From: Halorutilales archaeon Cl-col2-1
GTDB lineage: Archaea; Halobacteriota; Halobacteria; Halobacteriales; Afararchaeaceae
Assembly: GCA_041891055.1 (NCBI GenBank)
Contig: CP169074.1
Coordinates: forward strand, 1,056,001 to 1,120,000
Direction: 5' to 3'
Length of the DNA: 64,000 nt
Positions 1 through 64,000 of this stretch are shown here, one piece after another. Each line of letters begins with the position of its first letter. Positions within the stretch are counted from its first letter, which is position 1. A program made the position numbers and the translations under genes. Under the pieces are notes generated by a model. That model was not told the DNA's origin and searched no databases. It saw only the letters and a program-made list of their open reading frames with translations.

Positions 1-198
1 CACGGTCTCGACTCAGAGATAGACACCGTCGTAGGACGTGACACCGAAGGTGTCGATGGCTGGAAGCCCGATCCCGAGCCTCTACTCGAAGCCGTCGAGA
101 GGCTCTCGGTTGACCCCGACGACGCTCTCTTCGTGGGTAACTCGGAGAGAGATCGCGTGACTGCGGAGAAAGCAGGTGTGGAGTTCAGAAAGGTGTAG
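1..198 (+). CDS. HAD-family hydrolase, 3' part (cut by window edge)
   Basis: Frame 1 reads HGLDSEIDTVVGRD...WKPDPEPL...ALFVGNSERDRVTAEKAG, matching HAD motifs III/IV; TAG stop at 196-198. Confidence 0.8.
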   Translation, partial: HGLDSEIDTVVGRDTEGVDGWKPDPEPLLEAVERLSVDPDDALFVGNSERDRVTAEKAGVEFRKV

Positions 199-208
199 TA
201 TAGCTTAG

Positions 209-802
209 TTACTCGTCTTCGTCTTCGTCCTCTTCCTCGATAGTCTCAGGCCCCTTGACGGCATCGTGAAGCGAGTCGAGTCCGTTGACCCACTCGCTCA
301 CGAATCCGTACTCAAGGTCGTCATAGACCGTCTCTATCTCGAACTCCTCACCGTCGAGGATCTTCGCGCCCGCCTTGGCTATCAGACCCAGAGACCTGTC
401 CATCTCCTCGTTATCCTCAGCCGACTTCGCCTCGTAGATGTAGTCCTCGACGTCCCCTTCGGAGTCTGCACCGTTGGTTATGTACTCCTCACACGAGACC
501 ATAACGCCCCTGAGAGACGTCTGGACTCCGTCGAGCATCATGTGTTTGTCCTCGTCGTCGATCTCGACCTCGCTCAGAACTATCTCGGAGATATCGGCGA
601 GCTCCTCGATAGCCTCTTCTGCGTCGATAGTACCGTCGTCTAGCTCCTTTACGAGCTTCGCACACGCTATAGTTACGTCGTCTTGAAGGTTGAAGAAAAG
701 ACGCGCGCTGTCCTCGGACTCAGGATCGAACTCCTCGTCTCGTATCCGTTCTACCCAGTTGTTCCAACGTTCACGGGTGTAGAACCCCTCGTCTTCTTCC
801 AT
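209..802 (-). CDS. DUF2150-family conserved archaeal protein
   Basis: 197-aa acidic ORF with FYT.ERW.NW and LFFNLQDD motifs recognised as DUF2150. Confidence 0.75.
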   Translation of the reverse strand: MEEDEGFYTRERWNNWVERIRDEEFDPESEDSARLFFNLQDDVTIACAKLVKELDDGTIDAEEAIEELADISEIVLSEVEIDDEDKHMMLDGVQTSLRGVMVSCEEYITNGADSEGDVEDYIYEAKSAEDNEEMDRSLGLIAKAGAKILDGEEFEIETVYDDLEYGFVSEWVNGLDSLHDAVKGPETIEEEDEDEDE

Positions 803-839
803 ACGAACCAGATGTCTCTCGGACTAAAATCGGTTTCGG

Positions 840-1829
840 TCAGTACCTCCAGCCGAGCCATTTAGTCGCAGTGTCGCCCGGAGAGTTAGATCGGAGCCAG
901 TCACGTGTACCATCCTCTGAGACGCCTTTCACCACCCTACTTGGCTCCGAGTTCCAGACGTACTTTGTGCCATCCTGAGCGAGACATCCCAACTCAACGA
1001 GATATCTGAGTACCTCGGATACGCGGTCTCCCGACCATCCCATCCGTTCGACGTCGTCGCACGAAAAGGTATCAGAAGTCGTCTCACGAAGCTGGGCGTA
1101 TTCGATGAGGTACGTTCCGTCTAAGATTCGTCTGAGACGCAGATTCTCGACGACGGAGTCCTTGAGCGAGTCAGGCACGGGGACTCCGAGAGAGACATCG
1201 TCGAACTCTGATCTCTCGACATGTGAGACGTAGTCAGTCGTATCGACGACTGTCGGGTTATCTATCAGACTGAAGGGCGAACAGCCGTTTCCGTCTCCTC
1301 TCTTCCCCTCGGGATATATCTCGCGGCTGTCGGAGACGATGTACTCGAAACGCTCGTAGCCCGTCTCCCTGTCAGGACTCGGAGCCGCGGCGTAGCCGTC
1401 GTCCCGTGTATCGAGGATTCCCTCGTCGACCATAGTCGAGAGAACTTCGCGTGTCTCTTGATCAGACCATCCGAGTGTCTCGGAGATCTCAGCGGCGTCG
1501 AATACGTAGTTCCCCACCGACTCAGATATCTTCTCACGTCTCCGCGCATCGTCGTCGTCCCTCGTCTGCTTCGCCTGTCTCAGAAACTCGACGCTTCCAG
1601 GCTGAGCATCGATACTATCGGTCGTATCCCGTTCTGATTCTGTGTCGTCGTTCTCCAAGGGCGACTCCCTCTCCTCTATCTCGTCTATTACGAGATCCTC
1701 CTCGAAGACTGCGTACTCGGTGAGAATACGTGACATCGCCGCAATCTCGTCTCTGAGATGGTTGGTGAAACGTCTCACAGTCTCTGAGTCGTCGTACGAC
1801 GAGAAGTCGGTGTATCTGACAGTAGTCAT
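840..1829 (-). CDS. Hypothetical protein with two winged-helix-like repeats
   Basis: 329-aa acidic ORF divergent from trm1; LGWS...EVL..MVDEGIL and MGWS...EVL..LVELGCL. Confidence 0.6.
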   Translation of the reverse strand: MTTVRYTDFSSYDDSETVRRFTNHLRDEIAAMSRILTEYAVFEEDLVIDEIEERESPLENDDTESERDTTDSIDAQPGSVEFLRQAKQTRDDDDARRREKISESVGNYVFDAAEISETLGWSDQETREVLSTMVDEGILDTRDDGYAAAPSPDRETGYERFEYIVSDSREIYPEGKRGDGNGCSPFSLIDNPTVVDTTDYVSHVERSEFDDVSLGVPVPDSLKDSVVENLRLRRILDGTYLIEYAQLRETTSDTFSCDDVERMGWSGDRVSEVLRYLVELGCLAQDGTKYVWNSEPSRVVKGVSEDGTRDWLRSNSPGDTATKWLGWRY

Positions 1830-1935
1830 GTACTTGTGCTATTTCCCCCCATCCACACATTACTGTCGAGCGACATTACTCTGTCGGCGCGTCGGAGTAC
1901 GGAACTCATTTGTCGTTACGCCGTCGATCTGTGGT

Positions 1936-3021
1936 ATGGAGAAAGTCACCGAGGGCGAGGTTACGGTACGGACGACCGACGACGTCTTCTACAACCCCGA
2001 CATGGAGATGAACCGCGACATCACGGTCGCAGTCCTCAACGCGGTCAGCGACGAGGACGACGACGGCGAGACGACCTACGCCGACGCGATGACCGCGACG
2101 GGGATAAGAGGCGTGAGAGCCGCAGTAGAGTCAGGCGTCGATGTAACTATGAACGACAGGAGCCCCGACGCCGTCGATCTCGCGCGGTCTAATCTCGAAG
2201 AAAACGACGCCGACGGCGATGTCGTGAGGTCGGACTCGAACGTCTTCATGTGGTCGAAGACCGCCGACGTAGTCGATGTCGATCCCTTCGGGAGTCCCGT
2301 AGTATTCGCCGACTCCGCCTTCAACTCAGCACAGTCAGTCGCGTGTTTCACGGCTACTGACACCGCACCCCTATGTGGAGCGCATTCAAGCGACAGGAGA
2401 AGGTACTCCGCGGTTCCTCTCAACACAGAGTACCATCCCGAGATGGGTCTACGTGTCCTTATAGGAGCCCTCGTGAGAACTGCGGCGAGACACGACGTCG
2501 CCGCCGAGCCAGTCTTATCACACGTCTCCGACCACTATGTCAGGACATACATGAGCCTCGACACCGGCGGTAAGGTCGCCAACGCCTCGCTCGAAGGACT
2601 CGGATACATCTCCCACTGCTTCGACTGTTACTACAGGACGTCTTCACACGGAATGATCTTCGATGGCGAGCGCGACTGTCCCAACTGTGGCTCCGAGATG
2701 AGGGTAGCAGGTCCCCTCTGGATAGACTCGGTACGTGACCCCGACTTCGTCGACGAGGTCAGGGACGAGATAGAGAGGTACATGGGTACGTATAAACGCG
2801 CGAGGAAGGTTCTACGTCTCGTGAGGGACGAGATAGAGACGCCGACACATTACGACCACCACAAGCTATCGAAGAAATGGGGCGTGACTCCGTACAAGAT
2901 AGACGAGTCAGTCGAGATGATCAGAGAAGCCGGCTTCGAGGCAAGCCGCGCGCATTACTCGGGGACTGCGATAAAGACAGACGCCGACGTAGACGAGCTA
3001 GAGGAGTTCATAGGAGAGTAG
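1936..3021 (+). CDS. trm1: tRNA (guanine26-N2)-dimethyltransferase
   Basis: VFYNP.ME.NRD, ATGIRG.R, DVDPFGSP and TATDTAPLCG motifs plus CxxC..CxxC; start moved to ATG 1936 (MEKVTEG). Confidence 0.93.
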   Translation: MEKVTEGEVTVRTTDDVFYNPDMEMNRDITVAVLNAVSDEDDDGETTYADAMTATGIRGVRAAVESGVDVTMNDRSPDAVDLARSNLEENDADGDVVRSDSNVFMWSKTADVVDVDPFGSPVVFADSAFNSAQSVACFTATDTAPLCGAHSSDRRRYSAVPLNTEYHPEMGLRVLIGALVRTAARHDVAAEPVLSHVSDHYVRTYMSLDTGGKVANASLEGLGYISHCFDCYYRTSSHGMIFDGERDCPNCGSEMRVAGPLWIDSVRDPDFVDEVRDEIERYMGTYKRARKVLRLVRDEIETPTHYDHHKLSKKWGVTPYKIDESVEMIREAGFEASRAHYSGTAIKTDADVDELEEFIGE

Positions 3022-3039
3022 TGTAGTATAGTATCAGTC

Positions 3040-5211
3040 CTAGGTGACGTGCTTCGGGTCGAGGAGACGTACGGGATGGCGCGTCTCGGGGTTGGGGCTG
3101 AGTAGGTCGTTCATCTGATCCTCACACGACGAGCCGCTCGCGACTACGTGGTCGGCGTCTTCGGGTTTCTGTATCTTCTCTCCGACGTCGACACTGAGGT
3201 CGTAGTACTCCGACTTATAGCCGAACGACCCTGCCATACCACAGCACTCGGCGTCGGAGGTCGTGACATCGTACCCCGCGGCTTCGAGGACTTCGACTGT
3301 CGGCTCTTCGAGTCCGAGTGTCCTCTGCTGACAGTGAGAGTGGTAGAAGACGTCTCCAGACCGGCGCACGAGACAGTTTCTGAGCGAGGGGTCTGAGTCG
3401 ATGATGTCCTCTATGTACTCGAAGAGTTCGTAGCTCCTCGCGCTTATCTCGGCGTACTCGTCCTCGGGAAGAAGCTTTTCGTAGTCGCTTCTGAGCATCG
3501 CGAGAGACGACGGCTCGACCACTACTACATCGGGATCGTGGTTCGACTCAGTCAGAGAATCGTGAAGACGTTCGGCTTTGAGTCTCGCGGTCTCGACCAT
3601 TCCCTGGGAAAGAGGTGCGCGTCCGGTCCCCGGGAGGTCGGGAACCACGACCTCGACGCCGAGGGATTCGAGGACACGTACTGCGGCTTTACCTCTCTCG
3701 ACGTTGATGTAGTTAGTGTAGACGTCGGGATAGAGGACGACAGTCTCGTGAGTCTCAGATGACTTAGGAGCCCGCGACTCGAACCAGTCTCTCAGAGTCG
3801 TCGACTCGAACTCCGGGAGGTCGCGTCGGGAGTCTACGCCTACACGGTCGAGTAGGTACTTCGCGGGACGGCTCTCGGCGAGGAGGTTAGAGACAGGTGC
3901 GGTCTTCGAGCCGATACGCGCGATCCTCTCGAAGTTGCCGAAGAGCAATTTACGTAGACGTGGAGTAGTCTCGGAGTCGTCTGCGGGAAGAAGACCCTCG
4001 TAGACGAAGTCGAACTCCGAGTCGTCGCCTCTGTTTATCCTGTCACGTACTGCGGTGTTTATCCACGGTATGTCGATCTTCACGGGGCATTTGTTGACAC
4101 ATCTCGAACAGCCCGTACACAGGTCGTTGAACTCCTCGGCGGAGTCAAGACCCTCGACGCCCGCTTCCCATCCCGTGGCGATCCCACCGGTGTAGGTCTC
4201 ACCGCCGAAGACGTGTCCTCCCGCGCTCTGGAAGTTGGGACACGTGTTGAGACACGCCGAACAACGGATGCAGTAGAGTGTCTCCCTCAGAACCTCGTCT
4301 TGTCTCATCTCCGACCGTCCGTTGTCGACGAGGACGAGGTGAAACTCTCGGTCCTCGGCGTCGGCGTCCTCGCCGAAGACGGGGCTGTCGAGAGGTGGGG
4401 TCAGAAGAGAGACGTACGACGTGATCGCCTGTCCCGTACCCGACCTTCCTATGAGCTCTATGAAGGGCTTCATCTCGGCGACAGACGGTAGTATCTTCTC
4501 GATCCCCGCGACTGCGACGTGTGTGCGTGTCGACTCTACGACCTTACGGGCGTTCCCCTCGTTGGTGACTACTGCGACTGTCCCCGACTCTGCGGAGACG
4601 AAGTTGGCTCCCGTGATGCCGACGTCTGCGTTGTCTATCCTGTCACCGAGGTAGTCGCTCGCGAACTCGGTAAGCTCCTCGGCGGTTTCGAGATCGTGAT
4701 CGAGGTCGAACTTGTCGTTGAAGAGACGTGCTATCTTCTGTCTCGACTTGTGTATTCCGGGCCCTATGATATGGGACGGCTCCTCGTCGGCGAGCTGTAT
4801 CACGAACTCGCCGAGGTCGGTCTCGTAGACGTCGACATTTTCTTCTTCGAGTGCGTCGTTGAGGTCTATCTCCTCGGTAGTCATCGACTTGCTCTTGACA
4901 GCGGTGTCCGCGTCGGCGTCTTCAGACACCTCGGCTACGTACCGACGGGCGTCTTCGGCGTCGTCTGCGACGTATACGGTGCCTCCGTTCGACTCGACGG
5001 TCTCACGTAGCTCCTCGATAAGTGACGGAAGCCGTTCTATGGCGTCCTCCTTTATCTCGCGAGCCTCAGATCTGAGGTCTTCGTACCTGTCGCCGAGTCC
5101 GTCTACGGCGGCGTCACGCGACTCGTTGAAATGGTGTGTGTTACCGTAGACTGCGTCGCCCTCGTCTTCGAGTATCCGGTTTATGTATTCGGCTTTCTCA
5201 GTATCACTCAT
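3040..5211 (-). CDS. lutB: LutB-type lactate utilisation Fe-S protein (LUD domain, two 4Fe-4S motifs, fused CCG domain)
   Basis: KSKSMTTEE, ETDLGEF, CIRCSACLNTCP, CTGCSRCVNKCP, HSHCQ, CCGMAGSFG. Confidence 0.85.
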   Translation of the reverse strand: MSDTEKAEYINRILEDEGDAVYGNTHHFNESRDAAVDGLGDRYEDLRSEAREIKEDAIERLPSLIEELRETVESNGGTVYVADDAEDARRYVAEVSEDADADTAVKSKSMTTEEIDLNDALEEENVDVYETDLGEFVIQLADEEPSHIIGPGIHKSRQKIARLFNDKFDLDHDLETAEELTEFASDYLGDRIDNADVGITGANFVSAESGTVAVVTNEGNARKVVESTRTHVAVAGIEKILPSVAEMKPFIELIGRSGTGQAITSYVSLLTPPLDSPVFGEDADAEDREFHLVLVDNGRSEMRQDEVLRETLYCIRCSACLNTCPNFQSAGGHVFGGETYTGGIATGWEAGVEGLDSAEEFNDLCTGCSRCVNKCPVKIDIPWINTAVRDRINRGDDSEFDFVYEGLLPADDSETTPRLRKLLFGNFERIARIGSKTAPVSNLLAESRPAKYLLDRVGVDSRRDLPEFESTTLRDWFESRAPKSSETHETVVLYPDVYTNYINVERGKAAVRVLESLGVEVVVPDLPGTGRAPLSQGMVETARLKAERLHDSLTESNHDPDVVVVEPSSLAMLRSDYEKLLPEDEYAEISARSYELFEYIEDIIDSDPSLRNCLVRRSGDVFYHSHCQQRTLGLEEPTVEVLEAAGYDVTTSDAECCGMAGSFGYKSEYYDLSVDVGEKIQKPEDADHVVASGSSCEDQMNDLLSPNPETRHPVRLLDPKHVT

Positions 5212-5717
5212 TCTACCACCACTACCTCGGCGGTCGAGACACCGTGGACGCCCCTGACCGACTCGCCCATGTCACTCGTGGAGCTAACTCCCGTAGCGAG
5301 TACGACGTCGGTATCGGCGGAGTCGACGAGTTCGAGAGCCGTTTCGATGTCTTCCACGAGGTCGTCACGTCTCAGGACGGCGACGTGTCTGTCTGGATAC
5401 AGACTCACCTGGCTCGACCTTGCCTCCGAGGTGATGCCGAGAGTCCCGTAGGAAGCGACACCGAACTCCGCTCTCGTGATACCCGTGTCGGCGTCACGTA
5501 TCTCGTCGTCCGAAGGCTGGGTCTCGATATAGTCGGGGAGAAGAGAGCCATCGAGATCCGACGACGCGACCGCAGTCCCCTCGGTAGCATCGTCGACCGC
5601 GTCCGAGAGATCCGACCTCGGCACAGCCGTGACTCCGACGCCCAAGTCAGCGAGTCTCTTCTCGAACTCGTCCAAAGAAGAATCAGAGTCGGAGTCGGAT
5701 TCTTGTTTCACTACCAC
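5208..5717 (-). CDS. lutC: LutC-type LUD-domain protein
   Basis: GVASYGT, SLYPDRHVAV and TG.SST.DMG..VRGVHG motifs; overlaps the lutB start. Confidence 0.8.
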   Translation of the reverse strand: MVVKQESDSDSDSSLDEFEKRLADLGVGVTAVPRSDLSDAVDDATEGTAVASSDLDGSLLPDYIETQPSDDEIRDADTGITRAEFGVASYGTLGITSEARSSQVSLYPDRHVAVLRRDDLVEDIETALELVDSADTDVVLATGVSSTSDMGESVRGVHGVSTAEVVVVE

Positions 5718-5768
5718 TACCTCTATGTAGGTCTACCGTCCGAGACGTCTTACGCGTTACGTGTTAGG

Positions 5769-7706
5769 TTATGCGTTCTGCTTCGTGTACGGGAGCTTTC
5801 CACCCGCTGCGAGGAGTCGGCGCTCTCTCTCACTGGCTTCGAGTTCGACGGGTATCTCTATTCCGTTCGTCTCGTTGACGAGAGTGAACTCCTCGTCTCC
5901 TGCCTCGACCTTCTCGACGACGTTCTCGATACGCAGGTCGTCGCCCTCGTCTATCTTGGCGTAGTCCTCGGGGTTCTTGAACGTCAGCGGAAGGAGACCG
6001 AAGTTGAATAGGTTCGCCTTGTGTATACGCGCGAACGACTTCGCGACGACCGCCTCGACGCCTAAGTTCATCGGACACAGCGCGGCGTGCTCACGGCTCG
6101 ATCCCTGTCCGTAGTTCTCCCCGCCGACTATGACTCCGCCGCCCTTCTGTTTCGCGCGTTCTGCGAAGTCGGAGTCGACACGTGAGAGTGTGTACTCCGA
6201 GAGCTTGTCTATGTTCGATCTGTACATGAGGATCTCACTCGTCGCGGGTATGATGTGGTCGGTGGTTATGTCATCGCCGACCTTGAGGAGTGTCTCTCCC
6301 TCTACGGTGTCACCGAGGGGATCCTTGAGAGGTACCTCGCCTATATTGGGACCCTTCTCAAGCTCGACCTCGTCGTCGTCGGGTTCGAGTAGGTCGACCT
6401 TGCTTCCCGAGAAACCGTCGGGTATGACTGTTCCGGGAGCGTCGACTCCGTAGGTCTCGGCGTAGTCGCGTGGATCTACGAGTTCGCCCTCGACTGATGC
6501 GGCGGCGGCGACCTCGGGCGACGAGAGATAGACCTCATCGTCTTCTATTCCCGAGCGTCCCTCGAAGTTACGGTTGAAGGTCCTGAGTGAGGCGGAGTCG
6601 CTCGCGGGGACATGTCCTATTCCGATACACGCGCCACACGTCGACTCGGACCAGTTGACGCCCGCAGCCATGAGGTCGGCGGCAGTTCCGTTTCTCGCGA
6701 GCATCTCGTCGGTCTGTTTCGAGGCGGGTGCGACTATGGCGTGGACGTCCTCGTCGACTGTGTTGTCATCGAGTGTGCGCGCGAACGACTCGACGTCCTC
6801 GTATCCGCCGTTGGTACACGATCCGACCATGACCTGTTCGACCTCTGTTCCCTCGACCTCGGAGACGGGAACGACATTGTCGGGCATGCTCGGACACGCG
6901 ACGAGAGGCTCTATCTCGCCGAGGTCGATCTCTATGGTGTCGTCGTACTCGGCGTCGTCGTCGGGCTTGAGCTCTGTGTAGTCTTCTTCTCTTCCGAGAC
7001 GTTCGAGGTAGTCGCGCGTCCTCTCGTCGCTCGGGAAGACACTCGAAGTCGCTCCGAGCTCCGTACCCATGTTAGTGATAGTCGTCCTCTCGGGGACGGA
7101 GAGACTCTCGACCCCAGGACCCGTGTACTCGAAGACTCTTCCGACTCCGCCCTCGACGCCATGACGTCGGAGCATCTCGAGTATGACGTCCTTCGCAGTC
7201 GCCCAGTCAGGTAGCTCTCCCGTGAGACGTACCTCGACGACCTCGGGCATCTCGATGTAGTAGGCACCTCCACCCATCGCTACGGCTATATCGAGACCTC
7301 CCGCACCTATCGAGAGCATACCCATTCCGCCCTGTGTCGGCGTGTGGGAGTCGGCTCCGAGGAGAACCTTGCCGGGCTCGGCGAAGTTCTCTGTGTGTAC
7401 CTGGTGACATATGCCGTTTCCGGGGCGTGAGAACCACGCGCCGTACTTGTTCGACGCGCTCTTGAGGAAACGGTGGTCGTCGGTGTTCTTGAAGTCGAAC
7501 TGGTAGGTCTGGTGGTCACAGTACTGTGCGGCGAGTTCGGTCTTGTGTTCGGGCATGTCGAGTGCCTCGAACTGGAGCCAGACGAGTGTGCCTGTCGTGT
7601 CCTGAGACAGAACCTGGTCGACATCTATCCCGATCTCCTCGCCAGGCTCCATATCTCCTTCCACCAAGTGGTCGGAGATAATCTTCTGAGTGATGTTTTG
7701 TCCCAT
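5769..7706 (-). CDS. acn: Aconitate hydratase
   Basis: QDTTG, DH, GNGICHQV, GADSHT, GSCTN, CGACIG, NRNF, TTDHI, GQGSSRE; likely start ATG 7706 (MGQNITQK). Confidence 0.92.
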   Translation of the reverse strand: MGQNITQKIISDHLVEGDMEPGEEIGIDVDQVLSQDTTGTLVWLQFEALDMPEHKTELAAQYCDHQTYQFDFKNTDDHRFLKSASNKYGAWFSRPGNGICHQVHTENFAEPGKVLLGADSHTPTQGGMGMLSIGAGGLDIAVAMGGGAYYIEMPEVVEVRLTGELPDWATAKDVILEMLRRHGVEGGVGRVFEYTGPGVESLSVPERTTITNMGTELGATSSVFPSDERTRDYLERLGREEDYTELKPDDDAEYDDTIEIDLGEIEPLVACPSMPDNVVPVSEVEGTEVEQVMVGSCTNGGYEDVESFARTLDDNTVDEDVHAIVAPASKQTDEMLARNGTAADLMAAGVNWSESTCGACIGIGHVPASDSASLRTFNRNFEGRSGIEDDEVYLSSPEVAAAASVEGELVDPRDYAETYGVDAPGTVIPDGFSGSKVDLLEPDDDEVELEKGPNIGEVPLKDPLGDTVEGETLLKVGDDITTDHIIPATSEILMYRSNIDKLSEYTLSRVDSDFAERAKQKGGGVIVGGENYGQGSSREHAALCPMNLGVEAVVAKSFARIHKANLFNFGLLPLTFKNPEDYAKIDEGDDLRIENVVEKVEAGDEEFTLVNETNGIEIPVELEASERERRLLAAGGKLPYTKQNA

Positions 7707-8079
7707 GTGTGGTGATAACCACGGCAACCTAATAAGAGTTTACAGCCGTGTCCGAAACCGTCACGGAGAACCACGGAGTCTGTATAGCGGATTAGGATTT
7801 ACGACGTAACGACGACGGTGTATCAGGGGGGAAGAGAAAGATAGGAGGTTCTGTTGCAAGTCTAGTCGCGACTGTGAGCCTCGTCAGAGCTCAATAAAGT
7901 AAATATCGCTATACACAACCGCACCTCTCAGTCGTCGACAGTCATAGCGTGATATGGTACTTAACCGTGTTTCTGGGAGACACAGTCTGGGTCACGTCGC
8001 CATGAAAGACCTTATGCGAGCGGTGACATCGTCAGCGTCAGCATCGGCGTCATCAGTTTTCAGAGGTGGAAGAACTCTA

Positions 8080-8478
8080 TCAACTGTACTCCTCAATCTC
8101 TATGACTTTCTTCGTCTCAGGATGAGTAAGATCAGTGTCGCGTGAGACTACCGGAGCATCGAGGTCGCGTCCGACTGCGGCGATTAGACCATCAATTCCT
8201 CCGAGAAAAGGACCCTCAGATCCAATCTCATCTGCTATCTCCCCGGCTATTATGGCGGTTTCGGCGTCGGTACTGTATATCTCTCCCCACGACAGATATT
8301 CCTCGGCTGCTTCAAGGTCGCCATCGGGATAGTTTCCCTCTCCGACTAAGATCTCAGCATAAGCAGGTGCGGGAATAATCCAGTGTTGGCTGTCGCCGCC
8401 GTTGTCCTCGTAGAACCTCTTGGTGTCAGGACTTCCATTGAAGTAGTCGATGAGAAAAGAAGTGTCGAGAATCTTCAT
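8080..8478 (-). CDS. vapC: PIN-domain VapC toxin
   Basis: ILDTSFLID...AE...DGLIAA...SRD acidic tetrad; downstream of a small antitoxin gene. Confidence 0.88.
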   Translation of the reverse strand: MKILDTSFLIDYFNGSPDTKRFYEDNGGDSQHWIIPAPAYAEILVGEGNYPDGDLEAAEEYLSWGEIYSTDAETAIIAGEIADEIGSEGPFLGGIDGLIAAVGRDLDAPVVSRDTDLTHPETKKVIEIEEYS

Positions 8479-8480
8479 CG

Positions 8481-8735
8481 CTACTCAGAGAGGGACGAAG
8501 CTGAGGGCTGCTTCAGACGTCTCTTCCGTTCGCCTCTAGAGTTCTGAAGTCCTTCACGTACAGCATCAGCGTGTTCATCAGACCATCTTCCGAATCCCTC
8601 GTAGAAATCTGCCTCAGAGTCCTCGAGTAATATCCTCTCGATAACCTCGTTGAAGCTCTCGCCCTCTCTCTTTCGTTGCTCGAGATGTCTTTTGACCTCG
8701 TCACTCACACGTATCTGTTCTGTCGCAGTGACCAT
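8481..8735 (-). CDS. vapB: VapB-type antitoxin (ribbon-helix-helix-like)
   Basis: QIRVSDEVK..L...KREGESFNEVIERIL; 2 bp upstream of the PIN gene. Confidence 0.8.
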   Translation of the reverse strand: MVTATEQIRVSDEVKRHLEQRKREGESFNEVIERILLEDSEADFYEGFGRWSDEHADAVREGLQNSRGERKRRLKQPSASSLSE

Positions 8736-8739
8736 TCTA

Positions 8740-8762
8740 CCGTGTTGACATCCGTGTTGACA
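8740..8762. promoter_or_regulatory. Candidate autoregulatory operator, direct repeat CCGTGTTGACA x2
   Basis: Exact 11-bp repeats at 8740-8750 and 8752-8762, just upstream of the antitoxin start. Confidence 0.6.
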
Positions 8763-8828
8763 GAACTTTAGGCTTTCGTGACTCTGAACCGAACCGAAAA
8801 GAGTTCTGAAGAAGATAAAAGAAAGATT

Positions 8829-9542
8829 TCAGTCGTCGCTCGGGACGCGGTCGTGCGTCTCTGTCTCCGACGACGGTTTGTCGAACTGACTTACGAAGTC
8901 GTCTTCTTCTTCCTCTTCTTCCTTCTTCTCCTTAATCTTCTTCATACGGAAGATCTCCTCGCGCTCCATCTCGTCGAGACGTAGCTCTATGAAGTCACGC
9001 GCCTCCTTGAGCTCGGGAAGAAGCTTGAACTCTAGGGCGTTGACACGTCTCTTCGTCTTCTCAATCTCGTCGAGCATCTTTCTCATCGCGGTCTCTATCT
9101 CGGCGGCGAGTATTATCGAGTCGAGGAGCTTCTCGTAAGCCTCCGCCGCCTCGTCGACACGCGCACTCGTGCCGAGAAGACCGTAACCGCGCTCTCCGAT
9201 GTCTTTCTGTACCTTCGACCCCTCGATCTGGGGAACTACGACTCCCATTATGTTCTTCGAGTCGACGACTATCTCGGGAGTCTCGGCACGCGCACTCGCT
9301 GCGCCTCTCACTGCGAGGTCACCGTCCATCGCCCGAGCCTTGTTGATCTTCTTCTGAGCCTCGTCGTAGTCCTGTTCAAGCTGTGAACGTACGTCCTGAG
9401 CCTCGTCAAGTATCTCCATGAACTCCATTATGAGTCCATCGCGCTTCTTCTCGAGAGTGTCGTGACCCTGTTCGGAGAGCTCGATACGATCCTTGATCTC
9501 CATCAGGTTCTTACGCGTGGGTTTGACGTCCTCTACTGCCAT
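8829..9542 (-). CDS. atpD: A-type ATP synthase subunit D
   Basis: [27 protein letters not shown]; last gene of the operon. Confidence 0.96.
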
Positions 9543-9573
9543 TGTGTTGTGGGGATGTTATGTTTTGACGAGG

Positions 9574-10986
9574 TTAAGCCTTCGCCTCGACCTCTTCTTC
9601 GTCTCCTTCTCCTTCTTCCTCGATGTAGTACTCCTCGATGAACTCGTCGCCGACACGTTTGAGCTCGTCCTTCGGGAGCATCGAGAGGAGATCCCACGCT
9701 ATGCCGAGAGTCTCCTCTATCGAACGGTTGGTGTCCCAGCCCTGGTTGACGAACTCCTGTTCGAACCTGTCGGCGAAGTCGAGGAAGAGGTTGTCCCTCT
9801 CCGAGAGCGCCTCACGTCCGACAATGTTAACGAGGTCTCTGAGGTCGTTACCCTCGGCGTAGGCGGCGTACATCTGGTTGGCGACGTCCTCGTGGTCGGC
9901 ACGTGTGAATCCCTCTCCTATTCCGTCGTCCATCAGACGTGAGAGCGACGGAAGGACATCTATCGGTGGGACGACTCCCTCCGATTCGAGGTTCCTGTCT
10001 ATGTATATCTGGCCCTCGGTAATGTAGCCGGTGAGGTCGGGTATGGGATGTGTGTCGTCGTCTCCGGGCATCGTGAGTATAGGGATCTGGGTGACACTTC
10101 CCTCGACTCCCTCGATACGTCCCGCTCTCTCGTAGAGCGAGGCGAGGTCGGTATACATGTAACCCGGGTATCCACGTCGTCCCGGAACCTCCTCACGTGC
10201 CGCGCCTATCTCACGCAGAGCCTCACAGTAGTTGGTCATGTCTGTGAGTATGGTGAGGACGTGGTAGCCCTTGTCGAAGGCGAGGTACTCCGCCGTCGTA
10301 AGAGCGAGTCTCGGAGTGACTATACGCTCGACAGCGGGGTCGTCGGCGAGGTTCTGGAAGACGACAGAACGTTCGAGCGCGCCGGTGCGTTCGAACTCCT
10401 CTAGGAACTCGTTTGACTCCTCCTGTGTGATTCCCATCGCGCCGAAGACGACTGCGAACTCGGTGTCTTCCTCGCCCTCCTCGGGAACCTCAGCCTGTCG
10501 CGCGATCTGGAGCGCGAGGTCGTTATGGGGTAGTCCGCTTCCCGAGAAGATCGGGAGCTTCTGTCCACGTATGAGGGTGTTCATGCCGTCTATCGCGCTG
10601 ACACCCGTCTGTATGAACTCCTTAGGGTACTCACGCGCAGTCGGGTTTATCGAGGCTCCGATTATGTCACGTCTCTCGTCGGGGACTATCTCGGCACCGC
10701 CGTCTATGGGGTTTCCACGTCCCGATAGGACGCGTCCGAGGAGATCCTCGGTGACGGGCATCTTCATCGTCTCTCCGAGGAAACGCACGCTCGAGTTCTG
10801 GTCGATTTCGTTCGTACCCTCGAAGACCTGTACGCTGACTATGTCGTCTCCCGACTCGAGAACCTGCCCCTTCTTGATCTCGTCGCCTACCTTTATCTCG
10901 ACCATCTCGTCGTATCCGACGGGCTCGTCGACCTCAACCATCACGAGGGGTCCGCTGATCTCGTTTATTGTCTTGTACTCCTTCAT
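9574..10986 (-). CDS. atpB: A-type ATP synthase subunit B
   Basis: [45 protein letters not shown]. Confidence 0.98.
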
Positions 10987-10990
10987 GTTA

Positions 10991-12751
10991 TCACCTCATC
11001 TCGTTGAACTCGTTCTCTAACTCCTCGTCTATCTCGTCGACGAGTGGCTCCCAGTCCTCCTCTGTGGGTATGTCGAAGAGGCGCTTCGGCGACTCCGCCT
11101 GGTTTATCTCCTCGACGGGGACACCCGCATCGAGAGCATCAAATGCTAGGTCGTTGAACTTACGTATCAGACTCAGCATCGCGAACTGCTTGTCTAGCTC
11201 ACAGTAGGTATCGACGTCGTGGAAGGCGTTCTGCTGTAGGAAGACCTCACGTATGTAACGCGCGACCTCGAGTGTGAGCTGCTGATCCTCGGGGAGAGCG
11301 TCCTTTCCGACGAGCTGGACGATCTCCTGTAGCTCGTTCTCCTCGTCGAGTACACCCACAGCCCACTGTCTCGCGTCGGGCCAGTCGGCGTCGACCTCGT
11401 CCTCAAAGAACGGGTCGAGCTGTCCCTTGTAGAGCGAGTACGAGTCGTTCCAGTTTATCGACGGGAAGTGGCGTCTCTCGGCGAGGTCGGCATCGAGAGC
11501 CCAGAAACACTTCACGATACGCAGAGTGTTCTGTGTGACGGGCTCCGAGAAGTCGCCTCCAGGTGGCGAGACAGCACCTATGACACTCACGCTGCCGTCC
11601 TGGTTTCCGAGCGTGTTGACACGTCCTGCACGCTCGTAGAACTCGGCGAGAGCCGCTGCGAGGTATGCGGGGTATCCCTCCTCACCGGGCATCTCCTCAA
11701 GGCGCGACGATATCTCACGCATCGCCTCAGCCCATCGGCTCGTCGAGTCCGCCATCAGAGCGACGTCGTATCCCATGTCACGGTAGTACTCGGCTAGAGT
11801 GATTCCGGTGTATATCGAAGACTCGCGCGCCGCGACGGGCATGTTACTCGTGTTAGCTATGAGAGAAGTCCTCGACATCAGGGGGTTCCCCGTCTTGGGA
11901 TCTTCGAGTTCGGGGAAGTCATCGACAACCTCGGTCATCTCGTTTCCTCTCTCACCACAGCCGACGTAGATGACTATGTCTGCGTCACTCCATTTCGCAA
12001 GCTGGTGCTGTGTGACTGTCTTTCCGCTTCCGAAGGGTCCCGGAATCGCCGCTGTACCTCCCTTAGCGATAGGGAAGAGACCGTCGAGTACACGCTGTCC
12101 CGTCACGAGAGGGTCGCGCGGGGTGACCTTCTCGTCGAAGGGTCTCGACTTCCTGACAGGCCACTCCTGTTTCATCGTGATCTCAGTTCCGTCTTCGAGT
12201 ATCACGACGGGCTCCTCGACGGTGTAATCTCCCTGCTTGACCTCGGCGACGGTGCCGCCGTCCTCGTCGGGCGGAACCATTACCTTGTGGTCTATGCTTA
12301 TTGTCTCGGGGACTGTGCCAACTATATCTCCGGAGCCTATCTCGTCGCCCTCCTCGACCTCGGGTACAAACTCCCACTCCTTCTCGAGGTCGATACCCGG
12401 GGCGTCGACTCCTCTGTCGAGGAAAGCCCCCATCTCGTCTTCGAGTATGTCGAGAGGACGCTGGACTCCGTCGTATATCGTATCGAGTATTCCGGGTCCG
12501 AGGTCGACACTCAGGGGTGCTCCCGTTGTTACGACGGGCTCTCCGGGGCTGATCCCCGAGGTCTCCTCGTAGACCTGTATAGTCGTCGTGTCGCCCTCTA
12601 TCTCTATGACCTCACCCATCAGTCCTTCGTCTCCGACGTAGACGACGTCGTTCATACGTGCGTCGAGACCCGTCGCCTCAACGACGGGACCGCTCACGTT
12701 GGATATCTCGCCATCACCGTCTTCGACGGTCTGCTGTTCTGCCTTGCTCAT
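10991..12751 (-). CDS. atpA: A-type ATP synthase subunit A
   Basis: P-loop [26 protein letters not shown]; no intein. Confidence 0.98.
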
Positions 12752-12753
12752 GT

Positions 12754-13068
12754 TTATTCCTCCATAAGGTCTATTCCGATTGCACGTTTTATCTTCTGTC
12801 TGAGTCCGCCTGCGCCGCCCTCACCGCCGAGCGTCACGAAGGTCGGCTCTATGCTGTTCTCTACCTCGTTCCTGACGTCCCTCGACAGGTAGTCGAGGTC
12901 ATCTTGGTGCATCACTATTATTCCGACTTCGTCGTTTCCGAGGAGATCCTCGACTGCGCCGTCTAGCTCCTCGTCCTTGTTCTGGTCACGAACCTCGCGG
13001 AAGGTGTCGACTCCCGCGAGACGGAAACCGTCGGTGAAGTCGGGACTTCCGATTACGCCTACCTTCAT
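12754..13068 (-). CDS. atpF: A-type ATP synthase subunit F
   Basis: [24 protein letters not shown]; operon position. Confidence 0.95.
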
Positions 13069-14168
13069 TCTACCACCATGATGGATTCCTCTATCTCCTC
13101 ACGGCTGAGTCCGGCTTCCTTTCCGCGTGCTATCGCACGTATGTTGGCGACCTCGCGCTCCTTGTGGAGTATATACGAGATCACGGGAGCCATCGAGAGG
13201 GGATACTGGTAGGTCATCCGCTGTGAGTATCCCATCAGAACCCTGTCTATCGCCTCGTCGAACTCCGTGAGGCTTCCTGCCTCCTCGAGCGCGTTTATGG
13301 CGTCTTCGAGGCGGTCACCGTATTCGGACTCTCTCAGAGCGTTGAGTAGCTCCTCGCGGTTGCCTGAGAGCCTCTTGAGGTCGTCCTCGGAGAAAGCCTT
13401 TCCGCCCTCGATGAAGTAATCGGAGATGTCGACGTTCTCCATCTCCTCGGCGACACGAACCGTGTTACGTATGTTGAGTATGTCGATCTCTGTTCTGAGA
13501 AGGTCGTTGTAGACCTGTCTGGGCCCCTGTCCTCCCTGTACCTTCGATCGGAGTCCCGCTCCGAGGTCGTCGTCATCTCCTCCGACTAGCTGTTCGTAGA
13601 AGGTTCTGTCGACAGCGTTCTCGAGCGGAAGTAAGACTCCCGTCTCACGGAACTCGTCGAAGGCGTCTTCGAGACCCTCGCCGAAGACAGTTCCCGAGAG
13701 GGACTCGACGACCTGTTCGATGTCTTCGAGTCCGAGAAGGTCGTCAAAGACCTCCTCGTCGAGCTCTCCCGCGAGTATGAGGTCGTTCTTTATCTCGGTA
13801 TCCGTAGCGCCCGTGTAGACGCCACGTAGAACCGTCTTGATATTCCACGCGTCGTAGCTACGCAGGTACTCGACGACGAGTTCACTTAGGTCGCCCTTCG
13901 ACCAGCTCACTATGTCGCTGAAATGGCGCGCCATGTTGTCGTAGAGGGCGTACTCAACGAGGTCGACCCCCGTGTACCGCGACGCGAGACGGTCGACTTC
14001 GCGCGAGTACTCCGACTCCTCCATGAACCGCGCTATCTCGTTGGGCTGCATACGCACGAGCTTCCTGTAGTCGTCCTCGTCGAAGAGCTTCGACTTACGG
14101 ACTCGGACGCGCGAGGTCACGTACTCGAAGTTCGACTGTTCGGAGATCTCTGCTTCGGCTCCTGCCAC
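13065..14168 (-). CDS. atpC: A-type ATP synthase subunit C
   Basis: EYV.SRVR, D.WNIKT.LRG, KEREV.NIRAIARGK; operon position. Confidence 0.95.
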   Translation of the reverse strand: MAGAEAEISEQSNFEYVTSRVRVRKSKLFDEDDYRKLVRMQPNEIARFMEESEYSREVDRLASRYTGVDLVEYALYDNMARHFSDIVSWSKGDLSELVVEYLRSYDAWNIKTVLRGVYTGATDTEIKNDLILAGELDEEVFDDLLGLEDIEQVVESLSGTVFGEGLEDAFDEFRETGVLLPLENAVDRTFYEQLVGGDDDDLGAGLRSKVQGGQGPRQVYNDLLRTEIDILNIRNTVRVAEEMENVDISDYFIEGGKAFSEDDLKRLSGNREELLNALRESEYGDRLEDAINALEEAGSLTEFDEAIDRVLMGYSQRMTYQYPLSMAPVISYILHKEREVANIRAIARGKEAGLSREEIEESIMVVE

Positions 14169-14170
14169 GG

Positions 14171-14752
14171 CTAATCACCCTCTCCGAAGAGAGTCGACGA
14201 GACCTGTTTCATGCTGTCGTCCCAGACCTCGTCGAGGACGGAGTCGAACGAGTTGTCGACCCTGACCTTACCGCCCTCAGCCTCGACGACAACGCCTCCG
14301 AGTATGTCGGTGGTGCCACCGAGCTCGAAGCCATCGTACGACTCAAGGAGTTCGCTGACTGTGTCCTCGTCCTTCTCCGCGGCGTAGACGGTTCCCGAGT
14401 CAGCGTCAAGATCCTCGACGGCTCCTTCGAGAAGCTCCTGGTTGAGCTCGTCTCTGTCTTCTTCGAGGCTGCTTACCCTCTCCTCAACGTCGTCTCTGAG
14501 ATCGTCGAGGAGTCTCTTCTTCGCCTGGAGCCTCATCTGTTTAGCCTCGAGCTTCGCGCTCGCAAGCGTCTCCTCGCGCCGCGTCTCAATCTCCGACTCG
14601 ACTTCGTCCTCCGCCTCGGCGATTATCTCGTCTGCCTCTTCCTCGGCGTCGGATACTATCTCGTCGGCGCGCTCCTCAGCCTCCTCAATGATCTCCTCGG
14701 CTTCGTCACGAGCCTCGTCCTTTATATCCTCAACTACTGTTTGTAGTCCCAT
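14171..14752 (-). CDS. atpE: A-type ATP synthase subunit E
   Basis: MGL.TVVEDI coiled coil, LGGVVVE...RVDNSFD. Confidence 0.95.
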   Translation of the reverse strand: MGLQTVVEDIKDEARDEAEEIIEEAEERADEIVSDAEEEADEIIAEAEDEVESEIETRREETLASAKLEAKQMRLQAKKRLLDDLRDDVEERVSSLEEDRDELNQELLEGAVEDLDADSGTVYAAEKDEDTVSELLESYDGFELGGTTDILGGVVVEAEGGKVRVDNSFDSVLDEVWDDSMKQVSSTLFGEGD

Positions 14753-14774
14753 TGTTAAAGAAAAAGAGGTGTTT

Positions 14775-15023
14775 TTAGACTACGAATATGACGACCAGAG
14801 CAAGTATGACGAGGGTCTCGGGAAGGACTGTCATTATGAGACCCTGTGTGAAGAGGCTCTGATCCTCCGCCATGGCGCCTACCGCCGCCGAGCCTATTCC
14901 TCTCTCAGCATATCCTGCACCGAGCGCGGCGAGTCCGACTCCGAGCGCCGCCGCGGCACTTGCGGGGATAGCGGGTGCTGACTGCTGAAGCGATACTGCG
15001 TTTTCGACTAGTGTTCCTATCAT
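14775..15023 (-). CDS. atpK: A-type ATP synthase proteolipid (subunit K/c)
   Basis: 82-aa hydrophobic hairpin, GAGYAERGIG, LPETLVIL. Confidence 0.95.
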   Translation of the reverse strand: MIGTLVENAVSLQQSAPAIPASAAAALGVGLAALGAGYAERGIGSAAVGAMAEDQSLFTQGLIMTVLPETLVILALVVIFVV

Positions 15024-15029
15024 TGTTGT

Positions 15030-17138
15030 TTACTCCTCTGTGGTATACTTTCTTTCAAATCCAAACGGTTCGTATGTCTCACCGCCGCCTTCATAAAACT
15101 TACCAAAGAACTCTACGTATTCAAGACGCACTCCCTGAAGTCCCGCGCTCGTGACACCGAGTGCGAGTACGAGAATATGTCCCACGACCAGGACGACTAC
15201 TCCTCCGATCATTCCGACTACTCCCATCTCGAATAGTCCTGGGAACATGAGTGCCTCCTGACCGTACTCTTCGACGGCGTGTGACGATGCTTCTCCAAGT
15301 AGGAAATGGAACTCGCCGTGGTGCTCATAGGCTCCGAAGACGAGGAGGTTGACGACGAACGCCATCCCTGCCTTTGCGAGCAGAACCGCGGCGAGACGAG
15401 TGTACGACAGTACGTTGACGAGAACGTTGAGGAACTCGACAACCTCGACTATGTCAGCCATAGCGAGAAGTACGACTCCCGCGAAGAAGACGACAAGTCC
15501 AACGTATCCAACTGTCGTTGGAAGCCCCGTGAATCCGAGTCCGAAGGGATTGCCCGCAAAGACCGACTCGGATCCGACGAGTATCGGGGGTGCCTTTCCG
15601 AATGCTCCGGCGAAGATCCACGTCCAGAGTCCGAACATCATCATCAGCCACGATCCGCTCTCCTTCATCGCGTCACCGAAGCCGTGTTCGAGGTTGGCTA
15701 TGAAGTCGGTTATCCATCCCACCGTGAGATGGATGATTCCGACGAATAATGAGACGACGATCCATGCGAGGGCGTAGTCTCCGAAGGCTGGCTGAAGACC
15801 CTTGTGTATCGGGGGATGTCCTCCCCAGACGACCTCGCCTAAGACGTGGAGTCCGAATATCTCGCCGTAGAGTACTCCGAAGACAGCCGTCGATCCGCCA
15901 GCCCAGAGTGTCAGACCGCCGAGGCTTCTGAGAGCCGGGCTCTCGAACTTGGTGTAGAGAACGGCTCCTATTCCGAGGTAGAGAAGACCGTACCCGAGGT
16001 CTCCTATCATGAAGCCGAAGAAGGCGGGGAACGTCAGAAGAAGGAAGAGTGTCGGATCTACCTCGGAGTACTTCGGCAGGCTGACAGCCTCGACGAGTAT
16101 CTCGAAGGGCTTCGCGGGACCCGGATTATCCTGTACGACGGGAGGACTGTCTTCTTCCTCCTCGTCTGTGTGTCCGTGACCGTGATCTTCTTCCCTCTCT
16201 GCTCTCTTGAGCTCCCTTATGTCGACGTGTCCTCCGACTACGTCCTTGACCCTCGACTCAAGCTCGTCGAAGGTCTCAGTCGGAATCCAGCCCTCAACGA
16301 CGAACGAGTTTTCCGTAGTCGCAAACCTGAGAGGAGCCTCCGCCTTCTCTACGTCTACGGTGAGCGCCTCCTCAGCGGCGAGGAGGAAGTCGGCTGAGTT
16401 GTTCTTTATCTCCTCACGTACCGAGTCGAGGTCGTCGAGCTCCGACTCCAGACGGCTCTGACGTGTCTCTAGCTCTCTGAGAAGCTCCTCGGGGGAGCCC
16501 TCCGCATCGGGAACCTCGACCGCCGAAAAGCTCGCGCTTACGAGCACATCCGAAAGGTCGGTGTCATCGGTGACCGTAGCCGCTACGGCGACTACGTCGG
16601 AGCCGCTGCCTCCGATTATCTCGAACTCGTCGACCTCCTCCGACGACCTCAGGACGTCCTTTACGCCGTCTACGTCGCCCGTCTCTCCCACGACTACGTC
16701 TATCGAGTCGTATCCTCGGAGTAGGTCGAGGTCGACTCCGAGCTCCGCGAAGGGTTCGAGAGACGACTTCTGATCGCGGACCTCCCTGAGCTGGTCACGG
16801 AGGTCGTCACGTTCGTCCTCTAAGTCGTTGACCTTCTGACGGACGGTTTCGAGGCGCGACTCTATCTCGTCGTCGTCGAGGTCGAACGCCGTGTTCCGGC
16901 TGTAGTCGTCGTCCTCGACTCCGAGTATATTCTGTATAGAACGTATCTGGACGAGCTTCTCGCTCGCCTCCTCGCCGAGGTCGAGAGGATCGCCGTTGTC
17001 GAAGCCCTCCCAGCTTCCGTCGTAGTCCTCCATGTGGAGGAGGTCGAGGCTGTAGAGCGACTCTATGACGTCGTCTAGAACTCCCTTAGATCCCACTACG
17101 GAGACCTTGCTCATCTCCTTAGGTCTGAGTCCTGGCAT
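15030..17138 (-). CDS. atpI: A-type ATP synthase subunit I (a)
   Basis: P.Y.E.DPT, GFMIGDLGYG, LSYTRL, RLEYVEFF.KFY. Confidence 0.97.
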   Translation of the reverse strand: MPGLRPKEMSKVSVVGSKGVLDDVIESLYSLDLLHMEDYDGSWEGFDNGDPLDLGEEASEKLVQIRSIQNILGVEDDDYSRNTAFDLDDDEIESRLETVRQKVNDLEDERDDLRDQLREVRDQKSSLEPFAELGVDLDLLRGYDSIDVVVGETGDVDGVKDVLRSSEEVDEFEIIGGSGSDVVAVAATVTDDTDLSDVLVSASFSAVEVPDAEGSPEELLRELETRQSRLESELDDLDSVREEIKNNSADFLLAAEEALTVDVEKAEAPLRFATTENSFVVEGWIPTETFDELESRVKDVVGGHVDIRELKRAEREEDHGHGHTDEEEEDSPPVVQDNPGPAKPFEILVEAVSLPKYSEVDPTLFLLLTFPAFFGFMIGDLGYGLLYLGIGAVLYTKFESPALRSLGGLTLWAGGSTAVFGVLYGEIFGLHVLGEVVWGGHPPIHKGLQPAFGDYALAWIVVSLFVGIIHLTVGWITDFIANLEHGFGDAMKESGSWLMMMFGLWTWIFAGAFGKAPPILVGSESVFAGNPFGLGFTGLPTTVGYVGLVVFFAGVVLLAMADIVEVVEFLNVLVNVLSYTRLAAVLLAKAGMAFVVNLLVFGAYEHHGEFHFLLGEASSHAVEEYGQEALMFPGLFEMGVVGMIGGVVVLVVGHILVLALGVTSAGLQGVRLEYVEFFGKFYEGGGETYEPFGFERKYTTEE

Positions 17139-17466
17139 GCACCCCCTCCTTGAATCTGTCTAAGACTCCCTCGACGGCTTCCTCGGTGTTCTTCTCAGCC
17201 TCGTCTTCGAGGTCGCGAACGTCGTCCCTCCCGTCGTCGAGTATCCTCTGCTTCTTCTCGTCTATCTCCTCCTCCGCCTCGGCGAGTTTCTCCTCCTTGA
17301 GACTACTCGCCTCTTCCTCTGCGTCTGAGAGGATCTCGTCTGCTTCCCGGCGCGCTTCCTCGACTATCTCGTCGGCTTCTTCCTCGGCTTCCGCGACTAT
17401 CTCGTCTGCGTCTTTCTCAGCCTGCTTTATGTCGCTTAGTATGCCTTCTTCCTCTGCGGTTGCCAT
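17119..17466 (-). CDS. atpH: A-type ATP synthase subunit H
   Basis: Acidic coiled coil; first gene of the operon. Confidence 0.9.
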   Translation of the reverse strand: MATAEEEGILSDIKQAEKDADEIVAEAEEEADEIVEEARREADEILSDAEEEASSLKEEKLAEAEEEIDEKKQRILDDGRDDVRDLEDEAEKNTEEAVEGVLDRFKEGVHARTQT

Positions 17467-17576
17467 CTTATTAACATGAATTTGTGTGTAGATGAGTATA
17501 AGGAGGTTTCTATTTTGTAGAGAGGATGAGAAAACAAAACCTCTAATACCGTGGACGACTAACTTCGTCAGATTAG

Positions 17577-17819
17577 ATGACCGATACCGAGGAAAAGAGC
17601 ACCGACGCCAACGGCGTCCCTGACAGCCTTAGAAAGGCGTTCTGGAGAACAGTCCTACATCTCAACGTAGGCCCGATCTCGGTCTCTCTCGGTCTTATGC
17701 TGTGGTACTTCAGGAGCCTCGGAGAAGCCGCTCCGTTTCTTGTCGTGGGTGTCTTCTCGCTCGCACGTGCTGGGGTCTTGTACAGACGTAACGTACCCGA
17801 CGTCGACGATGGGGTATGA
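17577..17819 (+). CDS. Small haloarchaeal membrane protein (two TM segments)
   Basis: 80 aa, FW..V..LN.G....SLGLML.YF; upstream TATA-like sequence. Confidence 0.65.
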   Translation: MTDTEEKSTDANGVPDSLRKAFWRTVLHLNVGPISVSLGLMLWYFRSLGEAAPFLVVGVFSLARAGVLYRRNVPDVDDGV

Positions 17820-17851
17820 CGGATGACAGAGCGTGGACAGAAAAGAGGGTG

Positions 17852-18763
17852 CTACTCGTCGGGGTGCTGATGGTCGTAGAGCTTCTCGGAGGACTCCTCG
17901 AACATCTCCTTCTCGCGGTCGGAGAGCTCCCACTCGACGACCTCCTTTACGCCGCCCTCTCCTATCTTCGCGGGAACTCCTATCGAGACGTCCTCGACTC
18001 CGTACTCACCGTCTAAGACGACACTCGACGGAATTACGTCGTCCCTGTCGAGAGCTATCGACTCTATGACCTGGGCGACCCCCCTGCCTGGACCGAACTC
18101 AGTCGCCCCCTTCTTCTCTATGACGTTCATGGCACTCTCACGGAGCGTCTCTGTGATCTCGTCGCGCTCTTCGTGTGTAAAGTCGGGATCTCTGCCGTCG
18201 ACACGTACCTTCGAGAAGACGGGAACCTGTGTGTCTCCGTGTTCTCCTATTATAGACGCCTCGACGTTGAGTACGGAGGTGTCGAACCTCTCGGAGAGGA
18301 CGTAACGGAAACGGGCAGAGTCGAGTCTTCCCGCGAATCCTATCACCTTGTCACGGTCTCTCTCGCTGACCGAGTAGAGATGGTGGTTGAGTACGTCCAT
18401 CGGATTGGTCGTGAGTATAGTGACCGCCTCGGGGGCGTACTCGTCTATCTCCGACATTATGTCCCCGATTATCGACTTGTTGGCGTCGGCAAGGTCGAGT
18501 CTCGTCATCCCGGGCTCCCTCGGCTTTCCTGCTGTAATTACGACGACGTTACTGTCCTCGGCGTCCTCGTAGCCACCCTGGTAGACGTCTGTGTCGGTAT
18601 CGTACGCGATACCGTGCATCGTGTCGTGTGCCTGTCCGAGTGCCTTGTCCTCTGCGATGTCTATGTAGACTATCTCGTCGGCTACTCCGCTGAGTGCCGT
18701 GTTGAAGCCTACCATGGCTCCTACCGTACCGCCGGCTCCGACTATAGAAACCTTGAAACTCAT
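17852..18763 (-). CDS. mdh: Malate dehydrogenase (LDH-like)
   Basis: GAGGTVG, AGKPREPGMTRLDL (MDH-type Arg), LDSARF, GEHGD. Confidence 0.93.
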   Translation of the reverse strand: MSFKVSIVGAGGTVGAMVGFNTALSGVADEIVYIDIAEDKALGQAHDTMHGIAYDTDTDVYQGGYEDAEDSNVVVITAGKPREPGMTRLDLADANKSIIGDIMSEIDEYAPEAVTILTTNPMDVLNHHLYSVSERDRDKVIGFAGRLDSARFRYVLSERFDTSVLNVEASIIGEHGDTQVPVFSKVRVDGRDPDFTHEERDEITETLRESAMNVIEKKGATEFGPGRGVAQVIESIALDRDDVIPSSVVLDGEYGVEDVSIGVPAKIGEGGVKEVVEWELSDREKEMFEESSEKLYDHQHPDE

Positions 18764-18870
18764 GTATAGTATTAGGGCGTACTCAGATTAGGTTAAAGCT
18801 ATCGGAACCAACTAGATACAAGGCAGGAAATGTGACCGTGGCTCGGACTAAAGCCTCGGCGGAAGGTTTA

Positions 18871-18896
18871 GTAATACTGAAGTCATTAGATATTAC
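18871..18896. promoter_or_regulatory. Candidate operator, inverted repeat GTAATA-N14-TATTAC
   Basis: Inverted repeat overlapping the promoter of the AbrB-type antitoxin (ATG 18902). Confidence 0.45.
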
Positions 18897-18901
18897 CGAG
18901 A

Positions 18902-19201
18902 ATGTCGAGTAGTACAAAAGACCCCGAGGTTGTACGGGTCTCCCCGAAGGGTCAGACTACTATACCAAAGAATCTCCGCGAGAAGTTCGGAATAGAGACT
19001 CCGGGTGAAGTGTTCATCTACGAAGGGAGAGACGGAATAGTAATAGAGCCGGTGCCGTCAGGCGAAGATCTCCATGGAATTCACTCAGGAGATCACGAGA
19101 GAGGTGAGATAGCCGAGAGAGTACGTGAGATAAAAGAAGGGGAGAGAGAAAGAGAAGAGGAGAATATAGAGAGGCTTCGTCCGTCGGACGGAGACGAATA
19201 A
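18902..19201 (+). CDS. AbrB/MazE/SpoVT-family antitoxin
   Basis: RVSPKGQTTIPKNLREKFGI..PG.V; coupled to the PIN gene. Confidence 0.88.
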   Translation: MSSSTKDPEVVRVSPKGQTTIPKNLREKFGIETPGEVFIYEGRDGIVIEPVPSGEDLHGIHSGDHERGEIAERVREIKEGEREREEENIERLRPSDGDE

Positions 19202-19638
19202 TGACCGAGAGATACGTATTCGACACAGAGGCTGTAATCGCATTTCTCTACAACGAACCCGGTCATGAGAGAGTAGCGGAGCTACTCAACGGTGTCTTCA
19301 AGGGCGAGTACGAGGGATATATTACCGAGACCAACGCATCGGAGGTGTTCTATCTAGTCGCACGGTTCGAAGGTGTCGACGAGGAGCCGACAAGAGCCTC
19401 GATAAGGGAAGCAGACAGGGATCTGCGTGCGCTTGAACGTCGAGGACTCACGACTGTCTCAGCCGACTGGAGAACCGCAGCCGAAGTCAAGGCTGACGGA
19501 GGACTCTCACTCGGAGACGCTTATGCGGTAGCTCTTGCCCATAGCCGGGACGCAACACTAGTTGCAGGGGCTGACGACGACTTCGAGGAGCTTCGTTTCA
19601 ACATCGACATACTGCGTTTCCGGAGCCACGGCGTCTAA
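19201..19638 (+). CDS. vapC: PIN-domain VapC toxin
   Basis: YVFDTEA, NASEV, LSLGDAYAVALA, GADDDF. Confidence 0.88.
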   Translation: MTERYVFDTEAVIAFLYNEPGHERVAELLNGVFKGEYEGYITETNASEVFYLVARFEGVDEEPTRASIREADRDLRALERRGLTTVSADWRTAAEVKADGGLSLGDAYAVALAHSRDATLVAGADDDFEELRFNIDILRFRSHGV

Positions 19639-19683
19639 GGGATAAGAGCAAGATATTAGTCTTTCAAGACCGTTGATCGAGTA

Positions 19684-20295
19684 ATGGGATTCCTTGAGGA
19701 CAAGGGACGTGCGAGGACTTTCTACAGGTACCTGTCGAAGGTCTACGACACAGTAAATCCGGCTTTCTGGACAGTCGAGATGAGGGAGGAGGCTCTGAGC
19801 CTTCTCGACATAGATGAGGGCGACAGGGTTCTCGACGTCGGATGTGGCACGGGCTTCACGACGAGCGGTCTCGTGAGGAGAACATCGAATATCGACGCAC
19901 TCGACCAGAGCGAACACCAGATGGAGAAGGCGTTCGAGAAGAAGAGCTTGGAGGACGTCAGGTTCGCGAGAGGAGACGCCCACAGACTCCCGTACAAGGA
20001 CGAGACATTCGACTACGTCGTCTCTGCGGGCTCGATAGAGTACTGGCCCGACCCCGAGAAGGCGCTCAGGGACATGAGACGTGTCACGAAGGAGGGTGGA
20101 GAGGTTCTCGTCGTGGGACCCAACGAGCCCGACTCGGCACTCTTCAGGTCGCTCGCCGACGCCATAATGCTGTTCTACGACGAGGAGGAGGCGACACGTA
20201 TGTTCTGTGAGGCGGGATGGCACGGCATAGAGAACCATCTACTGGGTCCTAAGTGGAACGACGATCTAGCGATAGTCACGACGGCTGAGAAGTAG
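19684..20295 (+). CDS. Class I SAM-dependent methyltransferase (UbiE/MenG-like)
   Basis: VLDVGCGTGF, GDAHRLP, SAGSIEYWPDP. Confidence 0.85.
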   Translation: MGFLEDKGRARTFYRYLSKVYDTVNPAFWTVEMREEALSLLDIDEGDRVLDVGCGTGFTTSGLVRRTSNIDALDQSEHQMEKAFEKKSLEDVRFARGDAHRLPYKDETFDYVVSAGSIEYWPDPEKALRDMRRVTKEGGEVLVVGPNEPDSALFRSLADAIMLFYDEEEATRMFCEAGWHGIENHLLGPKWNDDLAIVTTAEK

Positions 20296-20301
20296 TTGTA
20301 G

Positions 20302-20913
20302 TTACTCGGCGTCGGCTTCCACATCGACGTACTCCTCGATAAGGTCAGCCGCTTCTCTTACTCTGTCCCCGCCGCATTTCCTCGCGATACCGAGATGGTG
20401 TCGTATAAGCTCCTCTAGCTCAGGCTCGAACTCGACCCTCGTGGCGTGGACTGTCGCCTCTATCACGGAGTTGAAGCCGCGGTCGACAGTGAAGAGACGT
20501 CTCTTCCGTATCTCGCCCTCCTCGGGGACGAGCCTCCACCGTTCTACGTCGCCGTCCCTCTCCTCTCCGACGCACTCGGCGGAGCATCTCAGCCACGCGT
20601 CGGCGTACTCGTCGGAGAGCCTCGGCGGATCGGTGTCAGCGTGAGTTTCGAAGTACTCCGAGCCGAGTTCGGAGAGAGCGCCCTCGACATATACTACTGG
20701 GTCTGAACTGAAGTTGACGACGACCCTCCTCGTACTACGCACGTTTTCGAGTGTGTCACTACCCTCCCAGAGACGTGCGTATCCGTCGCCGTCCTCTCTT
20801 ATAATGCCCATCGGCGCGGCGTTGAGACCTACTTTCCCTTGAGTCGTCGCTACCGTCTCGGTTATACGTGCTTCCAAGAAAGACCAGTCGTTGGAGGCGT
20901 TCTCGAAGGTCAA
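20302..20913 (-). CDS. DUF447-family protein (FMN split-barrel-like)
   Basis: ETVATT....NAAPMGI, GSDTLENV, RGFNSVIEATVHATR, KCGG. Confidence 0.8.
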   Translation of the reverse strand: MTFENASNDWSFLEARITETVATTQGKVGLNAAPMGIIREDGDGYARLWEGSDTLENVRSTRRVVVNFSSDPVVYVEGALSELGSEYFETHADTDPPRLSDEYADAWLRCSAECVGEERDGDVERWRLVPEEGEIRKRRLFTVDRGFNSVIEATVHATRVEFEPELEELIRHHLGIARKCGGDRVREAADLIEEYVDVEADAE

Positions 20914-21764
20914 AGACGCAGACCTCCTTCGCGCAGGCTTATGTAGACACCCGCCGAAAGTATGTCGGCTGTCGTCCCGGGGTTGATCCCCTCGTCCAAG
21001 AGAGCCGAGTCGAGATCCTCAGCCGACAGACCGCCTCGAAGGATGTCCTCGGCTTGGCGTCTCACTTCCTCAGCCACCTCACGTCCGTGTTTCTTCTCGA
21101 CAAGTGTGTCACGTCTCTCGGAGAGGAGTCTGAGATAAGCCGTAGTCACCGAGGTATTGACGTCGCGTGTCTCGTGGTAAGCCTCGTCTATGTACCCCGA
21201 CGCCGTAAAGCTCCTCCCGAATCCTGTGACCCACTCGCGCGCTACGTCGTCGATCTCGGCGCTCGCCTCCATCACGTCGTACATCGTGAGTCCTCTCTCC
21301 CTGACCTCGTCAGTCGCCCCCTCATGGTTCACGTCGGGGAGATCGATCTCAGTATCATCTTCGACGTATACGTCTACGTGGCTGAAGGAGTCGTAGAACC
21401 GCACCGAGTCCTCGACAGTCGTCTCCTCTACGACGCTAGATACTGAGCCGAGACCCGCGTCTGAGTACGACGCCGAGACGAGGGGGACGAGAAGTAGGAG
21501 GGCTCCGAAATGGGTGTTTCCGCCCGAGTGGAACTGTGACCGACGGACTGCGTCCTCGAACACCTCTCCGACGCCGACACCGTCTTCACGTGCACGTCTC
21601 AGCGACGGCAGAGCCCCCACGGAACTCGCGATAAAGTCAAGAAATGTCGTGTCGCTGTGGTCGTGTCGCCTGTCGACATTTCCGGGCTTCGGGTCAGAGG
21701 CCACCTCCAGTAGCATCGCAAGCTGCGCGGTCTGTGCGGGTGTCAGACCTGGGGCGTCGGACAC
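20910..21764 (-). CDS. citG: Archaeal CitG-family (triphosphoribosyl-dephospho-CoA synthase-like) protein
   Basis: LLEV...PKPGNVDR, GGNTHFG..LLL.PL, DTL..KKHG, INPGTTAD. Confidence 0.85.
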   Translation of the reverse strand: MSDAPGLTPAQTAQLAMLLEVASDPKPGNVDRRHDHSDTTFLDFIASSVGALPSLRRAREDGVGVGEVFEDAVRRSQFHSGGNTHFGALLLLVPLVSASYSDAGLGSVSSVVEETTVEDSVRFYDSFSHVDVYVEDDTEIDLPDVNHEGATDEVRERGLTMYDVMEASAEIDDVAREWVTGFGRSFTASGYIDEAYHETRDVNTSVTTAYLRLLSERRDTLVEKKHGREVAEEVRRQAEDILRGGLSAEDLDSALLDEGINPGTTADILSAGVYISLREGGLRL

Positions 21765-22501
21765 CGTCTCACCTCCTTGTAAAGCCGTCTTAGCTTACCG
21801 AGACTCCGTCCACCTCTCGCAGTACTCACCATGTCGGCTCCCCTCTCGAAGTAGTCGGCGGCGTCGGCTCCCGACCGCACGCCGTTATTGGCTATCACGA
21901 AGAGGTCGGTAGCCTCGGCTACGTCACTGACGGCGTCGGGAGAGTCCATACAGTCGATATGTATAAAGTCGCCGCCCGCGTCCTCGAACTCCCGAGCGAC
22001 TGCGGCGTCGTCTACGACCTCAGCTCGGGTCTTGACTCCGACAGTAACACCCATCTCGCTGAGGCGTCGGGTCCAGTCGGCGAGACGTTGGGTGTCTCTG
22101 AGTAGGGAGTGTCCACAGCCGACCTCGACCATCTCGTCCTGCCGGCAGTGGGCGTTTATTTCGAGGACACAGTCGTACTCCCGCGCGACCTCTCCGATAC
22201 GTGCTAGAGAGGCGAAAGACGATGATCTGACGTTCAAGCCGACCCCGAGGTCGGGTGAACGACTACGGAGATCCATGACCTGAGTTTGGACGAAATCGAC
22301 AGGATCGTTGTAGACGAACTCGTCGCGCCCCCTCTGTATCATCTCGTAGGCGGCTCTCCTAGTCTCGTCGTCGACGTGGAAGCCTCCTAAGAAGACGGCA
22401 TCCAAGAAGTCGTCTCTCTCGGCGGCGTAGTCGGCGTCGGTCACACCCGCCTCACTTGCGAGCGCGAGTCCACCCCTGAGTCTGTCTGTGTTCGGCATCA
22501 C
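21743..22501 (-). CDS. Archaeal Dus-like TIM-barrel flavoprotein (NifR3-related)
   Basis: LAS.AG.TD, LEINAHCRQ.EM, VK.R, HID.M, IANNGV, S.ARG. Confidence 0.78.
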   Translation of the reverse strand: MMPNTDRLRGGLALASEAGVTDADYAAERDDFLDAVFLGGFHVDDETRRAAYEMIQRGRDEFVYNDPVDFVQTQVMDLRSRSPDLGVGLNVRSSSFASLARIGEVAREYDCVLEINAHCRQDEMVEVGCGHSLLRDTQRLADWTRRLSEMGVTVGVKTRAEVVDDAAVAREFEDAGGDFIHIDCMDSPDAVSDVAEATDLFVIANNGVRSGADAADYFERGADMVSTARGGRSLGKLRRLYKEVRRCPTPQV

Positions 22502-22595
22502 GTATTCGCGTCAGTCTTAGGGTCACGGTGTCTTAAGACTGAAGAAACTAGACCAAGCCGGATCAGACTGAAGACTTAACCGACGCCGACCCCGT

Positions 22596-23624
22596 ATGAG
22601 ACGTATGAAGAGATCCAAAGTCCTTCTCCGAGGTGCGGTTCAGACTGGGATAGTCATAGGAGGAGTCGGTGGTCTCCTCGCGCTCGCGTACCTCCTACTA
22701 GTGGAGGTTCCGTCTCAGACCCAGGTCGAGCCTCTCACAGTCGTACTCCTCACGGGAATAGGAGTCGTGAGTCTGCGTGTCTTCGGAAGTATAGCCGGGT
22801 CGGTCTTCGGGAGGTACAACGTCGCCGAGGTCGCCGTGAAGGGGCCCATAACGCGTGACGGAGGCGGACGTCTCCCCTCAGCTCCCGTCGGACGGGGTGC
22901 CGACGACATAGTCGAGATGATAGAGACAGTCGACGACGACAGGAACACCGACGGACTCTTACTGCGTCTCAACACTCCCGGCGGCGAGGTCGTCCCGAGC
23001 GACGACATACGTCTCGCAGTCGAGGAGTTCGACGGTCCCGTGGTGGCGTACACGAAGGACGTCTGTGCGAGCGGTGGCTACTGGATAGCGAGCGCGTGTG
23101 ACGAGATATACGCGAGGGACGTGAGCGTCGTGGGGAGCATAGGAGTCTTAGGATCGCGCGTCAACGCCAAGGAGCTCGCCGACAGGCTCGGTGTGTCGTA
23201 CGAGAGGTTCGCCGCGGGGAAGTACAAGGACGCCGGGACACCCCTAAAGGAGATCGAGGAGTACGAGCGCGACTTCATACAGGGGATCATAGACGACTAC
23301 TATGACGCCTTCGTGAGCCGTGTCGCCGAGAGACGCAGTCTCTCAGAGGAAGAGATAAGAGACACTGAAGCGAGGTACTACTTAGGAGACACAGCCGAGG
23401 AGATGGATCTCGTCGACGAGATCGGTACACGCGACGACGCGAAGGAGCGTCTCGCCGAACTCATGGACGTCGAGAGAGCCGTCGTGAGGGAGATGGAGCC
23501 ACGTCTACATCTGAGGGACAGGATGAGAATCGGTGCGTCGAAGATAGCCGAGGGCTTCGGCTCGGGAGTTGCGTCTGTCATAGAGGACAAGGAGTTCGAC
23601 GGCTTCCGGTTCAGGCTCCGTTGA
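22596..23624 (+). CDS. sppA: Signal peptide peptidase SppA (S49)
   Basis: LNTPGG, CASGGYW.AS, VGSIGV, GKYKD; N-terminal TM segments. Confidence 0.9.
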   Translation: MRRMKRSKVLLRGAVQTGIVIGGVGGLLALAYLLLVEVPSQTQVEPLTVVLLTGIGVVSLRVFGSIAGSVFGRYNVAEVAVKGPITRDGGGRLPSAPVGRGADDIVEMIETVDDDRNTDGLLLRLNTPGGEVVPSDDIRLAVEEFDGPVVAYTKDVCASGGYWIASACDEIYARDVSVVGSIGVLGSRVNAKELADRLGVSYERFAAGKYKDAGTPLKEIEEYERDFIQGIIDDYYDAFVSRVAERRSLSEEEIRDTEARYYLGDTAEEMDLVDEIGTRDDAKERLAELMDVERAVVREMEPRLHLRDRMRIGASKIAEGFGSGVASVIEDKEFDGFRFRLR

Positions 23625-23637
23625 GTCTGAGAAGGTG

Positions 23638-24291
23638 TCAGACTGTCCCGTCGTGGCTGCCACGACTGAGTTCGACCCCCGTGACCTCGGACGCTTTCTT
23701 GAGTGCTTCGTCGTAGTCGCCTTCTTCGAGAGCCTCCCAGACTTGGTCGTCTTCTATGACGTCCCAGAGTAGTCTTCGCCTCTCCCTGTGTCCGTCGACC
23801 TCGTCCTTGAGGACGGGACGTATCTCCTTCTGAAGACGTACCATCGGGTCGGCTTCTTCGAGGACGGGCTCTATACGCCGGCGCAGGTACTTCGTCATCG
23901 CCGGACTGCCGCCGTGTGTGGATATCCCGATGACGGCTTCGTCTGTCTCGACTACGCTCGGGGTTGCGACGTCTCCCTTTTCGTGTGTCGTGTTGACGAG
24001 ACAGTCCTTCTCAGACGCGACCTCGACTACGGCGTCGTTTACCGAGTCGTCAGAGGTCGCGGGGACGACAAGATAGGCGTCGTCGACGTACTCCGCGATG
24101 TTGTCACGCGAGACCTCCTCCTCGACCTTCTCGCAGTCGACGTCGTCGAAGCCGTCGTCGAAGGAGTCGGCGACGACACGGACGTCAGCCTCGGAGGACG
24201 ACGAGAAGAGGGTCGCCTTGCGTAACGCGACAGATCCGCCGCCTACGACTACGACTGTCTTTCCCGAGAGGTCGTGGAGGAGAGGTATCAC
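23638..24291 (-). CDS. sirC: Precorrin-2 dehydrogenase / sirohydrochlorin ferrochelatase
   Basis: MIPL..DLSGK.VVVVGGG.VA.RK, PAT.D...N, IST.G.SP; GTG start. Confidence 0.9.
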   Translation of the reverse strand: MIPLLHDLSGKTVVVVGGGSVALRKATLFSSSSEADVRVVADSFDDGFDDVDCEKVEEEVSRDNIAEYVDDAYLVVPATSDDSVNDAVVEVASEKDCLVNTTHEKGDVATPSVVETDEAVIGISTHGGSPAMTKYLRRRIEPVLEEADPMVRLQKEIRPVLKDEVDGHRERRRLLWDVIEDDQVWEALEEGDYDEALKKASEVTGVELSRGSHDGTV

Positions 24292-24327
24292 TACTCGGTC
24301 TTAGCATCTCGCCGTATATCCGAGTTT

Positions 24328-24560
24328 CGGGAGGCGGGCGTACATACGTGAACTACCCCGACCTACTGCGCTCGGCTTACGCGCTCGTCTCAAACTCTAC
24401 GAGTTTGATGGCTCGTGAATCTAAGATTCACGAACGCTTCGTTGAGGTCGGAGCTTCGATGTCTTCTCGTCCACTTAGCACCGTGCCAGAGGTGGAGTCG
24501 TTGAAGCACCGTTCGGGCGTGTTCACGGACACCCCGAGACTGGATAGAGGTCGTTCGATA
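24328..24560 (-). ncRNA. Predicted TnpB omega/reRNA: scaffold over the tnpB 3' end and right end, plus flank-derived guide
   Basis: Known TnpB architecture; hairpins in the tnpB tail and right end. The guide would start GUAUGUACGCCCGCCUCCCG after ...UUCAC. The 5' boundary is approximate. Confidence 0.6.
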
Positions 24561-25561
24561 GACTTACCCAGTCCTCTTTTGGCGATGTTCGTCGCACCGT
24601 TCTTATCCGCATTATCTTCTAAGCCACACTCACTACATCGGAAACATCCTTGTCCTTCGCGTGCCGTTTCTTGGTTGCCACACCGACTACACGTTTGCGA
24701 GGTCATATACTCGTCAACTTCTACGACGGTGATACCCTCGAATTTAGCCTTGTACTCTATGAACTGCTTTAGCGTGTAGTGAGGCATCGAACTAAGCCGT
24801 CGGTTCATCTCACTACCCTTGTCGCCGTCGTCTATCCCTTCGAGGTCACCGATGACAATGAAGGCGTTCCGTTCCTTTGCTTCCTCTACGATGTTACGGC
24901 TTATCTTATGTAGTCGATCTTCGATTACCCTACGCTCCTTATCCTTCACTTTCTGTAACGTGTCGTACGCGCCCTTCTCTTGGAGTGTGGTACGAAGATC
25001 GTGGTAATGACGACGTTTCCGACGTACTTCTTCACCGTAAAAAGTAGTATTGCGGGAAGGCAACGCCACCGACGTTGCCACCCACCGAACGCCGAAGTCT
25101 ACACCTATCACGCCGTCGTAACTCTCACGCACTTCAACCTCTTGTCTTATGGTCAGGTGAGCATAATACTCACCGTCATCCCTTACGATTTTACTGTCCT
25201 TTACTTCCGCTTCGTCGGGTATTTCTTCGTGTGGTTTGATAGGTACGTTGATACCGCCGTAAACCGTTGCGACGGGTACTTTCAGCCACCAATTCGCTAC
25301 TTCGTTGTCGTCACGTCGTAGGTCAACGTCGAAGGTATCGTTACGGATGAACCACGGATACTCGTGGTCATCCTTCACCTTCTCTTTCTCTACGTAAGCG
25401 TCGGCGCATTGTACTGTAGCCGAGTATAAGTCTATGTCGTCGTCACCCTTTACGTACCGCTGAAAAGCCGTGTACTCACGTTCGAGTGCGTCACGCTTCT
25501 TGTTCGTGAGTTCATCGGTTAGTATCTTACCGACGACGGTCTTCTCAGCGGTCTGTTTCAT
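24428..25561 (-). CDS. tnpB: TnpB RNA-guided endonuclease, 377 aa, rearranged RuvC-II
   Basis: GVDFG (RuvC-I), IVIGDL, VDEYMTSQTCSRC..CSEC zinc finger, NADKNGATNIA (RuvC-III); SD GGGGTGA precedes ATG 25561. Confidence 0.93.
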   Translation of the reverse strand: MKQTAEKTVVGKILTDELTNKKRDALEREYTAFQRYVKGDDDIDLYSATVQCADAYVEKEKVKDDHEYPWFIRNDTFDVDLRRDDNEVANWWLKVPVATVYGGINVPIKPHEEIPDEAEVKDSKIVRDDGEYYAHLTIRQEVEVRESYDGVIGVDFGVRWVATSVALPSRNTTFYGEEVRRKRRHYHDLRTTLQEKGAYDTLQKVKDKERRVIEDRLHKISRNIVEEAKERNAFIVIGDLEGIDDGDKGSEMNRRLSSMPHYTLKQFIEYKAKFEGITVVEVDEYMTSQTCSRCGNQETAREGQGCFRCSECGLEDNADKNGATNIAKRGLGKSIERPLSSLGVSVNTPERCFNDSTSGTVLSGREDIEAPTSTKRS

Positions 25562-25660
25562 ATGCTTCACCCCTGAAGTATAGGACGGGTGTTGTAGCAC
25601 CCGTTCTACATCATTCTCAGAGAACTAACCCCTGAGTCCGTAGTGTCCTGCACTTCTTAC
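25562..25660 (-). promoter_or_regulatory. Structured tnpB 5' leader: three-way junction with kink-turn and alternative SD-sequestering hairpin
   Basis: Base pairing traced by hand (see findings); TATA-like ATTTATGA about 25 nt upstream. Confidence 0.55.
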
Positions 25661-25688
25661 CCTATATTAGGGTCTATATTATCATAAA

Positions 25689-25720
25689 TGTTACGCCATA
25701 GGCGTAATATAGGCGTAACA
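25689..25720. promoter_or_regulatory. Candidate operator between the divergent tnpB and accessory-gene promoters
   Basis: TGTTACGCC...GGCGTAACA perfect 9-bp inverted repeat; ATAGGCGTAA x2 with 11-bp period. Confidence 0.55.
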
Positions 25721-25752
25721 AAATATAAGTAAAACCATACGTTATAACACAC

Positions 25753-25905
25753 ATGGTAAAAGTTGAAGTAGAAAACCCAGACCTACACGCGGAACGGAAG
25801 GTAGACGACAGAGGGAGAGTATATATCGGTAAAGACTTTTCAGGTAAGAAAGTTCGTGTCATACTTGAATCAGTTGAAGAGGTAGACGAACCGGAGGATG
25901 AATAA
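25753..25905 (+). CDS. 50-aa AbrB-like / DUF2080-like transposon-associated DNA-binding protein (below the ORF-track cutoff)
   Basis: MVKVEVENPDLHAERKVDDRGRVYIGKDFSGKKVRVILESVEEVDEPEDE*; KVD.RGR..I swapped-hairpin signature; TATA-like AATATAA upstream. Confidence 0.75.
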   Translation: MVKVEVENPDLHAERKVDDRGRVYIGKDFSGKKVRVILESVEEVDEPEDE

Positions 25906-25937
25906 GTGACGGGGTGTATCACCATCCTACTGCGTAT

Positions 25938-26058
25938 GCGAATCTTCGATTCGCTTGTGCTGGAAAACTCTACGAGTTTTCTGCATCACAGAAATCTCTG
26001 ATTTCTGAAGACTCGCAAACCGTAGATTTGCGAACGTTACTCATCCGCTAAAACGGAT
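25938..26058. repeat. Periodic array of short palindromes inside the IS left-end hairpin
   Basis: Hairpins at 25938-25954, 25963-25981, 25989-26007, 26013-26033 and 26043-26058. Confidence 0.8.
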
Positions 26059-26134
26059 TGCGTTACTCCTTGAGGGTGGAGACTTACCCCTGTTAAGTTA
26101 AATTCAAGAGCCTGGAGTCCTTATATGACGCAAG

Positions 26135-27184
26135 ATGACCACAGGAGTAGTTCTTCTCAACTTCGGCGAGCCCCAGAACCCCACGAGAGACAAGGTGGTT
26201 CCGTATCTCGAACGTATCTTCCTCGACAACATGTCGCTCGAAGGCGGCATGTCGGAGGAGGACGCCCGCAAACGCGCCTCGAAGCTAGCCGAGAGACGCG
26301 CACCCGGTCTGATGGAGGAGTACGAGGAGATGGGAGGAGGCTCGCCTCTGATACCTCAGGCGAAGAGCCAGGCACAGATGGTCGAGGACGCTCTGGTCTC
26401 ACGCGGCTTCGACGTCGAGACCTACTTCGGGATGCAGTTCACCGAGCCCTTTATCTCGGACGCAGTCGAGGAAGCGAAGGAGGACGGAGTAGACCGCATA
26501 ATCGGTCTTCCGATCTACCCGCTGTGTGGACCCTCTACGACGGTCTCGTCTCTCGAAGACCTGAGTGACGCCGTCGAGGAGTCGGACTGGGACGGCGAGT
26601 ACAACGAGATAACCGGATGGCACGAACACCCCGACTACGTCGACATACGTGTCGAGAACATACGTGACTACGCCGAAGCGGAGGAGGTTGACCTCAACGA
26701 CGATGACACCGAACTAGTCTTCTCAGCACACGGAACGCCTATACATTACTTAGAAGAGGGAAGCAGGTACGACCAGTACGTCGAGGAACACTGTGCTGAG
26801 GTCGCCGACAGACTGGGTGTCGACTCCTACACGATAGGATACCAGAACCACGAAAACCGTGACATAGACTGGACAGAGCCCGACACCGAGGAGGTCATAG
26901 AGGAGATAGACGCCGAGAGGGTCGTGGTCGACGCCGTGAGCTTCATGCACGAACAGTCGGAGACACTCTCGGAGCTCGACATCGAACTCGCCGAGGAGGC
27001 GGAGGAGGAGGGTCTCGAACTCTACCGCGTCCCCGTGCCACACGACGACCCGAGGTTCGGCTCCGTACTCGCCGACCTGATCCAGCCCGTGATAACCGGC
27101 GCTGTCGAGGAGTCGGAGATGGGTCAGTGCAGATGTAAGGAGACTCCCGGGACGGTCTGTTACAAGCCCGTACAGGTAGAGTAG
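26135..27184 (+). CDS. hemH: Ferrochelatase (HemH/CpfC)
   Basis: LLNFGEP, Y..MGGGSPL, GMQFTEPFI, FSAHGTP, W..P, F..EQSETL.ELD. Confidence 0.92.
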   Translation: MTTGVVLLNFGEPQNPTRDKVVPYLERIFLDNMSLEGGMSEEDARKRASKLAERRAPGLMEEYEEMGGGSPLIPQAKSQAQMVEDALVSRGFDVETYFGMQFTEPFISDAVEEAKEDGVDRIIGLPIYPLCGPSTTVSSLEDLSDAVEESDWDGEYNEITGWHEHPDYVDIRVENIRDYAEAEEVDLNDDDTELVFSAHGTPIHYLEEGSRYDQYVEEHCAEVADRLGVDSYTIGYQNHENRDIDWTEPDTEEVIEEIDAERVVVDAVSFMHEQSETLSELDIELAEEAEEEGLELYRVPVPHDDPRFGSVLADLIQPVITGAVEESEMGQCRCKETPGTVCYKPVQVE

Positions 27185-27189
27185 AACCG

Positions 27190-28503
27190 ATGTCGTCGGA
27201 CGACGCAGCCGATGTCGTCGTCGTGGGGGCGGGAGTCTCGGGTCTGTGTCTCACGCATTTCCTACGGAGTAAGGGTATAGACGTCGTCGCATTCGAGTCG
27301 GAGCCGGAGCCGGGTGGAGTCATAGACTCCGAGACTGTCAACGGCAGACTCGTCGAGAACGGTCCCCAGAGAATGCGTTACACTGACGGCGTCGAGAAAC
27401 TCGTCGAGTCGGTCGGTATAGACGACGAGGTCATCGAGGCGAGGATGGAGGTGCCTATGTACGTCTACTTCGACTCGGAGCTACGTCTCGTGCCTTTCTC
27501 GGCTTCGGAGTTTCTGACGACTGACATACTCTCACTCGGAGGAAAGCTCAGAGTTCTCGTCGAGCCTCTCACCGACGGCGCGAAGCCCGACGAGACCGCT
27601 GGGGATATGTTCACGAGGAAGTTCGGCGACGAGGCGTACGAGAACGTGATCGAGCCTCTCTTCGGAGGTCTCTACGGCTCCGACCCCGACGAGATGTACG
27701 TGAGACACTCGCTCTCGCGGGTGAGGAGTATGGAGAAAAGAGAAGGTAGCCTACTCAAGCCGATGTTGAGAAGGGGTCTCTCGGGTGACGCGAGAACGCC
27801 GGCTGTCTCCTTCGAGGACGGGATGCAGACATTCACCGACGCCATCTACGAAGAGAACTCCGACGCGGTAGATCTGGGTACGGAGGTTGTCGGTATAGAC
27901 GAGAAGGAGGAAGACGGCTACGTAGTCGAGACCGACGACGGAGAGGTGGAGACGGAGAGGGTCGTCGTAACCACTCCGGCTTACGTCGCCGCCGACCTGC
28001 TTGAGGACTTAGACGACGAGACTGCGGAGTCACTCCGAAGCCTGAATTACAACTCAATAGCACTCGTACATCTCAGGTCGCCGGGATGTGACATCGAGGG
28101 CTTCGGATACCAGATAAGGAAGGACGAAAAGTACACGACCCTCGGTGTCACATTCAACGACAGCATATTCGACGCCGACAACAGAGACGGTATCTACACC
28201 GCATTTGTGGGCGGTGTCTGGAATCCCGAAGTCGTGACCGCCGACGACGAGACTCTCGAGGAGATAACTACGCAGGAGTTCGAGGAGATGACAGGCTGTG
28301 ACGCCGAGCTTATTAACGTGAGCCGGTGGGTCGACGGAATGCCGTCGTACGACACGTCGTGGGAGGCTCTCGACGGTCTTGAGACACCCGAGGGGATACG
28401 TCTGTGTTCGAACTACATCTCAGGTGTCGGTGTTCCGACACGTCTGCACGAGGCACGTCAGACCGCTGACGAGATCGCGCGAGAGGTCGAAGACGGTGTA
28501 TGA
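27190..28503 (+). CDS. hemY: HemY-type (co)protoporphyrinogen oxidase
   Basis: VVGAGVSGL FAD motif, E....PGG.I.S, E.GP, EPL.GG.Y, NY..GVGV. Confidence 0.9.
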   Translation: MSSDDAADVVVVGAGVSGLCLTHFLRSKGIDVVAFESEPEPGGVIDSETVNGRLVENGPQRMRYTDGVEKLVESVGIDDEVIEARMEVPMYVYFDSELRLVPFSASEFLTTDILSLGGKLRVLVEPLTDGAKPDETAGDMFTRKFGDEAYENVIEPLFGGLYGSDPDEMYVRHSLSRVRSMEKREGSLLKPMLRRGLSGDARTPAVSFEDGMQTFTDAIYEENSDAVDLGTEVVGIDEKEEDGYVVETDDGEVETERVVVTTPAYVAADLLEDLDDETAESLRSLNYNSIALVHLRSPGCDIEGFGYQIRKDEKYTTLGVTFNDSIFDADNRDGIYTAFVGGVWNPEVVTADDETLEEITTQEFEEMTGCDAELINVSRWVDGMPSYDTSWEALDGLETPEGIRLCSNYISGVGVPTRLHEARQTADEIAREVEDGV

Positions 28504-28579
28504 CCAAGAAAAGTTATATACGCAAGGACTGATATATTCGTGTTAAGGTCATCTGGTCAAGAGACAGAGGGAACTATAC

Positions 28580-29170
28580 ATGGATGATGAAAATCAGGGA
28601 GAAGGGAACCCCGCAAAGGTGATGGTAGTCGACGACGAGAAAGACGTAGCAGATCTCTTTGAAGCTCTTCTTTCTCAGAGATACGACGTCGTAAAAGCGT
28701 ATGGTGGGGAGGAGGCTCTCGAAAAGATGGACGACACCGTAAACGTCGTCTTCCTCGACCGCCGTATGCCCGACCTGAGCGGCGACGAGGTTCTCGAAAA
28801 CATACAGGAAGACGACTCGCTCTCGCCCCACGTGGTCATGCTCACGGCTATAAGTCCCGACTTCGACATAATAGAGATGGGCTTCGACGACTACCTCACG
28901 AAGCCCGTCGACAGGGACGACCTCTACGACGCAGTCGAGAACTGTCTCGAAAGGGACGAGTACGACGACAAGGTCAACGAGTACCTCAGCTTAGTCAACA
29001 AGAAGACCGTCTTAGAGGAGGAGAAGTCACAGGAGGAGCTCGAACAGAGCGATGAGTTCTCGAACCTCGAAGACCGTGTCGACGAACTCCTCGGAGACCT
29101 CGATGAGTTACGTGAGGGATTTGTGGAGGAGGACGAGGAAGGATTCGAAGAAGAGTTCAAGAGACTGTAG
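28580..29170 (+). CDS. Response regulator with C-terminal HalX domain
   Basis: VVDDE, FLDRRMPD.SG, GFDDYL.KP; C-terminal K...LE.EK...EL..SDEF. Confidence 0.88.
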   Translation: MDDENQGEGNPAKVMVVDDEKDVADLFEALLSQRYDVVKAYGGEEALEKMDDTVNVVFLDRRMPDLSGDEVLENIQEDDSLSPHVVMLTAISPDFDIIEMGFDDYLTKPVDRDDLYDAVENCLERDEYDDKVNEYLSLVNKKTVLEEEKSQEELEQSDEFSNLEDRVDELLGDLDELREGFVEEDEEGFEEEFKRL

Positions 29171-29191
29171 TTAGTAGTTAGCTACGTTACG

Positions 29192-30643
29192 TCACGTCAG
29201 TTCGTCTACTGTTCTGTCTATCTCCTCGACCATAGCTGTCTGTTCCTGGTTCGCCGCGGCTATGTCGTCGACGCGTTCGGAGACCCTCTCAGCTTTCTCA
29301 GCGGCGTCATCTATCATACTCGCGACCTCCTCGGTCGAAGCCGCCTGGTCGTCGGTAGCCTGTGCGACCTCCTCTATTCCCTGGGCGGTCTCACGCACTG
29401 CCTCTGCGATCCTCTGTAAGTTCTGCATCGACTCCTCGACCTTCTCGACGCCCTCGTCTATCTGGTCGTTCGCCTCCTCAAGACTCTCGACGGTCTCCTC
29501 GGTGTCGTCCTGTATCTCCTCTATGAGGTCACCGATCTCGTCGGCACGTTCCTGTGATTCCTCGGCGAGGCTCTTGACCTCGTCAGCCACGACTGCGAAT
29601 CCCTCTCCTGCTTCACCCGCTCGCGCCGCCTCTATGCTCGCGTTGAGTGCGAGGAGGTTAGTCTGGTCTGCTATGTCGTTTATGACATCGACGACCTCGT
29701 CTATGTCCTCGACCCTATTCCTGAGGGACGTAACGTCGTCGGCGACCTCCTCGCCCGCCTCACCGACGTTTCTCATGACCTCACGTGTCCTCTCGGCGGA
29801 GTCGCGTCCTTCCTCGGCGAGTTCCTCAGCCCTCTGGCTCTTGGTGTTGACCTCGTCGGCACTCGAAGCGATCTCCTCGACAGTTGCACTCAGGTTCGAG
29901 ACCTCAGACGAGACCTCGTCCATCGACTCCGACTGTTCACGTGCGAGATCGGTTATCTCCTGCGAACTCTTGGCGACCTCGTCGGAGGAGTCCCTGAGTT
30001 CGGTCACCGACTCCTGTATCCTCTCCGAGACCTCGCGGCGTTTTTCGAGTTCGCCTTCCATCTCGTCCTTGTAAGCCTGTATGTAGGTGTCCATCGCTAC
30101 CTGCATGTCGAGGTTGGTTATACGGAGGTACGAGAGTGTGCGGTCGAGAGCCTCGTCGACCGCCTCAACGTTGTCGACCTCGTCACGGAGACGGTCGAAG
30201 ACCTCCGAGAGTATTAGGTCGTTGTAGACCATGTACATGCCTATGTAATGCTTGACGGGGAGGTCTACCATCTCGTGTAGCTTGCCTATCCTCGCACGGT
30301 TCTCGAAGTATCCCCTTCCGTACTCACCGCGTCCGAGGGGTATGAGGTATGTCCCGTGTACCGTCTTGAGAGGGTCGGTCTCACGTGTCGACCTGTGGAG
30401 AACCTCACGCGTCTCGTCGAAGGACGAGGTGTGATCGTAGAACTTCTCGGCGACTTCGTCTCTCACGTCGGCGAATATACGGCTCATACCCTGGAGTGTC
30501 TCGACGTCGGAGTCGTCGAACTCGACGAACTCCTTTCTGTGGCGGATCTCGTCGTCGTCGAGACCTATCTCGTCGGCTAGCTCCTCACCCGAGACCTGCG
30601 AAGCAAGATCGTCGCCCGTCTCGCCGTCCTTCGTCTTACTCAT
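29192..30643 (-). CDS. hemAT: Globin-coupled aerotaxis transducer HemAT
   Basis: Protoglobin-type sensor ([10 protein letters not shown] proximal His) plus MCP domain [33 protein letters not shown]; no TM segments. Confidence 0.88.
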
Positions 30644-30761
30644 AAAACAAAGAGTCGGTCGAGTCTTATTTAAAGGTTGTCACGCGTTCCCATCCCACAG
30701 TATACGGGGCTGTGAGGTATGGAAAGACGCATATGTCGAAACTGCGTCTTAGTTAGTAGAC

Positions 30762-32042
30762 ATGAAACGACGTCCTGACTCCAAGGATCTCTTCGACAGA
30801 GCGATGCAGGTAATGCCCGGAGGCGTCTCGTCGCCCGTGAGAAACGTCGAACCCTACCCATTCTTCGTACAGAAGGGAGACGGGTCACGCGTCTGGGACG
30901 AGGAGGGCAACGAGTACATCGACTACTGCATGGGGTACGGTCCGCTTCTTCTGGGTCATGGACTCCCCGACAGGGTCGAGTCGGACGTCCAGAGTCAGAT
31001 AGCCAACGGCAACCTCTACGGTGCTCCGACACGTCTCGAAGTCGAGTTCGCCGAGTTCATAGCCGAGAGGGTACCCTCGGTAGAGATGTTACGGTTCGTC
31101 AACACGGGTACTGAGGCGACTATGTCGGCGATACGTGCCGCGAGGGGTTACACGGGTAAGAACAAGTTCATCAAGGTCGAGGGCGGTTTCCACGGAGCCC
31201 ACGAGGGCGCGCTCGTAAAGGCGGGAAGCGGACCCTCGACACTCGGAAAGCCCGACTCCGCCGGAGTTCCGCGTTCTTTCACACAGCACACCCTACAGGT
31301 TCCGTACAACGACATAGAGGCTATGACGAAAGCCGTCGAGGAACACTCCGACGACCTCGCCGCGGTCATAATGGAGCCCATAATGGGGAACTCCGGGATA
31401 ATTACGCCCGAAGACGGCTACCTCGAAGAAGTCAGGAAGATCACAGAGGAGCACGACGTCGTTCTGATATTCGACGAGGTCATCACGGGCTTCCGTCTCG
31501 GAACCGGAGGCGCGCAGGAGAAGTACGGCGTCACACCCGACATGACGACACTCGGAAAAGTCACGGGAGCGGGCTTCCCCATAGGTATCTTCGGTGGCAA
31601 GTCAGAGATAATGGAGAACGTCGCTCCTTCGGGAGACGTCTACCAGGCGGGTACCTTCAGCGGAAACCCCGTGACGATGGCGGCGGGATACTCCGCACTG
31701 AGGTACGCCGAGCGCGAGAACGTCCACGACTACGTCAACCGCCTGGGCGAGAAGATGCGTTCGGGGCTCGAAGACATAGTCGAAGACGAGAGACCCGAGT
31801 ACTCGGTCGGCGGTGTCGGAAGTCTGTTCAAGGTCTTCTTCGGAAACGACGGCGAGAAGCCGACCGACTACGACGAGGTCAACGCGTGTGACACCGACAG
31901 ATGGTCGCGCATATTCTGGGACGAGATGGTCGATGAGGGCGTCTTCCTGCCGCCGTCACAGTACGAGAGCCAGTTCGTCTCGTACGCCCACACCGAGGAG
32001 GAGATCGAGGAGACTCTAGAGGCTTACAAGGAAGCCCTATGA
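30762..32042 (+). CDS. hemL: Glutamate-1-semialdehyde 2,1-aminomutase
   Basis: PGGVSSPVR, GTEATMSA.R.AR, FDEVITGFR, TTLGK, YQAGTFSGNP. Confidence 0.96.
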   Translation: MKRRPDSKDLFDRAMQVMPGGVSSPVRNVEPYPFFVQKGDGSRVWDEEGNEYIDYCMGYGPLLLGHGLPDRVESDVQSQIANGNLYGAPTRLEVEFAEFIAERVPSVEMLRFVNTGTEATMSAIRAARGYTGKNKFIKVEGGFHGAHEGALVKAGSGPSTLGKPDSAGVPRSFTQHTLQVPYNDIEAMTKAVEEHSDDLAAVIMEPIMGNSGIITPEDGYLEEVRKITEEHDVVLIFDEVITGFRLGTGGAQEKYGVTPDMTTLGKVTGAGFPIGIFGGKSEIMENVAPSGDVYQAGTFSGNPVTMAAGYSALRYAERENVHDYVNRLGEKMRSGLEDIVEDERPEYSVGGVGSLFKVFFGNDGEKPTDYDEVNACDTDRWSRIFWDEMVDEGVFLPPSQYESQFVSYAHTEEEIEETLEAYKEAL

Positions 32043-32953
32043 TAAGGATAGGAACACGTGGAAGCGACCTCGCTCTATACCAGACACGTAAGGTTCAGTC
32101 GTTTCTCAGGTCAGAGTCGGAGTACGAGGTCGTCGAGACGTCGGGAGACAGGAGCCAGGACAGGTTTGACTCGAAGGTCACCGAGATAGGCGGACAGGGG
32201 GTCTTCGTGAGGGAGATAGACGCACGTGTCTCCGACGGCGACTTCGACGCCGCGGTACACTCGATGAAGGACATGCCCGTCGAACGCCCCGAGGGTGTCG
32301 AGATCGCGGCTGTGCTCGAACGCGACACTCCCAACGACGTTCTGGTCTCGACAGACGAAAAGGAGATAGACGACCTCGGACACGGCGCTGTGATAGGGAC
32401 TTCGAGCCAGAGGAGACGCGCACAGATAAAGAGGTACAGGGACGACCTCAACGTACAGGGTCTCAGGGGAAACGTCGACACACGTATAGACAAACTCAGA
32501 AGGGGAGACTACGACGCAGTCGTCCTCTCGGGCGCGGGACTCGAACGTATGGACATCGATATTCCGAGCGTGAAACTCAGCCTCTCGGAGTTCGTGCCGA
32601 GTGCGAACCAGGGCGTGATCGCTGTCACAGCGCGCGAGGAGACAGACGAGTTCGAGGAGATACGTGGGATAGACCACCCGAAGACACGTGTTGAGACGAC
32701 AGCCGAGAGGGTCGTCCTCGCCGAGATAGGCGCGGGATGTGTGGCTCCCATGGGCGTCTACGCGCGTATAAAGGGCGAACACATAGAGATTACCGCCGAG
32801 GTACTGTCTCTCGACGGAGAGGAACAGGTCAGGGTCGAGGACAAGATACCCGTCGAGTCGTACTACGAGGGCGCGCAGGAGGTCGCCGACGAGATGGTCG
32901 ACAGGGGCGCGGTAGAGCTCGTCGAGGAGGCAACCCGGGACGAAAACAAGTAA
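32039..32953 (+). CDS. hemC: Hydroxymethylbilane synthase
   Basis: IGTRGS.LA, VHSMKDMP, GTSS.RR, RGNVDTR, GC..P. Confidence 0.96.
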   Translation: MIRIGTRGSDLALYQTRKVQSFLRSESEYEVVETSGDRSQDRFDSKVTEIGGQGVFVREIDARVSDGDFDAAVHSMKDMPVERPEGVEIAAVLERDTPNDVLVSTDEKEIDDLGHGAVIGTSSQRRRAQIKRYRDDLNVQGLRGNVDTRIDKLRRGDYDAVVLSGAGLERMDIDIPSVKLSLSEFVPSANQGVIAVTAREETDEFEEIRGIDHPKTRVETTAERVVLAEIGAGCVAPMGVYARIKGEHIEITAEVLSLDGEEQVRVEDKIPVESYYEGAQEVADEMVDRGAVELVEEATRDENK

Positions 32954-32983
32954 ACTTGAAGTAATACAAATCTATTTGTAGAG

Positions 32984-33937
32984 TTGATGGACGAGACGAG
33001 AAACGAGACCGTCGTGGGAGACGGAGCACGTGTCGAGTACGACCACGACGCCGAGGGAGAACGAGACACCGAGGCACGAAGTAAGGGTAACCACGATGAC
33101 TCCGGCGGTCTCGGGGACGTAGATGTGAACGCGAGGAAGAACGGAGGCGCGGAGAGCACGGAGGCGGAGACAACAAGATCCGAGAACGGAACGGTCTACT
33201 TAGTCGGCGCAGGACCCGGAGATCCCGAGCTTCTGACACTTAAGGCGGGACGTCTCCTCAAAGAGGCGGACTCGGTTCTCCACGACTCGCTAGTCGGCGA
33301 CGGTGTTCTCGACCTGATACCCGACTCGACCGACGTGGTTAACGTCGGAAAGAGACCCGACGGAAAGACGACTCCACAGGAAGAGATCAACTCGCTGATG
33401 GTCGAAGAGGCGCGCGAGGGGAAGACAGTAGTGCGTCTCAAGGGTGGAGACCCCGACGTATTCGGGAGAGGCGGAGAGGAGGCGGAACATCTCGCCTCCG
33501 AGGACGTCGAGTTCGAGATAGTTCCGGGAGTCACGAGCGTCGTCGCCGCCTCGGGCGTCTCGGGGATACCTCTGACACACAGAAACCACTCTTCGAGCTT
33601 TACCGTAATTACGGGACACGAAGACCCCACGAAGGAAGAGAGTGCGATCGACTGGGAAGCCCTCGCACGTAACATAGAAGCAGGAGGAACACTCGTAATC
33701 CTGATGGGGGTCAGACGTCTCCCCGACAACGTCGAAGCACTCACGCGACACGGGGTCGACGCAAGTACGCCAGCCGCGATGGTCGAGAAAGCGACACGTG
33801 ACGGCGAGAAGTACGTGACAGGGAGTCTCGAAAACATAGTCGAGAGGACGAGGGACGAGGGGATAGAGTCGCCGGCTATAACGGTTATAGGCGACGTAGT
33901 TAAGGTGCGCGACGAGATAGATGACCTCATACTCTAA
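32984..33937 (+). CDS. cobA: Uroporphyrinogen-III C-methyltransferase (SUMT) with acidic N-terminal extension
   Basis: VYLVGAGPGDPELLT, RLKGGDP..FGRGGEE, PGVTS, TGHE; start uncertain. Confidence 0.93.
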   Translation: MMDETRNETVVGDGARVEYDHDAEGERDTEARSKGNHDDSGGLGDVDVNARKNGGAESTEAETTRSENGTVYLVGAGPGDPELLTLKAGRLLKEADSVLHDSLVGDGVLDLIPDSTDVVNVGKRPDGKTTPQEEINSLMVEEAREGKTVVRLKGGDPDVFGRGGEEAEHLASEDVEFEIVPGVTSVVAASGVSGIPLTHRNHSSSFTVITGHEDPTKEESAIDWEALARNIEAGGTLVILMGVRRLPDNVEALTRHGVDASTPAAMVEKATRDGEKYVTGSLENIVERTRDEGIESPAITVIGDVVKVRDEIDDLIL

Positions 33938-34724
33938 GATGACGACTAAGACAGAAACTGATACTGAGGCTGAGACTGACACGGATACCGGGGCAGACAG
34001 GCTGAGAGTAGCTATATTCCGTCCGTCGGGAAGACGTGAGGACGAGAGCGTCGAACTCCTCGAAGGCATGGGGCACGAGGTCTTGAGCGACCCTCTCCTC
34101 GAACCCCGAGCGACGTCGGAGGCGCCTCTCGCCTCAGCGGATTTCACCGTGTTCACGAGCGTCACAGGTGTCGACCTCGCTCTGTCGTCGCTCGATCCCG
34201 AGGATCTGGAGTCTACACACGTCTGTGCGATAGGTCCCAAGACGTGTGACGCCCTCGAAGAAAGAGGAGTCGAAGTCTCGGTAGTCCCCGACGAGTACAC
34301 GAGCACGGGGCTCGTCGAGTGCCTCGGCGACGAAGTCGAGGAGAAGAAGGTCGAGGTCGCGAGGAGTGACCACGGATCACAGAAACTCATCGACGGACTC
34401 AACGACAAAGGTGCTTTCGTCCACGAGACGGTACTCTACAAGTTAGTGAGACCCGAGGGAGGCGGAGACGAGACTGTCGAAGGCGTCTTAGACGGCGAGG
34501 TCGACGCAGTCCTCTTCACGTCTTCTCTGACGGTCGAGCATCTCGTCGAGGCATCGGGAGACAAGTCGGAGAGTTTCATCGAAAAGCTCAACGACGGCGT
34601 CTTCGTTGGCGCGATAGGAGAGCCGACACGCGAGACTGCGGAGTCAGTCGGCATAGACGTCGACTACGTCCCCGAAGAGGAGACATTCGAGTCTCTCGCA
34701 GACGGTGTGGGTCTCAGCCATTAA
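33921..34724 (+). CDS. hemD: Uroporphyrinogen-III synthase
   Basis: FTS..GV, AIGPKT...L, Y.L, FTSS.TV, IG.PT; start may be 33939. Confidence 0.88.
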   Translation: MTSYSKMTTKTETDTEAETDTDTGADRLRVAIFRPSGRREDESVELLEGMGHEVLSDPLLEPRATSEAPLASADFTVFTSVTGVDLALSSLDPEDLESTHVCAIGPKTCDALEERGVEVSVVPDEYTSTGLVECLGDEVEEKKVEVARSDHGSQKLIDGLNDKGAFVHETVLYKLVRPEGGGDETVEGVLDGEVDAVLFTSSLTVEHLVEASGDKSESFIEKLNDGVFVGAIGEPTRETAESVGIDVDYVPEEETFESLADGVGLSH

Positions 34725-35607
34725 GATACGACTTCTGAGCCCCTCTCACGAGCGCGGTGAGTGTCTGGTTGAGGCTGACGTCGACGCCGCGGCTGTTCGC
34801 GATCTCGACGACGTAGCCGTTTATCGCATCGATCTCGGTTCGTCTCCGGCTTCTTAGATCCTGTAACATGCTTGAGTAGTTCGGAGCGGTAGCCCTCGCG
34901 ACCTCGACGGCTCTGTCTCCCGAGCCGTCTATATCGACGCCTTCTGATGACGCGACCTCCTCGACCTCACGCGCGGCTTTCTCTACGATGTGTCTGAGAC
35001 CGTCGTCCTCGATTACCTCGCCGTTGGTGAGACGTGTGATCGCTGTCACGGGATTTATACCCGCGTTGACGGCGGTCTTCGACCAGAGTCTCCGGGGCAT
35101 GTCGTCGCGCACCTGGACGTCGATACCCTTCGAGAGGAGGGCTACCACATCGTCGGCAGTCTCCGAGACGCCTCCGTCGGGGTCGCCGACCTCGACTGTT
35201 CCGGCTCCGGTGTAGCCCACGACACCCGGTTGGCGCAGGCTCGCGCCGTAGGTCGTCGTCCCAGCGAGGACGCGGCAGTCAGTCACAGAAGACAGAGTCT
35301 CCTCGTTCCCCATCCCGTTCTGGAGGCTCACGACGACGTTCTGGCGACCTCTCAGAGACTCGGCGGCTTCGCGGGTGTCGTAGCTCTTGACCGTAACGAG
35401 GGTGACCTCGGCGTCGCCGGGGGACGTCGAAGCCTCGGGGTAGACAGTGAGGTTCTCTTTGCCCTCGATCCTGAGACCATTACGACGTATCTCAGAGACG
35501 TGGCTCTGTCTTCCCACGAGCCTGACATCGAGACCCGCGTGAGAGAGTAGACCGCCTATCAGACTTCCGAGGCTTCCGGCTCCAAAGACCTGAACGTCGA
35601 CTCCCAT
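34714..35607 (-). CDS. panE: 2-dehydropantoate 2-reductase
   Basis: GAGSLG, VKSYDT, LQNGMG, W.K..VN..INP, SSMLQD...RRTEID.ING; start ATG 35607. Confidence 0.92.
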   Translation of the reverse strand: MGVDVQVFGAGSLGSLIGGLLSHAGLDVRLVGRQSHVSEIRRNGLRIEGKENLTVYPEASTSPGDAEVTLVTVKSYDTREAAESLRGRQNVVVSLQNGMGNEETLSSVTDCRVLAGTTTYGASLRQPGVVGYTGAGTVEVGDPDGGVSETADDVVALLSKGIDVQVRDDMPRRLWSKTAVNAGINPVTAITRLTNGEVIEDDGLRHIVEKAAREVEEVASSEGVDIDGSGDRAVEVARATAPNYSSMLQDLRSRRRTEIDAINGYVVEIANSRGVDVSLNQTLTALVRGAQKSYLNG

Positions 35608-35675
35608 CGTGTCTGAGTAGCCGAAACCCCGCCAAATAGTTAATGTTAACACAGTAACTGACGATATTCGTGATA

Positions 35676-36785
35676 ATGAGTGAGTCGAACGTCCGGCGGA
35701 TAGTAGTCCCCGTCGCCGACTCGGTCACGATGCGTGACACGGTGGCTTACGCCGTACGCCTCGCCGTCGGATCGTTCGAGGAAAACGGAGACGAGGGAAA
35801 GGGGGAGGACGTTCCGAGTTCACGACCACGTGTCGACTTCATACAGCCCGTGAGCTGGAAACGTGAGAGTCTGAGAGCCGAGGCGGTGAAGGAGTCGGAG
35901 GAGACACTCGACCGCGTGCGGACGTGGGTATACGACGACCTCGGCATCGAGGGGGAGGAGGAGACGGATATCGAGATCAACACCGAGGTCGTAGAGACCG
36001 ACGAGTACCTCTTCAGCCTCAAGGACTACGCCGACACGGTCGTGAGATACGCCCGGAGACACCGACTCGACCACGTCGTACTCGATCCCGAGTACCATCC
36101 GAGGGGGCGCGGCGGTCTTCTGACTCCCCTAGAGACGGAGATAGACTTGGCTGAGGGAATTACCTACGAAAAGGCACCCGTGGAACGCGAGGTGCGCGGA
36201 AGGGAGTTCCTCGGCAGGGTCGCCGAGCCGACGGCGTTCGGAGCCACGTTTCTTCTGTCTTTTGTGTTCTACCAGGTCTTAGGCGGCTTCTCGGGGAGCT
36301 TCGATTACATAACCGGCGGCATAACCGCTTTGGTAGTCGCAAGCGTCGTCTCGGGCATCACATTCGAGACACGTCTCGATCCCTCCTCGGCAGTCGCCAC
36401 GACTGTTCGGTGGCTGGGATACGTGCCACAGCTTCTCTGGAAGATCGCCGTGGCGAACATAGAGGTCGCATACATAGTCCTACATCCGTCCCTGCCGATA
36501 GACCCGAGCATCGAGTCGGTAAAGCCGGCTGTTCCGTCGGGGCTTCCGTCGACCACCCTCGCCAACAGTATCACGCTGACACCCGGGACTGTGACAGTCG
36601 ACGTCCGTGGACGTGAGTTCAAGGTTCACGCACTCACCGACTCGGCGCGTGAGGGACTCTACGCTGGCGAGATAGAGCGTCTGGTGAGGTTCGTCTTCTT
36701 CGGACGCGCAGCGATGGATCTGCCCTCACCGAGGGAACGAGGCGTAGTAGAGACACGGCAGACACAGGAGGACGACGGAGGATGA
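35676..36785 (+). CDS. mrpE: Mrp antiporter subunit E with N-terminal USP-like domain
   Basis: IVVPVADSVT.R.TV.YA N-terminus; LANSITLTPGT, VHAL. Confidence 0.85.
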   Translation: MSESNVRRIVVPVADSVTMRDTVAYAVRLAVGSFEENGDEGKGEDVPSSRPRVDFIQPVSWKRESLRAEAVKESEETLDRVRTWVYDDLGIEGEEETDIEINTEVVETDEYLFSLKDYADTVVRYARRHRLDHVVLDPEYHPRGRGGLLTPLETEIDLAEGITYEKAPVEREVRGREFLGRVAEPTAFGATFLLSFVFYQVLGGFSGSFDYITGGITALVVASVVSGITFETRLDPSSAVATTVRWLGYVPQLLWKIAVANIEVAYIVLHPSLPIDPSIESVKPAVPSGLPSTTLANSITLTPGTVTVDVRGREFKVHALTDSAREGLYAGEIERLVRFVFFGRAAMDLPSPRERGVVETRQTQEDDGG

Positions 36786-37060
36786 CCATGTCTATCGAGG
36801 AGGTCTTCACAGTCTTCGCGGTGGCTTTCGTGGCTCTGGGTATAGGAGCTATGTACAGGGTGATACGGGGACCTACGACCTACGACCGCGTCATAGGGGT
36901 CAACGCAGTCGGAACGACGACTGTTCTGATAATAGTCGTCTTCTCTGTGAGTCTCGACGAGCCGATGTTCCTCGATGTCGCAGTCGTCTACGGTCTTCTC
37001 AACTTCGTGATGAGCATCGCAGTCTCGAAGTTCGGTGTCGAGTGGGGTGATGTCCTGTGA
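36782..37060 (+). CDS. mrpF: Mrp antiporter subunit F
   Basis: YRVIRGPT..DRV, LDVA.VY.LLNF. Confidence 0.88.
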   Translation: MTMSIEEVFTVFAVAFVALGIGAMYRVIRGPTTYDRVIGVNAVGTTTVLIIVVFSVSLDEPMFLDVAVVYGLLNFVMSIAVSKFGVEWGDVL

Positions 37061-37401
37061 CTCCTCTCGAATGGGCGAGTGTTCTTCTAGTCGCGGTCGG
37101 ATTCTTCTTCAGCTTGGTCGCCGTCGTGGGTCTCGTGCGTCTTCCCGACCTCTACACGCGCGCCCACGCGACATCGAAGGCGGACACCCTCGGAACCGTC
37201 CTGACACTCGGGGGCGCGGCTCTCGCCTTCGAGTCGTCGGTTCCACGTGCGAAGCTAGTCGTCTTAGCCGGATTCATGCTGATCACGAGTCCGACAGCTG
37301 CACACGCGATCACGAGAGCGGCGTACGACCAAGGAGTCGAAGTCTGGACTAAGACCAGTTCTGAAGACGACGACGCGAGTACGGGAGGTGAGAGGACATG
37401 A
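37057..37401 (+). CDS. mrpG: Mrp antiporter subunit G
   Basis: RLPDLYTR.HA.SK.DTLG, P..AHA..RAA. Confidence 0.9.
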   Translation: MTPLEWASVLLVAVGFFFSLVAVVGLVRLPDLYTRAHATSKADTLGTVLTLGGAALAFESSVPRAKLVVLAGFMLITSPTAAHAITRAAYDQGVEVWTKTSSEDDDASTGGERT

Positions 37402-37940
37402 TGGGAGTAGTCGGGGAGGTACTCCTCGTCTTCGTCATAGTCGCGGCTCTGAGTACCGTCTTCCTGCGTGACCTCCTCGCCTCGATAGTCGCGTTCTCGG
37501 CGTACAGCTTAGGTCTCGCACTTCTCTGGCTCAGCCTACGTGCCCCCGACGTCGCGCTCACGGAGGCGGCGATAGGAGCGGGTGTAATGACTGCATTGCT
37601 TCTCCTTACACTCGCTAAGACAGCCCGTCCGTCGACAGACGGGAGTACCTTCGACACCGTGAGATGGCGCGGAGTCATCGTCGTGGGGCTCTTAGGCGTG
37701 GCACTCCTGTCTACGGTTCCGGCTATACCCGAGGTCGGCGACCCGAATGCGCCGGCTTACCAGAACCCCGACGTGACCCAGTACTACTTAGAGAACGCCT
37801 ACGAGGAGACAGAGGTTAGGAACGTCGTGACGGCGGTTCTCGCGGCTTACCGTGGCTTCGACACATTCGGCGAGGCTGTCGTCGTCTTCAGTTCAGGGAT
37901 CGCGGTTCTGTTAGCCGTCAAGAGGGAGGTGTTCACATAG
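37398..37940 (+). CDS. Mrp subunit B-related protein (DUF4040 plus MnhB N-part)
   Basis: APDVALTEAA.G.G, NVVTAVL..YRGFDTFGE. Confidence 0.85.
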   Translation: MMGVVGEVLLVFVIVAALSTVFLRDLLASIVAFSAYSLGLALLWLSLRAPDVALTEAAIGAGVMTALLLLTLAKTARPSTDGSTFDTVRWRGVIVVGLLGVALLSTVPAIPEVGDPNAPAYQNPDVTQYYLENAYEETEVRNVVTAVLAAYRGFDTFGEAVVVFSSGIAVLLAVKREVFT

Positions 37941-38465
37941 ATGAGTGATACTTCGTCGGAGTCGGCGTCAACGTCTACGTCTACTTCCGAAGACGGTTCG
38001 AGAAGACCCTATACTGAGAGTAGCGTCATAATGACGACTGTCCGTGTCCTAGCACCCTTCGTGATAACCTACGGACTCTTCGTGATGTTCCACGGAGCCG
38101 ACTCGTCGGGAGGAGGCTTCCAGGGAGGAGCGATAGTCGCCTCGATGGTGATACTCATCGGATTCGCGTACGGCATCTTTCCGACGATGAAGTGGTTCAC
38201 GAACACAGCCGTCGTAGTCTTAGCGACGGGAGGTGCTCTCGGCTTCGTCGCGATAGGACTCGGAGCTATCGTCTCGGGAGGAAGCTTCTTAGAGTACGCG
38301 GCGTATCCGATAGGTCACTCGTCGAAGTACGGCATAGAGGCTGTCGAACTCGGCATAGGAGGCGTGGTCGCGGGAGTCATATCGGGACTCTTCTTCGCCG
38401 TAGCACGTGGCTTCACCGAGAACGACAACGGGAACAGCCGAACCGACACGGAGGCAGAAAAATGA
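37941..38465 (+). CDS. mrpB: Mrp subunit B (MnhB domain)
   Basis: HG..S.GGGFQGG. Confidence 0.85.
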   Translation: MSDTSSESASTSTSTSEDGSRRPYTESSVIMTTVRVLAPFVITYGLFVMFHGADSSGGGFQGGAIVASMVILIGFAYGIFPTMKWFTNTAVVVLATGGALGFVAIGLGAIVSGGSFLEYAAYPIGHSSKYGIEAVELGIGGVVAGVISGLFFAVARGFTENDNGNSRTDTEAEK

Positions 38466-38824
38466 TAGATATACTACTCACACGGTACAGCTACATCGGA
38501 GGAGTCTTTCTGATAGCCAGTGGACTCTACCTCGTCGCGACCAACCCCAACTTAGTGAAGAAGATAATAGGCATGAATATCTTCCAGACGGGAATATTCC
38601 TCTTCTTCATATCGACGGCTTTCGTCGAGGGAGGGTCGGCACCCGTGATAACAGAAGGCGAGACGGCATTACACGTGAGTCCGCTCCCCCACGTACTCAT
38701 ACTCACCGCGATAGTAGTGGGGCTGAGTCTGACAGCCGTGGGTCTCGCACTCGTGGTACGTATCTACACCGAGTACGGCACTCTGAACGAGGACAGCATG
38801 AGGGAGATAGAAGCACATGACTGA
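38462..38824 (+). CDS. mrpC: Mrp antiporter subunit C
   Basis: NLVKKIIG.NI.Q, PLPHVLILTAIVVG; start ATG 38462. Confidence 0.9.
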   Translation: MIDILLTRYSYIGGVFLIASGLYLVATNPNLVKKIIGMNIFQTGIFLFFISTAFVEGGSAPVITEGETALHVSPLPHVLILTAIVVGLSLTAVGLALVVRIYTEYGTLNEDSMREIEAHD

Positions 38825-40304
38825 CTCAATACCTCTCGCGGTAGTAGTGCCCATAATCGGTGGGGTAGTCTCGCTCCTCGTGGGACTCCGGCGCGAGAAG
38901 TCGGGATGGGCGGTGAGTGTAGTCACCGTCTTAGCCGAGGCTGTCCTAGTCGTCGACATACTCACCTCGGTGGCTTCGGCGTCCGGGAGACGTGTGACCT
39001 ACCACGTCGGTGGCTTCGCTCCCCCCGCGGGGATAGAGCTGGTCGCCGACGGCTTCTCAGCATCGGTCGTGGCTCTCGTATCAGCCGTAGCACTCGGCTT
39101 CTTAGCCTACTCACGTGAGTCCGACCGCGGTAACGCCTTCTACACAGCCTTCCTGGTTCTCGTGGGGGGGCTTTCGGGATTCGTCCTGACGGGCGACCTC
39201 TTCAACATGTACGTCTTCTTAGAGATAACGGGTCTCACAGCCTACGCACTCGTAGCAAGCGGTGACTCGCCGAGAAGCGCGGTAGCGAGTCTCAAGTACC
39301 TCGTAGTCGGAACGGTAGGAGCCTCACTCTTCCTCTTAGGCGTGGGGTATCTCTATATCGCTACGGGGACACTCAACATGGTCGACCTCTCGGAGAGGAT
39401 TGCGGATTTCGGATACTCGTCACGTCTCGTGGTATCCGGATTCGGTCTGATACTCACGGGTCTCTTAGTCAAGGCAGCAATCTTCCCTCTCCACACGTGG
39501 CAGCCCGACGCCTACGCCGAGTCGCCCGACAGCGTCTCGGCTCTCATCTCGGCACTTGTCTCGACCGCGGCGGTCTATGGACTCGCCCGGGTTATCTATA
39601 CGGTCTTCACGGTAGATTTCTTCGAGGCTGTACCCGTCGCACGTGACGTGGTACTCTACTTAGCCTCGGTGAGTATCGTCGCCGGCAGCGTCCTGGCGGT
39701 TCTCCAGACGGATATCAAACGTATGCTCGCATACTCGTCGGTCTCCCAGTACGGACTCATAGTCGCTGGATTCGTGATGGGAACCAAACAAGCCGCAGTA
39801 GGAGGTCTCATCTACCTTCTGGGACACGCCGTCCTCAAGGGCGGTGCCTTCGCCGCCGCTGGTGCCGTAGCCGCCGAGACCGGGGACAGAAAGGTCGACG
39901 AGTACGCGGGTCTCTTCGGGCGGTCTCGTGTCACAGCCGTGGGACTTGGGGTTATAGCTATGGGTCTGATAGGAGTCCCGCCAGGACCCGGCTTCGTCGG
40001 AAAGTGGTACATAGTCGTGGGGGCAGTCGAGACGGGGTCGTGGGTGGTCGCGGGAGTGATACTCGTGAGTACAGTCCTCTCGCTCGCTTACCTCGCACGC
40101 ATAGTCGAACGTGTCTTCTTCGCGGGCAGAGATACAACTGACGCACCAACCGGAGCCGCGGCAGACGGCGGGTCTCCCGGAGGAGCGTCGACAGGAATGG
40201 TAGCCGTCGTCGTCACCGCGGCAGTCGTCGGCATGGCTCTCGGACCTATGGGAACCGTAGTCGAGAGCTTCGCGGATCCCGTACTTACGGAGGTGTTCGG
40301 ATAA
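38817..40304 (+). CDS. mrpD: Mrp subunit D-like antiporter subunit 1
   Basis: GDLFNMYVFLEI, KAA.FPLH.W.PDAY, KR.LAYSS. Confidence 0.88.
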   Translation: MTDSIPLAVVVPIIGGVVSLLVGLRREKSGWAVSVVTVLAEAVLVVDILTSVASASGRRVTYHVGGFAPPAGIELVADGFSASVVALVSAVALGFLAYSRESDRGNAFYTAFLVLVGGLSGFVLTGDLFNMYVFLEITGLTAYALVASGDSPRSAVASLKYLVVGTVGASLFLLGVGYLYIATGTLNMVDLSERIADFGYSSRLVVSGFGLILTGLLVKAAIFPLHTWQPDAYAESPDSVSALISALVSTAAVYGLARVIYTVFTVDFFEAVPVARDVVLYLASVSIVAGSVLAVLQTDIKRMLAYSSVSQYGLIVAGFVMGTKQAAVGGLIYLLGHAVLKGGAFAAAGAVAAETGDRKVDEYAGLFGRSRVTAVGLGVIAMGLIGVPPGPGFVGKWYIVVGAVETGSWVVAGVILVSTVLSLAYLARIVERVFFAGRDTTDAPTGAAADGGSPGGASTGMVAVVVTAAVVGMALGPMGTVVESFADPVLTEVFG

Positions 40305-41920
40305 TGTCAGAGGTAGAGTCCCTACGTCCGATAGCAGCAGTTCTCGTATCGGGGTTAGCTATTCCGGTCATACTCGCACTGAGCGACAGACCTAACCTGC
40401 GTGAGGCAGCCACTGTGGTCGTCGCAGTCGCGAAGGTGAGTGTAGTCGGAAGCATGGTACCCGGTGTACTCGGAGGCTCGGTTTACACGACCGACCTCGG
40501 AGAGTTAGCCACAGGGATCGGATTCGTCCTGCGTGTCGACGCACTCGGACTCGTCTTCGGTCTACTCGCGAGCTTCCTGTGGGTGGTCACGAGCTTCTAC
40601 AGCATCGGATACATGCGTGGACTCGACGAGGGGTCACAGACACGTTACTTCGCCTTCTTCGCCGCGAGCCTCAGCAGCGCGATAGGTGTGGCGTTCTCCG
40701 CCAACCTCGTGACCCTCTTCGTCTTCTACGAGGTTCTGACGGTCTCGACTTACCCACTTGTCACACACGACGAGGACGCCGAGGCGCGCAGAGCCGGAAG
40801 GAAGTACCTCGCGTACACCTTCTCAGGGGGTATCGCTGTCTTAGCCGGAACCGTCCTCGTACAGTCGATCGCGGGGACGACGGCGTTCAGTCCGGGAGGG
40901 ATAGAGGGACTCGCGACAGCAGATCCCGCTTTAGCGCGTCTCGGCTTCGGTCTCCTCGCGGGTGGCTTCGGTGTCAAGGCAGCCCTGATGCCTCTCCACT
41001 CGTGGCTCCCCGACGCGATGGTGGCTCCGACCCCCGTCTCGGGGCTCCTCCACGCCGTCGCAGTCGTCAAGAGCGGCGTCTTCGGAATAGCACGCGTCAC
41101 ACTCGACGTCTACGGTCCCGGTGCAGTGAGGGAGCTCGGAGTGGGTCTGCCACTCGCGGCGGTCGCGGCGTTCACGATCATAGCCGCGAGCCTGATAGCA
41201 CTCCGCCAGGACAACCTCAAGCGGCGTCTCGCGTACTCGACGATCAGCCAGCTCTCGTACATAGTCCTGGGTCTCGGCGTGATGTCGGGTAGCTCTGTCG
41301 TCGGCGGGCTTCTCCATATCCCCGCACACGCATTCATGAAGCTCACACTCTTCTTCTGCGCGGGGGTGATACACGTCGAGACACACACGGACGACATATC
41401 CGACATGGCAGGGATCGGTAGACGTATGCCCGTGACGATGACTGCGTTCGCGGTCGCTTCGGCGGGGATGGCAGGGATTCCGCTCGTGGCGGGATTCGTG
41501 AGCAAGTGGTACCTACTGATAGGAAGCCTCAACGCGGGACAGACGGTCTTCGCTCTCGCGCTTCTCGTCTCCGGAATGTTAAACATCGCCTACTTCTGGC
41601 CCATAGTCTACCAGGCTTTCTTCGAGACTCGTGACGACCACGACGAAAAGCCCCTGATAGAGGGCAGCTACGGAGGCAGAGAACAAGCCACCGACGGAGG
41701 ACAGACGGATCACGACGACGACCGCGACTACGATCACGGTCAGAGTCACACAGGCGGCTGGGAGAAACGAGGCTGGCGCGGCGACGAGTCGACGTGGTTC
41801 ATGCTGGGTCCGGTCGTGACTGCGGCAGTCGGAGCGGTCGGTCTCGGGGTCGCTCCCGCGGCGTTCGTCTTCCTGCGTCTCGTGAGTAAGGTCGCCGCGG
41901 ACGTGGGGGTGATGGGATGA
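40304..41920 (+). CDS. Mrp subunit D/A-like antiporter subunit 2
   Basis: FYE.LT..TYPL, KAALMPLHSWLPDAM.APTPVS.LLH, LKRRLAYST. Confidence 0.88.
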   Translation: MSEVESLRPIAAVLVSGLAIPVILALSDRPNLREAATVVVAVAKVSVVGSMVPGVLGGSVYTTDLGELATGIGFVLRVDALGLVFGLLASFLWVVTSFYSIGYMRGLDEGSQTRYFAFFAASLSSAIGVAFSANLVTLFVFYEVLTVSTYPLVTHDEDAEARRAGRKYLAYTFSGGIAVLAGTVLVQSIAGTTAFSPGGIEGLATADPALARLGFGLLAGGFGVKAALMPLHSWLPDAMVAPTPVSGLLHAVAVVKSGVFGIARVTLDVYGPGAVRELGVGLPLAAVAAFTIIAASLIALRQDNLKRRLAYSTISQLSYIVLGLGVMSGSSVVGGLLHIPAHAFMKLTLFFCAGVIHVETHTDDISDMAGIGRRMPVTMTAFAVASAGMAGIPLVAGFVSKWYLLIGSLNAGQTVFALALLVSGMLNIAYFWPIVYQAFFETRDDHDEKPLIEGSYGGREQATDGGQTDHDDDRDYDHGQSHTGGWEKRGWRGDESTWFMLGPVVTAAVGAVGLGVAPAAFVFLRLVSKVAADVGVMG

Positions 41921-43692
41921 GTCTGACAGCCGTACCCCCCGGAATCGTCGTACTACTCGCGGCTGTGGTAGTCGCACTCCCACGTCTCGACAGACGTCTC
42001 GGACACGGAATAGGCGCGGCGGCGACCCTCGGCTCGGTGGCGTGGATAGCCAGTCTTCCGTCGGGAAGATTCTTGGATGTGACCTTCCTCGGCTTCGACG
42101 CTGTGCTCTTCAACGTCGACGGCTTCTCACGTCTGATGGGTCTGATCTTCGCCTTCATAGGCGGGGTCGGAGTGATCTACTCTTACTCGACCGATGCCGA
42201 CAACAGACAGACCGCCTTCGCGCTGTCGTACGTCGGCACGAGCCTGGGTGCCGTGTTCGCGGGCGACTGGCTCACATTCGTCTTCTTCGTCGAGCTAATG
42301 GGGGTCGCCTCGACCCTCCTGGTCTGGCACTACGGCGGTAAAGCAGTCAGGGCGGGCTTTAGATACGCCCTCTGGCACGGTCTCGGCGGAAGCCTCATAC
42401 TCGCGGGGATAGTCTGGCACTACGTCGAGGTGGGTTCGTTTGTCTTCGGTGCCTACGAAGGCATCTATCCTGGAATACCCGCCGCACTCTACGCGATAGG
42501 ATTCGGAGTCAATGTCGGGTACGTCGGTCTCCACGTCTGGCTCCCCGACACCTATCCGCGTCCCCACATAGCCGCGAGCGTCTTCCTGTGTGTCTACACC
42601 ACGAAGACGGGAGTCTACGGTCTCGCGCGGGGATTCCCCGACGGACATCTCTGGATAGCCTACATGGGAGGTGCGATGGCTGTCTACGGAGCCTTCTCGG
42701 CGCTCCTCCAGGACGACATGAGACGTCTCCTGTCGTACCACATAGAGTCACAGGTCGGATACATGGTCGCAGGGGTCGGTGTCGGAACCGCACTCTCGAC
42801 CGCGGGGGCGTTCGCACACGTCTTCAACCACATACTCTACAAGGCACTCCTCTTCATGTGCGCCGGAGCCATAATCTACAAGACTGGAGAGGGGAGACTC
42901 AAGAAGCTCGGAGGTCTGAGGAGCGAGATGCCACTCACAGGAGTCATATTCGGCGTAGCCGCGCTCTCTATAGCCGGCTTCCCCGGATTCAACGGCTTCG
43001 TGAGTAAGGGCATGGTTATGACAGCAGCCCACCACGAACATCTCAACGTACTCTGGTACCTCCTCCTCTTAGGCGGTGTGGGTACATTCATGTCGTTCAT
43101 CAAGTTCGGCTACTACGCCTTCTTCCACGGAGACGACGGCTCTCCGACAGTCGAGGTCAGGGAGCTAAGCCTCGGACAGAAGACTGCGATGGGTTCGGTC
43201 GCCGCACTCTGTGTCATATACGGAGTCTACCCCGACGCACTCTTCGGTATACTCCCGGGAACCGGAGCCTCAGAGGCACATCCATTCACCACGAGCCACA
43301 TACTCGAAGGCTTAGGGCTCGCCGGAGCGGGTCTCGTGGGATTCGTCGTCGTCAAGAAGCCGCTGTCGAAGGTAGGTAGGGTTAGCGACATCGACGCAGT
43401 CTACAACCGCGCCATCTTCTACGGAACACGTAGCGCTGTGGTGGCTCTGACAGGGGTGTACGCGTGGGTTGACTCGGTGGTCGTCGAAGTAGTGGAAACC
43501 GGCGTGAAAAAACGGAGTGATCCGTCGCGGATCATCGCCAGGATAGTTCCATGGGTGAACTACTCCGAGGCAGCCGAGGAGTTCGACGACGGAGGGGTCA
43601 GACGTCTTCTGAGAGCGGGCATAGGAGACGCAACACTGATAGCCATCGCGGTTCTCACGGCGGTTCTCGTACTCCTCGGGATCAGCCTTTAG
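41917..43692 (+). CDS. Mrp subunit D-like antiporter subunit 3
   Basis: LHVWLPDTYP, TKT.VY, RRLLSYHI.SQVG, HILYKALLFM. Confidence 0.88.
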   Translation: MSLTAVPPGIVVLLAAVVVALPRLDRRLGHGIGAAATLGSVAWIASLPSGRFLDVTFLGFDAVLFNVDGFSRLMGLIFAFIGGVGVIYSYSTDADNRQTAFALSYVGTSLGAVFAGDWLTFVFFVELMGVASTLLVWHYGGKAVRAGFRYALWHGLGGSLILAGIVWHYVEVGSFVFGAYEGIYPGIPAALYAIGFGVNVGYVGLHVWLPDTYPRPHIAASVFLCVYTTKTGVYGLARGFPDGHLWIAYMGGAMAVYGAFSALLQDDMRRLLSYHIESQVGYMVAGVGVGTALSTAGAFAHVFNHILYKALLFMCAGAIIYKTGEGRLKKLGGLRSEMPLTGVIFGVAALSIAGFPGFNGFVSKGMVMTAAHHEHLNVLWYLLLLGGVGTFMSFIKFGYYAFFHGDDGSPTVEVRELSLGQKTAMGSVAALCVIYGVYPDALFGILPGTGASEAHPFTTSHILEGLGLAGAGLVGFVVVKKPLSKVGRVSDIDAVYNRAIFYGTRSAVVALTGVYAWVDSVVVEVVETGVKKRSDPSRIIARIVPWVNYSEAAEEFDDGGVRRLLRAGIGDATLIAIAVLTAVLVLLGISL

Positions 43693-44663
43693 CTACCTTC
43701 GTCGTTGGGATGTATGTAAGACCGTCCGACTATTCCTCCGAGGAGTACCTCCTTGAGACAGAGCTGGTCGTCGGCGTCTCCCCGTGCTACCTCGACACGT
43801 CTCTGTGTAGCCTGGAAGTAGTTGACAGCAGTGACGAGGAGGACACCGCCGAGTGTGTTACCCATGAGAACGGGAAGCACAAATCCCGAGAAGCCGGTTA
43901 CGAACTGTATGTGTCCTTCGAGGACTAAGAAGACCATCTCGGTAAACGAGACGACGACGTGGAACAGGTTGCCCGAGGGTATCGCTAGGAAGCCCATGTA
44001 GATTATCACGAGACGTGAGACAGTGTCACGTGCCGCGAAGTCGATCCAGACGACACCCGCGACTATGAATCCCGCGAAGACCGCCTTGTAGAAGAGATCC
44101 CAGAAGGGCGTCTCTATCCCCTTCATCGCTATGTCGACAGCCGCCGAAGCCGTCGACGGGTCGAAGACTCCCGTCTGCGAAAGTAGAACCGCACCCGCGG
44201 CTCCGCCTATGAAATTGGCTACGAGAACCACGACCCAGACACGGAGGAGGGCGGGTATGCTAGCCAGACGTTCGAGGACAAGTGCGACGGGAGGAAGCGT
44301 GTTCTCGGTGAAAAGCTGGTACCTTCCGAGGATTATGAAGACGAATCCGAGAGGGTATAGGATGACGCTTGCCACGGGATGACCCCCGGTGCTGTCGTAC
44401 ATCGACGAGTAGAGCATGAAGGTGAGTGTGATAGAGAAGCCCGCCGCGAGACCGCTGAAGAAGAGCTCACGTAAGCCCGTGTCTATCTCATGGTCTGCGT
44501 CAGCGAGTATACGCTGGAAGACCTCGTCGGTCTCGAACCTGTCGCGCACTACGGCTCCCGCAGCAGGGGCTCCCGACTGTGACCTTTCGACAGCCTTACG
44601 CACCGACTCACCTGGGTCTCCGTCGTCAGATCCAGAAGAAGTATCAGAAGACGAGTTATCCAT
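43689..44663 (-). CDS. Formate/nitrite transporter (FNT) family channel
   Basis: YPLGF......YQLFTENT, N..GG, HVV, GN.LGG. Confidence 0.88.
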   Translation of the reverse strand: MDNSSSDTSSGSDDGDPGESVRKAVERSQSGAPAAGAVVRDRFETDEVFQRILADADHEIDTGLRELFFSGLAAGFSITLTFMLYSSMYDSTGGHPVASVILYPLGFVFIILGRYQLFTENTLPPVALVLERLASIPALLRVWVVVLVANFIGGAAGAVLLSQTGVFDPSTASAAVDIAMKGIETPFWDLFYKAVFAGFIVAGVVWIDFAARDTVSRLVIIYMGFLAIPSGNLFHVVVSFTEMVFLVLEGHIQFVTGFSGFVLPVLMGNTLGGVLLVTAVNYFQATQRRVEVARGDADDQLCLKEVLLGGIVGRSYIHPNDEGS

Positions 44664-44725
44664 ATGCGGAATACTCCTCAGTCCACCAAAAGGGTTGTTC
44701 TCTGCTGTTTGAGTTAGTTGCGTTA

Positions 44726-44801
44726 CGGGCCGGACGGGATTTGAACCCGTGGTCCTCGGGTTAAAAGCCCGATGCTTTAAGCCAGGCTAAGCTACCGGCC
44801 C
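44726..44801 (-). tRNA. tRNA-Lys (UUU)
   Basis: Cloverleaf with GGGCCGG/CCGGCCC acceptor, TCGGG-CTTTTAA-CCCGA anticodon arm and ACGGG-TTCAAAT-CCCGT T arm. Confidence 0.95.
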
Positions 44802-44849
44802 ATATCCACATTGAATTATAGACTACGCCTGCTTTTCTTTCTTTCTGTT

Positions 44850-45893
44850 CTACACAACCACGGCGTCGGAGGGATCGAACTCGACTGTGACCTCGTCTCC
44901 CTCGTCTATCCCGCTCGGGAGGTCGGTCTTCGCTCTGAGGCTGAGACGTTCGGAGTCGCCACAGTCGAGGAAGACTGTCTTCGATCCCCTCTCTGGTACG
45001 ATACGTTCGACGACGCAGCCGACGGGATTTACCGACCGGCGTCCGCCGTCGCTCGTTGTTTCAGCGACCCTGAGTGACTCGGAGGGGACACCGACGGAGA
45101 CATCCGATCCGGGGTTCGGCGTCTGGGTAGTGTCGACCTCAACCTCCGCCACGTCTATGTCGACGACTGCCCGGTCGTCATAAGTCGCTGTGATCTCTCC
45201 GTCTATCAGGTTATCTATTCCAACGAAGTCAGCGACGAACTCGTTACGCGGAGAGTCAAGTATCTCATCGTAACTCCCCTGCTGAACAACGTCGCCGTCC
45301 CTCATCACGACTACCGAGTCGGCGACTACGGACGCCTCATTCTGGTCGTGTGTGACGTAGACACACGGTATTTCGAGGTCGGTGAGGACGCGTCTGAGCT
45401 CGTACCTGAGGCGTCGGCGTATCGGCTCGTCGAGACCCGTAGTCGGCTCGTCGAGGAGGAGTGCGTCGGGATCAGCCACAATCGCTCTGACGACTGAGAC
45501 ACGTCTCTTCTCGCCTCCTGAGAGGGTCTCCGGAGACCTTTCCGACTCGAATAGAGACTCTATCTCAAGCAGGTCACACAGCTGACGTATCTCCTCGGTC
45601 TCGAACTCGGCTCCGTACTCTATGTTCTGCCTTACGGAGAGATGAGGGAAGAGAGTGGGTCTCTGGAAGACAGTTCCGACGTTCCGATCCTCGGGCGCGA
45701 GTCCGTCGAGACGTCTGCCACCGAGGGTTACCGACCCCGAGTCGGGGGTCTCGAACCCCGCGATTATCTCCAGAAGTGTCGACTTCCCGCTCCCGCTTGG
45801 TCCTATGACGGCTGTGACGCCGTCGGTGAGGTCGAGGTCGGCACCCAGACTGAAGCCATCGTACTCCTTGGTTACGTCTTCGAGGCTTATCAT
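44850..45893 (-). CDS. wtpC: W/Mo ABC transporter ATPase with TOBE domains
   Basis: GPSGSGKST, LSGGE, LLLDEP, VTHD. Confidence 0.85.
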   Translation of the reverse strand: MISLEDVTKEYDGFSLGADLDLTDGVTAVIGPSGSGKSTLLEIIAGFETPDSGSVTLGGRRLDGLAPEDRNVGTVFQRPTLFPHLSVRQNIEYGAEFETEEIRQLCDLLEIESLFESERSPETLSGGEKRRVSVVRAIVADPDALLLDEPTTGLDEPIRRRLRYELRRVLTDLEIPCVYVTHDQNEASVVADSVVVMRDGDVVQQGSYDEILDSPRNEFVADFVGIDNLIDGEITATYDDRAVVDIDVAEVEVDTTQTPNPGSDVSVGVPSESLRVAETTSDGGRRSVNPVGCVVERIVPERGSKTVFLDCGDSERLSLRAKTDLPSGIDEGDEVTVEFDPSDAVVV

Positions 45894-46714
45894 CGGCTCA
45901 TCCCTAGAGTCTTTCCGAAGTATCTTATACCCACGACAGCCGTGAGCCCCACAGACGCGAGTATCACTACGATAGGAAGTGTCGCGAAGACACCTCTCGA
46001 CATGAATGTGACCCAGATCTGTGTCGGCATAGTGTGGGGGTTGTAAGCCGTCATCATAGTGGCGCCGAACTCGCCGAGTGACCGCGCGAAGGTCAGGACG
46101 ACACCCGCGAGTATGTTTCCGCTCGCCAGCGGAAGCGAGACCCGGAAGAATGTCTCGACGGGCCCCTTACCGAGACTCCTCGAAGCCCTCTCGTACTCCT
46201 CTACGGAGTCGAAGCCCGCACGCGATGTTATGACGACAAAGGGCGACGCCACGAAGGTCTGTGCGACTACTATTCCGACGTACGAGTTCGTGAGGCTAAC
46301 GCCGAATGCGTTCGCTATGCTTCCGATGGGAGTGAAGCTACCGAAGCCCGTGAGGAGCATCACACCTCCAACGACGGGCGGGAGAACCAGCGGAAGAACG
46401 ACGACCGACTCGACGAGTAGCTTACCCTTGAACTCCGACCGTGAGAGGAAGTAGGCGAGAGGCACACCGAAGAAGGTGGCGAGTGCGGTCGAGACGGGCG
46501 CAGTCGTGAGAGAGTACCTCACCGAGGAGACGACATCGGAACGCGTGAAGTCGGCGAGCGAGACTCCGTGTGCCCCAGCGAAGAAGGTCACGAAGGGATA
46601 GAGTATATAGACTGCTAAGATACCGCCGAGTAGACCGAAGAGGGCGTAGTCACCGTCGAAGACTGATACTCCTACCAGAGACCCATCTCTTTCTCTCTCT
46701 TGTCTCTGACTCAC
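45890..46714 (-). CDS. wtpB: W/Mo ABC transporter permease
   Basis: LPLVLPP.V.G, E.ASRSLG, FARSLGEFGAT. Confidence 0.85.
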   Translation of the reverse strand: MSQRQERERDGSLVGVSVFDGDYALFGLLGGILAVYILYPFVTFFAGAHGVSLADFTRSDVVSSVRYSLTTAPVSTALATFFGVPLAYFLSRSEFKGKLLVESVVVLPLVLPPVVGGVMLLTGFGSFTPIGSIANAFGVSLTNSYVGIVVAQTFVASPFVVITSRAGFDSVEEYERASRSLGKGPVETFFRVSLPLASGNILAGVVLTFARSLGEFGATMMTAYNPHTMPTQIWVTFMSRGVFATLPIVVILASVGLTAVVGIRYFGKTLGMSR

Positions 46715-47640
46715 GGAATCACCTCTTCGGGAACCTCGCCCTTCTCTATCGGGAATCTGTCGTCGACTATGAGTCCGTTCTCCCTGAGGACGTCCGAGTT
46801 CTGGAGAAGATACTTTATGAAACGTCTTCCGTTGTCGGGACTGTCGGCGTCTTCGAGCACGGTGGCGTTGTAGAGAACGGGTGTTCCCTGGATAGTCTTG
46901 CCCTTGTCTGTGGTGTACTCGGCGCTCGCGTAATGGTCGGCGTACTCGGGGTTCGAGAAGTTTAACTCGTCGGGGAGAGAGACGAAGGGCAGACCGTGGT
47001 CGACCGCCATGTTCTTATAACAGACTGCGGCGGCTCTGTCGCCTGTCTCTATGCTCGCCAAGAGATGTGCCTCCTGGGGGTCGACTACGAGACGGTCTGT
47101 GAGGTCCTCAGTGAGACCGTCGACTCCGTAGTAATCCTCGGCTAGCTTGAACATCTGGACAGTCCTGTACCCGAGGGGATCGAGGTCGGGGTCACTCCTC
47201 GCAATCTCAGAGTCAGCTTCGGCGAGTGCCTCGTACCACGGATCGCCGTCTTCGAGCCTCTTGCCGACCTCAGTCTCGGGGTTGTACGTGATACCGACCG
47301 AGTTAGACGCGAAGACGACATCCCACGTCGCGTAGTCGGGCTTGAGTTCGTCACGCAGGAGATATGCGTCGGCACTCGCGGCGACGTCGGGTGACTTCTG
47401 TCCCGAGGTTATGAAACGCATCACAGCGTTCGATCCGTGGAACTCGCTCTGGAACTCTATACCCGTCTCCTTCTCGAAAGACTCGCCTATATTTTCACCG
47501 AGTATCACCGAGAGGCTGCCTGCCGAGAGAAGATAGACGTCTCCCGCCGAACTCGACCCACCTCCCGCACCCGTCGTACATCCCGCGAGACCCGTAGCCG
47601 CCGTGGCTCCAGCAGTTTTGAGGAAACTCCTTCTGTCCAT
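46711..47640 (-). CDS. wtpA: WtpA-type tungstate/molybdate-binding Tat lipoprotein
   Basis: MDRRSFLK...LAGC Tat/lipobox signal; AGSL, SAD, DPDLDPLGYR, PQE; start ATG 47640. Confidence 0.85.
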   Translation of the reverse strand: MDRRSFLKTAGATAATGLAGCTTGAGGGSSSAGDVYLLSAGSLSVILGENIGESFEKETGIEFQSEFHGSNAVMRFITSGQKSPDVAASADAYLLRDELKPDYATWDVVFASNSVGITYNPETEVGKRLEDGDPWYEALAEADSEIARSDPDLDPLGYRTVQMFKLAEDYYGVDGLTEDLTDRLVVDPQEAHLLASIETGDRAAAVCYKNMAVDHGLPFVSLPDELNFSNPEYADHYASAEYTTDKGKTIQGTPVLYNATVLEDADSPDNGRRFIKYLLQNSDVLRENGLIVDDRFPIEKGEVPEEVIP

Positions 47641-47678
47641 GCTACACAAACACACGTGATTAACCTTAAAGCTTATTT

Positions 47679-47694
47679 TAAACAAAACTGTTTA
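47679..47694. promoter_or_regulatory. Candidate Tfx operator TAAACA-N4-TGTTTA
   Basis: Palindrome in the 60-bp divergent wtpA/tfx gap. Confidence 0.5.
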
Positions 47695-47700
47695 TACACC

Positions 47701-48120
47701 ATGGACGCCGACTCGACGGTACTCACCCAGAGACAGATAGAGGTTCTGCGACTACGTGAGGAGGGACTGACACAGGAGGAGGTCGCCGAAGAGCTCGGGA
47801 CTACGGCGGCGAACGTGAGCGCGGTCGAGTCCGCGGCGCGTGACAACATAGAGAAGGCTCGTCGGACGCTAGAAGTCGCACGTCTCCTCAGGTCGCCCGC
47901 GAGCGTGACAGCCGAGGAGGGAACCGACATACGTGACCTCGTCGACGAGGTATACGAGAAAGGCGACGAAACAGGAGTAAAGATAGAGTACTGTGAGCCC
48001 GAGCTATACAGTCATCTCTACGAACATCTCAGACGCGAGAACGTAGTCGACGGCAGGAGCCTCGTCTCGGATGTCGAGGTCGGTATCACTCGTGAGGGTG
48101 AGGTCAAGATTCACGTCTGA
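47701..48120 (+). CDS. tfx: Tfx-family DNA-binding protein
   Basis: LT.RQ.EVL.LRE.G.TQ.EVA..LGTT.ANVS..E..AR.NI.KAR.TL. Confidence 0.88.
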   Translation: MDADSTVLTQRQIEVLRLREEGLTQEEVAEELGTTAANVSAVESAARDNIEKARRTLEVARLLRSPASVTAEEGTDIRDLVDEVYEKGDETGVKIEYCEPELYSHLYEHLRRENVVDGRSLVSDVEVGITREGEVKIHV

Positions 48121-48179
48121 GAAGACACGAGGCGGTGGAGTTATGTTAGATTATAGACCATGTGTAGACGTGAAGTGAC

Positions 48180-48701
48180 GTGAAGCACGTAAAGGAAAAC
48201 GGTGGGGAGTCCGAGTACCTAGACGATGTCTGGAGCCTCAAAGAGAGGATAAGACGCCGTGACGGCTACCTCCGCCAGACGTGGGACTTCTTCTCGCGTG
48301 CGTATACGAAGAACGACTGCCATCTCTACATCGACAGCCCGACTGAGGGAAACGGAGAAAGCGGCAGAACCGAGACGATCGCGGGCTTCATAACCATGAG
48401 AGGCGACGGCTACATACTCTTCTTAGGGGTCGACCCGAGGTACAGGGGAAAGGGACTCGGAGAGAGGCTCGTCAGACACGCCGAGGAGAGCCACGGACGT
48501 GTCTCGTGCCACACTCGGACGACGAACGAGAGCGCGGTCGGCTTCTACCAACACCTCGGATTCGAGATACAGAAACAGATTGACTCTTACTACCGTGACG
48601 GCGAGTCAGCCTACTACCTCACGAAGAAGGTCGAGACCCAAAACGACAGGTCACTCAGAAGACGTATCTCGGAGATACTCGGCGAGTCGGACGGCGATTA
48701 G
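48180..48701 (+). CDS. GNAT-family N-acetyltransferase
   Basis: LGVDP.YRGKGLG..L, N..A..FY..LGF, YY.DGE.A. Confidence 0.85.
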   Translation: MKHVKENGGESEYLDDVWSLKERIRRRDGYLRQTWDFFSRAYTKNDCHLYIDSPTEGNGESGRTETIAGFITMRGDGYILFLGVDPRYRGKGLGERLVRHAEESHGRVSCHTRTTNESAVGFYQHLGFEIQKQIDSYYRDGESAYYLTKKVETQNDRSLRRRISEILGESDGD

Positions 48702-48709
48702 TCTATACT

Positions 48710-49681
48710 TTACACGAGTTCGTGTCCCGTGTTATCGGGCTCGGCGACGTAGACCTCTCTTTCTTCGACGTCGACTGCGCCGGCGACTTCCTCGGCGCGT
48801 TCTTCCGTCGTGACTCCGTAGACAGAAGGACCCCACGACGACTGTCCGACACCTTCGACCCCGGGCAGGCTCCTTAGCTCTTCGACGACAGGCTTCGACT
48901 CCTCGCGGTAGACACCTCCCTGAAATCTCGTGTACCACGCGCCGTTGAGTCTACCTATCTCCTCGACACCCGCTCCGAAATCGTCTATGTCTCCCGACGT
49001 GACCCCGGGTAGGACACGGTCGAGGACGACGTTACTGATCTCGTCCGCTACCGACGGGTCGGCACTCTCTATGACGCGTCTTATGCTCTCTTCCTCGTCT
49101 CCGCCGTGTTTCCCCTCCTCGGCGTCGGGGATCACGACGACGAACCTCCAGTCCTCGGGGACGTCGTGGCGCGAGACTACGGCTGGGACGTCCCAGTCAC
49201 CTCTCTCAGGACTCTCCGAGGTAAATCTCTCAGAGGGATGTCCTGCGTCGAGGACGAAACCACCCGACTCGAAACACGCGACTCCGACACCCGACCTTCC
49301 GCCGCGTCCCATCTCTGGAGCGAGACTTCTGAGGTCAGACTCGACGCCGTGTGCCTCGGCGACTCCTCTCAGAACCCCGAGGGCTAGCTGTGTCCCGCTT
49401 CCGAGACCGACATGGCGGGGTAACTCGCTCTCGACCTCTACGGTCGCGCCGTCGACTCCTAAGACGGATACTGCCCTCTCGGCGTATCTCTGTGTCTCTT
49501 CGACAGAAGACAGGTCGCCGTGGGCTTCGACCGAGACCGACTCCGCGGCCTCGACTCTTAAGACAGTGTGTGGACGGTCTACTGCGACCCCAATGCCACC
49601 GTAGATACGTCTGCGTGCGAGAGACAGGTTGAGAAATCCAAAATGGAGCCTCGCAGTCGTCTCTACCTCGACGCGCGACAT
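48710..49681 (-). CDS. mptG: beta-RFAP synthase (GHMP-kinase-like)
   Basis: ARLHFGF, H.GLGSGTQL.L, GRG.RSG.G...F..GGF.LD.GH, GQSSWGP; start ATG 49681. Confidence 0.85.
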   Translation of the reverse strand: MSRVEVETTARLHFGFLNLSLARRRIYGGIGVAVDRPHTVLRVEAAESVSVEAHGDLSSVEETQRYAERAVSVLGVDGATVEVESELPRHVGLGSGTQLALGVLRGVAEAHGVESDLRSLAPEMGRGGRSGVGVACFESGGFVLDAGHPSERFTSESPERGDWDVPAVVSRHDVPEDWRFVVVIPDAEEGKHGGDEEESIRRVIESADPSVADEISNVVLDRVLPGVTSGDIDDFGAGVEEIGRLNGAWYTRFQGGVYREESKPVVEELRSLPGVEGVGQSSWGPSVYGVTTEERAEEVAGAVDVEEREVYVAEPDNTGHELV

Positions 49682-49686
49682 ATATA

Positions 49687-50352
49687 CTATGTCTCCGTCT
49701 CGTTGTCGTCTCCGTCTCGTGTATTCCGGAGCCGCCCGAGTATACACGCGTGGTCGGAGTAGAAAGGTTCGAGGTCGACTATCTCCTCGACTTCGTACGC
49801 GTCTTCGAGACTCTCGGCGACCTCGTCGTAGACCTCCTCGGGGTCTGCTGTGACGTCCTCGCTCCTCGCTTTGACCATCATACACAGCCTTCCGCCGTCT
49901 TCGAGGAACTTCGAGTTCTCGACTGCAACCTCCGCCTGATCCCTCGTAGCGACGTCCTGGTAGAGCAGGTCGACCTTTTCAACTAAGGGCGTGTACTCCT
50001 CGGACTTACGTGCGTCGGCTACCACAGGCATTAGGTTCTGACGCGACTCGGCGACCTCGACGAGTCTCTGTGACGGACTCGGAGCTATCTCGACGCCGTA
50101 GACGACCTTCGTGACGTCGGCAACGTAAGACGGAGTCGTACCTGCCGCCGCTCCGAGATAGAGTACCTTCGTCTCCGGGCTCAGAGGGACTTCATCGTCG
50201 TAGCCCTTTACGAGAAGTGCGGCGAGCTTGCTGTCGTGGGGATTCCAGACGCGCAGGCTCTCGACCATCTCCTCGTCGCTCACGCGGTCACCCTCGGTCG
50301 CGGGATACTCGTCGTCTCCTTTCTCGACCCATCTGATGTTGTTTCGTCTCAT
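49687..50352 (-). CDS. flpA: Fibrillarin-like rRNA/tRNA 2'-O-methyltransferase
   Basis: W.P..SKLAA, VLYLGAA.GTT.S, DARK, QDVA...QA, KARS.D. Confidence 0.92.
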   Translation of the reverse strand: MRRNNIRWVEKGDDEYPATEGDRVSDEEMVESLRVWNPHDSKLAALLVKGYDDEVPLSPETKVLYLGAAAGTTPSYVADVTKVVYGVEIAPSPSQRLVEVAESRQNLMPVVADARKSEEYTPLVEKVDLLYQDVATRDQAEVAVENSKFLEDGGRLCMMVKARSEDVTADPEEVYDEVAESLEDAYEVEEIVDLEPFYSDHACILGRLRNTRDGDDNETET

Positions 50353-51128
50353 CTTTGCCTTATCCTCTCTATCTTCTCATCTAGCTCCTCGGCGAGTTCC
50401 TCACGCAGGTCGCCCGAGTCCGAGTAGTAGTCGACCCTCGCGGCTATCGTGAGCTTCCCCGCGAGAGCACGTGACGCGCTACCCCTCTCGTCGGGCGACG
50501 TGTTCCTGACGTAGGGATGTGTGAAGATGATCCCGTGTTTGGGGGGCGGTGTCCCCGACTGGAGATGTCGGAAGAGAGCGTCCTCCGCCCCGAGTACCTG
50601 GAGGGTGCTACTCGGCTTCCTCGCGAGGTCTTCAAGTCCTCCAGCGAGCGAGATGAGGCGTGCGGCGAGGAAAGGTCCCGCGAGGTTCGAGAGGTTGGGT
50701 GCGACCTCCCACGCCTCTGTTTCTATAAACTCCCGGAGTTCGTCAGTAGTATCACGCAGTTCGTCGGCAGTCTCCCGGAGTCGGCCGAGTATCTCAGGAT
50801 CGTCGCCCGTCGACCCCGACTCCCAGTCACGTATCCTCTCGTCTATCTCGTTGAGAGACTCCTCGGCAGTCTCGAGAGACCGAACCGCATTGACGAGGTC
50901 GGCGTCGACGGTTCCGAGCTTCGACTCTATCCTACGTTCGGCGAGTTCGAGACAGACGTCGTGTAGGAGGTCGTAGTACTCGTCCTCGTCGTCGACAAAC
51001 CCCGACTCGACACAGACGCGGCTGAGCTCTCTCGGCGTCTCGGCTGTGAGACTCTCGACCCTCTCAGCTATCTCGCCGACGTCTTTACTGTTTTCGCACC
51101 AGTATCCTTCTTTGTCTGTGTCTGTCAT
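50349..51128 (-). CDS. nop5: Nop5/Nop56/58 box C/D RNP protein
   Basis: APNL..L.G..LAARLI..AGGL..LA..PSST.QVLGAE.ALF.HL, PKHG.I. Confidence 0.93.
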   Translation of the reverse strand: MTDTDKEGYWCENSKDVGEIAERVESLTAETPRELSRVCVESGFVDDEDEYYDLLHDVCLELAERRIESKLGTVDADLVNAVRSLETAEESLNEIDERIRDWESGSTGDDPEILGRLRETADELRDTTDELREFIETEAWEVAPNLSNLAGPFLAARLISLAGGLEDLARKPSSTLQVLGAEDALFRHLQSGTPPPKHGIIFTHPYVRNTSPDERGSASRALAGKLTIAARVDYYSDSGDLREELAEELDEKIERIRQR

Positions 51129-52444
51129 CTTTCTGTCTCGGATTCGGATTCGGCTTCGAGAGCGTCTCTGAGTATCTCCTTCGCCGACCCGAAGAGTTCT
51201 TCGGCGTCGTCCTCGTCACCTGACTCGGCGTTGAGACGTATCAGAGGCTCGGTACCGCTCGGGCGTATAAGGAACCAGCCCTTGTCGGTCTCGACACGCA
51301 CGCCGTCTATGTCGGTGTAGTCGCCGTACTCCGCCTCGGCGATCTCAGAGACCCTCGACATTACATCGTCCTTCGAGTCGTCGGGGCAGTCGTAGTTAGT
51401 CCTGCGGACGGTATATGTCGGAAGAGAGTCGGAAAGCTCGGAGAGCGACTCTCCTGAGTCAGACACGAGATCGACGAGCTTCGCGGCGGCAAGAACGCCG
51501 TCGGGGCAGTAGGTCTCGTCGGGGAAGATCCAAGAGCACGACGGCTCGCCCCCGAAGTCGCCGCCGGTCTCCTTTAGCTTCTGTGCGACGTGGACGTCTC
51601 CGACCTGTGTCCTCACGACGTCTGCGACCTCGTCTACTACGAGACTCGTGTTGAGGGGAGCTACAACTGTGTCGGCGTCCTCGTTCCGCGCGAAGAGTGC
51701 CATCAGACGGTCGGGCTCGACGTACTCCCCGTTCTCGTCGACAGCAGCCATCCTGTCGCCGTCTCCGTCGTGTGCGACACCTACGTCGGCGTCGGTAGAC
51801 TCGACAGCAGTCTGGAGGTCTTCGAGGTTCTCGGCTGTGGGCTCGGGGAGACGCGCGGGGAAGTTGCCGTCGTACTGGCAGTTGAGTGTGACGACCTCAC
51901 ATCCCATCCGTCTCAGGACGTGGGGTGTTATCCACGACGCCGCGCCACATCCCCCGTCGACGACGACCTTGAGACCCGATTCGCCGACAGATTCGAGGAC
52001 TTCGTCGGCGTGTCTTTCGAGTGCGCCGTCTATCTCCTCGGAGTCTCCGAACTCCGTCGGGTCAACAGGCGAAAGATCCGACTCAACGAGTTCCTCAACC
52101 CTCTGTCTCTGATCGACGTCGTAAGCTGTTCCGTCGGAGTTCCACGGCTTGAATCCATTATACTCGGGCGGATTGTGGCTAGCGGTTATCACGATTCCGC
52201 TGTCACGTGTGAGACGCGCAGTCGTGGGCGTCGTGGCGACTCCGAGGCGACGGACGTCGGCACCCTGTGACAGCACACCCGCGACGACCGCGTCTTCGAG
52301 AGCCTTTCCCGTGACGCGCGTGTCACGTCCCACAGTGACCTCGTCGGCGTCCCTGCCGACTGCCGCGCCTATCTCCAAGCCTAGCTCGGGAGTTATCTCG
52401 TCTCCGACTACTCCCCTGACGCCGCTCGTTCCAAACAGACCCAT
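51125..52444 (-). CDS. glmM: Phosphoglucosamine mutase / phosphohexomutase
   Basis: FGTSGVRG, TASHNP, DGDGDR, GGE.S, RPSGTEP. Confidence 0.85.
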   Translation of the reverse strand: MGLFGTSGVRGVVGDEITPELGLEIGAAVGRDADEVTVGRDTRVTGKALEDAVVAGVLSQGADVRRLGVATTPTTARLTRDSGIVITASHNPPEYNGFKPWNSDGTAYDVDQRQRVEELVESDLSPVDPTEFGDSEEIDGALERHADEVLESVGESGLKVVVDGGCGAASWITPHVLRRMGCEVVTLNCQYDGNFPARLPEPTAENLEDLQTAVESTDADVGVAHDGDGDRMAAVDENGEYVEPDRLMALFARNEDADTVVAPLNTSLVVDEVADVVRTQVGDVHVAQKLKETGGDFGGEPSCSWIFPDETYCPDGVLAAAKLVDLVSDSGESLSELSDSLPTYTVRRTNYDCPDDSKDDVMSRVSEIAEAEYGDYTDIDGVRVETDKGWFLIRPSGTEPLIRLNAESGDEDDAEELFGSAKEILRDALEAESESETER

Positions 52445-52529
52445 GGCTTAGAGTAGCCTCATGGACACTTGAAGCTTTAGAGATGTCAGAGCCAGAAACA
52501 TCAGGCTTATAACCAATCTCGTCCACCTA

Positions 52530-52562
52530 TTCAGATATGAGACGTGTTTCAGTACTGAGACG
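52530..52562. promoter_or_regulatory. Tandem pseudo-palindromic sites TTCAG-NNN-TGAGACG x2 upstream of gch3
   Basis: Copies at 52530-52544 and 52548-52562, downstream of TTATAA at 52507-52512. Confidence 0.5.
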
Positions 52563-52589
52563 CAAAATGCCCCCATCTGACTCTCAACT

Positions 52590-53333
52590 ATGGTACAGAT
52601 AACACTCATACAGATAGACAACTACGGACCCTGGACTGTCACCCCGGAGCCGAGGAGAGAGACGGATCTCCAGACACTCCAGTCACGTCTCTTCGCCGAT
52701 CTCTCACAGACCTTCGGAAGCTATGGCTGTCTCGTCTTTTTCACGCGTTTCGACAACATGATAGCCGTCACCAACGGGATGGACGTCGACGACCATCTCA
52801 GGGTGCAGGATTCGATCTCAAACCGGTACCCAGTCACGGTCTCGATGAGCATTGGCTGTCGCGACACGCCGAGAGATGCTCTCTTAGACGCGACAGAGGG
52901 TCTTCAGACTGCTGGAAGTGCCCAGGACGAGAAGAGACAGGAGGAGCTACTCGGAGGAGAGGCTTGTGAGATAGGCGACACCGCACAGATCGCACATTTC
53001 GACGTCAACGACGCCACCGAGAAGTACACCGACGAGCTCAACGCATTCGACACCTTCATACATATAGAGAGAGGCTACGCGTCGCTGATGGAGTATATGT
53101 GGAACGGGGAGTCGTCGGCGTCGTTCTTCGTCGGCGGAGACAACGTCATAAGCGTGACTCCCGAGATAGGTGAGAACGCACTCTTAGGAGCGATAGAACA
53201 CGTCGAGAACGAGGCGGAGGTCGAGTTAAAGGTCGGTGCGGGACGCTCTGAGACTCCCGAGGAGGCGAGCATGGACGCCAAGATTGGGCTCGAAGACTGC
53301 CGCGAGAACGGTGACCGCGTAGTGATTCTCTGA
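52590..53333 (+). CDS. gch3: GTP cyclohydrolase III (IIa)
   Basis: IQIDNYGPWT..P.PRRE.DLQ.LQ, RFDN, AHFDVN..T, FVGGDN. Confidence 0.93.
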   Translation: MVQITLIQIDNYGPWTVTPEPRRETDLQTLQSRLFADLSQTFGSYGCLVFFTRFDNMIAVTNGMDVDDHLRVQDSISNRYPVTVSMSIGCRDTPRDALLDATEGLQTAGSAQDEKRQEELLGGEACEIGDTAQIAHFDVNDATEKYTDELNAFDTFIHIERGYASLMEYMWNGESSASFFVGGDNVISVTPEIGENALLGAIEHVENEAEVELKVGAGRSETPEEASMDAKIGLEDCRENGDRVVIL

Positions 53334-53375
53334 CCCAACCCCTAACTCTATCTGTCTGAACTGCCTCTTACACTC

Positions 53376-54716
53376 ATGCCTCAGAGACCCAGACGCGCCG
53401 TGATAATGGGAGCGGCGGGACGTGACTTCCACGACTTCAACGTCTTCTTCCGCGGAAACGACGAGTACGAGGTAGTCGCGTTCACAGCCGAACAGATACC
53501 CGATATAGAGGGTCGGGAGTATCCCGAAGATCTCGCGGGTGACCTCTACGACGAGCCTATTCCTATAGAGCCCGCCGACGACCTCGAAGAGATAATTCAG
53601 GAGAGGGACGTCGACGACGTCTTCCTGTCGTACTCAGACCTCTCACACGAGTACGTGATGCATCAGGCTTCGCGGTCTCTCGCGTCGGGTGCATCTTTCA
53701 GTATCTTGGGACCCGACGACGTACAGATCGAGACCGACATACCGGTTCTCTCTGTCTGTGCGGTCAGGACGGGATGCGGAAAGTCACAGACTACACGTGA
53801 GATAACGCGTCTTCTCAGAGACCTTGGCTACGACGTCGGTGTCGTGAGACATCCGATGCCCTACGGCGATCTCTCCAAACAGAGGGTGCAGAAGTTCGCG
53901 GATTACTCCGACCTCGAGGAGTACGAGACTACCCTCGAGGAGAGAGAGGAGTACGAACACCACATAGAAGACGGCAACGTCGTCTACGCCGGCGTCGACT
54001 ACGAGGCTATACTCGAACGCGCTGAGGAAGACTCGGATCTTATCGTCTGGGACGGTGGCAACAACGACATTCCATTCTTCGAGACCGATCTACACGTGGT
54101 TCTCACCGATCCGTTACGTCTCGGCGACGAGACTCGGTACCATCCGGGTGAGACCAACCTGCGTATGGCAGACTACGTTCTCGTGAACAAGATAGACACA
54201 GCGAGCGGCGACGCCGTGAGGAGCCTGAGGCAGAATATCTACGAGACCAACCCCGATGCGCGTCTCTTTGAAGCAGCATCACCCATTTCTGTCGAGGATT
54301 ACGAGGATCTGAGAGGTAAGAGAGTTCTCGTCGTCGAGGACGGCCCGACGGTCACACACGGCGGAATGAGGTACGGCGCCGGGTACGTCGGAGCACGTAA
54401 GTACGGTGCCGAGCCCGTCGACCCCTCGGAGTACGCCGTCGGAAGCTTAGCCGATGTCCTCGAAGAGTACGACCTGAGAGATGTCGTCCCTGCTATGGGT
54501 TACTCCGAGTCACAGCTTGAGGATCTCGAAGAGACCATCAGGCGTGCGACTTCGGACATCGACGGCGTGGTTCTCGGGGCTCCTATTGACCTCGGAAGTC
54601 TCATAGATATAGACTCGCGTGTCCACACGACGAGATACGACCTCGAAACTGTCGGAAATCCGAACCTCGAAGACGTCGTCGAGGGGTTTGTCGAGGAGTA
54701 CGTCAGCGTGACATAG
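53376..54716 (+). CDS. cDPG-synthetase-like P-loop ligase, probable arginine synthetase (ArcE-like)
   Basis: IMGAAGRDFH.FN, AFTA.QIP.I.GR.YP, AVRTGCGKSQT, RHPMPYG, EEREEYE, WDGGNND, EDGPT.THG. Confidence 0.7.
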   Translation: MPQRPRRAVIMGAAGRDFHDFNVFFRGNDEYEVVAFTAEQIPDIEGREYPEDLAGDLYDEPIPIEPADDLEEIIQERDVDDVFLSYSDLSHEYVMHQASRSLASGASFSILGPDDVQIETDIPVLSVCAVRTGCGKSQTTREITRLLRDLGYDVGVVRHPMPYGDLSKQRVQKFADYSDLEEYETTLEEREEYEHHIEDGNVVYAGVDYEAILERAEEDSDLIVWDGGNNDIPFFETDLHVVLTDPLRLGDETRYHPGETNLRMADYVLVNKIDTASGDAVRSLRQNIYETNPDARLFEAASPISVEDYEDLRGKRVLVVEDGPTVTHGGMRYGAGYVGARKYGAEPVDPSEYAVGSLADVLEEYDLRDVVPAMGYSESQLEDLEETIRRATSDIDGVVLGAPIDLGSLIDIDSRVHTTRYDLETVGNPNLEDVVEGFVEEYVSVT

Positions 54717-54764
54717 GACTGGTCGGAGTCTGGGTTTGATATGCCGTCGACTCATAGACGTGGT

Positions 54765-56894
54765 ATGTCCAACTCAGACCCAAACCCAAACTCGAACTCC
54801 GACTCGTACACCGACACCAACCGTCTCGGTGACGAGAAGAGCCCGTATCTCCAGCAGCACGCCGACAACCCCGTGAACTGGCAGCCATGGGACGACGAGG
54901 CACTCGAAGAGGCGAGAGAACGCGATGTCCCGATCTTCGTCTCGATAGGTTACAGCTCGTGCCACTGGTGTCACGTGATGGAGGAGGAGTCTTTCGAGGA
55001 CGACGAGGTCGCCGAGGCTCTCAACGAGAACTTCGTGCCGATCAAGGTCGACAGGGAGGAGCGTCCCGACATCGACCGTATCTACCAGACGACGTGCCAG
55101 ATAGTCGCGGGTGGCGGCGGCTGGCCCCTCTCGGTCTGGCTCACGCCTGACCAGCGCCCTTTTTACATAGGCACCTACTTCCCGAAGAATCCGAAGAGGG
55201 GACAGAACGGCTTTCTGAACCTACTCGGAAAGCTCGCGGACGACTGGGAGAACGACAGGCAGAAGATCGAGGAACGCGCCGACAAATGGACGCGTGCCGT
55301 TAAGGGCGAGCTAGAGCTTTCGGAGTCGGAGGAAACCGAATCCGGAGAAGCCGACTTCGACGGGGTTCTCGAAGACGGAGTCCAACAAGCCGTGAGAAGC
55401 GCGGACAGAAAGTACGGCGGCTTCGGAGACTCGGGACCCAAGTTCCCCACACCTCCACGTTACCGTCTCCTCGTGTCGGCGTACGACCAAACAGGAAGAT
55501 CGGCTCTCAAGGTCGCAGTCGAGAGCCTCGACGCGATGGCGAACGGGGGTCTCTACGACCACGTAGGCGGCGGCTTCCACAGATACGTCACCGACAGGGA
55601 GTGGGTGGTTCCCCATTTCGAGAAGATGCTCTATGACAACGCCGAGATTCCACGTCTCTTCCTCGACGCCTACAGGGTTACGGGAAAGGAGAGGTACGCC
55701 GATGTAGTCGAGGAGACATTCGACTTCGTCGAGAGGGAGATGACATCGCCCGAGGGGGGCTTCTACTCGACACTCGACGCAAGGAGCGAGGGCGAGGAGG
55801 GCAAGTTCTATACTTGGACAGCCGACGAGGTCGACGACGTACTCTCGGAAGACGAAGCCAAACTCTTCCGTGAGAGGTACGGGGTGACCGAGAGCGGCAA
55901 CTTCGAGGGGAGTAACGTCCTGACTGTCTCGAACTCCTTCGACGAGATCGCCGACGAAGTCGGCATGGGAGTCGAAGAGGTAGAGAGGCTACTCGAAGAC
56001 GCGAAGGCGAAGGTCTTCGAGGCGCGCGAGGAGAGGGTGAGACCCGACAGGGACGACAAGATACTCGCGGGATGGAACGGTCTGATGGTCTCGGCACTCG
56101 CGAACTCGACGTGTCTCGACGGCTCGGAGGATTATATACGGATAGCCGACGACGCCCTCGGATTCGTGCGCGAGAACCTCTGGGACAGCGAGACACTTTA
56201 CAGAAGATACAAGGACGGCGACGTCGCCGTCGAGGGCTACCTGGAGGACTACGCCTTCGTCGCGAGGGGGGCACTCGACCTCTACGAAGCCACAGGCGAC
56301 CTCGACCACCTCGTATTCTCGCTCGAACTCGCGCGCCGCATAAGAAACGAGTTCTGGGACGCCGACGACTCGACTGTCTACTTCACCTCCGAGACGGGTG
56401 AGAGCCTCGTAGCGCGTCCACAGGAGATAAACGACTCGTCGACGCCTTCGAGTCTCGGGGTGACAGTCGATCTCCTTCTCTCTCTCTCGGGATTCGACCC
56501 CGACTTCGAGGAGATAGCCGAGGCGGTGCTCACGACACACGCCGAGACGGTGAAGTCGAACCCTCTCGGCTATCCATCGCTCGCTCTCGCCGCCGACCAT
56601 TACACGAGAGGCTCGTCGGAGATCACCCTCGCGGGAGACGAAGAGACTGTCGCCGACTGGATCGACGAGATAGGTGACATCTACATACCCCACCTCCTAG
56701 TCACGAGACGCCCCAACGATGCCGAGTATGCGGCGGATAGACTCGGGCTCGAAGACGTGCCTCCCGTCTGGAAGGGGAGAGGAACCGAAGACGGAGACGC
56801 GAGGCTGTACGCTTGCAGAGGATTCACGTGTTCACGTCCTCTCTCCGAGGTCGATGAGGCTGTCGACTGGCTGGAGGACAAACGTAACTCCTAA
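54765..56894 (+). CDS. YyaL/SSP411-family protein (thioredoxin-like domain plus glycosidase-like barrel)
   Basis: [50 protein letters not shown]. Confidence 0.92.
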
Positions 56895-56920
56895 TAAGAC
56901 GAATCCGGTACTTCGGGTAA

Positions 56921-57006
56921 GGTGAGGTGACAGAGCCTGGCCGATCGTGCCGGTCTTGAAAACCGGTAGGCGCAACGCCTCAGGGGTTCAAATCCCCTCC
57001 TCACCG
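56921..57006 (+). tRNA. tRNA-Ser (UGA)
   Basis: GGTGAGG/CCTCACC acceptor, CCGGT-CTTGAAA-ACCGG anticodon arm, long variable arm AGGCG-CAA-CGCCT, T loop TTCAAAT. Confidence 0.95.
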
Positions 57007-57074
57007 TATTACTGATCCGTGAGGTTTGAACCAGGGAAGGAACTGACCGTGGTTCAAATCCCCTCCTCACCGTA
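56985..57074 (+). repeat. 24-bp direct repeat of the tRNA-Ser 3' end (att-like), copies 42 bp apart
   Basis: GGTTCAAATCCCCTCCTCACCGTA at 56985-57008 and 57051-57074. Confidence 0.9.
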
Positions 57075-57149
57075 ATTTGAGTCTTCTACGCTGACGCTGT
57101 GAGCGACCCATCAAAGAGTTTACTTGAGACTTCTGACGTATCTTGTGTA

Positions 57150-59336
57150 ATGGATGGCGAGGGTGCTTCGAGGAGCTACTCTACACATCTAGCTGCGGGA
57201 GTCGTAGGAACCGTAGGTCTCTACCTTATTGAGGCACGCAACTACCTTCTTTTCCACAGCCTCGTCGAGGTATTCAGCATACTCGTGGCGTTCGCCGTCT
57301 TCGTAATCGCGTGGAACACGCGCGAGAACCTCGAAAACCCCTTCTTAGGCGTGATCGGTGTGGGTTATCTCTTCGTGGGCGGAGTCGACCTGTTACACAC
57401 GCTCGCCTACAAGGGAATGGGAGTCTTCCCCGAGGCGGGTGCCGATCTCCCGACACAGCTCTGGATACTCGGGCGGTATCTCGAATCCGTCTCTCTCGTG
57501 GGAGCAAGTCTGGTAGGTTCTGCGCCTTTCCTCAGACTCAGATCCGAGCCGTATGACCCGTCTCTCAGACGTCTCGTGGCTGTCTACGCCGTAGTCGTAG
57601 GTTTAGGTCTCTTCTCAGTACTTGGCTCCGACATCTTCCCGGCGGCGTATATCGAGGGAGAGGGTCTGACACGGTTCAAGATACTCAGTGAGTACGTCAT
57701 CATAGGGCTTCTGGTAGTCGCAGTCGTACTCCTCCATTCGGGAAGGGAGAGACACGACGAGACCCTGTTCAGACTACTCGTAGCGGGAATCGTACTCAGT
57801 ATCGGCTCCGAGATGGCGTTCACACTCTACGTTGGTGTCTACGACATCTCGAACGCAGTCGGACATTTCCTCAAGTTCGGGTCTTTCTACCTCGTCTACC
57901 TCGCCGTGGTCAAGAACGGTCTCACCGATCCTCAGAGGACAGTTTACAGGAGACTCGCACGGAGAGAAGAAGAGGCACGTAAGTTCAAGAAGGCTGTCGA
58001 ACACTCGGGGCACTCGGTTCTGATAGCCGACGACGACGGCGAGATAGAGTACGTCAACCCCGCCTTCGAGAGACTCACGGGGTACGACGAGGACGAAGTC
58101 GTCGGCAGGACGCCTCGTCTCCTCAGGTCAGAAGAACACGACGACGAGTTCTACGAGAGGATGTGGGAGACGATACGGTCGGGTGAAGTCTGGGAGAACC
58201 AGATTACCAACACGAGAAAGAACGGAGAGAAGTACGTCGCTAGCCAGACTATCGCTCCGATTACTTACGACGGCGAGATACGCAGCTTCGTCGAGGTCAC
58301 TAAGGACATCTCGGAGATCAAGAGACAGGAACAGGAAGTTCTCAACAGGTACGAGGCTCTCTTCAACAGCATAGGTGACGCAATACTCGTCTCAGACACC
58401 CAGAGACACGTGGTGAACGCCAACCCGGCTTTCACGGATCTCTTCGGGTACGACCTCGAAGAGATAGAGGGAGAGTCGTCACGTCTCATATACGAAAACG
58501 ACGACGAGTTCGATCAGGTAGGCGAGGCGATACGCAACGAAGATTCGGGCCGTCTGACACGAACCGTGGAGTACCGAAAGAAGTCGGGGCAGAGCTTCCC
58601 GGGTGAGACCACAGTCTTCGAGATCGAGAACGCCGACGGCGAAGTTGCGGGTCTCATCAGTCTGATAACTGACGTCTCCGACCGTGAGAACCGTATCCAT
58701 CAGATACGTGTACTCGACCGGGTTCTACGCCACAACCTCAGGAACGACATGAACGTGATACGTGGACACGCAGAGCTCATACGTGAGAAGGGAGACGGGG
58801 ACGTCACCGACGACGCCGACAAGATCGTAAGCACGGGCGAGAAGCTCCTCGAAACCGTCTCGAAGGAACACGAGATAACTCGGTTTCTGTCGGAGTCGCC
58901 CCCGGTCGAAACGGTGGATATCTCTGAGACAGCCGAGTCAGCAGCCGAGGAGGCAAGGGAGAGATATCCCGACGCCGACGTCTCAGTTGACGCACCCGAG
59001 GACTGTGAGGTACGTGCGACACCCCATATATACGAAGCAGTCTGGGAGCTAGTCGAGAACGCCGTAGTCCACTCCGGGACAGAGTCTACTTCGGTTAGGA
59101 TAGAAGTGGAGGAAGGAGAGGCGACGGTAAGCCTCTCGGTTTCGGACGACGGTTCGGAGATTCCCGAGATGGAGAAAGACGTCGTTAGGGAGATGGAGAC
59201 AGATCCCCTATACCACGGGAGCGGTCTCGGACTCTGGCTAGTCAGCCTGATAGTCAGGGAGTCAGACGGTGTCCTGGAGTTCGGTGAGAGTAGCATGGGC
59301 GGCAGCTCCGTAGTCATAAATCTCCCCAAGCCATGA
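57150..59336 (+). CDS. Membrane sensor histidine kinase (MASE3, two PAS domains, HisKA, HATPase)
   Basis: NYLLFHSLVE.FSI, HTLAYKGMGVF (MASE3); YVNPAF and ANPAF PAS; RHNLRN H-box; ELVENA, DDG, GSGLGL. Confidence 0.9.
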   Translation: MDGEGASRSYSTHLAAGVVGTVGLYLIEARNYLLFHSLVEVFSILVAFAVFVIAWNTRENLENPFLGVIGVGYLFVGGVDLLHTLAYKGMGVFPEAGADLPTQLWILGRYLESVSLVGASLVGSAPFLRLRSEPYDPSLRRLVAVYAVVVGLGLFSVLGSDIFPAAYIEGEGLTRFKILSEYVIIGLLVVAVVLLHSGRERHDETLFRLLVAGIVLSIGSEMAFTLYVGVYDISNAVGHFLKFGSFYLVYLAVVKNGLTDPQRTVYRRLARREEEARKFKKAVEHSGHSVLIADDDGEIEYVNPAFERLTGYDEDEVVGRTPRLLRSEEHDDEFYERMWETIRSGEVWENQITNTRKNGEKYVASQTIAPITYDGEIRSFVEVTKDISEIKRQEQEVLNRYEALFNSIGDAILVSDTQRHVVNANPAFTDLFGYDLEEIEGESSRLIYENDDEFDQVGEAIRNEDSGRLTRTVEYRKKSGQSFPGETTVFEIENADGEVAGLISLITDVSDRENRIHQIRVLDRVLRHNLRNDMNVIRGHAELIREKGDGDVTDDADKIVSTGEKLLETVSKEHEITRFLSESPPVETVDISETAESAAEEARERYPDADVSVDAPEDCEVRATPHIYEAVWELVENAVVHSGTESTSVRIEVEEGEATVSLSVSDDGSEIPEMEKDVVREMETDPLYHGSGLGLWLVSLIVRESDGVLEFGESSMGGSSVVINLPKP

Positions 59337-59413
59337 GACGACTGAGACTATCCATCGCATAGCATAGCCATCGAAGGCTTAAACCCCGGCTACACCATAG
59401 TACCGTCGAGGAG

Positions 59414-59746
59414 ATGGACTGGATTCAGAAGCTTGAGGAAGAGGGCGAGATCACTTCCGAGATACTCGACGAGATAGTACGTGAACACGGCGACAGGGGA
59501 AGACACGCAGTCGAGGCGGTCTCCGAGGGACGCGTGAAGGAGTACCGCGACTTCACAGTCGTCGTCGGCAAGGGAGACGAGTACATAGTCGAGGACGAGT
59601 CGTGTATGTGTAAGGACTACGAGTACAACCTCGACGTCGACGAGGGAGAGAAGTGCTGGCATATCATCGCCGTCGAGATAGCCGAGGCACTCGACGAGGT
59701 CGACGAACACGACATGTGGTACTCCGAGGTGCGCGAGCTAATCTGA
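59414..59746 (+). CDS. SWIM zinc-finger protein
   Basis: CMC.D.........CWH..A. Confidence 0.8.
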   Translation: MDWIQKLEEEGEITSEILDEIVREHGDRGRHAVEAVSEGRVKEYRDFTVVVGKGDEYIVEDESCMCKDYEYNLDVDEGEKCWHIIAVEIAEALDEVDEHDMWYSEVRELI

Positions 59747-59793
59747 GATTTCGTGTCCCTGAGTATAAGTGAGAGGGGCACGAAGACGTCGCC

Positions 59794-61041
59794 ATGGAGT
59801 ACACCGACTACGTCGACGAGGGTTATAGCCCCGACGACTCCGAACTCGTCTGCCGTTATCACGTCGAGCCACACGAAGGTGTGGAGTTCAGACGCGTCGC
59901 GGGTGGGGTAGCGGCGGAGTCGTCTGTGGGTACGTGGGATCCCGACCTCAAGACTATGACAGAAGGAATCGAGGACCTCGCGGCGACGGTCTTCGAACTC
60001 GACGCCGACGCGAACGAGATAGGCGTCGCCTACACGACAGAGGTCTTCGAACCGTCGAGCCTGCCTCAGCTACTCTCGTCGATAACCGGAAACATATTCG
60101 GTCTCGAGGAGATACGACATCTCAGACTCGAAGACGTCGACTTCTCCGAGAGTTTCGTCGAGAGCTTCGAGGGTCCCGAACTCGGTGTAGAAGAGATCAA
60201 GTCGAGAGTCGGTGCCGACGACAGACCCCTGTGTGGTACGATAGTCAAGCCGAAGCTCGGTCTCCGGTCAGACGAACACGCCGATGTCGCCTACGAAGCC
60301 TGGGTTGGAGGTCTCGACCTCGTGAAGGACGACGAGAACCTCACCGACATGGAGTTCAACCCGTTCTACGAAAGGGTCGAGGAGACACTCGAACGTAAAC
60401 GCGAAGCCGAGACCGAGACGGGCGACTCGAAGCTTTACTTCCCCAACATAACCGCACCCGTCTCGGAGATGAAGAGACGTGCCGACGCAGTCGTCGAAAA
60501 CGGCGGAAGCTACGTCATGATCGACATACTCACAGCGGGCTGGTCGGCTCTCCAGGAAATGAGGGAGTACCTCGACGACGGTATCGGAATACACGCCCAC
60601 CGCGCCCAGCACGCCGCTTACACACGTCTGCCGTACCACGGTATCTCGATGCTCTCGGTAGCCAAGTTCGCACGTCTCGCGGGGGTCGACAACCTCCACG
60701 CAGGAGCCGTCCTCGGGAAGATGGAGGCGGACGCCGACGAGATAAGAAGAATTTACGACTTTCTCAGAAACGACTGGTACGGTACTGAGAACGTCATACC
60801 CGTCGCGTCGGGAGGTCTCCATCCCGGAGTCGTCCCCGGTGTCGTCGAAGAGTTAGGTACCGACACCGTAGTACAGGCGGGAGGCGGCGTCCACGCACAT
60901 CCCGGCGGCACGAGATCCGGAGCGAGGGCTCTTAGGGACGCAGTCGACGCCGTAGCCGAGGGGGTCACGCTCGACGATAAGGCGGAGGAGAGTCCCGAAC
61001 TTGCCGAGGCGCTCGGGAAATGGGGGAAGCAGAAGACGTAA
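59794..61041 (+). CDS. rbcL: Form III RuBisCO large subunit
   Basis: AESS.GTW, GN.FG, KPKLG, GG.D..KDDE, HAHRA.H, GKME, SGG.HPG, GGG. Confidence 0.93.
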   Translation: MEYTDYVDEGYSPDDSELVCRYHVEPHEGVEFRRVAGGVAAESSVGTWDPDLKTMTEGIEDLAATVFELDADANEIGVAYTTEVFEPSSLPQLLSSITGNIFGLEEIRHLRLEDVDFSESFVESFEGPELGVEEIKSRVGADDRPLCGTIVKPKLGLRSDEHADVAYEAWVGGLDLVKDDENLTDMEFNPFYERVEETLERKREAETETGDSKLYFPNITAPVSEMKRRADAVVENGGSYVMIDILTAGWSALQEMREYLDDGIGIHAHRAQHAAYTRLPYHGISMLSVAKFARLAGVDNLHAGAVLGKMEADADEIRRIYDFLRNDWYGTENVIPVASGGLHPGVVPGVVEELGTDTVVQAGGGVHAHPGGTRSGARALRDAVDAVAEGVTLDDKAEESPELAEALGKWGKQKT

Positions 61042-61072
61042 GGAAAAGGCGGGTCTACTCTGAGGAACCAAG

Positions 61073-62569
61073 ATGGAGTTCGAAGTAAAGGAGGTCGACC
61101 TCGGAACGCGGTCACCCACGGTCATACTCAACGAGGCGGACGCCGAGGAGCTCGGGGTTCACGCGATGGATCGTCTCCAGATACGTCAGTACGAGGGAGG
61201 ACACCAGACTACGGGTATAGTCGAGGTCACGAGCGGTCTCGTAGAGAAGGGAACTCTGGGAGTAAGCAGACGTCTCAGCTACCTGTCGGGGAATGAGACG
61301 GTCGAAGTCACACTCTCACCGAAGCCTAGCTCTGTCAAGTACATAAAGAAAAAGCTCGAAGACATAGAGCTCGACTCGGCGGAGATCACATCTGTGATAC
61401 GTGACATAGACGAGAACCGACTCAACGATGTCGAGCTCGCGGCGTATGTCTGTGGAACCTTCACAAACGGGATGTCGATAGAGGAAACCATACATCTCAC
61501 CGAGGCTATGACTCAGACCGGCAAGAAGATAGACTGGGACGACGACGTCATCGCCGACAAACATTCGATAGGGGGTGTCTCAGGAAACCGCGTGACTCCC
61601 ATAATTGTACCCGTAGTCGCCGCCGCAGGGGTCAAGATCCCGAAGAACTCATCGCGCGCGATTACCTCGCCCTCGGGAACCGCGGACACAGTCGAGGTTC
61701 TGTGTGACGTCGAGTTCGGTCTCGAAGAGATAAAGGAGATAGTCAAGGAGACCAACGGCTGTATGGTCTGGGGAGGATCAGTCAACCTCTCGCCCGTCGA
61801 CGACAAGATCATACGTGTCGAGAATCCTCTCTCGATAGATCCGCCGGGACAGGTCATAGCCTCGGTTCTCTCGAAGAAGGAGAGTTCGGGGTCGAACCAC
61901 GTCGTTATAGACATACCCTATGGCGAGGGGGCGAAGGTCGAGAGTCTCGAAGGAGCAAGGGAGCTTGCCGACGACTTCAAGAGGGTTGGTAAGCATCTCA
62001 ACATAAAGCTCGACTGTACGATTACGGGAGGCTCACAGCCCATAGGACGCGGGATTGGTCCCGTGTTAGAGGCACGCGACGTCCTCAAGGTTCTCGAAGG
62101 AAAGGGTCCTGAGGATCTCAGAATAAAGAGCCTACGTATCGCCGACATACTCTTCGAGATGTCAGACACCGACGCCGACGCGCGCGAGATACTCGACTCG
62201 GGAAGAGCACTTGAGAAGTTCCGTGAGATAGTCGAGGCTCAAAACGGCGACCCCGAGGTCACTGTCGACGACCTGAGACCCGCGTCACGTAAAGCTGTCG
62301 TGAGCGCAGACAGGTCGGGGATAGTCAAACACATCGACAACAGTCTCATAAGTCAGATAGGCAGACGTGCGGGCGCACCGAAAGACAAGAGAGCCGGGAT
62401 CTATCTCGACAAGAAGGTCGGCGCGAGGGTCGACGAGGGTGACAGGCTGTTTACTATATACGCCGAGAAGGACGAGAAGCTCGAACACGCAAAGCATCTC
62501 GAAGAGACGTCTGAGTCGGAGGCTTTCAGGATCAGGAACAGGGAAGAAGCCCTCGTCGAGAGGGTCTAA
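61073..62569 (+). CDS. deoA: AMP phosphorylase
   Basis: N-terminal double-psi-like domain, DKHSIGGV.GN, K.SSRAITS.SGTAD, ASVLSKK, GAP.DK.AG. Confidence 0.92.
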   Translation: MEFEVKEVDLGTRSPTVILNEADAEELGVHAMDRLQIRQYEGGHQTTGIVEVTSGLVEKGTLGVSRRLSYLSGNETVEVTLSPKPSSVKYIKKKLEDIELDSAEITSVIRDIDENRLNDVELAAYVCGTFTNGMSIEETIHLTEAMTQTGKKIDWDDDVIADKHSIGGVSGNRVTPIIVPVVAAAGVKIPKNSSRAITSPSGTADTVEVLCDVEFGLEEIKEIVKETNGCMVWGGSVNLSPVDDKIIRVENPLSIDPPGQVIASVLSKKESSGSNHVVIDIPYGEGAKVESLEGARELADDFKRVGKHLNIKLDCTITGGSQPIGRGIGPVLEARDVLKVLEGKGPEDLRIKSLRIADILFEMSDTDADAREILDSGRALEKFREIVEAQNGDPEVTVDDLRPASRKAVVSADRSGIVKHIDNSLISQIGRRAGAPKDKRAGIYLDKKVGARVDEGDRLFTIYAEKDEKLEHAKHLEETSESEAFRIRNREEALVERV

Positions 62570-62571
62570 GA

Positions 62572-64000
62572 CTAAGACGCCGACGACGGTTCGACGACGT
62601 ACTTCTCGCTTATAGCGGGATCGAGTAGACGGCTCACAGGGGCGCGGTCGTCGTAGAGTACAGGTGTCTCTGAGGTGTTGGCGTCGACGTCGTGGATGTA
62701 GCCTCTTATCTCGTGGCTCAGATTTACTCCGACGTCTCTGTTTCGGCTCAGACTACGTAGCTCCGACTCCGAGAGACGGTCGGATCTCTTCGTCGCTACT
62801 ATCTCGATGTTCTGAACCCTGTCAGTCTCCGAGGTTCTGAATGCGTACGTCTGTGGAAAGACAGTGTCGAATGTCCTGTACTCCGACCTGTAAAACCTCG
62901 ACGCCTCACCCTCGGGCGCTGCTATGACGTTGGCGAGCATCACTCCGTCGTCTGTGAGCTTCGACCTGACGAGAGATGAGAACTCACGTGTCGTCATCTG
63001 GAAAGGCACCTTATCCTTCCTGTAAGCGTCAACGACGATCAGGTCGTACTCCTTCTGAGTCTCGGAGAGGTAGTCGCGCCCGGGCTGGTTATAGATGTTT
63101 AGACGGTCGGACTCGTTCACGCCGAAGTAGGTCTTGGCTGTCTCTATCACAGCGGGATCTATCTCAACGACGTCGACCTCTACGTCGTCATAGGTCGAGA
63201 CGAACGCCTTCGGACCCGTGAACCCACCCCCGCCTATGAAAAGCACGCGCTTGGTGTCGTTCTGGATAAGAAGAGGGAGATGGAAGTACTTCGTGTAGCT
63301 CCAGACGTGGTGTCGGCGGCTGTCGTTAAGGTAGGTCGCGCTCTGGGGATGTCCGTCGAGGTAGAGAGTACGTACACCGTCTTCGTCGACTACGGTGAGT
63401 CTCTGGTACTCGGTCTGTGTCGAGTAGACGGTATCTCCCGAGAAACGCGTCTCGTCGACTGCGTTCCCGAGAGGTAGTCCCGCGACGACTATGAGGAGTA
63501 CGAATGCTACGGGGAGAAGACTGCCTCTGTCAGGGGGATAGACCGAGATTACTGCTGCCGCCACGAGCATCAGACCGAAGAGGACTCCTATCGCCCTTAT
63601 CGAGAGGCTCGGAATGAGTACGAAGGTCGTGAGAAACGCCCCGAGTATACTCCCGACGGTGCTGACGGCGAAGATGTCTCCCGATGCCTCGCGCGTCTCC
63701 TCCTTCGCGGTTATCTCGGTCGCTATCGGGACTATGCTTCCTAAGAGGTACGACGGAGGACCGAAGAGGACGGCTATCGCGGGGAGCGACTCGAACCTCG
63801 GGGGTAGCGGAAGAAGTTCGAAGACTGACAGGGTCGACTCTCCCGTCGCTATGACTACGGAGACGTAGACGGTCGCAAAGAGGAGTAGACGGAATATACC
63901 GTAGTACGACGCCTCGGATCTCCTGCCTCCGCGGTAGTATCCGAGGCTGAGACCCGTGAGGAAGACACCGATTATGCTTCCCCACGTGTAGATACTGCTT
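62572..64000 (-). CDS. Fused membrane domain / spermidine-synthase-like SAM-fold protein (5' end outside window)
   Basis: Frame stays open to the window edge (SSIYTWGSIIGVFLTGLSLGY..GG; ST.GSI.G.F); C-terminal YQ, IGGGG, VEIDP.V, DAY. Confidence 0.85.
   Translation of the reverse strand, partial: SSIYTWGSIIGVFLTGLSLGYYRGGRRSEASYYGIFRLLLFATVYVSVVIATGESTLSVFELLPLPPRFESLPAIAVLFGPPSYLLGSIVPIATEITAKEETREASGDIFAVSTVGSILGAFLTTFVLIPSLSIRAIGVLFGLMLVAAAVISVYPPDRGSLLPVAFVLLIVVAGLPLGNAVDETRFSGDTVYSTQTEYQRLTVVDEDGVRTLYLDGHPQSATYLNDSRRHHVWSYTKYFHLPLLIQNDTKRVLFIGGGGFTGPKAFVSTYDDVEVDVVEIDPAVIETAKTYFGVNESDRLNIYNQPGRDYLSETQKEYDLIVVDAYRKDKVPFQMTTREFSSLVRSKLTDDGVMLANVIAAPEGEASRFYRSEYRTFDTVFPQTYAFRTSETDRVQNIEIVATKRSDRLSESELRSLSRNRDVGVNLSHEIRGYIHDVDANTSETPVLYDDRAPVSRLLDPAISEKYVVEPSSAS

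Follow-up and report, generated by a model that had tools for sequence, protein, structure and literature searches.

A conserved leader with two alternative pairings upstream of tnpB belongs to a mobile-element family of the Halobacteriales and may act as a translational switch

The insertion sequence and its divergent promoter region

The window, i.e., the whole stretch of 64,000 nucleotides analyzed from Halorutilales archaeon Cl-col2-1 (contig CP169074.1, positions 1,056,001 to 1,120,000), contains a 1750 bp tnpB-only derivative of the IS200/IS605 family on the minus strand (24349..26098). Its limits were given by an empty site with contiguous flanks in a genome of the same genus (G001), yielding a left junction of GAATTTA / ACTTAAC and a right junction of GTAGTTCA / CGTATG with no target duplication, and its G+C content was 0.41-0.50 compared to about 0.60 outside. 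The left end (25906..26098, minus strand) comprises a run of short hairpins that form the transposon-end structure, and it is repeated with 84-92% identity at four other places in the window genome, two of them near TnpB matches, as well as at several places in G001. The right end (24349..24457, minus strand) overlaps the 3' end of tnpB, is repeated in G001 at 83-90% identity, and by its position and by analogy with established IS605 biology would encode the omega RNA. The tnpB gene (24428..25561, minus strand; ATG at 25561-25559) codes for 377 aa with a match to Pfam Cas12f1-like_TNB (5.6e-23) and a weaker match to OrfB_IS605, and full-length homologues with 68-74% identity begin with the same N-terminus.

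The stretch before the tnpB start codon, here termed the leader, is internal to the IS by about 245 bases and does not form its end, which is at 26098. A left-end hairpin had been considered as an identity for the leader and was rejected from the empty site and the end repeats. The leader is on the 5' side of tnpB, away from the right-end repeat at 24349-24457 that is expected to encode the omega RNA, and nothing pointed to a second, stand-alone RNA encoded by the element, which an earlier note on this DNA had offered as one possibility.

A 50-aa ORF on the plus strand (25753..25905), divergent from tnpB, resembles SpoVT/AbrB by motif and may encode a small DNA-binding regulator. It had no Pfam match, a PDB profile search returned nothing significant, and NCBIfam gave a weak match to the transposase-associated DUF2080 (15.9 bits versus a cut-off of 22). 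Homologues with 47-53% identity were identified divergent from two other leaders (L099, in Halorutilus, and L096), and one is also divergent from a second tnpB in the window genome. The region between this ORF and the leader (25661..25752, minus strand for tnpB) reads as a divergent promoter/operator with a palindrome TTACGCC-TAT-GGCGTAA (25707-25691) and a TATA-like TTTAT (25688-25684). In the leader family described below, 32 distinct members had an AT-rich block at -37 to -28 from the first P1 base (AT fraction 0.75-0.91 at -33 to -28). Clear operator-like palindromes are located upstream of the TATA block. Transcription is accordingly predicted to start at about 25661-25664, such that P1 would begin 5-8 nt from the 5' end; the start near 25660 postulated in the earlier note fits the TATA-like block at a fixed distance in the 32 members.

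Alternative pairings and the kink-turn pattern of the window leader

The minimum free energy (MFE) structure of 25562-25660 (minus strand) was the three-way junction that had been drawn by hand in the earlier note (25575..25656), comprising P1 (25656-25645 with 25586-25575), P2 (25643-25606, including a kink-turn-like internal loop specific to the window), and P3 (25602-25598 with 25591-25587). The RNA MFE of 25556-25660 was -34.8 kcal/mol compared to a shuffle mean of -25.0 (z -3.06), reached by two of 200 shuffles. Such single-sequence statistics are modest, and the strong evidence against chance is comparative.

A second hairpin, CUUCA-GGGG-UGAAG (25565..25578, minus strand), is formed by CUUCA (25578-25574) with UGAAG (25569-25565) and a GGGG loop. 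Four bases at the end of the P1 3' strand take part in it, the Shine-Dalgarno (SD) sequence GGGGUGA (25573-25567) lies within it, and it appeared in the computed fold when the P1 5' strand was blocked. The two mutually exclusive pairings of the earlier note, one of them enclosing the SD, were thereby both recovered, and both covary across homologues. In the window leader, the P1 state was favored over the state with the alternative hairpin by 3.8 kcal/mol. The alternative hairpin of this leader is weaker than typical (-4.5 versus a family mean of -9.1 kcal/mol) and a swapped-in strand gave a better hairpin than its own, so on these energies the window copy may carry a degraded switch. The further alternative of an extended P3, UAGAACGGGUG/CACCCGUCCUA, was also found by inspection, with 10 of 11 positions pairing.

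The earlier note placed a canonical kink-turn in P2. As a sequence pattern it is present in the window, with a C-stem CUCAG/CUGAG, the 3-nt bulge AAU, tandem G.A and A.G, U.G, and then GUAG/CUAC, and in its C-stem, bulge, and tandem pairs this internal loop resembles L7Ae-binding motifs. Its consensus was not shared by the family, as among seven long-P2 members compared by eye (the window, L093, L099, L095, L156, L158, and L159) both G.A pairs occurred in the window only; P2 of L156 has G.A plus G.G and the others were read as having plain bulges or other internal loops. The pattern is absent from both Halorutilus copies and four other long-P2 members, and most remaining members lack the distal P2 altogether, having a short P2 hairpin only. 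Judged from these sequences, the kink-turn is a local peculiarity of the window copy and not a defining part of the leader RNA. The kissing of the P2 and P3 loops suggested in the same note was likewise not conserved, since pairing between a member's own loops did not exceed that between mismatched ones (longest run 2.2 versus 2.3 on average).

Distribution, covariation, and genomic settings of the leader family

The window leader DNA is single copy in its genome by BLAST, and the covariance model identified two further, diverged members there. A Halorutilus copy is 69% identical (blastn) and on its own folds into the same junction (z -3.3) with compensatory changes. The two strongest copies belong to Halorutilus salinus F3-133, and copies of the core type occur in Haladaptatus pallidirubidus, Natronoglomus mannanivorans, and Natrinema altunense AJ2. 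Across the Halobacteriales, covariance model R2 matched 23 of 151 sampled genomes at E<=0.001 and 35 of 151 at E<=0.05, where the E-values are rough owing to a short calibration and the counts include the four genomes that gave the six training sequences. Outside the order, it matched one of 132 other genomes of the phylum.

In an alignment of 31 members, 93.6% of the cells were paired compared to 70.6% in shuffles and 28-45% with slid partners, and 20 of 23 pairs change on both sides (any measure was reached by 0 of 500 shuffles); the alignment was fitted to the model structure and its members are related, which inflates these pairing counts to an unquantified extent. Compensatory changes were many in P1, the base of P2, and P3. 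G.U cells outnumbered A.C cells (38 versus 16 among 575 cells), which fits an RNA on the leader strand. Conservation was strongest in the helices, and the P3 stem GGUG/CACC is nearly invariant (the pairs GC/GC/UA/GC in 25-31 of 31 members). The bases of the junction and the loops differ between members in both sequence and length. The segments J2/3 and J3/1 measure 1-2 nt, and J1/2 spans 3-6 nt that differ in sequence; the P3 loop also varies, and P2 can be as short as a few base pairs or as long as about 38 nt. The start codon closes the model in most members, being ATG in 25 of 31.

The second pairing is conserved as well. An alternative hairpin of at least 4 bp using at least three bases of the P1 3' strand was identified in 29 of 31 members, and GCUUC occurs in the stem of this pre-AUG hairpin in 15 of 31. 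Its energy was -9.1 kcal/mol with the member's own strand compared to -4.8 kcal/mol with a strand from another class, the own strand being better in 28 of 31 members and 13 of 15 class representatives. When the 31 tails were aligned by MAFFT without structural information, the signal persisted (88.3% of cells paired versus 74.2%), with five of seven alternative-hairpin pairs changing on both sides. The energy of state B (alternative hairpin) minus state A (P1) had a family median of +2.9 kcal/mol, and the P1 state was the MFE in most members.

Rfam 15 gave no match at the leader in the window region at E<=10 nor at the motif of 20 member loci at E<=1, and full-text searches of the literature returned no description of the motif. 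Exact-pattern scans of public genomes and viral contigs recovered few members because the family is too diverse for them. A match in Agromyces and several other bacterial matches from these scans look like chance. On sequence comparison, the leader family is conserved, widespread, apparently undescribed, and real beyond the window.

Most copies were identified between a divergent gene for a small wHTH or AbrB-like regulator and small early ORFs, in islands that are provirus- or plasmid-like. The downstream genes are heterogeneous, with first ORFs that differ between members and share no metabolic theme, and at least two folds that are not related to each other, wHTH and AbrB-like, are represented among the neighboring regulators; at L093, the positional counterpart of the 50-aa ORF matches MraZ/MazE. 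IS605 contexts accounted for only three of the loci examined. In Halorutilus the leader precedes a Zn-ribbon ORF, tnpA, and tnpB, and the window arrangement equals this one minus the Zn-ribbon ORF and tnpA. Searches of haloviruses in a phage collection by tblastn (downstream protein and wHTH regulator) and blastn (a member) gave nothing relevant. Halorubrum virus BJ1, reached through a DNA match of the regulator region, matched the model only weakly (14.9 bits; E 0.0045 for a 6.3 kb search), but the match is located where a leader would be expected, in the interval from ORF6 (wHTH) to ORF7. No leader was identified next to any of seven more distant homologues of the small divergent protein.

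These settings do not support the leader as a feature of TnpB, as which it was originally presented. Five of the seven closest TnpB homologues have tnpA directly before tnpB, model R1 identified no copy at six of these seven loci, and a tnpB-only copy in Haloarcula has an upstream region unrelated to the leader. In a sister element of the window genome, a related tnpB (G000:C1, about 1,844,800-1,845,135) is served by a divergent cassette of this type that lacks the leader, suggesting that the leader is dispensable for TnpB expression. By sequence and context, the leader is not TnpB-specific and belongs to a mobile-element family of viruses, plasmids, and a few transposons of salt-loving archaea.

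A candidate translational switch and rival explanations

The structure of the leader, its conservation, the covariation of both pairings, its genomic setting, and its position in the IS are observations, and from the sequence comparison we consider it probable, with some reservation, that this bistable leader acts as a translational switch at the first ORF of the operon. The 100-nt stretch would be the 5' leader of the tnpB mRNA and one member of a bistable family of Halobacteriales mobile elements, with transcription presumably starting a few nucleotides upstream of P1. Pairing of the 5' end with the distal strand would produce state A, in which P1 closes the three-way junction and neither the SD-like bases nor the AUG is paired. 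State B would arise when 4-7 bases on the outer side of the P1 3' strand pair with those immediately preceding the AUG; the resulting hairpin would abut the start codon, with the SD-like purines located in the loop and the 3' arm. Operating on RNA rather than DNA, state A would be on and state B off, controlling translation initiation of the first ORF, and it could be triggered by the condition of the 5' end or by a factor stabilizing either the hairpin or the junction. Computed energies place the two states at most a few kcal/mol apart and on average favor state A, so some stabilizer may be required for state B. Most haloarchaeal mRNAs are SD-independent (PMC8241225), and occlusion of the AUG may therefore be more important than burial of the SD. 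Ancestrally, the leader would have stood at the head of an early operon, with a divergent repressor-type gene on its other side. A Halorutilus-type IS605 carries this cassette before its Zn-ribbon ORF, tnpA, and tnpB. In the window copy, the cassette joins tnpB directly at the ATG, an arrangement that deletion of the two genes in between could have produced.

Parallels exist in two described systems. Passages on tnpA of the Salmonella IS200 describe a 5' UTR stem-loop that includes the SD, blocks ribosome binding, and gives 20-fold repression (PMC5435999). This resembles the leader in that a transposon of the same superfamily has a structure of its own 5' UTR including the SD. As described there, the IS200 structure is one constitutive stem-loop in a bacterium acting with an antisense RNA and Hfq, whereas the window leader is archaeal, has a three-way junction and a competing helix, occurs also in non-IS elements, and precedes tnpB instead of tnpA; no sequence relation between the two was detected by Rfam in the leader region. 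In SNJ2, the passages on the switch region place the int operon divergent from the phiH1-repressor-like Orf4 gene and report transcripts mapped to two start sites 18 nt apart, with a 5' UTR of 114-132 nt that contains a palindrome, mutation of which left the plate reporter read-out unchanged (PMC10123103). The likeness to the leader loci is a small wHTH repressor gene divergent from an operon. Two loci with a one-mismatch copy of the SNJ2 operator had no leader match.

An operator for a protein is a rival to this switch that we judge unlikely, with a real chance of being correct. The pre-AUG hairpin or the GGUG/CACC stem of P3 would bind a translational repressor or activator from the host or the element, no small-molecule ligand would be involved, P1 competition would set access to the operator, and the window kink-turn would add L7Ae binding. 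It is consistent with stem sequences, and not pairings alone, being highly conserved (P3, and GCUUC in 15 of 31 members), with downstream genes that have no common metabolic theme, and with the kink-turn-like motif seen by inspection in the window. However, that motif reaches the consensus in only one of seven long-P2 members, and the regulators of at least two unrelated folds and the differing first ORFs argue against an element-encoded partner common to the family. A metabolite- or ion-sensing riboswitch, which we consider quite improbable, would have the junction as aptamer, with occupancy stabilizing P1 and turning translation on, so that the element reads host physiology. Translational riboswitches are known with a P1-anchored expression platform, e.g., three-way-junction aptamers such as the purine or TPP classes, and the leader shares with them a helix-closed junction whose 3' strand can pair with the ribosome-binding region, both alternatives covarying. 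The family has helices that covary around a tight junction in the structure-fitted alignment, and it has an expression-platform pairing that shares a strand with P1 and excludes part of the putative aptamer. It differs in its poorly conserved junction and loop bases, a P2 of a few base pairs to about 38 nt, mobile-element genes downstream with no association pointing to a ligand, and no match to an Rfam riboswitch family.

More improbable again is a passive 5' structure that does not switch, in which P1, P2, and P3 would only shield the mRNA 5' end against 5'-3' decay or insulate the start site, with the second hairpin as an independent constitutive element. The predicted start of P1 at 5-8 nt from the 5' end and state A as the MFE in most members would suit it, but it leaves unexplained that the pre-AUG arm tracks the P1 3' strand across 15 sequence classes and that both pairings share bases in 29 of 31 members. 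A DNA-level element appears very improbable indeed, whether its inverted repeats were regulator operators or a single-stranded DNA structure for IS605 transposition. The ends of IS200/IS605 elements carry hairpins recognized by TnpA, P3 and the pre-AUG hairpin are short palindromes, and the DNA fold of the window leader had a z of -2.9. Against this, the DNA fold formed neither P1 nor the junction, the P1 arms are 60-80 nt apart, the true IS end is at 25906-26098 with most members outside IS elements, G.U cells exceed A.C cells, and operator-like palindromes are located upstream of the TATA block instead.

Building on the translational switch, a broader reading that we regard as doubtful and offer as speculation is an orphan sensor RNA whose junction would bind a host signal and time translation of the first early gene of proviruses and plasmids, and which would have been captured by an IS605 lineage together with its divergent repressor, gating TnpA/TnpB and then TnpB alone in the window. 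The signal could be an ion or metabolite, or else an RNA or protein of the host that reflects its growth state or stress. If true, the RNA would be a translational switch occurring naturally in archaea, and no conditional control of TnpB would have been described before it. To our knowledge, few natural archaeal cis-regulatory RNAs are known and none has been described on haloarchaeal viruses, plasmids, or transposons. The family is common, occurring in about one in six sampled genomes at the strict threshold, and it could be deposited as a new RNA family. Its architecture is simple, can be tested by mutation, and sits at the repressor/early-operon switch of mobile elements, offering a handle on the timing of their expression and on the initiation of leadered haloarchaeal mRNAs. 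For TnpB biology, it points to an IS605 lineage with a borrowed cassette of a small divergent regulator and a putatively switching leader, of which the deletion derivatives differ in whether tnpB keeps the leader, providing a natural comparison within one genome.

Fold, conservation, and predicted promoter of the leader

The 100 bases preceding tnpB in the window (the leader, 25562-25660 on the minus strand) matched the sequence quoted in the earlier note, and the three-way junction of helices P1, P2, and P3 proposed there was recovered exactly by RNAfold as both the minimum free energy and the centroid structure (-34.8 kcal/mol, z -3.06, 2 of 200 shuffles as good). Folded as DNA, the stretch formed separate small hairpins only and P1 was absent. 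Rfam 15 gave no match at the window leader at E<=10.

When 151 genomes of the order were searched with a covariance model built from the window and Halorutilus copies (R1), a further Halorutilus copy was retrieved along with four weak matches, every one ending at an ATG. One of these weak matches has a clear homologue of the small protein of the window encoded opposite it, which supports it independently of the model. The model rebuilt from six sequences of four genomes (R2) matched 35 of the same 151 genomes at E<=0.05 and 23 at E<=0.001, training genomes included and with E-values that are rough because calibration was shortened. The matches fell at 49 places, including two further sites in the genome that contains the window. 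Outside the order, R2 matched one of 132 sampled genomes of the phylum, weakly and with a poor-looking hit. The consensus reads GUAG, then GAAGCGCGG as the P1 5' strand; a few junction bases and a P2 hairpin of very variable length; CCGGUG, a six-base loop, and CACCGG as P3; A, then CCGCGCUUC as the P1 3' strand; and UG, a short purine-rich loop, CAGAAGC, one base, and AUG. Rfam had no match for the motif in the window or, at E<=1, in 20 member loci, and full-text literature searches gave no description of it; the family appears to be undescribed.

Standard pairs occupied 93.6% of the helix cells in a 31-member alignment, compared to 70.6% in column shuffles and 28-45% with partners slid, an effect size that is overstated because the model structure guided the alignment and the members are related. 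Pair types varied within the helices, with changes on both sides in 20 of 23 pairs (118 cells), and none of 500 shuffles reached any of these measures. Covariation extended to all nine P1 pairs and all four basal P2 pairs, while the P3 sequence was nearly invariant. G.U cells outnumbered A.C cells (38 vs. 16), favoring an RNA on the leader's strand.

Aligned at the start of P1, 32 distinct members carried an AT-rich block at -37 to -28 from the first P1 base, typically ..GTATAAGTG or ..CTTTAAGTG, preceded by operator-like palindromes. Given this position and the usual distance between archaeal TATA boxes and start sites, the expected transcription start is 5-8 bases upstream of P1. For the window, with a TTTAT TATA-like box at 25688-25684 (minus strand), the predicted start is at approximately 25661-25664, in agreement with the earlier guess of a start near 25660.

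A competing pairing before the start codon

In 29 of the 31 members, the P1 3' strand and the sequence leading to the start codon, folded by themselves, gave a hairpin with 4 bp or more that used three or more bases of the P1 strand. In most rows this hairpin stopped no more than 3 nt short of the AUG or ran a few nt into it, and by eye its loop usually held SD-like purines (GGAGG, GGUGA, or AGGA). Members were grouped into 15 sequence classes by the five terminal bases of the P1 strand, and pairing of the tail with its own strand was stronger than with a strand of another class (-9.1 vs. -4.8 kcal/mol). This preference held for 28 of the 31 members, the window being among the three that departed from it, and for 13 of the 15 class representatives. 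When the 31 tails were aligned with MAFFT without structural information, 88.3% of cells were paired, compared to 74.2% when shuffled and 33-46% when slid; changes on both sides in five of seven pairs were equalled by 25 of 500 shuffles and the other measures were matched by none. With the P1 5' strand blocked, the best fold retained P2, P3, and inner P1 and added the pre-AUG hairpin, at a median cost of +2.9 kcal/mol relative to the P1 state (+3.8 in the window). Three segments thus covary, namely the P1 5' strand, the shared strand, and the pre-AUG arm, which is the signature of a switch.

Further structural details of the earlier note were not general. The kink-turn claimed for P2 conforms to the consensus in the window and did not hold elsewhere, being found in one of seven members with a long P2; another copy in the window's genome (L156) has G.A followed by G.G in its long P2, the Halorutilus copies have plain bulges, and distal P2 is missing from most members. 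The suggested kiss between the P2 and P3 loops was rejected, as own loops were no better than mismatched loops. An extended-P3 alternative can be drawn by inspection in the window, one Halorutilus copy (L093), and the consensus, and was not distinguishable from the junction geometry. Within the P2 3' strand of the leader, AUG-AUG-UAG at 25613-25605 (minus strand) constitutes a two-codon mini-ORF, seen in the window copy only.

The insertion sequence element and its relatives

The window tnpB (ATG at 25561 to 24428, minus strand) codes for 377 aa with a Pfam Cas12f1-like_TNB match at 5.6e-23 and a weaker OrfB_IS605 match. Both flanks of the element are contiguous in a same-genus genome (G001), and the window therefore carries an insertion, spanning 24349-26098 when its junctions are read against this empty site. 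The insertion point follows ...AATTTA, the element ends ...GTTCA, and the junctions showed no target duplication, as expected for IS200/IS605 insertion. Its region has 41-50% G+C compared to approximately 60% for the genome. The 2.06 Mb genome contains 31 TnpB or TnpB-like matches, two with internal stops, and the nearest paralogue is 38% identical.

The left end, 190 bases at the high-coordinate side (25906-26098), is a chain of approximately five short perfect hairpins. The window's genome has four other copies of it with 84-92% identity, of which two lie near TnpB matches, and it is also present in G001. The TnpB paralogues adjoining these two copies are quite different (29 and 37% identical), and this sharing of ends suggests a single TnpA specificity serving several tnpB lineages. 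The leader was also considered as an end structure recognized by TnpA; this was ruled out, since it lies approximately 245 bases inside the element and, as DNA, occurs only once in the window's genome.

A small divergent ORF of 50 codons (25753-25905, plus strand) belongs to the element, and the 190-base spacer separating it from tnpB holds palindromes and AT-rich boxes. Its approximately 50-aa protein, beginning M-x-K-V-E-V and containing D-x-x-G-R-V-Y-L-G, recurs at 47-53% identity in two genera (L025 2754-2894, L101, and L099 1282-1422), encoded inside IS605-type elements divergently from tnpB or a tnpA-tnpB operon. It had no Pfam match and matched the NCBIfam "DUF2080 family transposase-associated protein" only below threshold; it is probably the element's own repressor. 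Related cassettes pairing a small divergent ORF with a different tnpB type, which is that of the second Halorutilus element, occur in the window's genome (G000:C1 ~1,844,800-1,845,135, L025) and in G001 (C15, L101). Their 96-base spacer is without the leader and contains palindromes and a TATA-like box approximately 25 nt before the ATG, so that the sister tnpB mRNA looks leaderless.

The seven closest TnpB homologues from other haloarchaea (68-74% identity) were compared. In five, tnpA lies directly 5' of tnpB with overlapping stop and start, and in a sixth, from Haloarcula, the upstream region is unrelated; an R1 search found no leader at these six loci. The Halorutilus salinus locus has tnpA before tnpB plus a leader 69% identical to that of the window, which, folded by itself, gives the same junction (z -3.3) and differs by compensatory changes that keep outer P2 and P3. 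Its order is leader, 54-codon Zn-ribbon ORF, tnpA, and tnpB, with a small divergent ORF opposite the leader. The window has this layout minus the Zn-ribbon ORF and tnpA, with the leader joined to tnpB at the ATG, and may have arisen by deletion from a Halorutilus-type arrangement. Both Halorutilus IS605 operons begin with the conserved 54-aa Zn-ribbon ORF, of the CxxC...H..H type (L093 1604-1768 and L099 1604-1768), and one of them has a further 69-aa ORF. The Halorutilus TnpB also carries an in-frame N-terminal insertion relative to the window protein (5' end, L034 2441-2520), whose DNA consists of two perfect hairpins, CAGAAATC-GGA-GATTTCTG and GCTGAGC-TTG-GCTCAGC, the first similar to one in the window left end.

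Genomic setting and probable role of the leader family

Twenty-eight of 30 aligned member loci, not counting the window, had a divergent ORF of 44 codons or more no farther than 260 bases upstream. Among 29 divergent proteins scanned against Pfam, the window ORF included, 12 had weak wHTH or HTH-type matches, one matched MraZ/MazE (AbrB-fold), and 12 had no match, several sharing by eye a C-terminal ...LYELVDDPRE. The leaders are followed by short ORFs, often Zn-finger proteins, and farther 3' by hypothetical proteins, DNA methylases, integrases, a SWIM protein, and a helicase; among the 30 members besides the window, a Y1 transposase and TnpB lay downstream only at the two Halorutilus loci. 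One member is on a 49-kb IMG/VR viral contig, and Halorubrum virus BJ1 has a weak model match at the expected place, between wHTH ORF6 and ORF7. At other member loci, a CRISPR array of 16 repeats (Rfam CRISPR-DR24; L144 2030-3036) starts approximately 450 bases from the leader, and a partial, sub-threshold tRNA match (L130 1060-1122) lies just beyond the divergent regulator gene, which would fit integration of that element at a tRNA gene.

The leader architecture may be likened to that of translational riboswitches with a P1-linked platform, from which it differs in its weakly conserved junction bases. Within the superfamily, the nearest functional analogue is the IS200 tnpA 5' UTR, in which an SD-containing stem-loop blocks 30S binding (PMC5435999, Introduction). 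The SNJ2 lysogeny switch shares its gene layout with the leader loci and has a mapped 5' UTR of 114-132 nt (PMC10123103, section 17).

The observation of a folded leader in the earlier note was thus confirmed by fold, conservation, and covariation, and its interpretation stood in part. On comparative grounds the window stretch is a real, conserved, and predicted bistable leader of a kind that probably gates translation, with a switch that may be degraded in the window copy. The kink-turn and the proposed tie to TnpB are local accidents of the window copy; few IS605 copies carry the leader and most settings are provirus- or plasmid-like. Judged from the divergent regulators, the downstream genes, and the viral-contig and BJ1 placements, the setting of the family is the switch region of provirus- and plasmid-like elements, and a few IS605 copies have acquired it.
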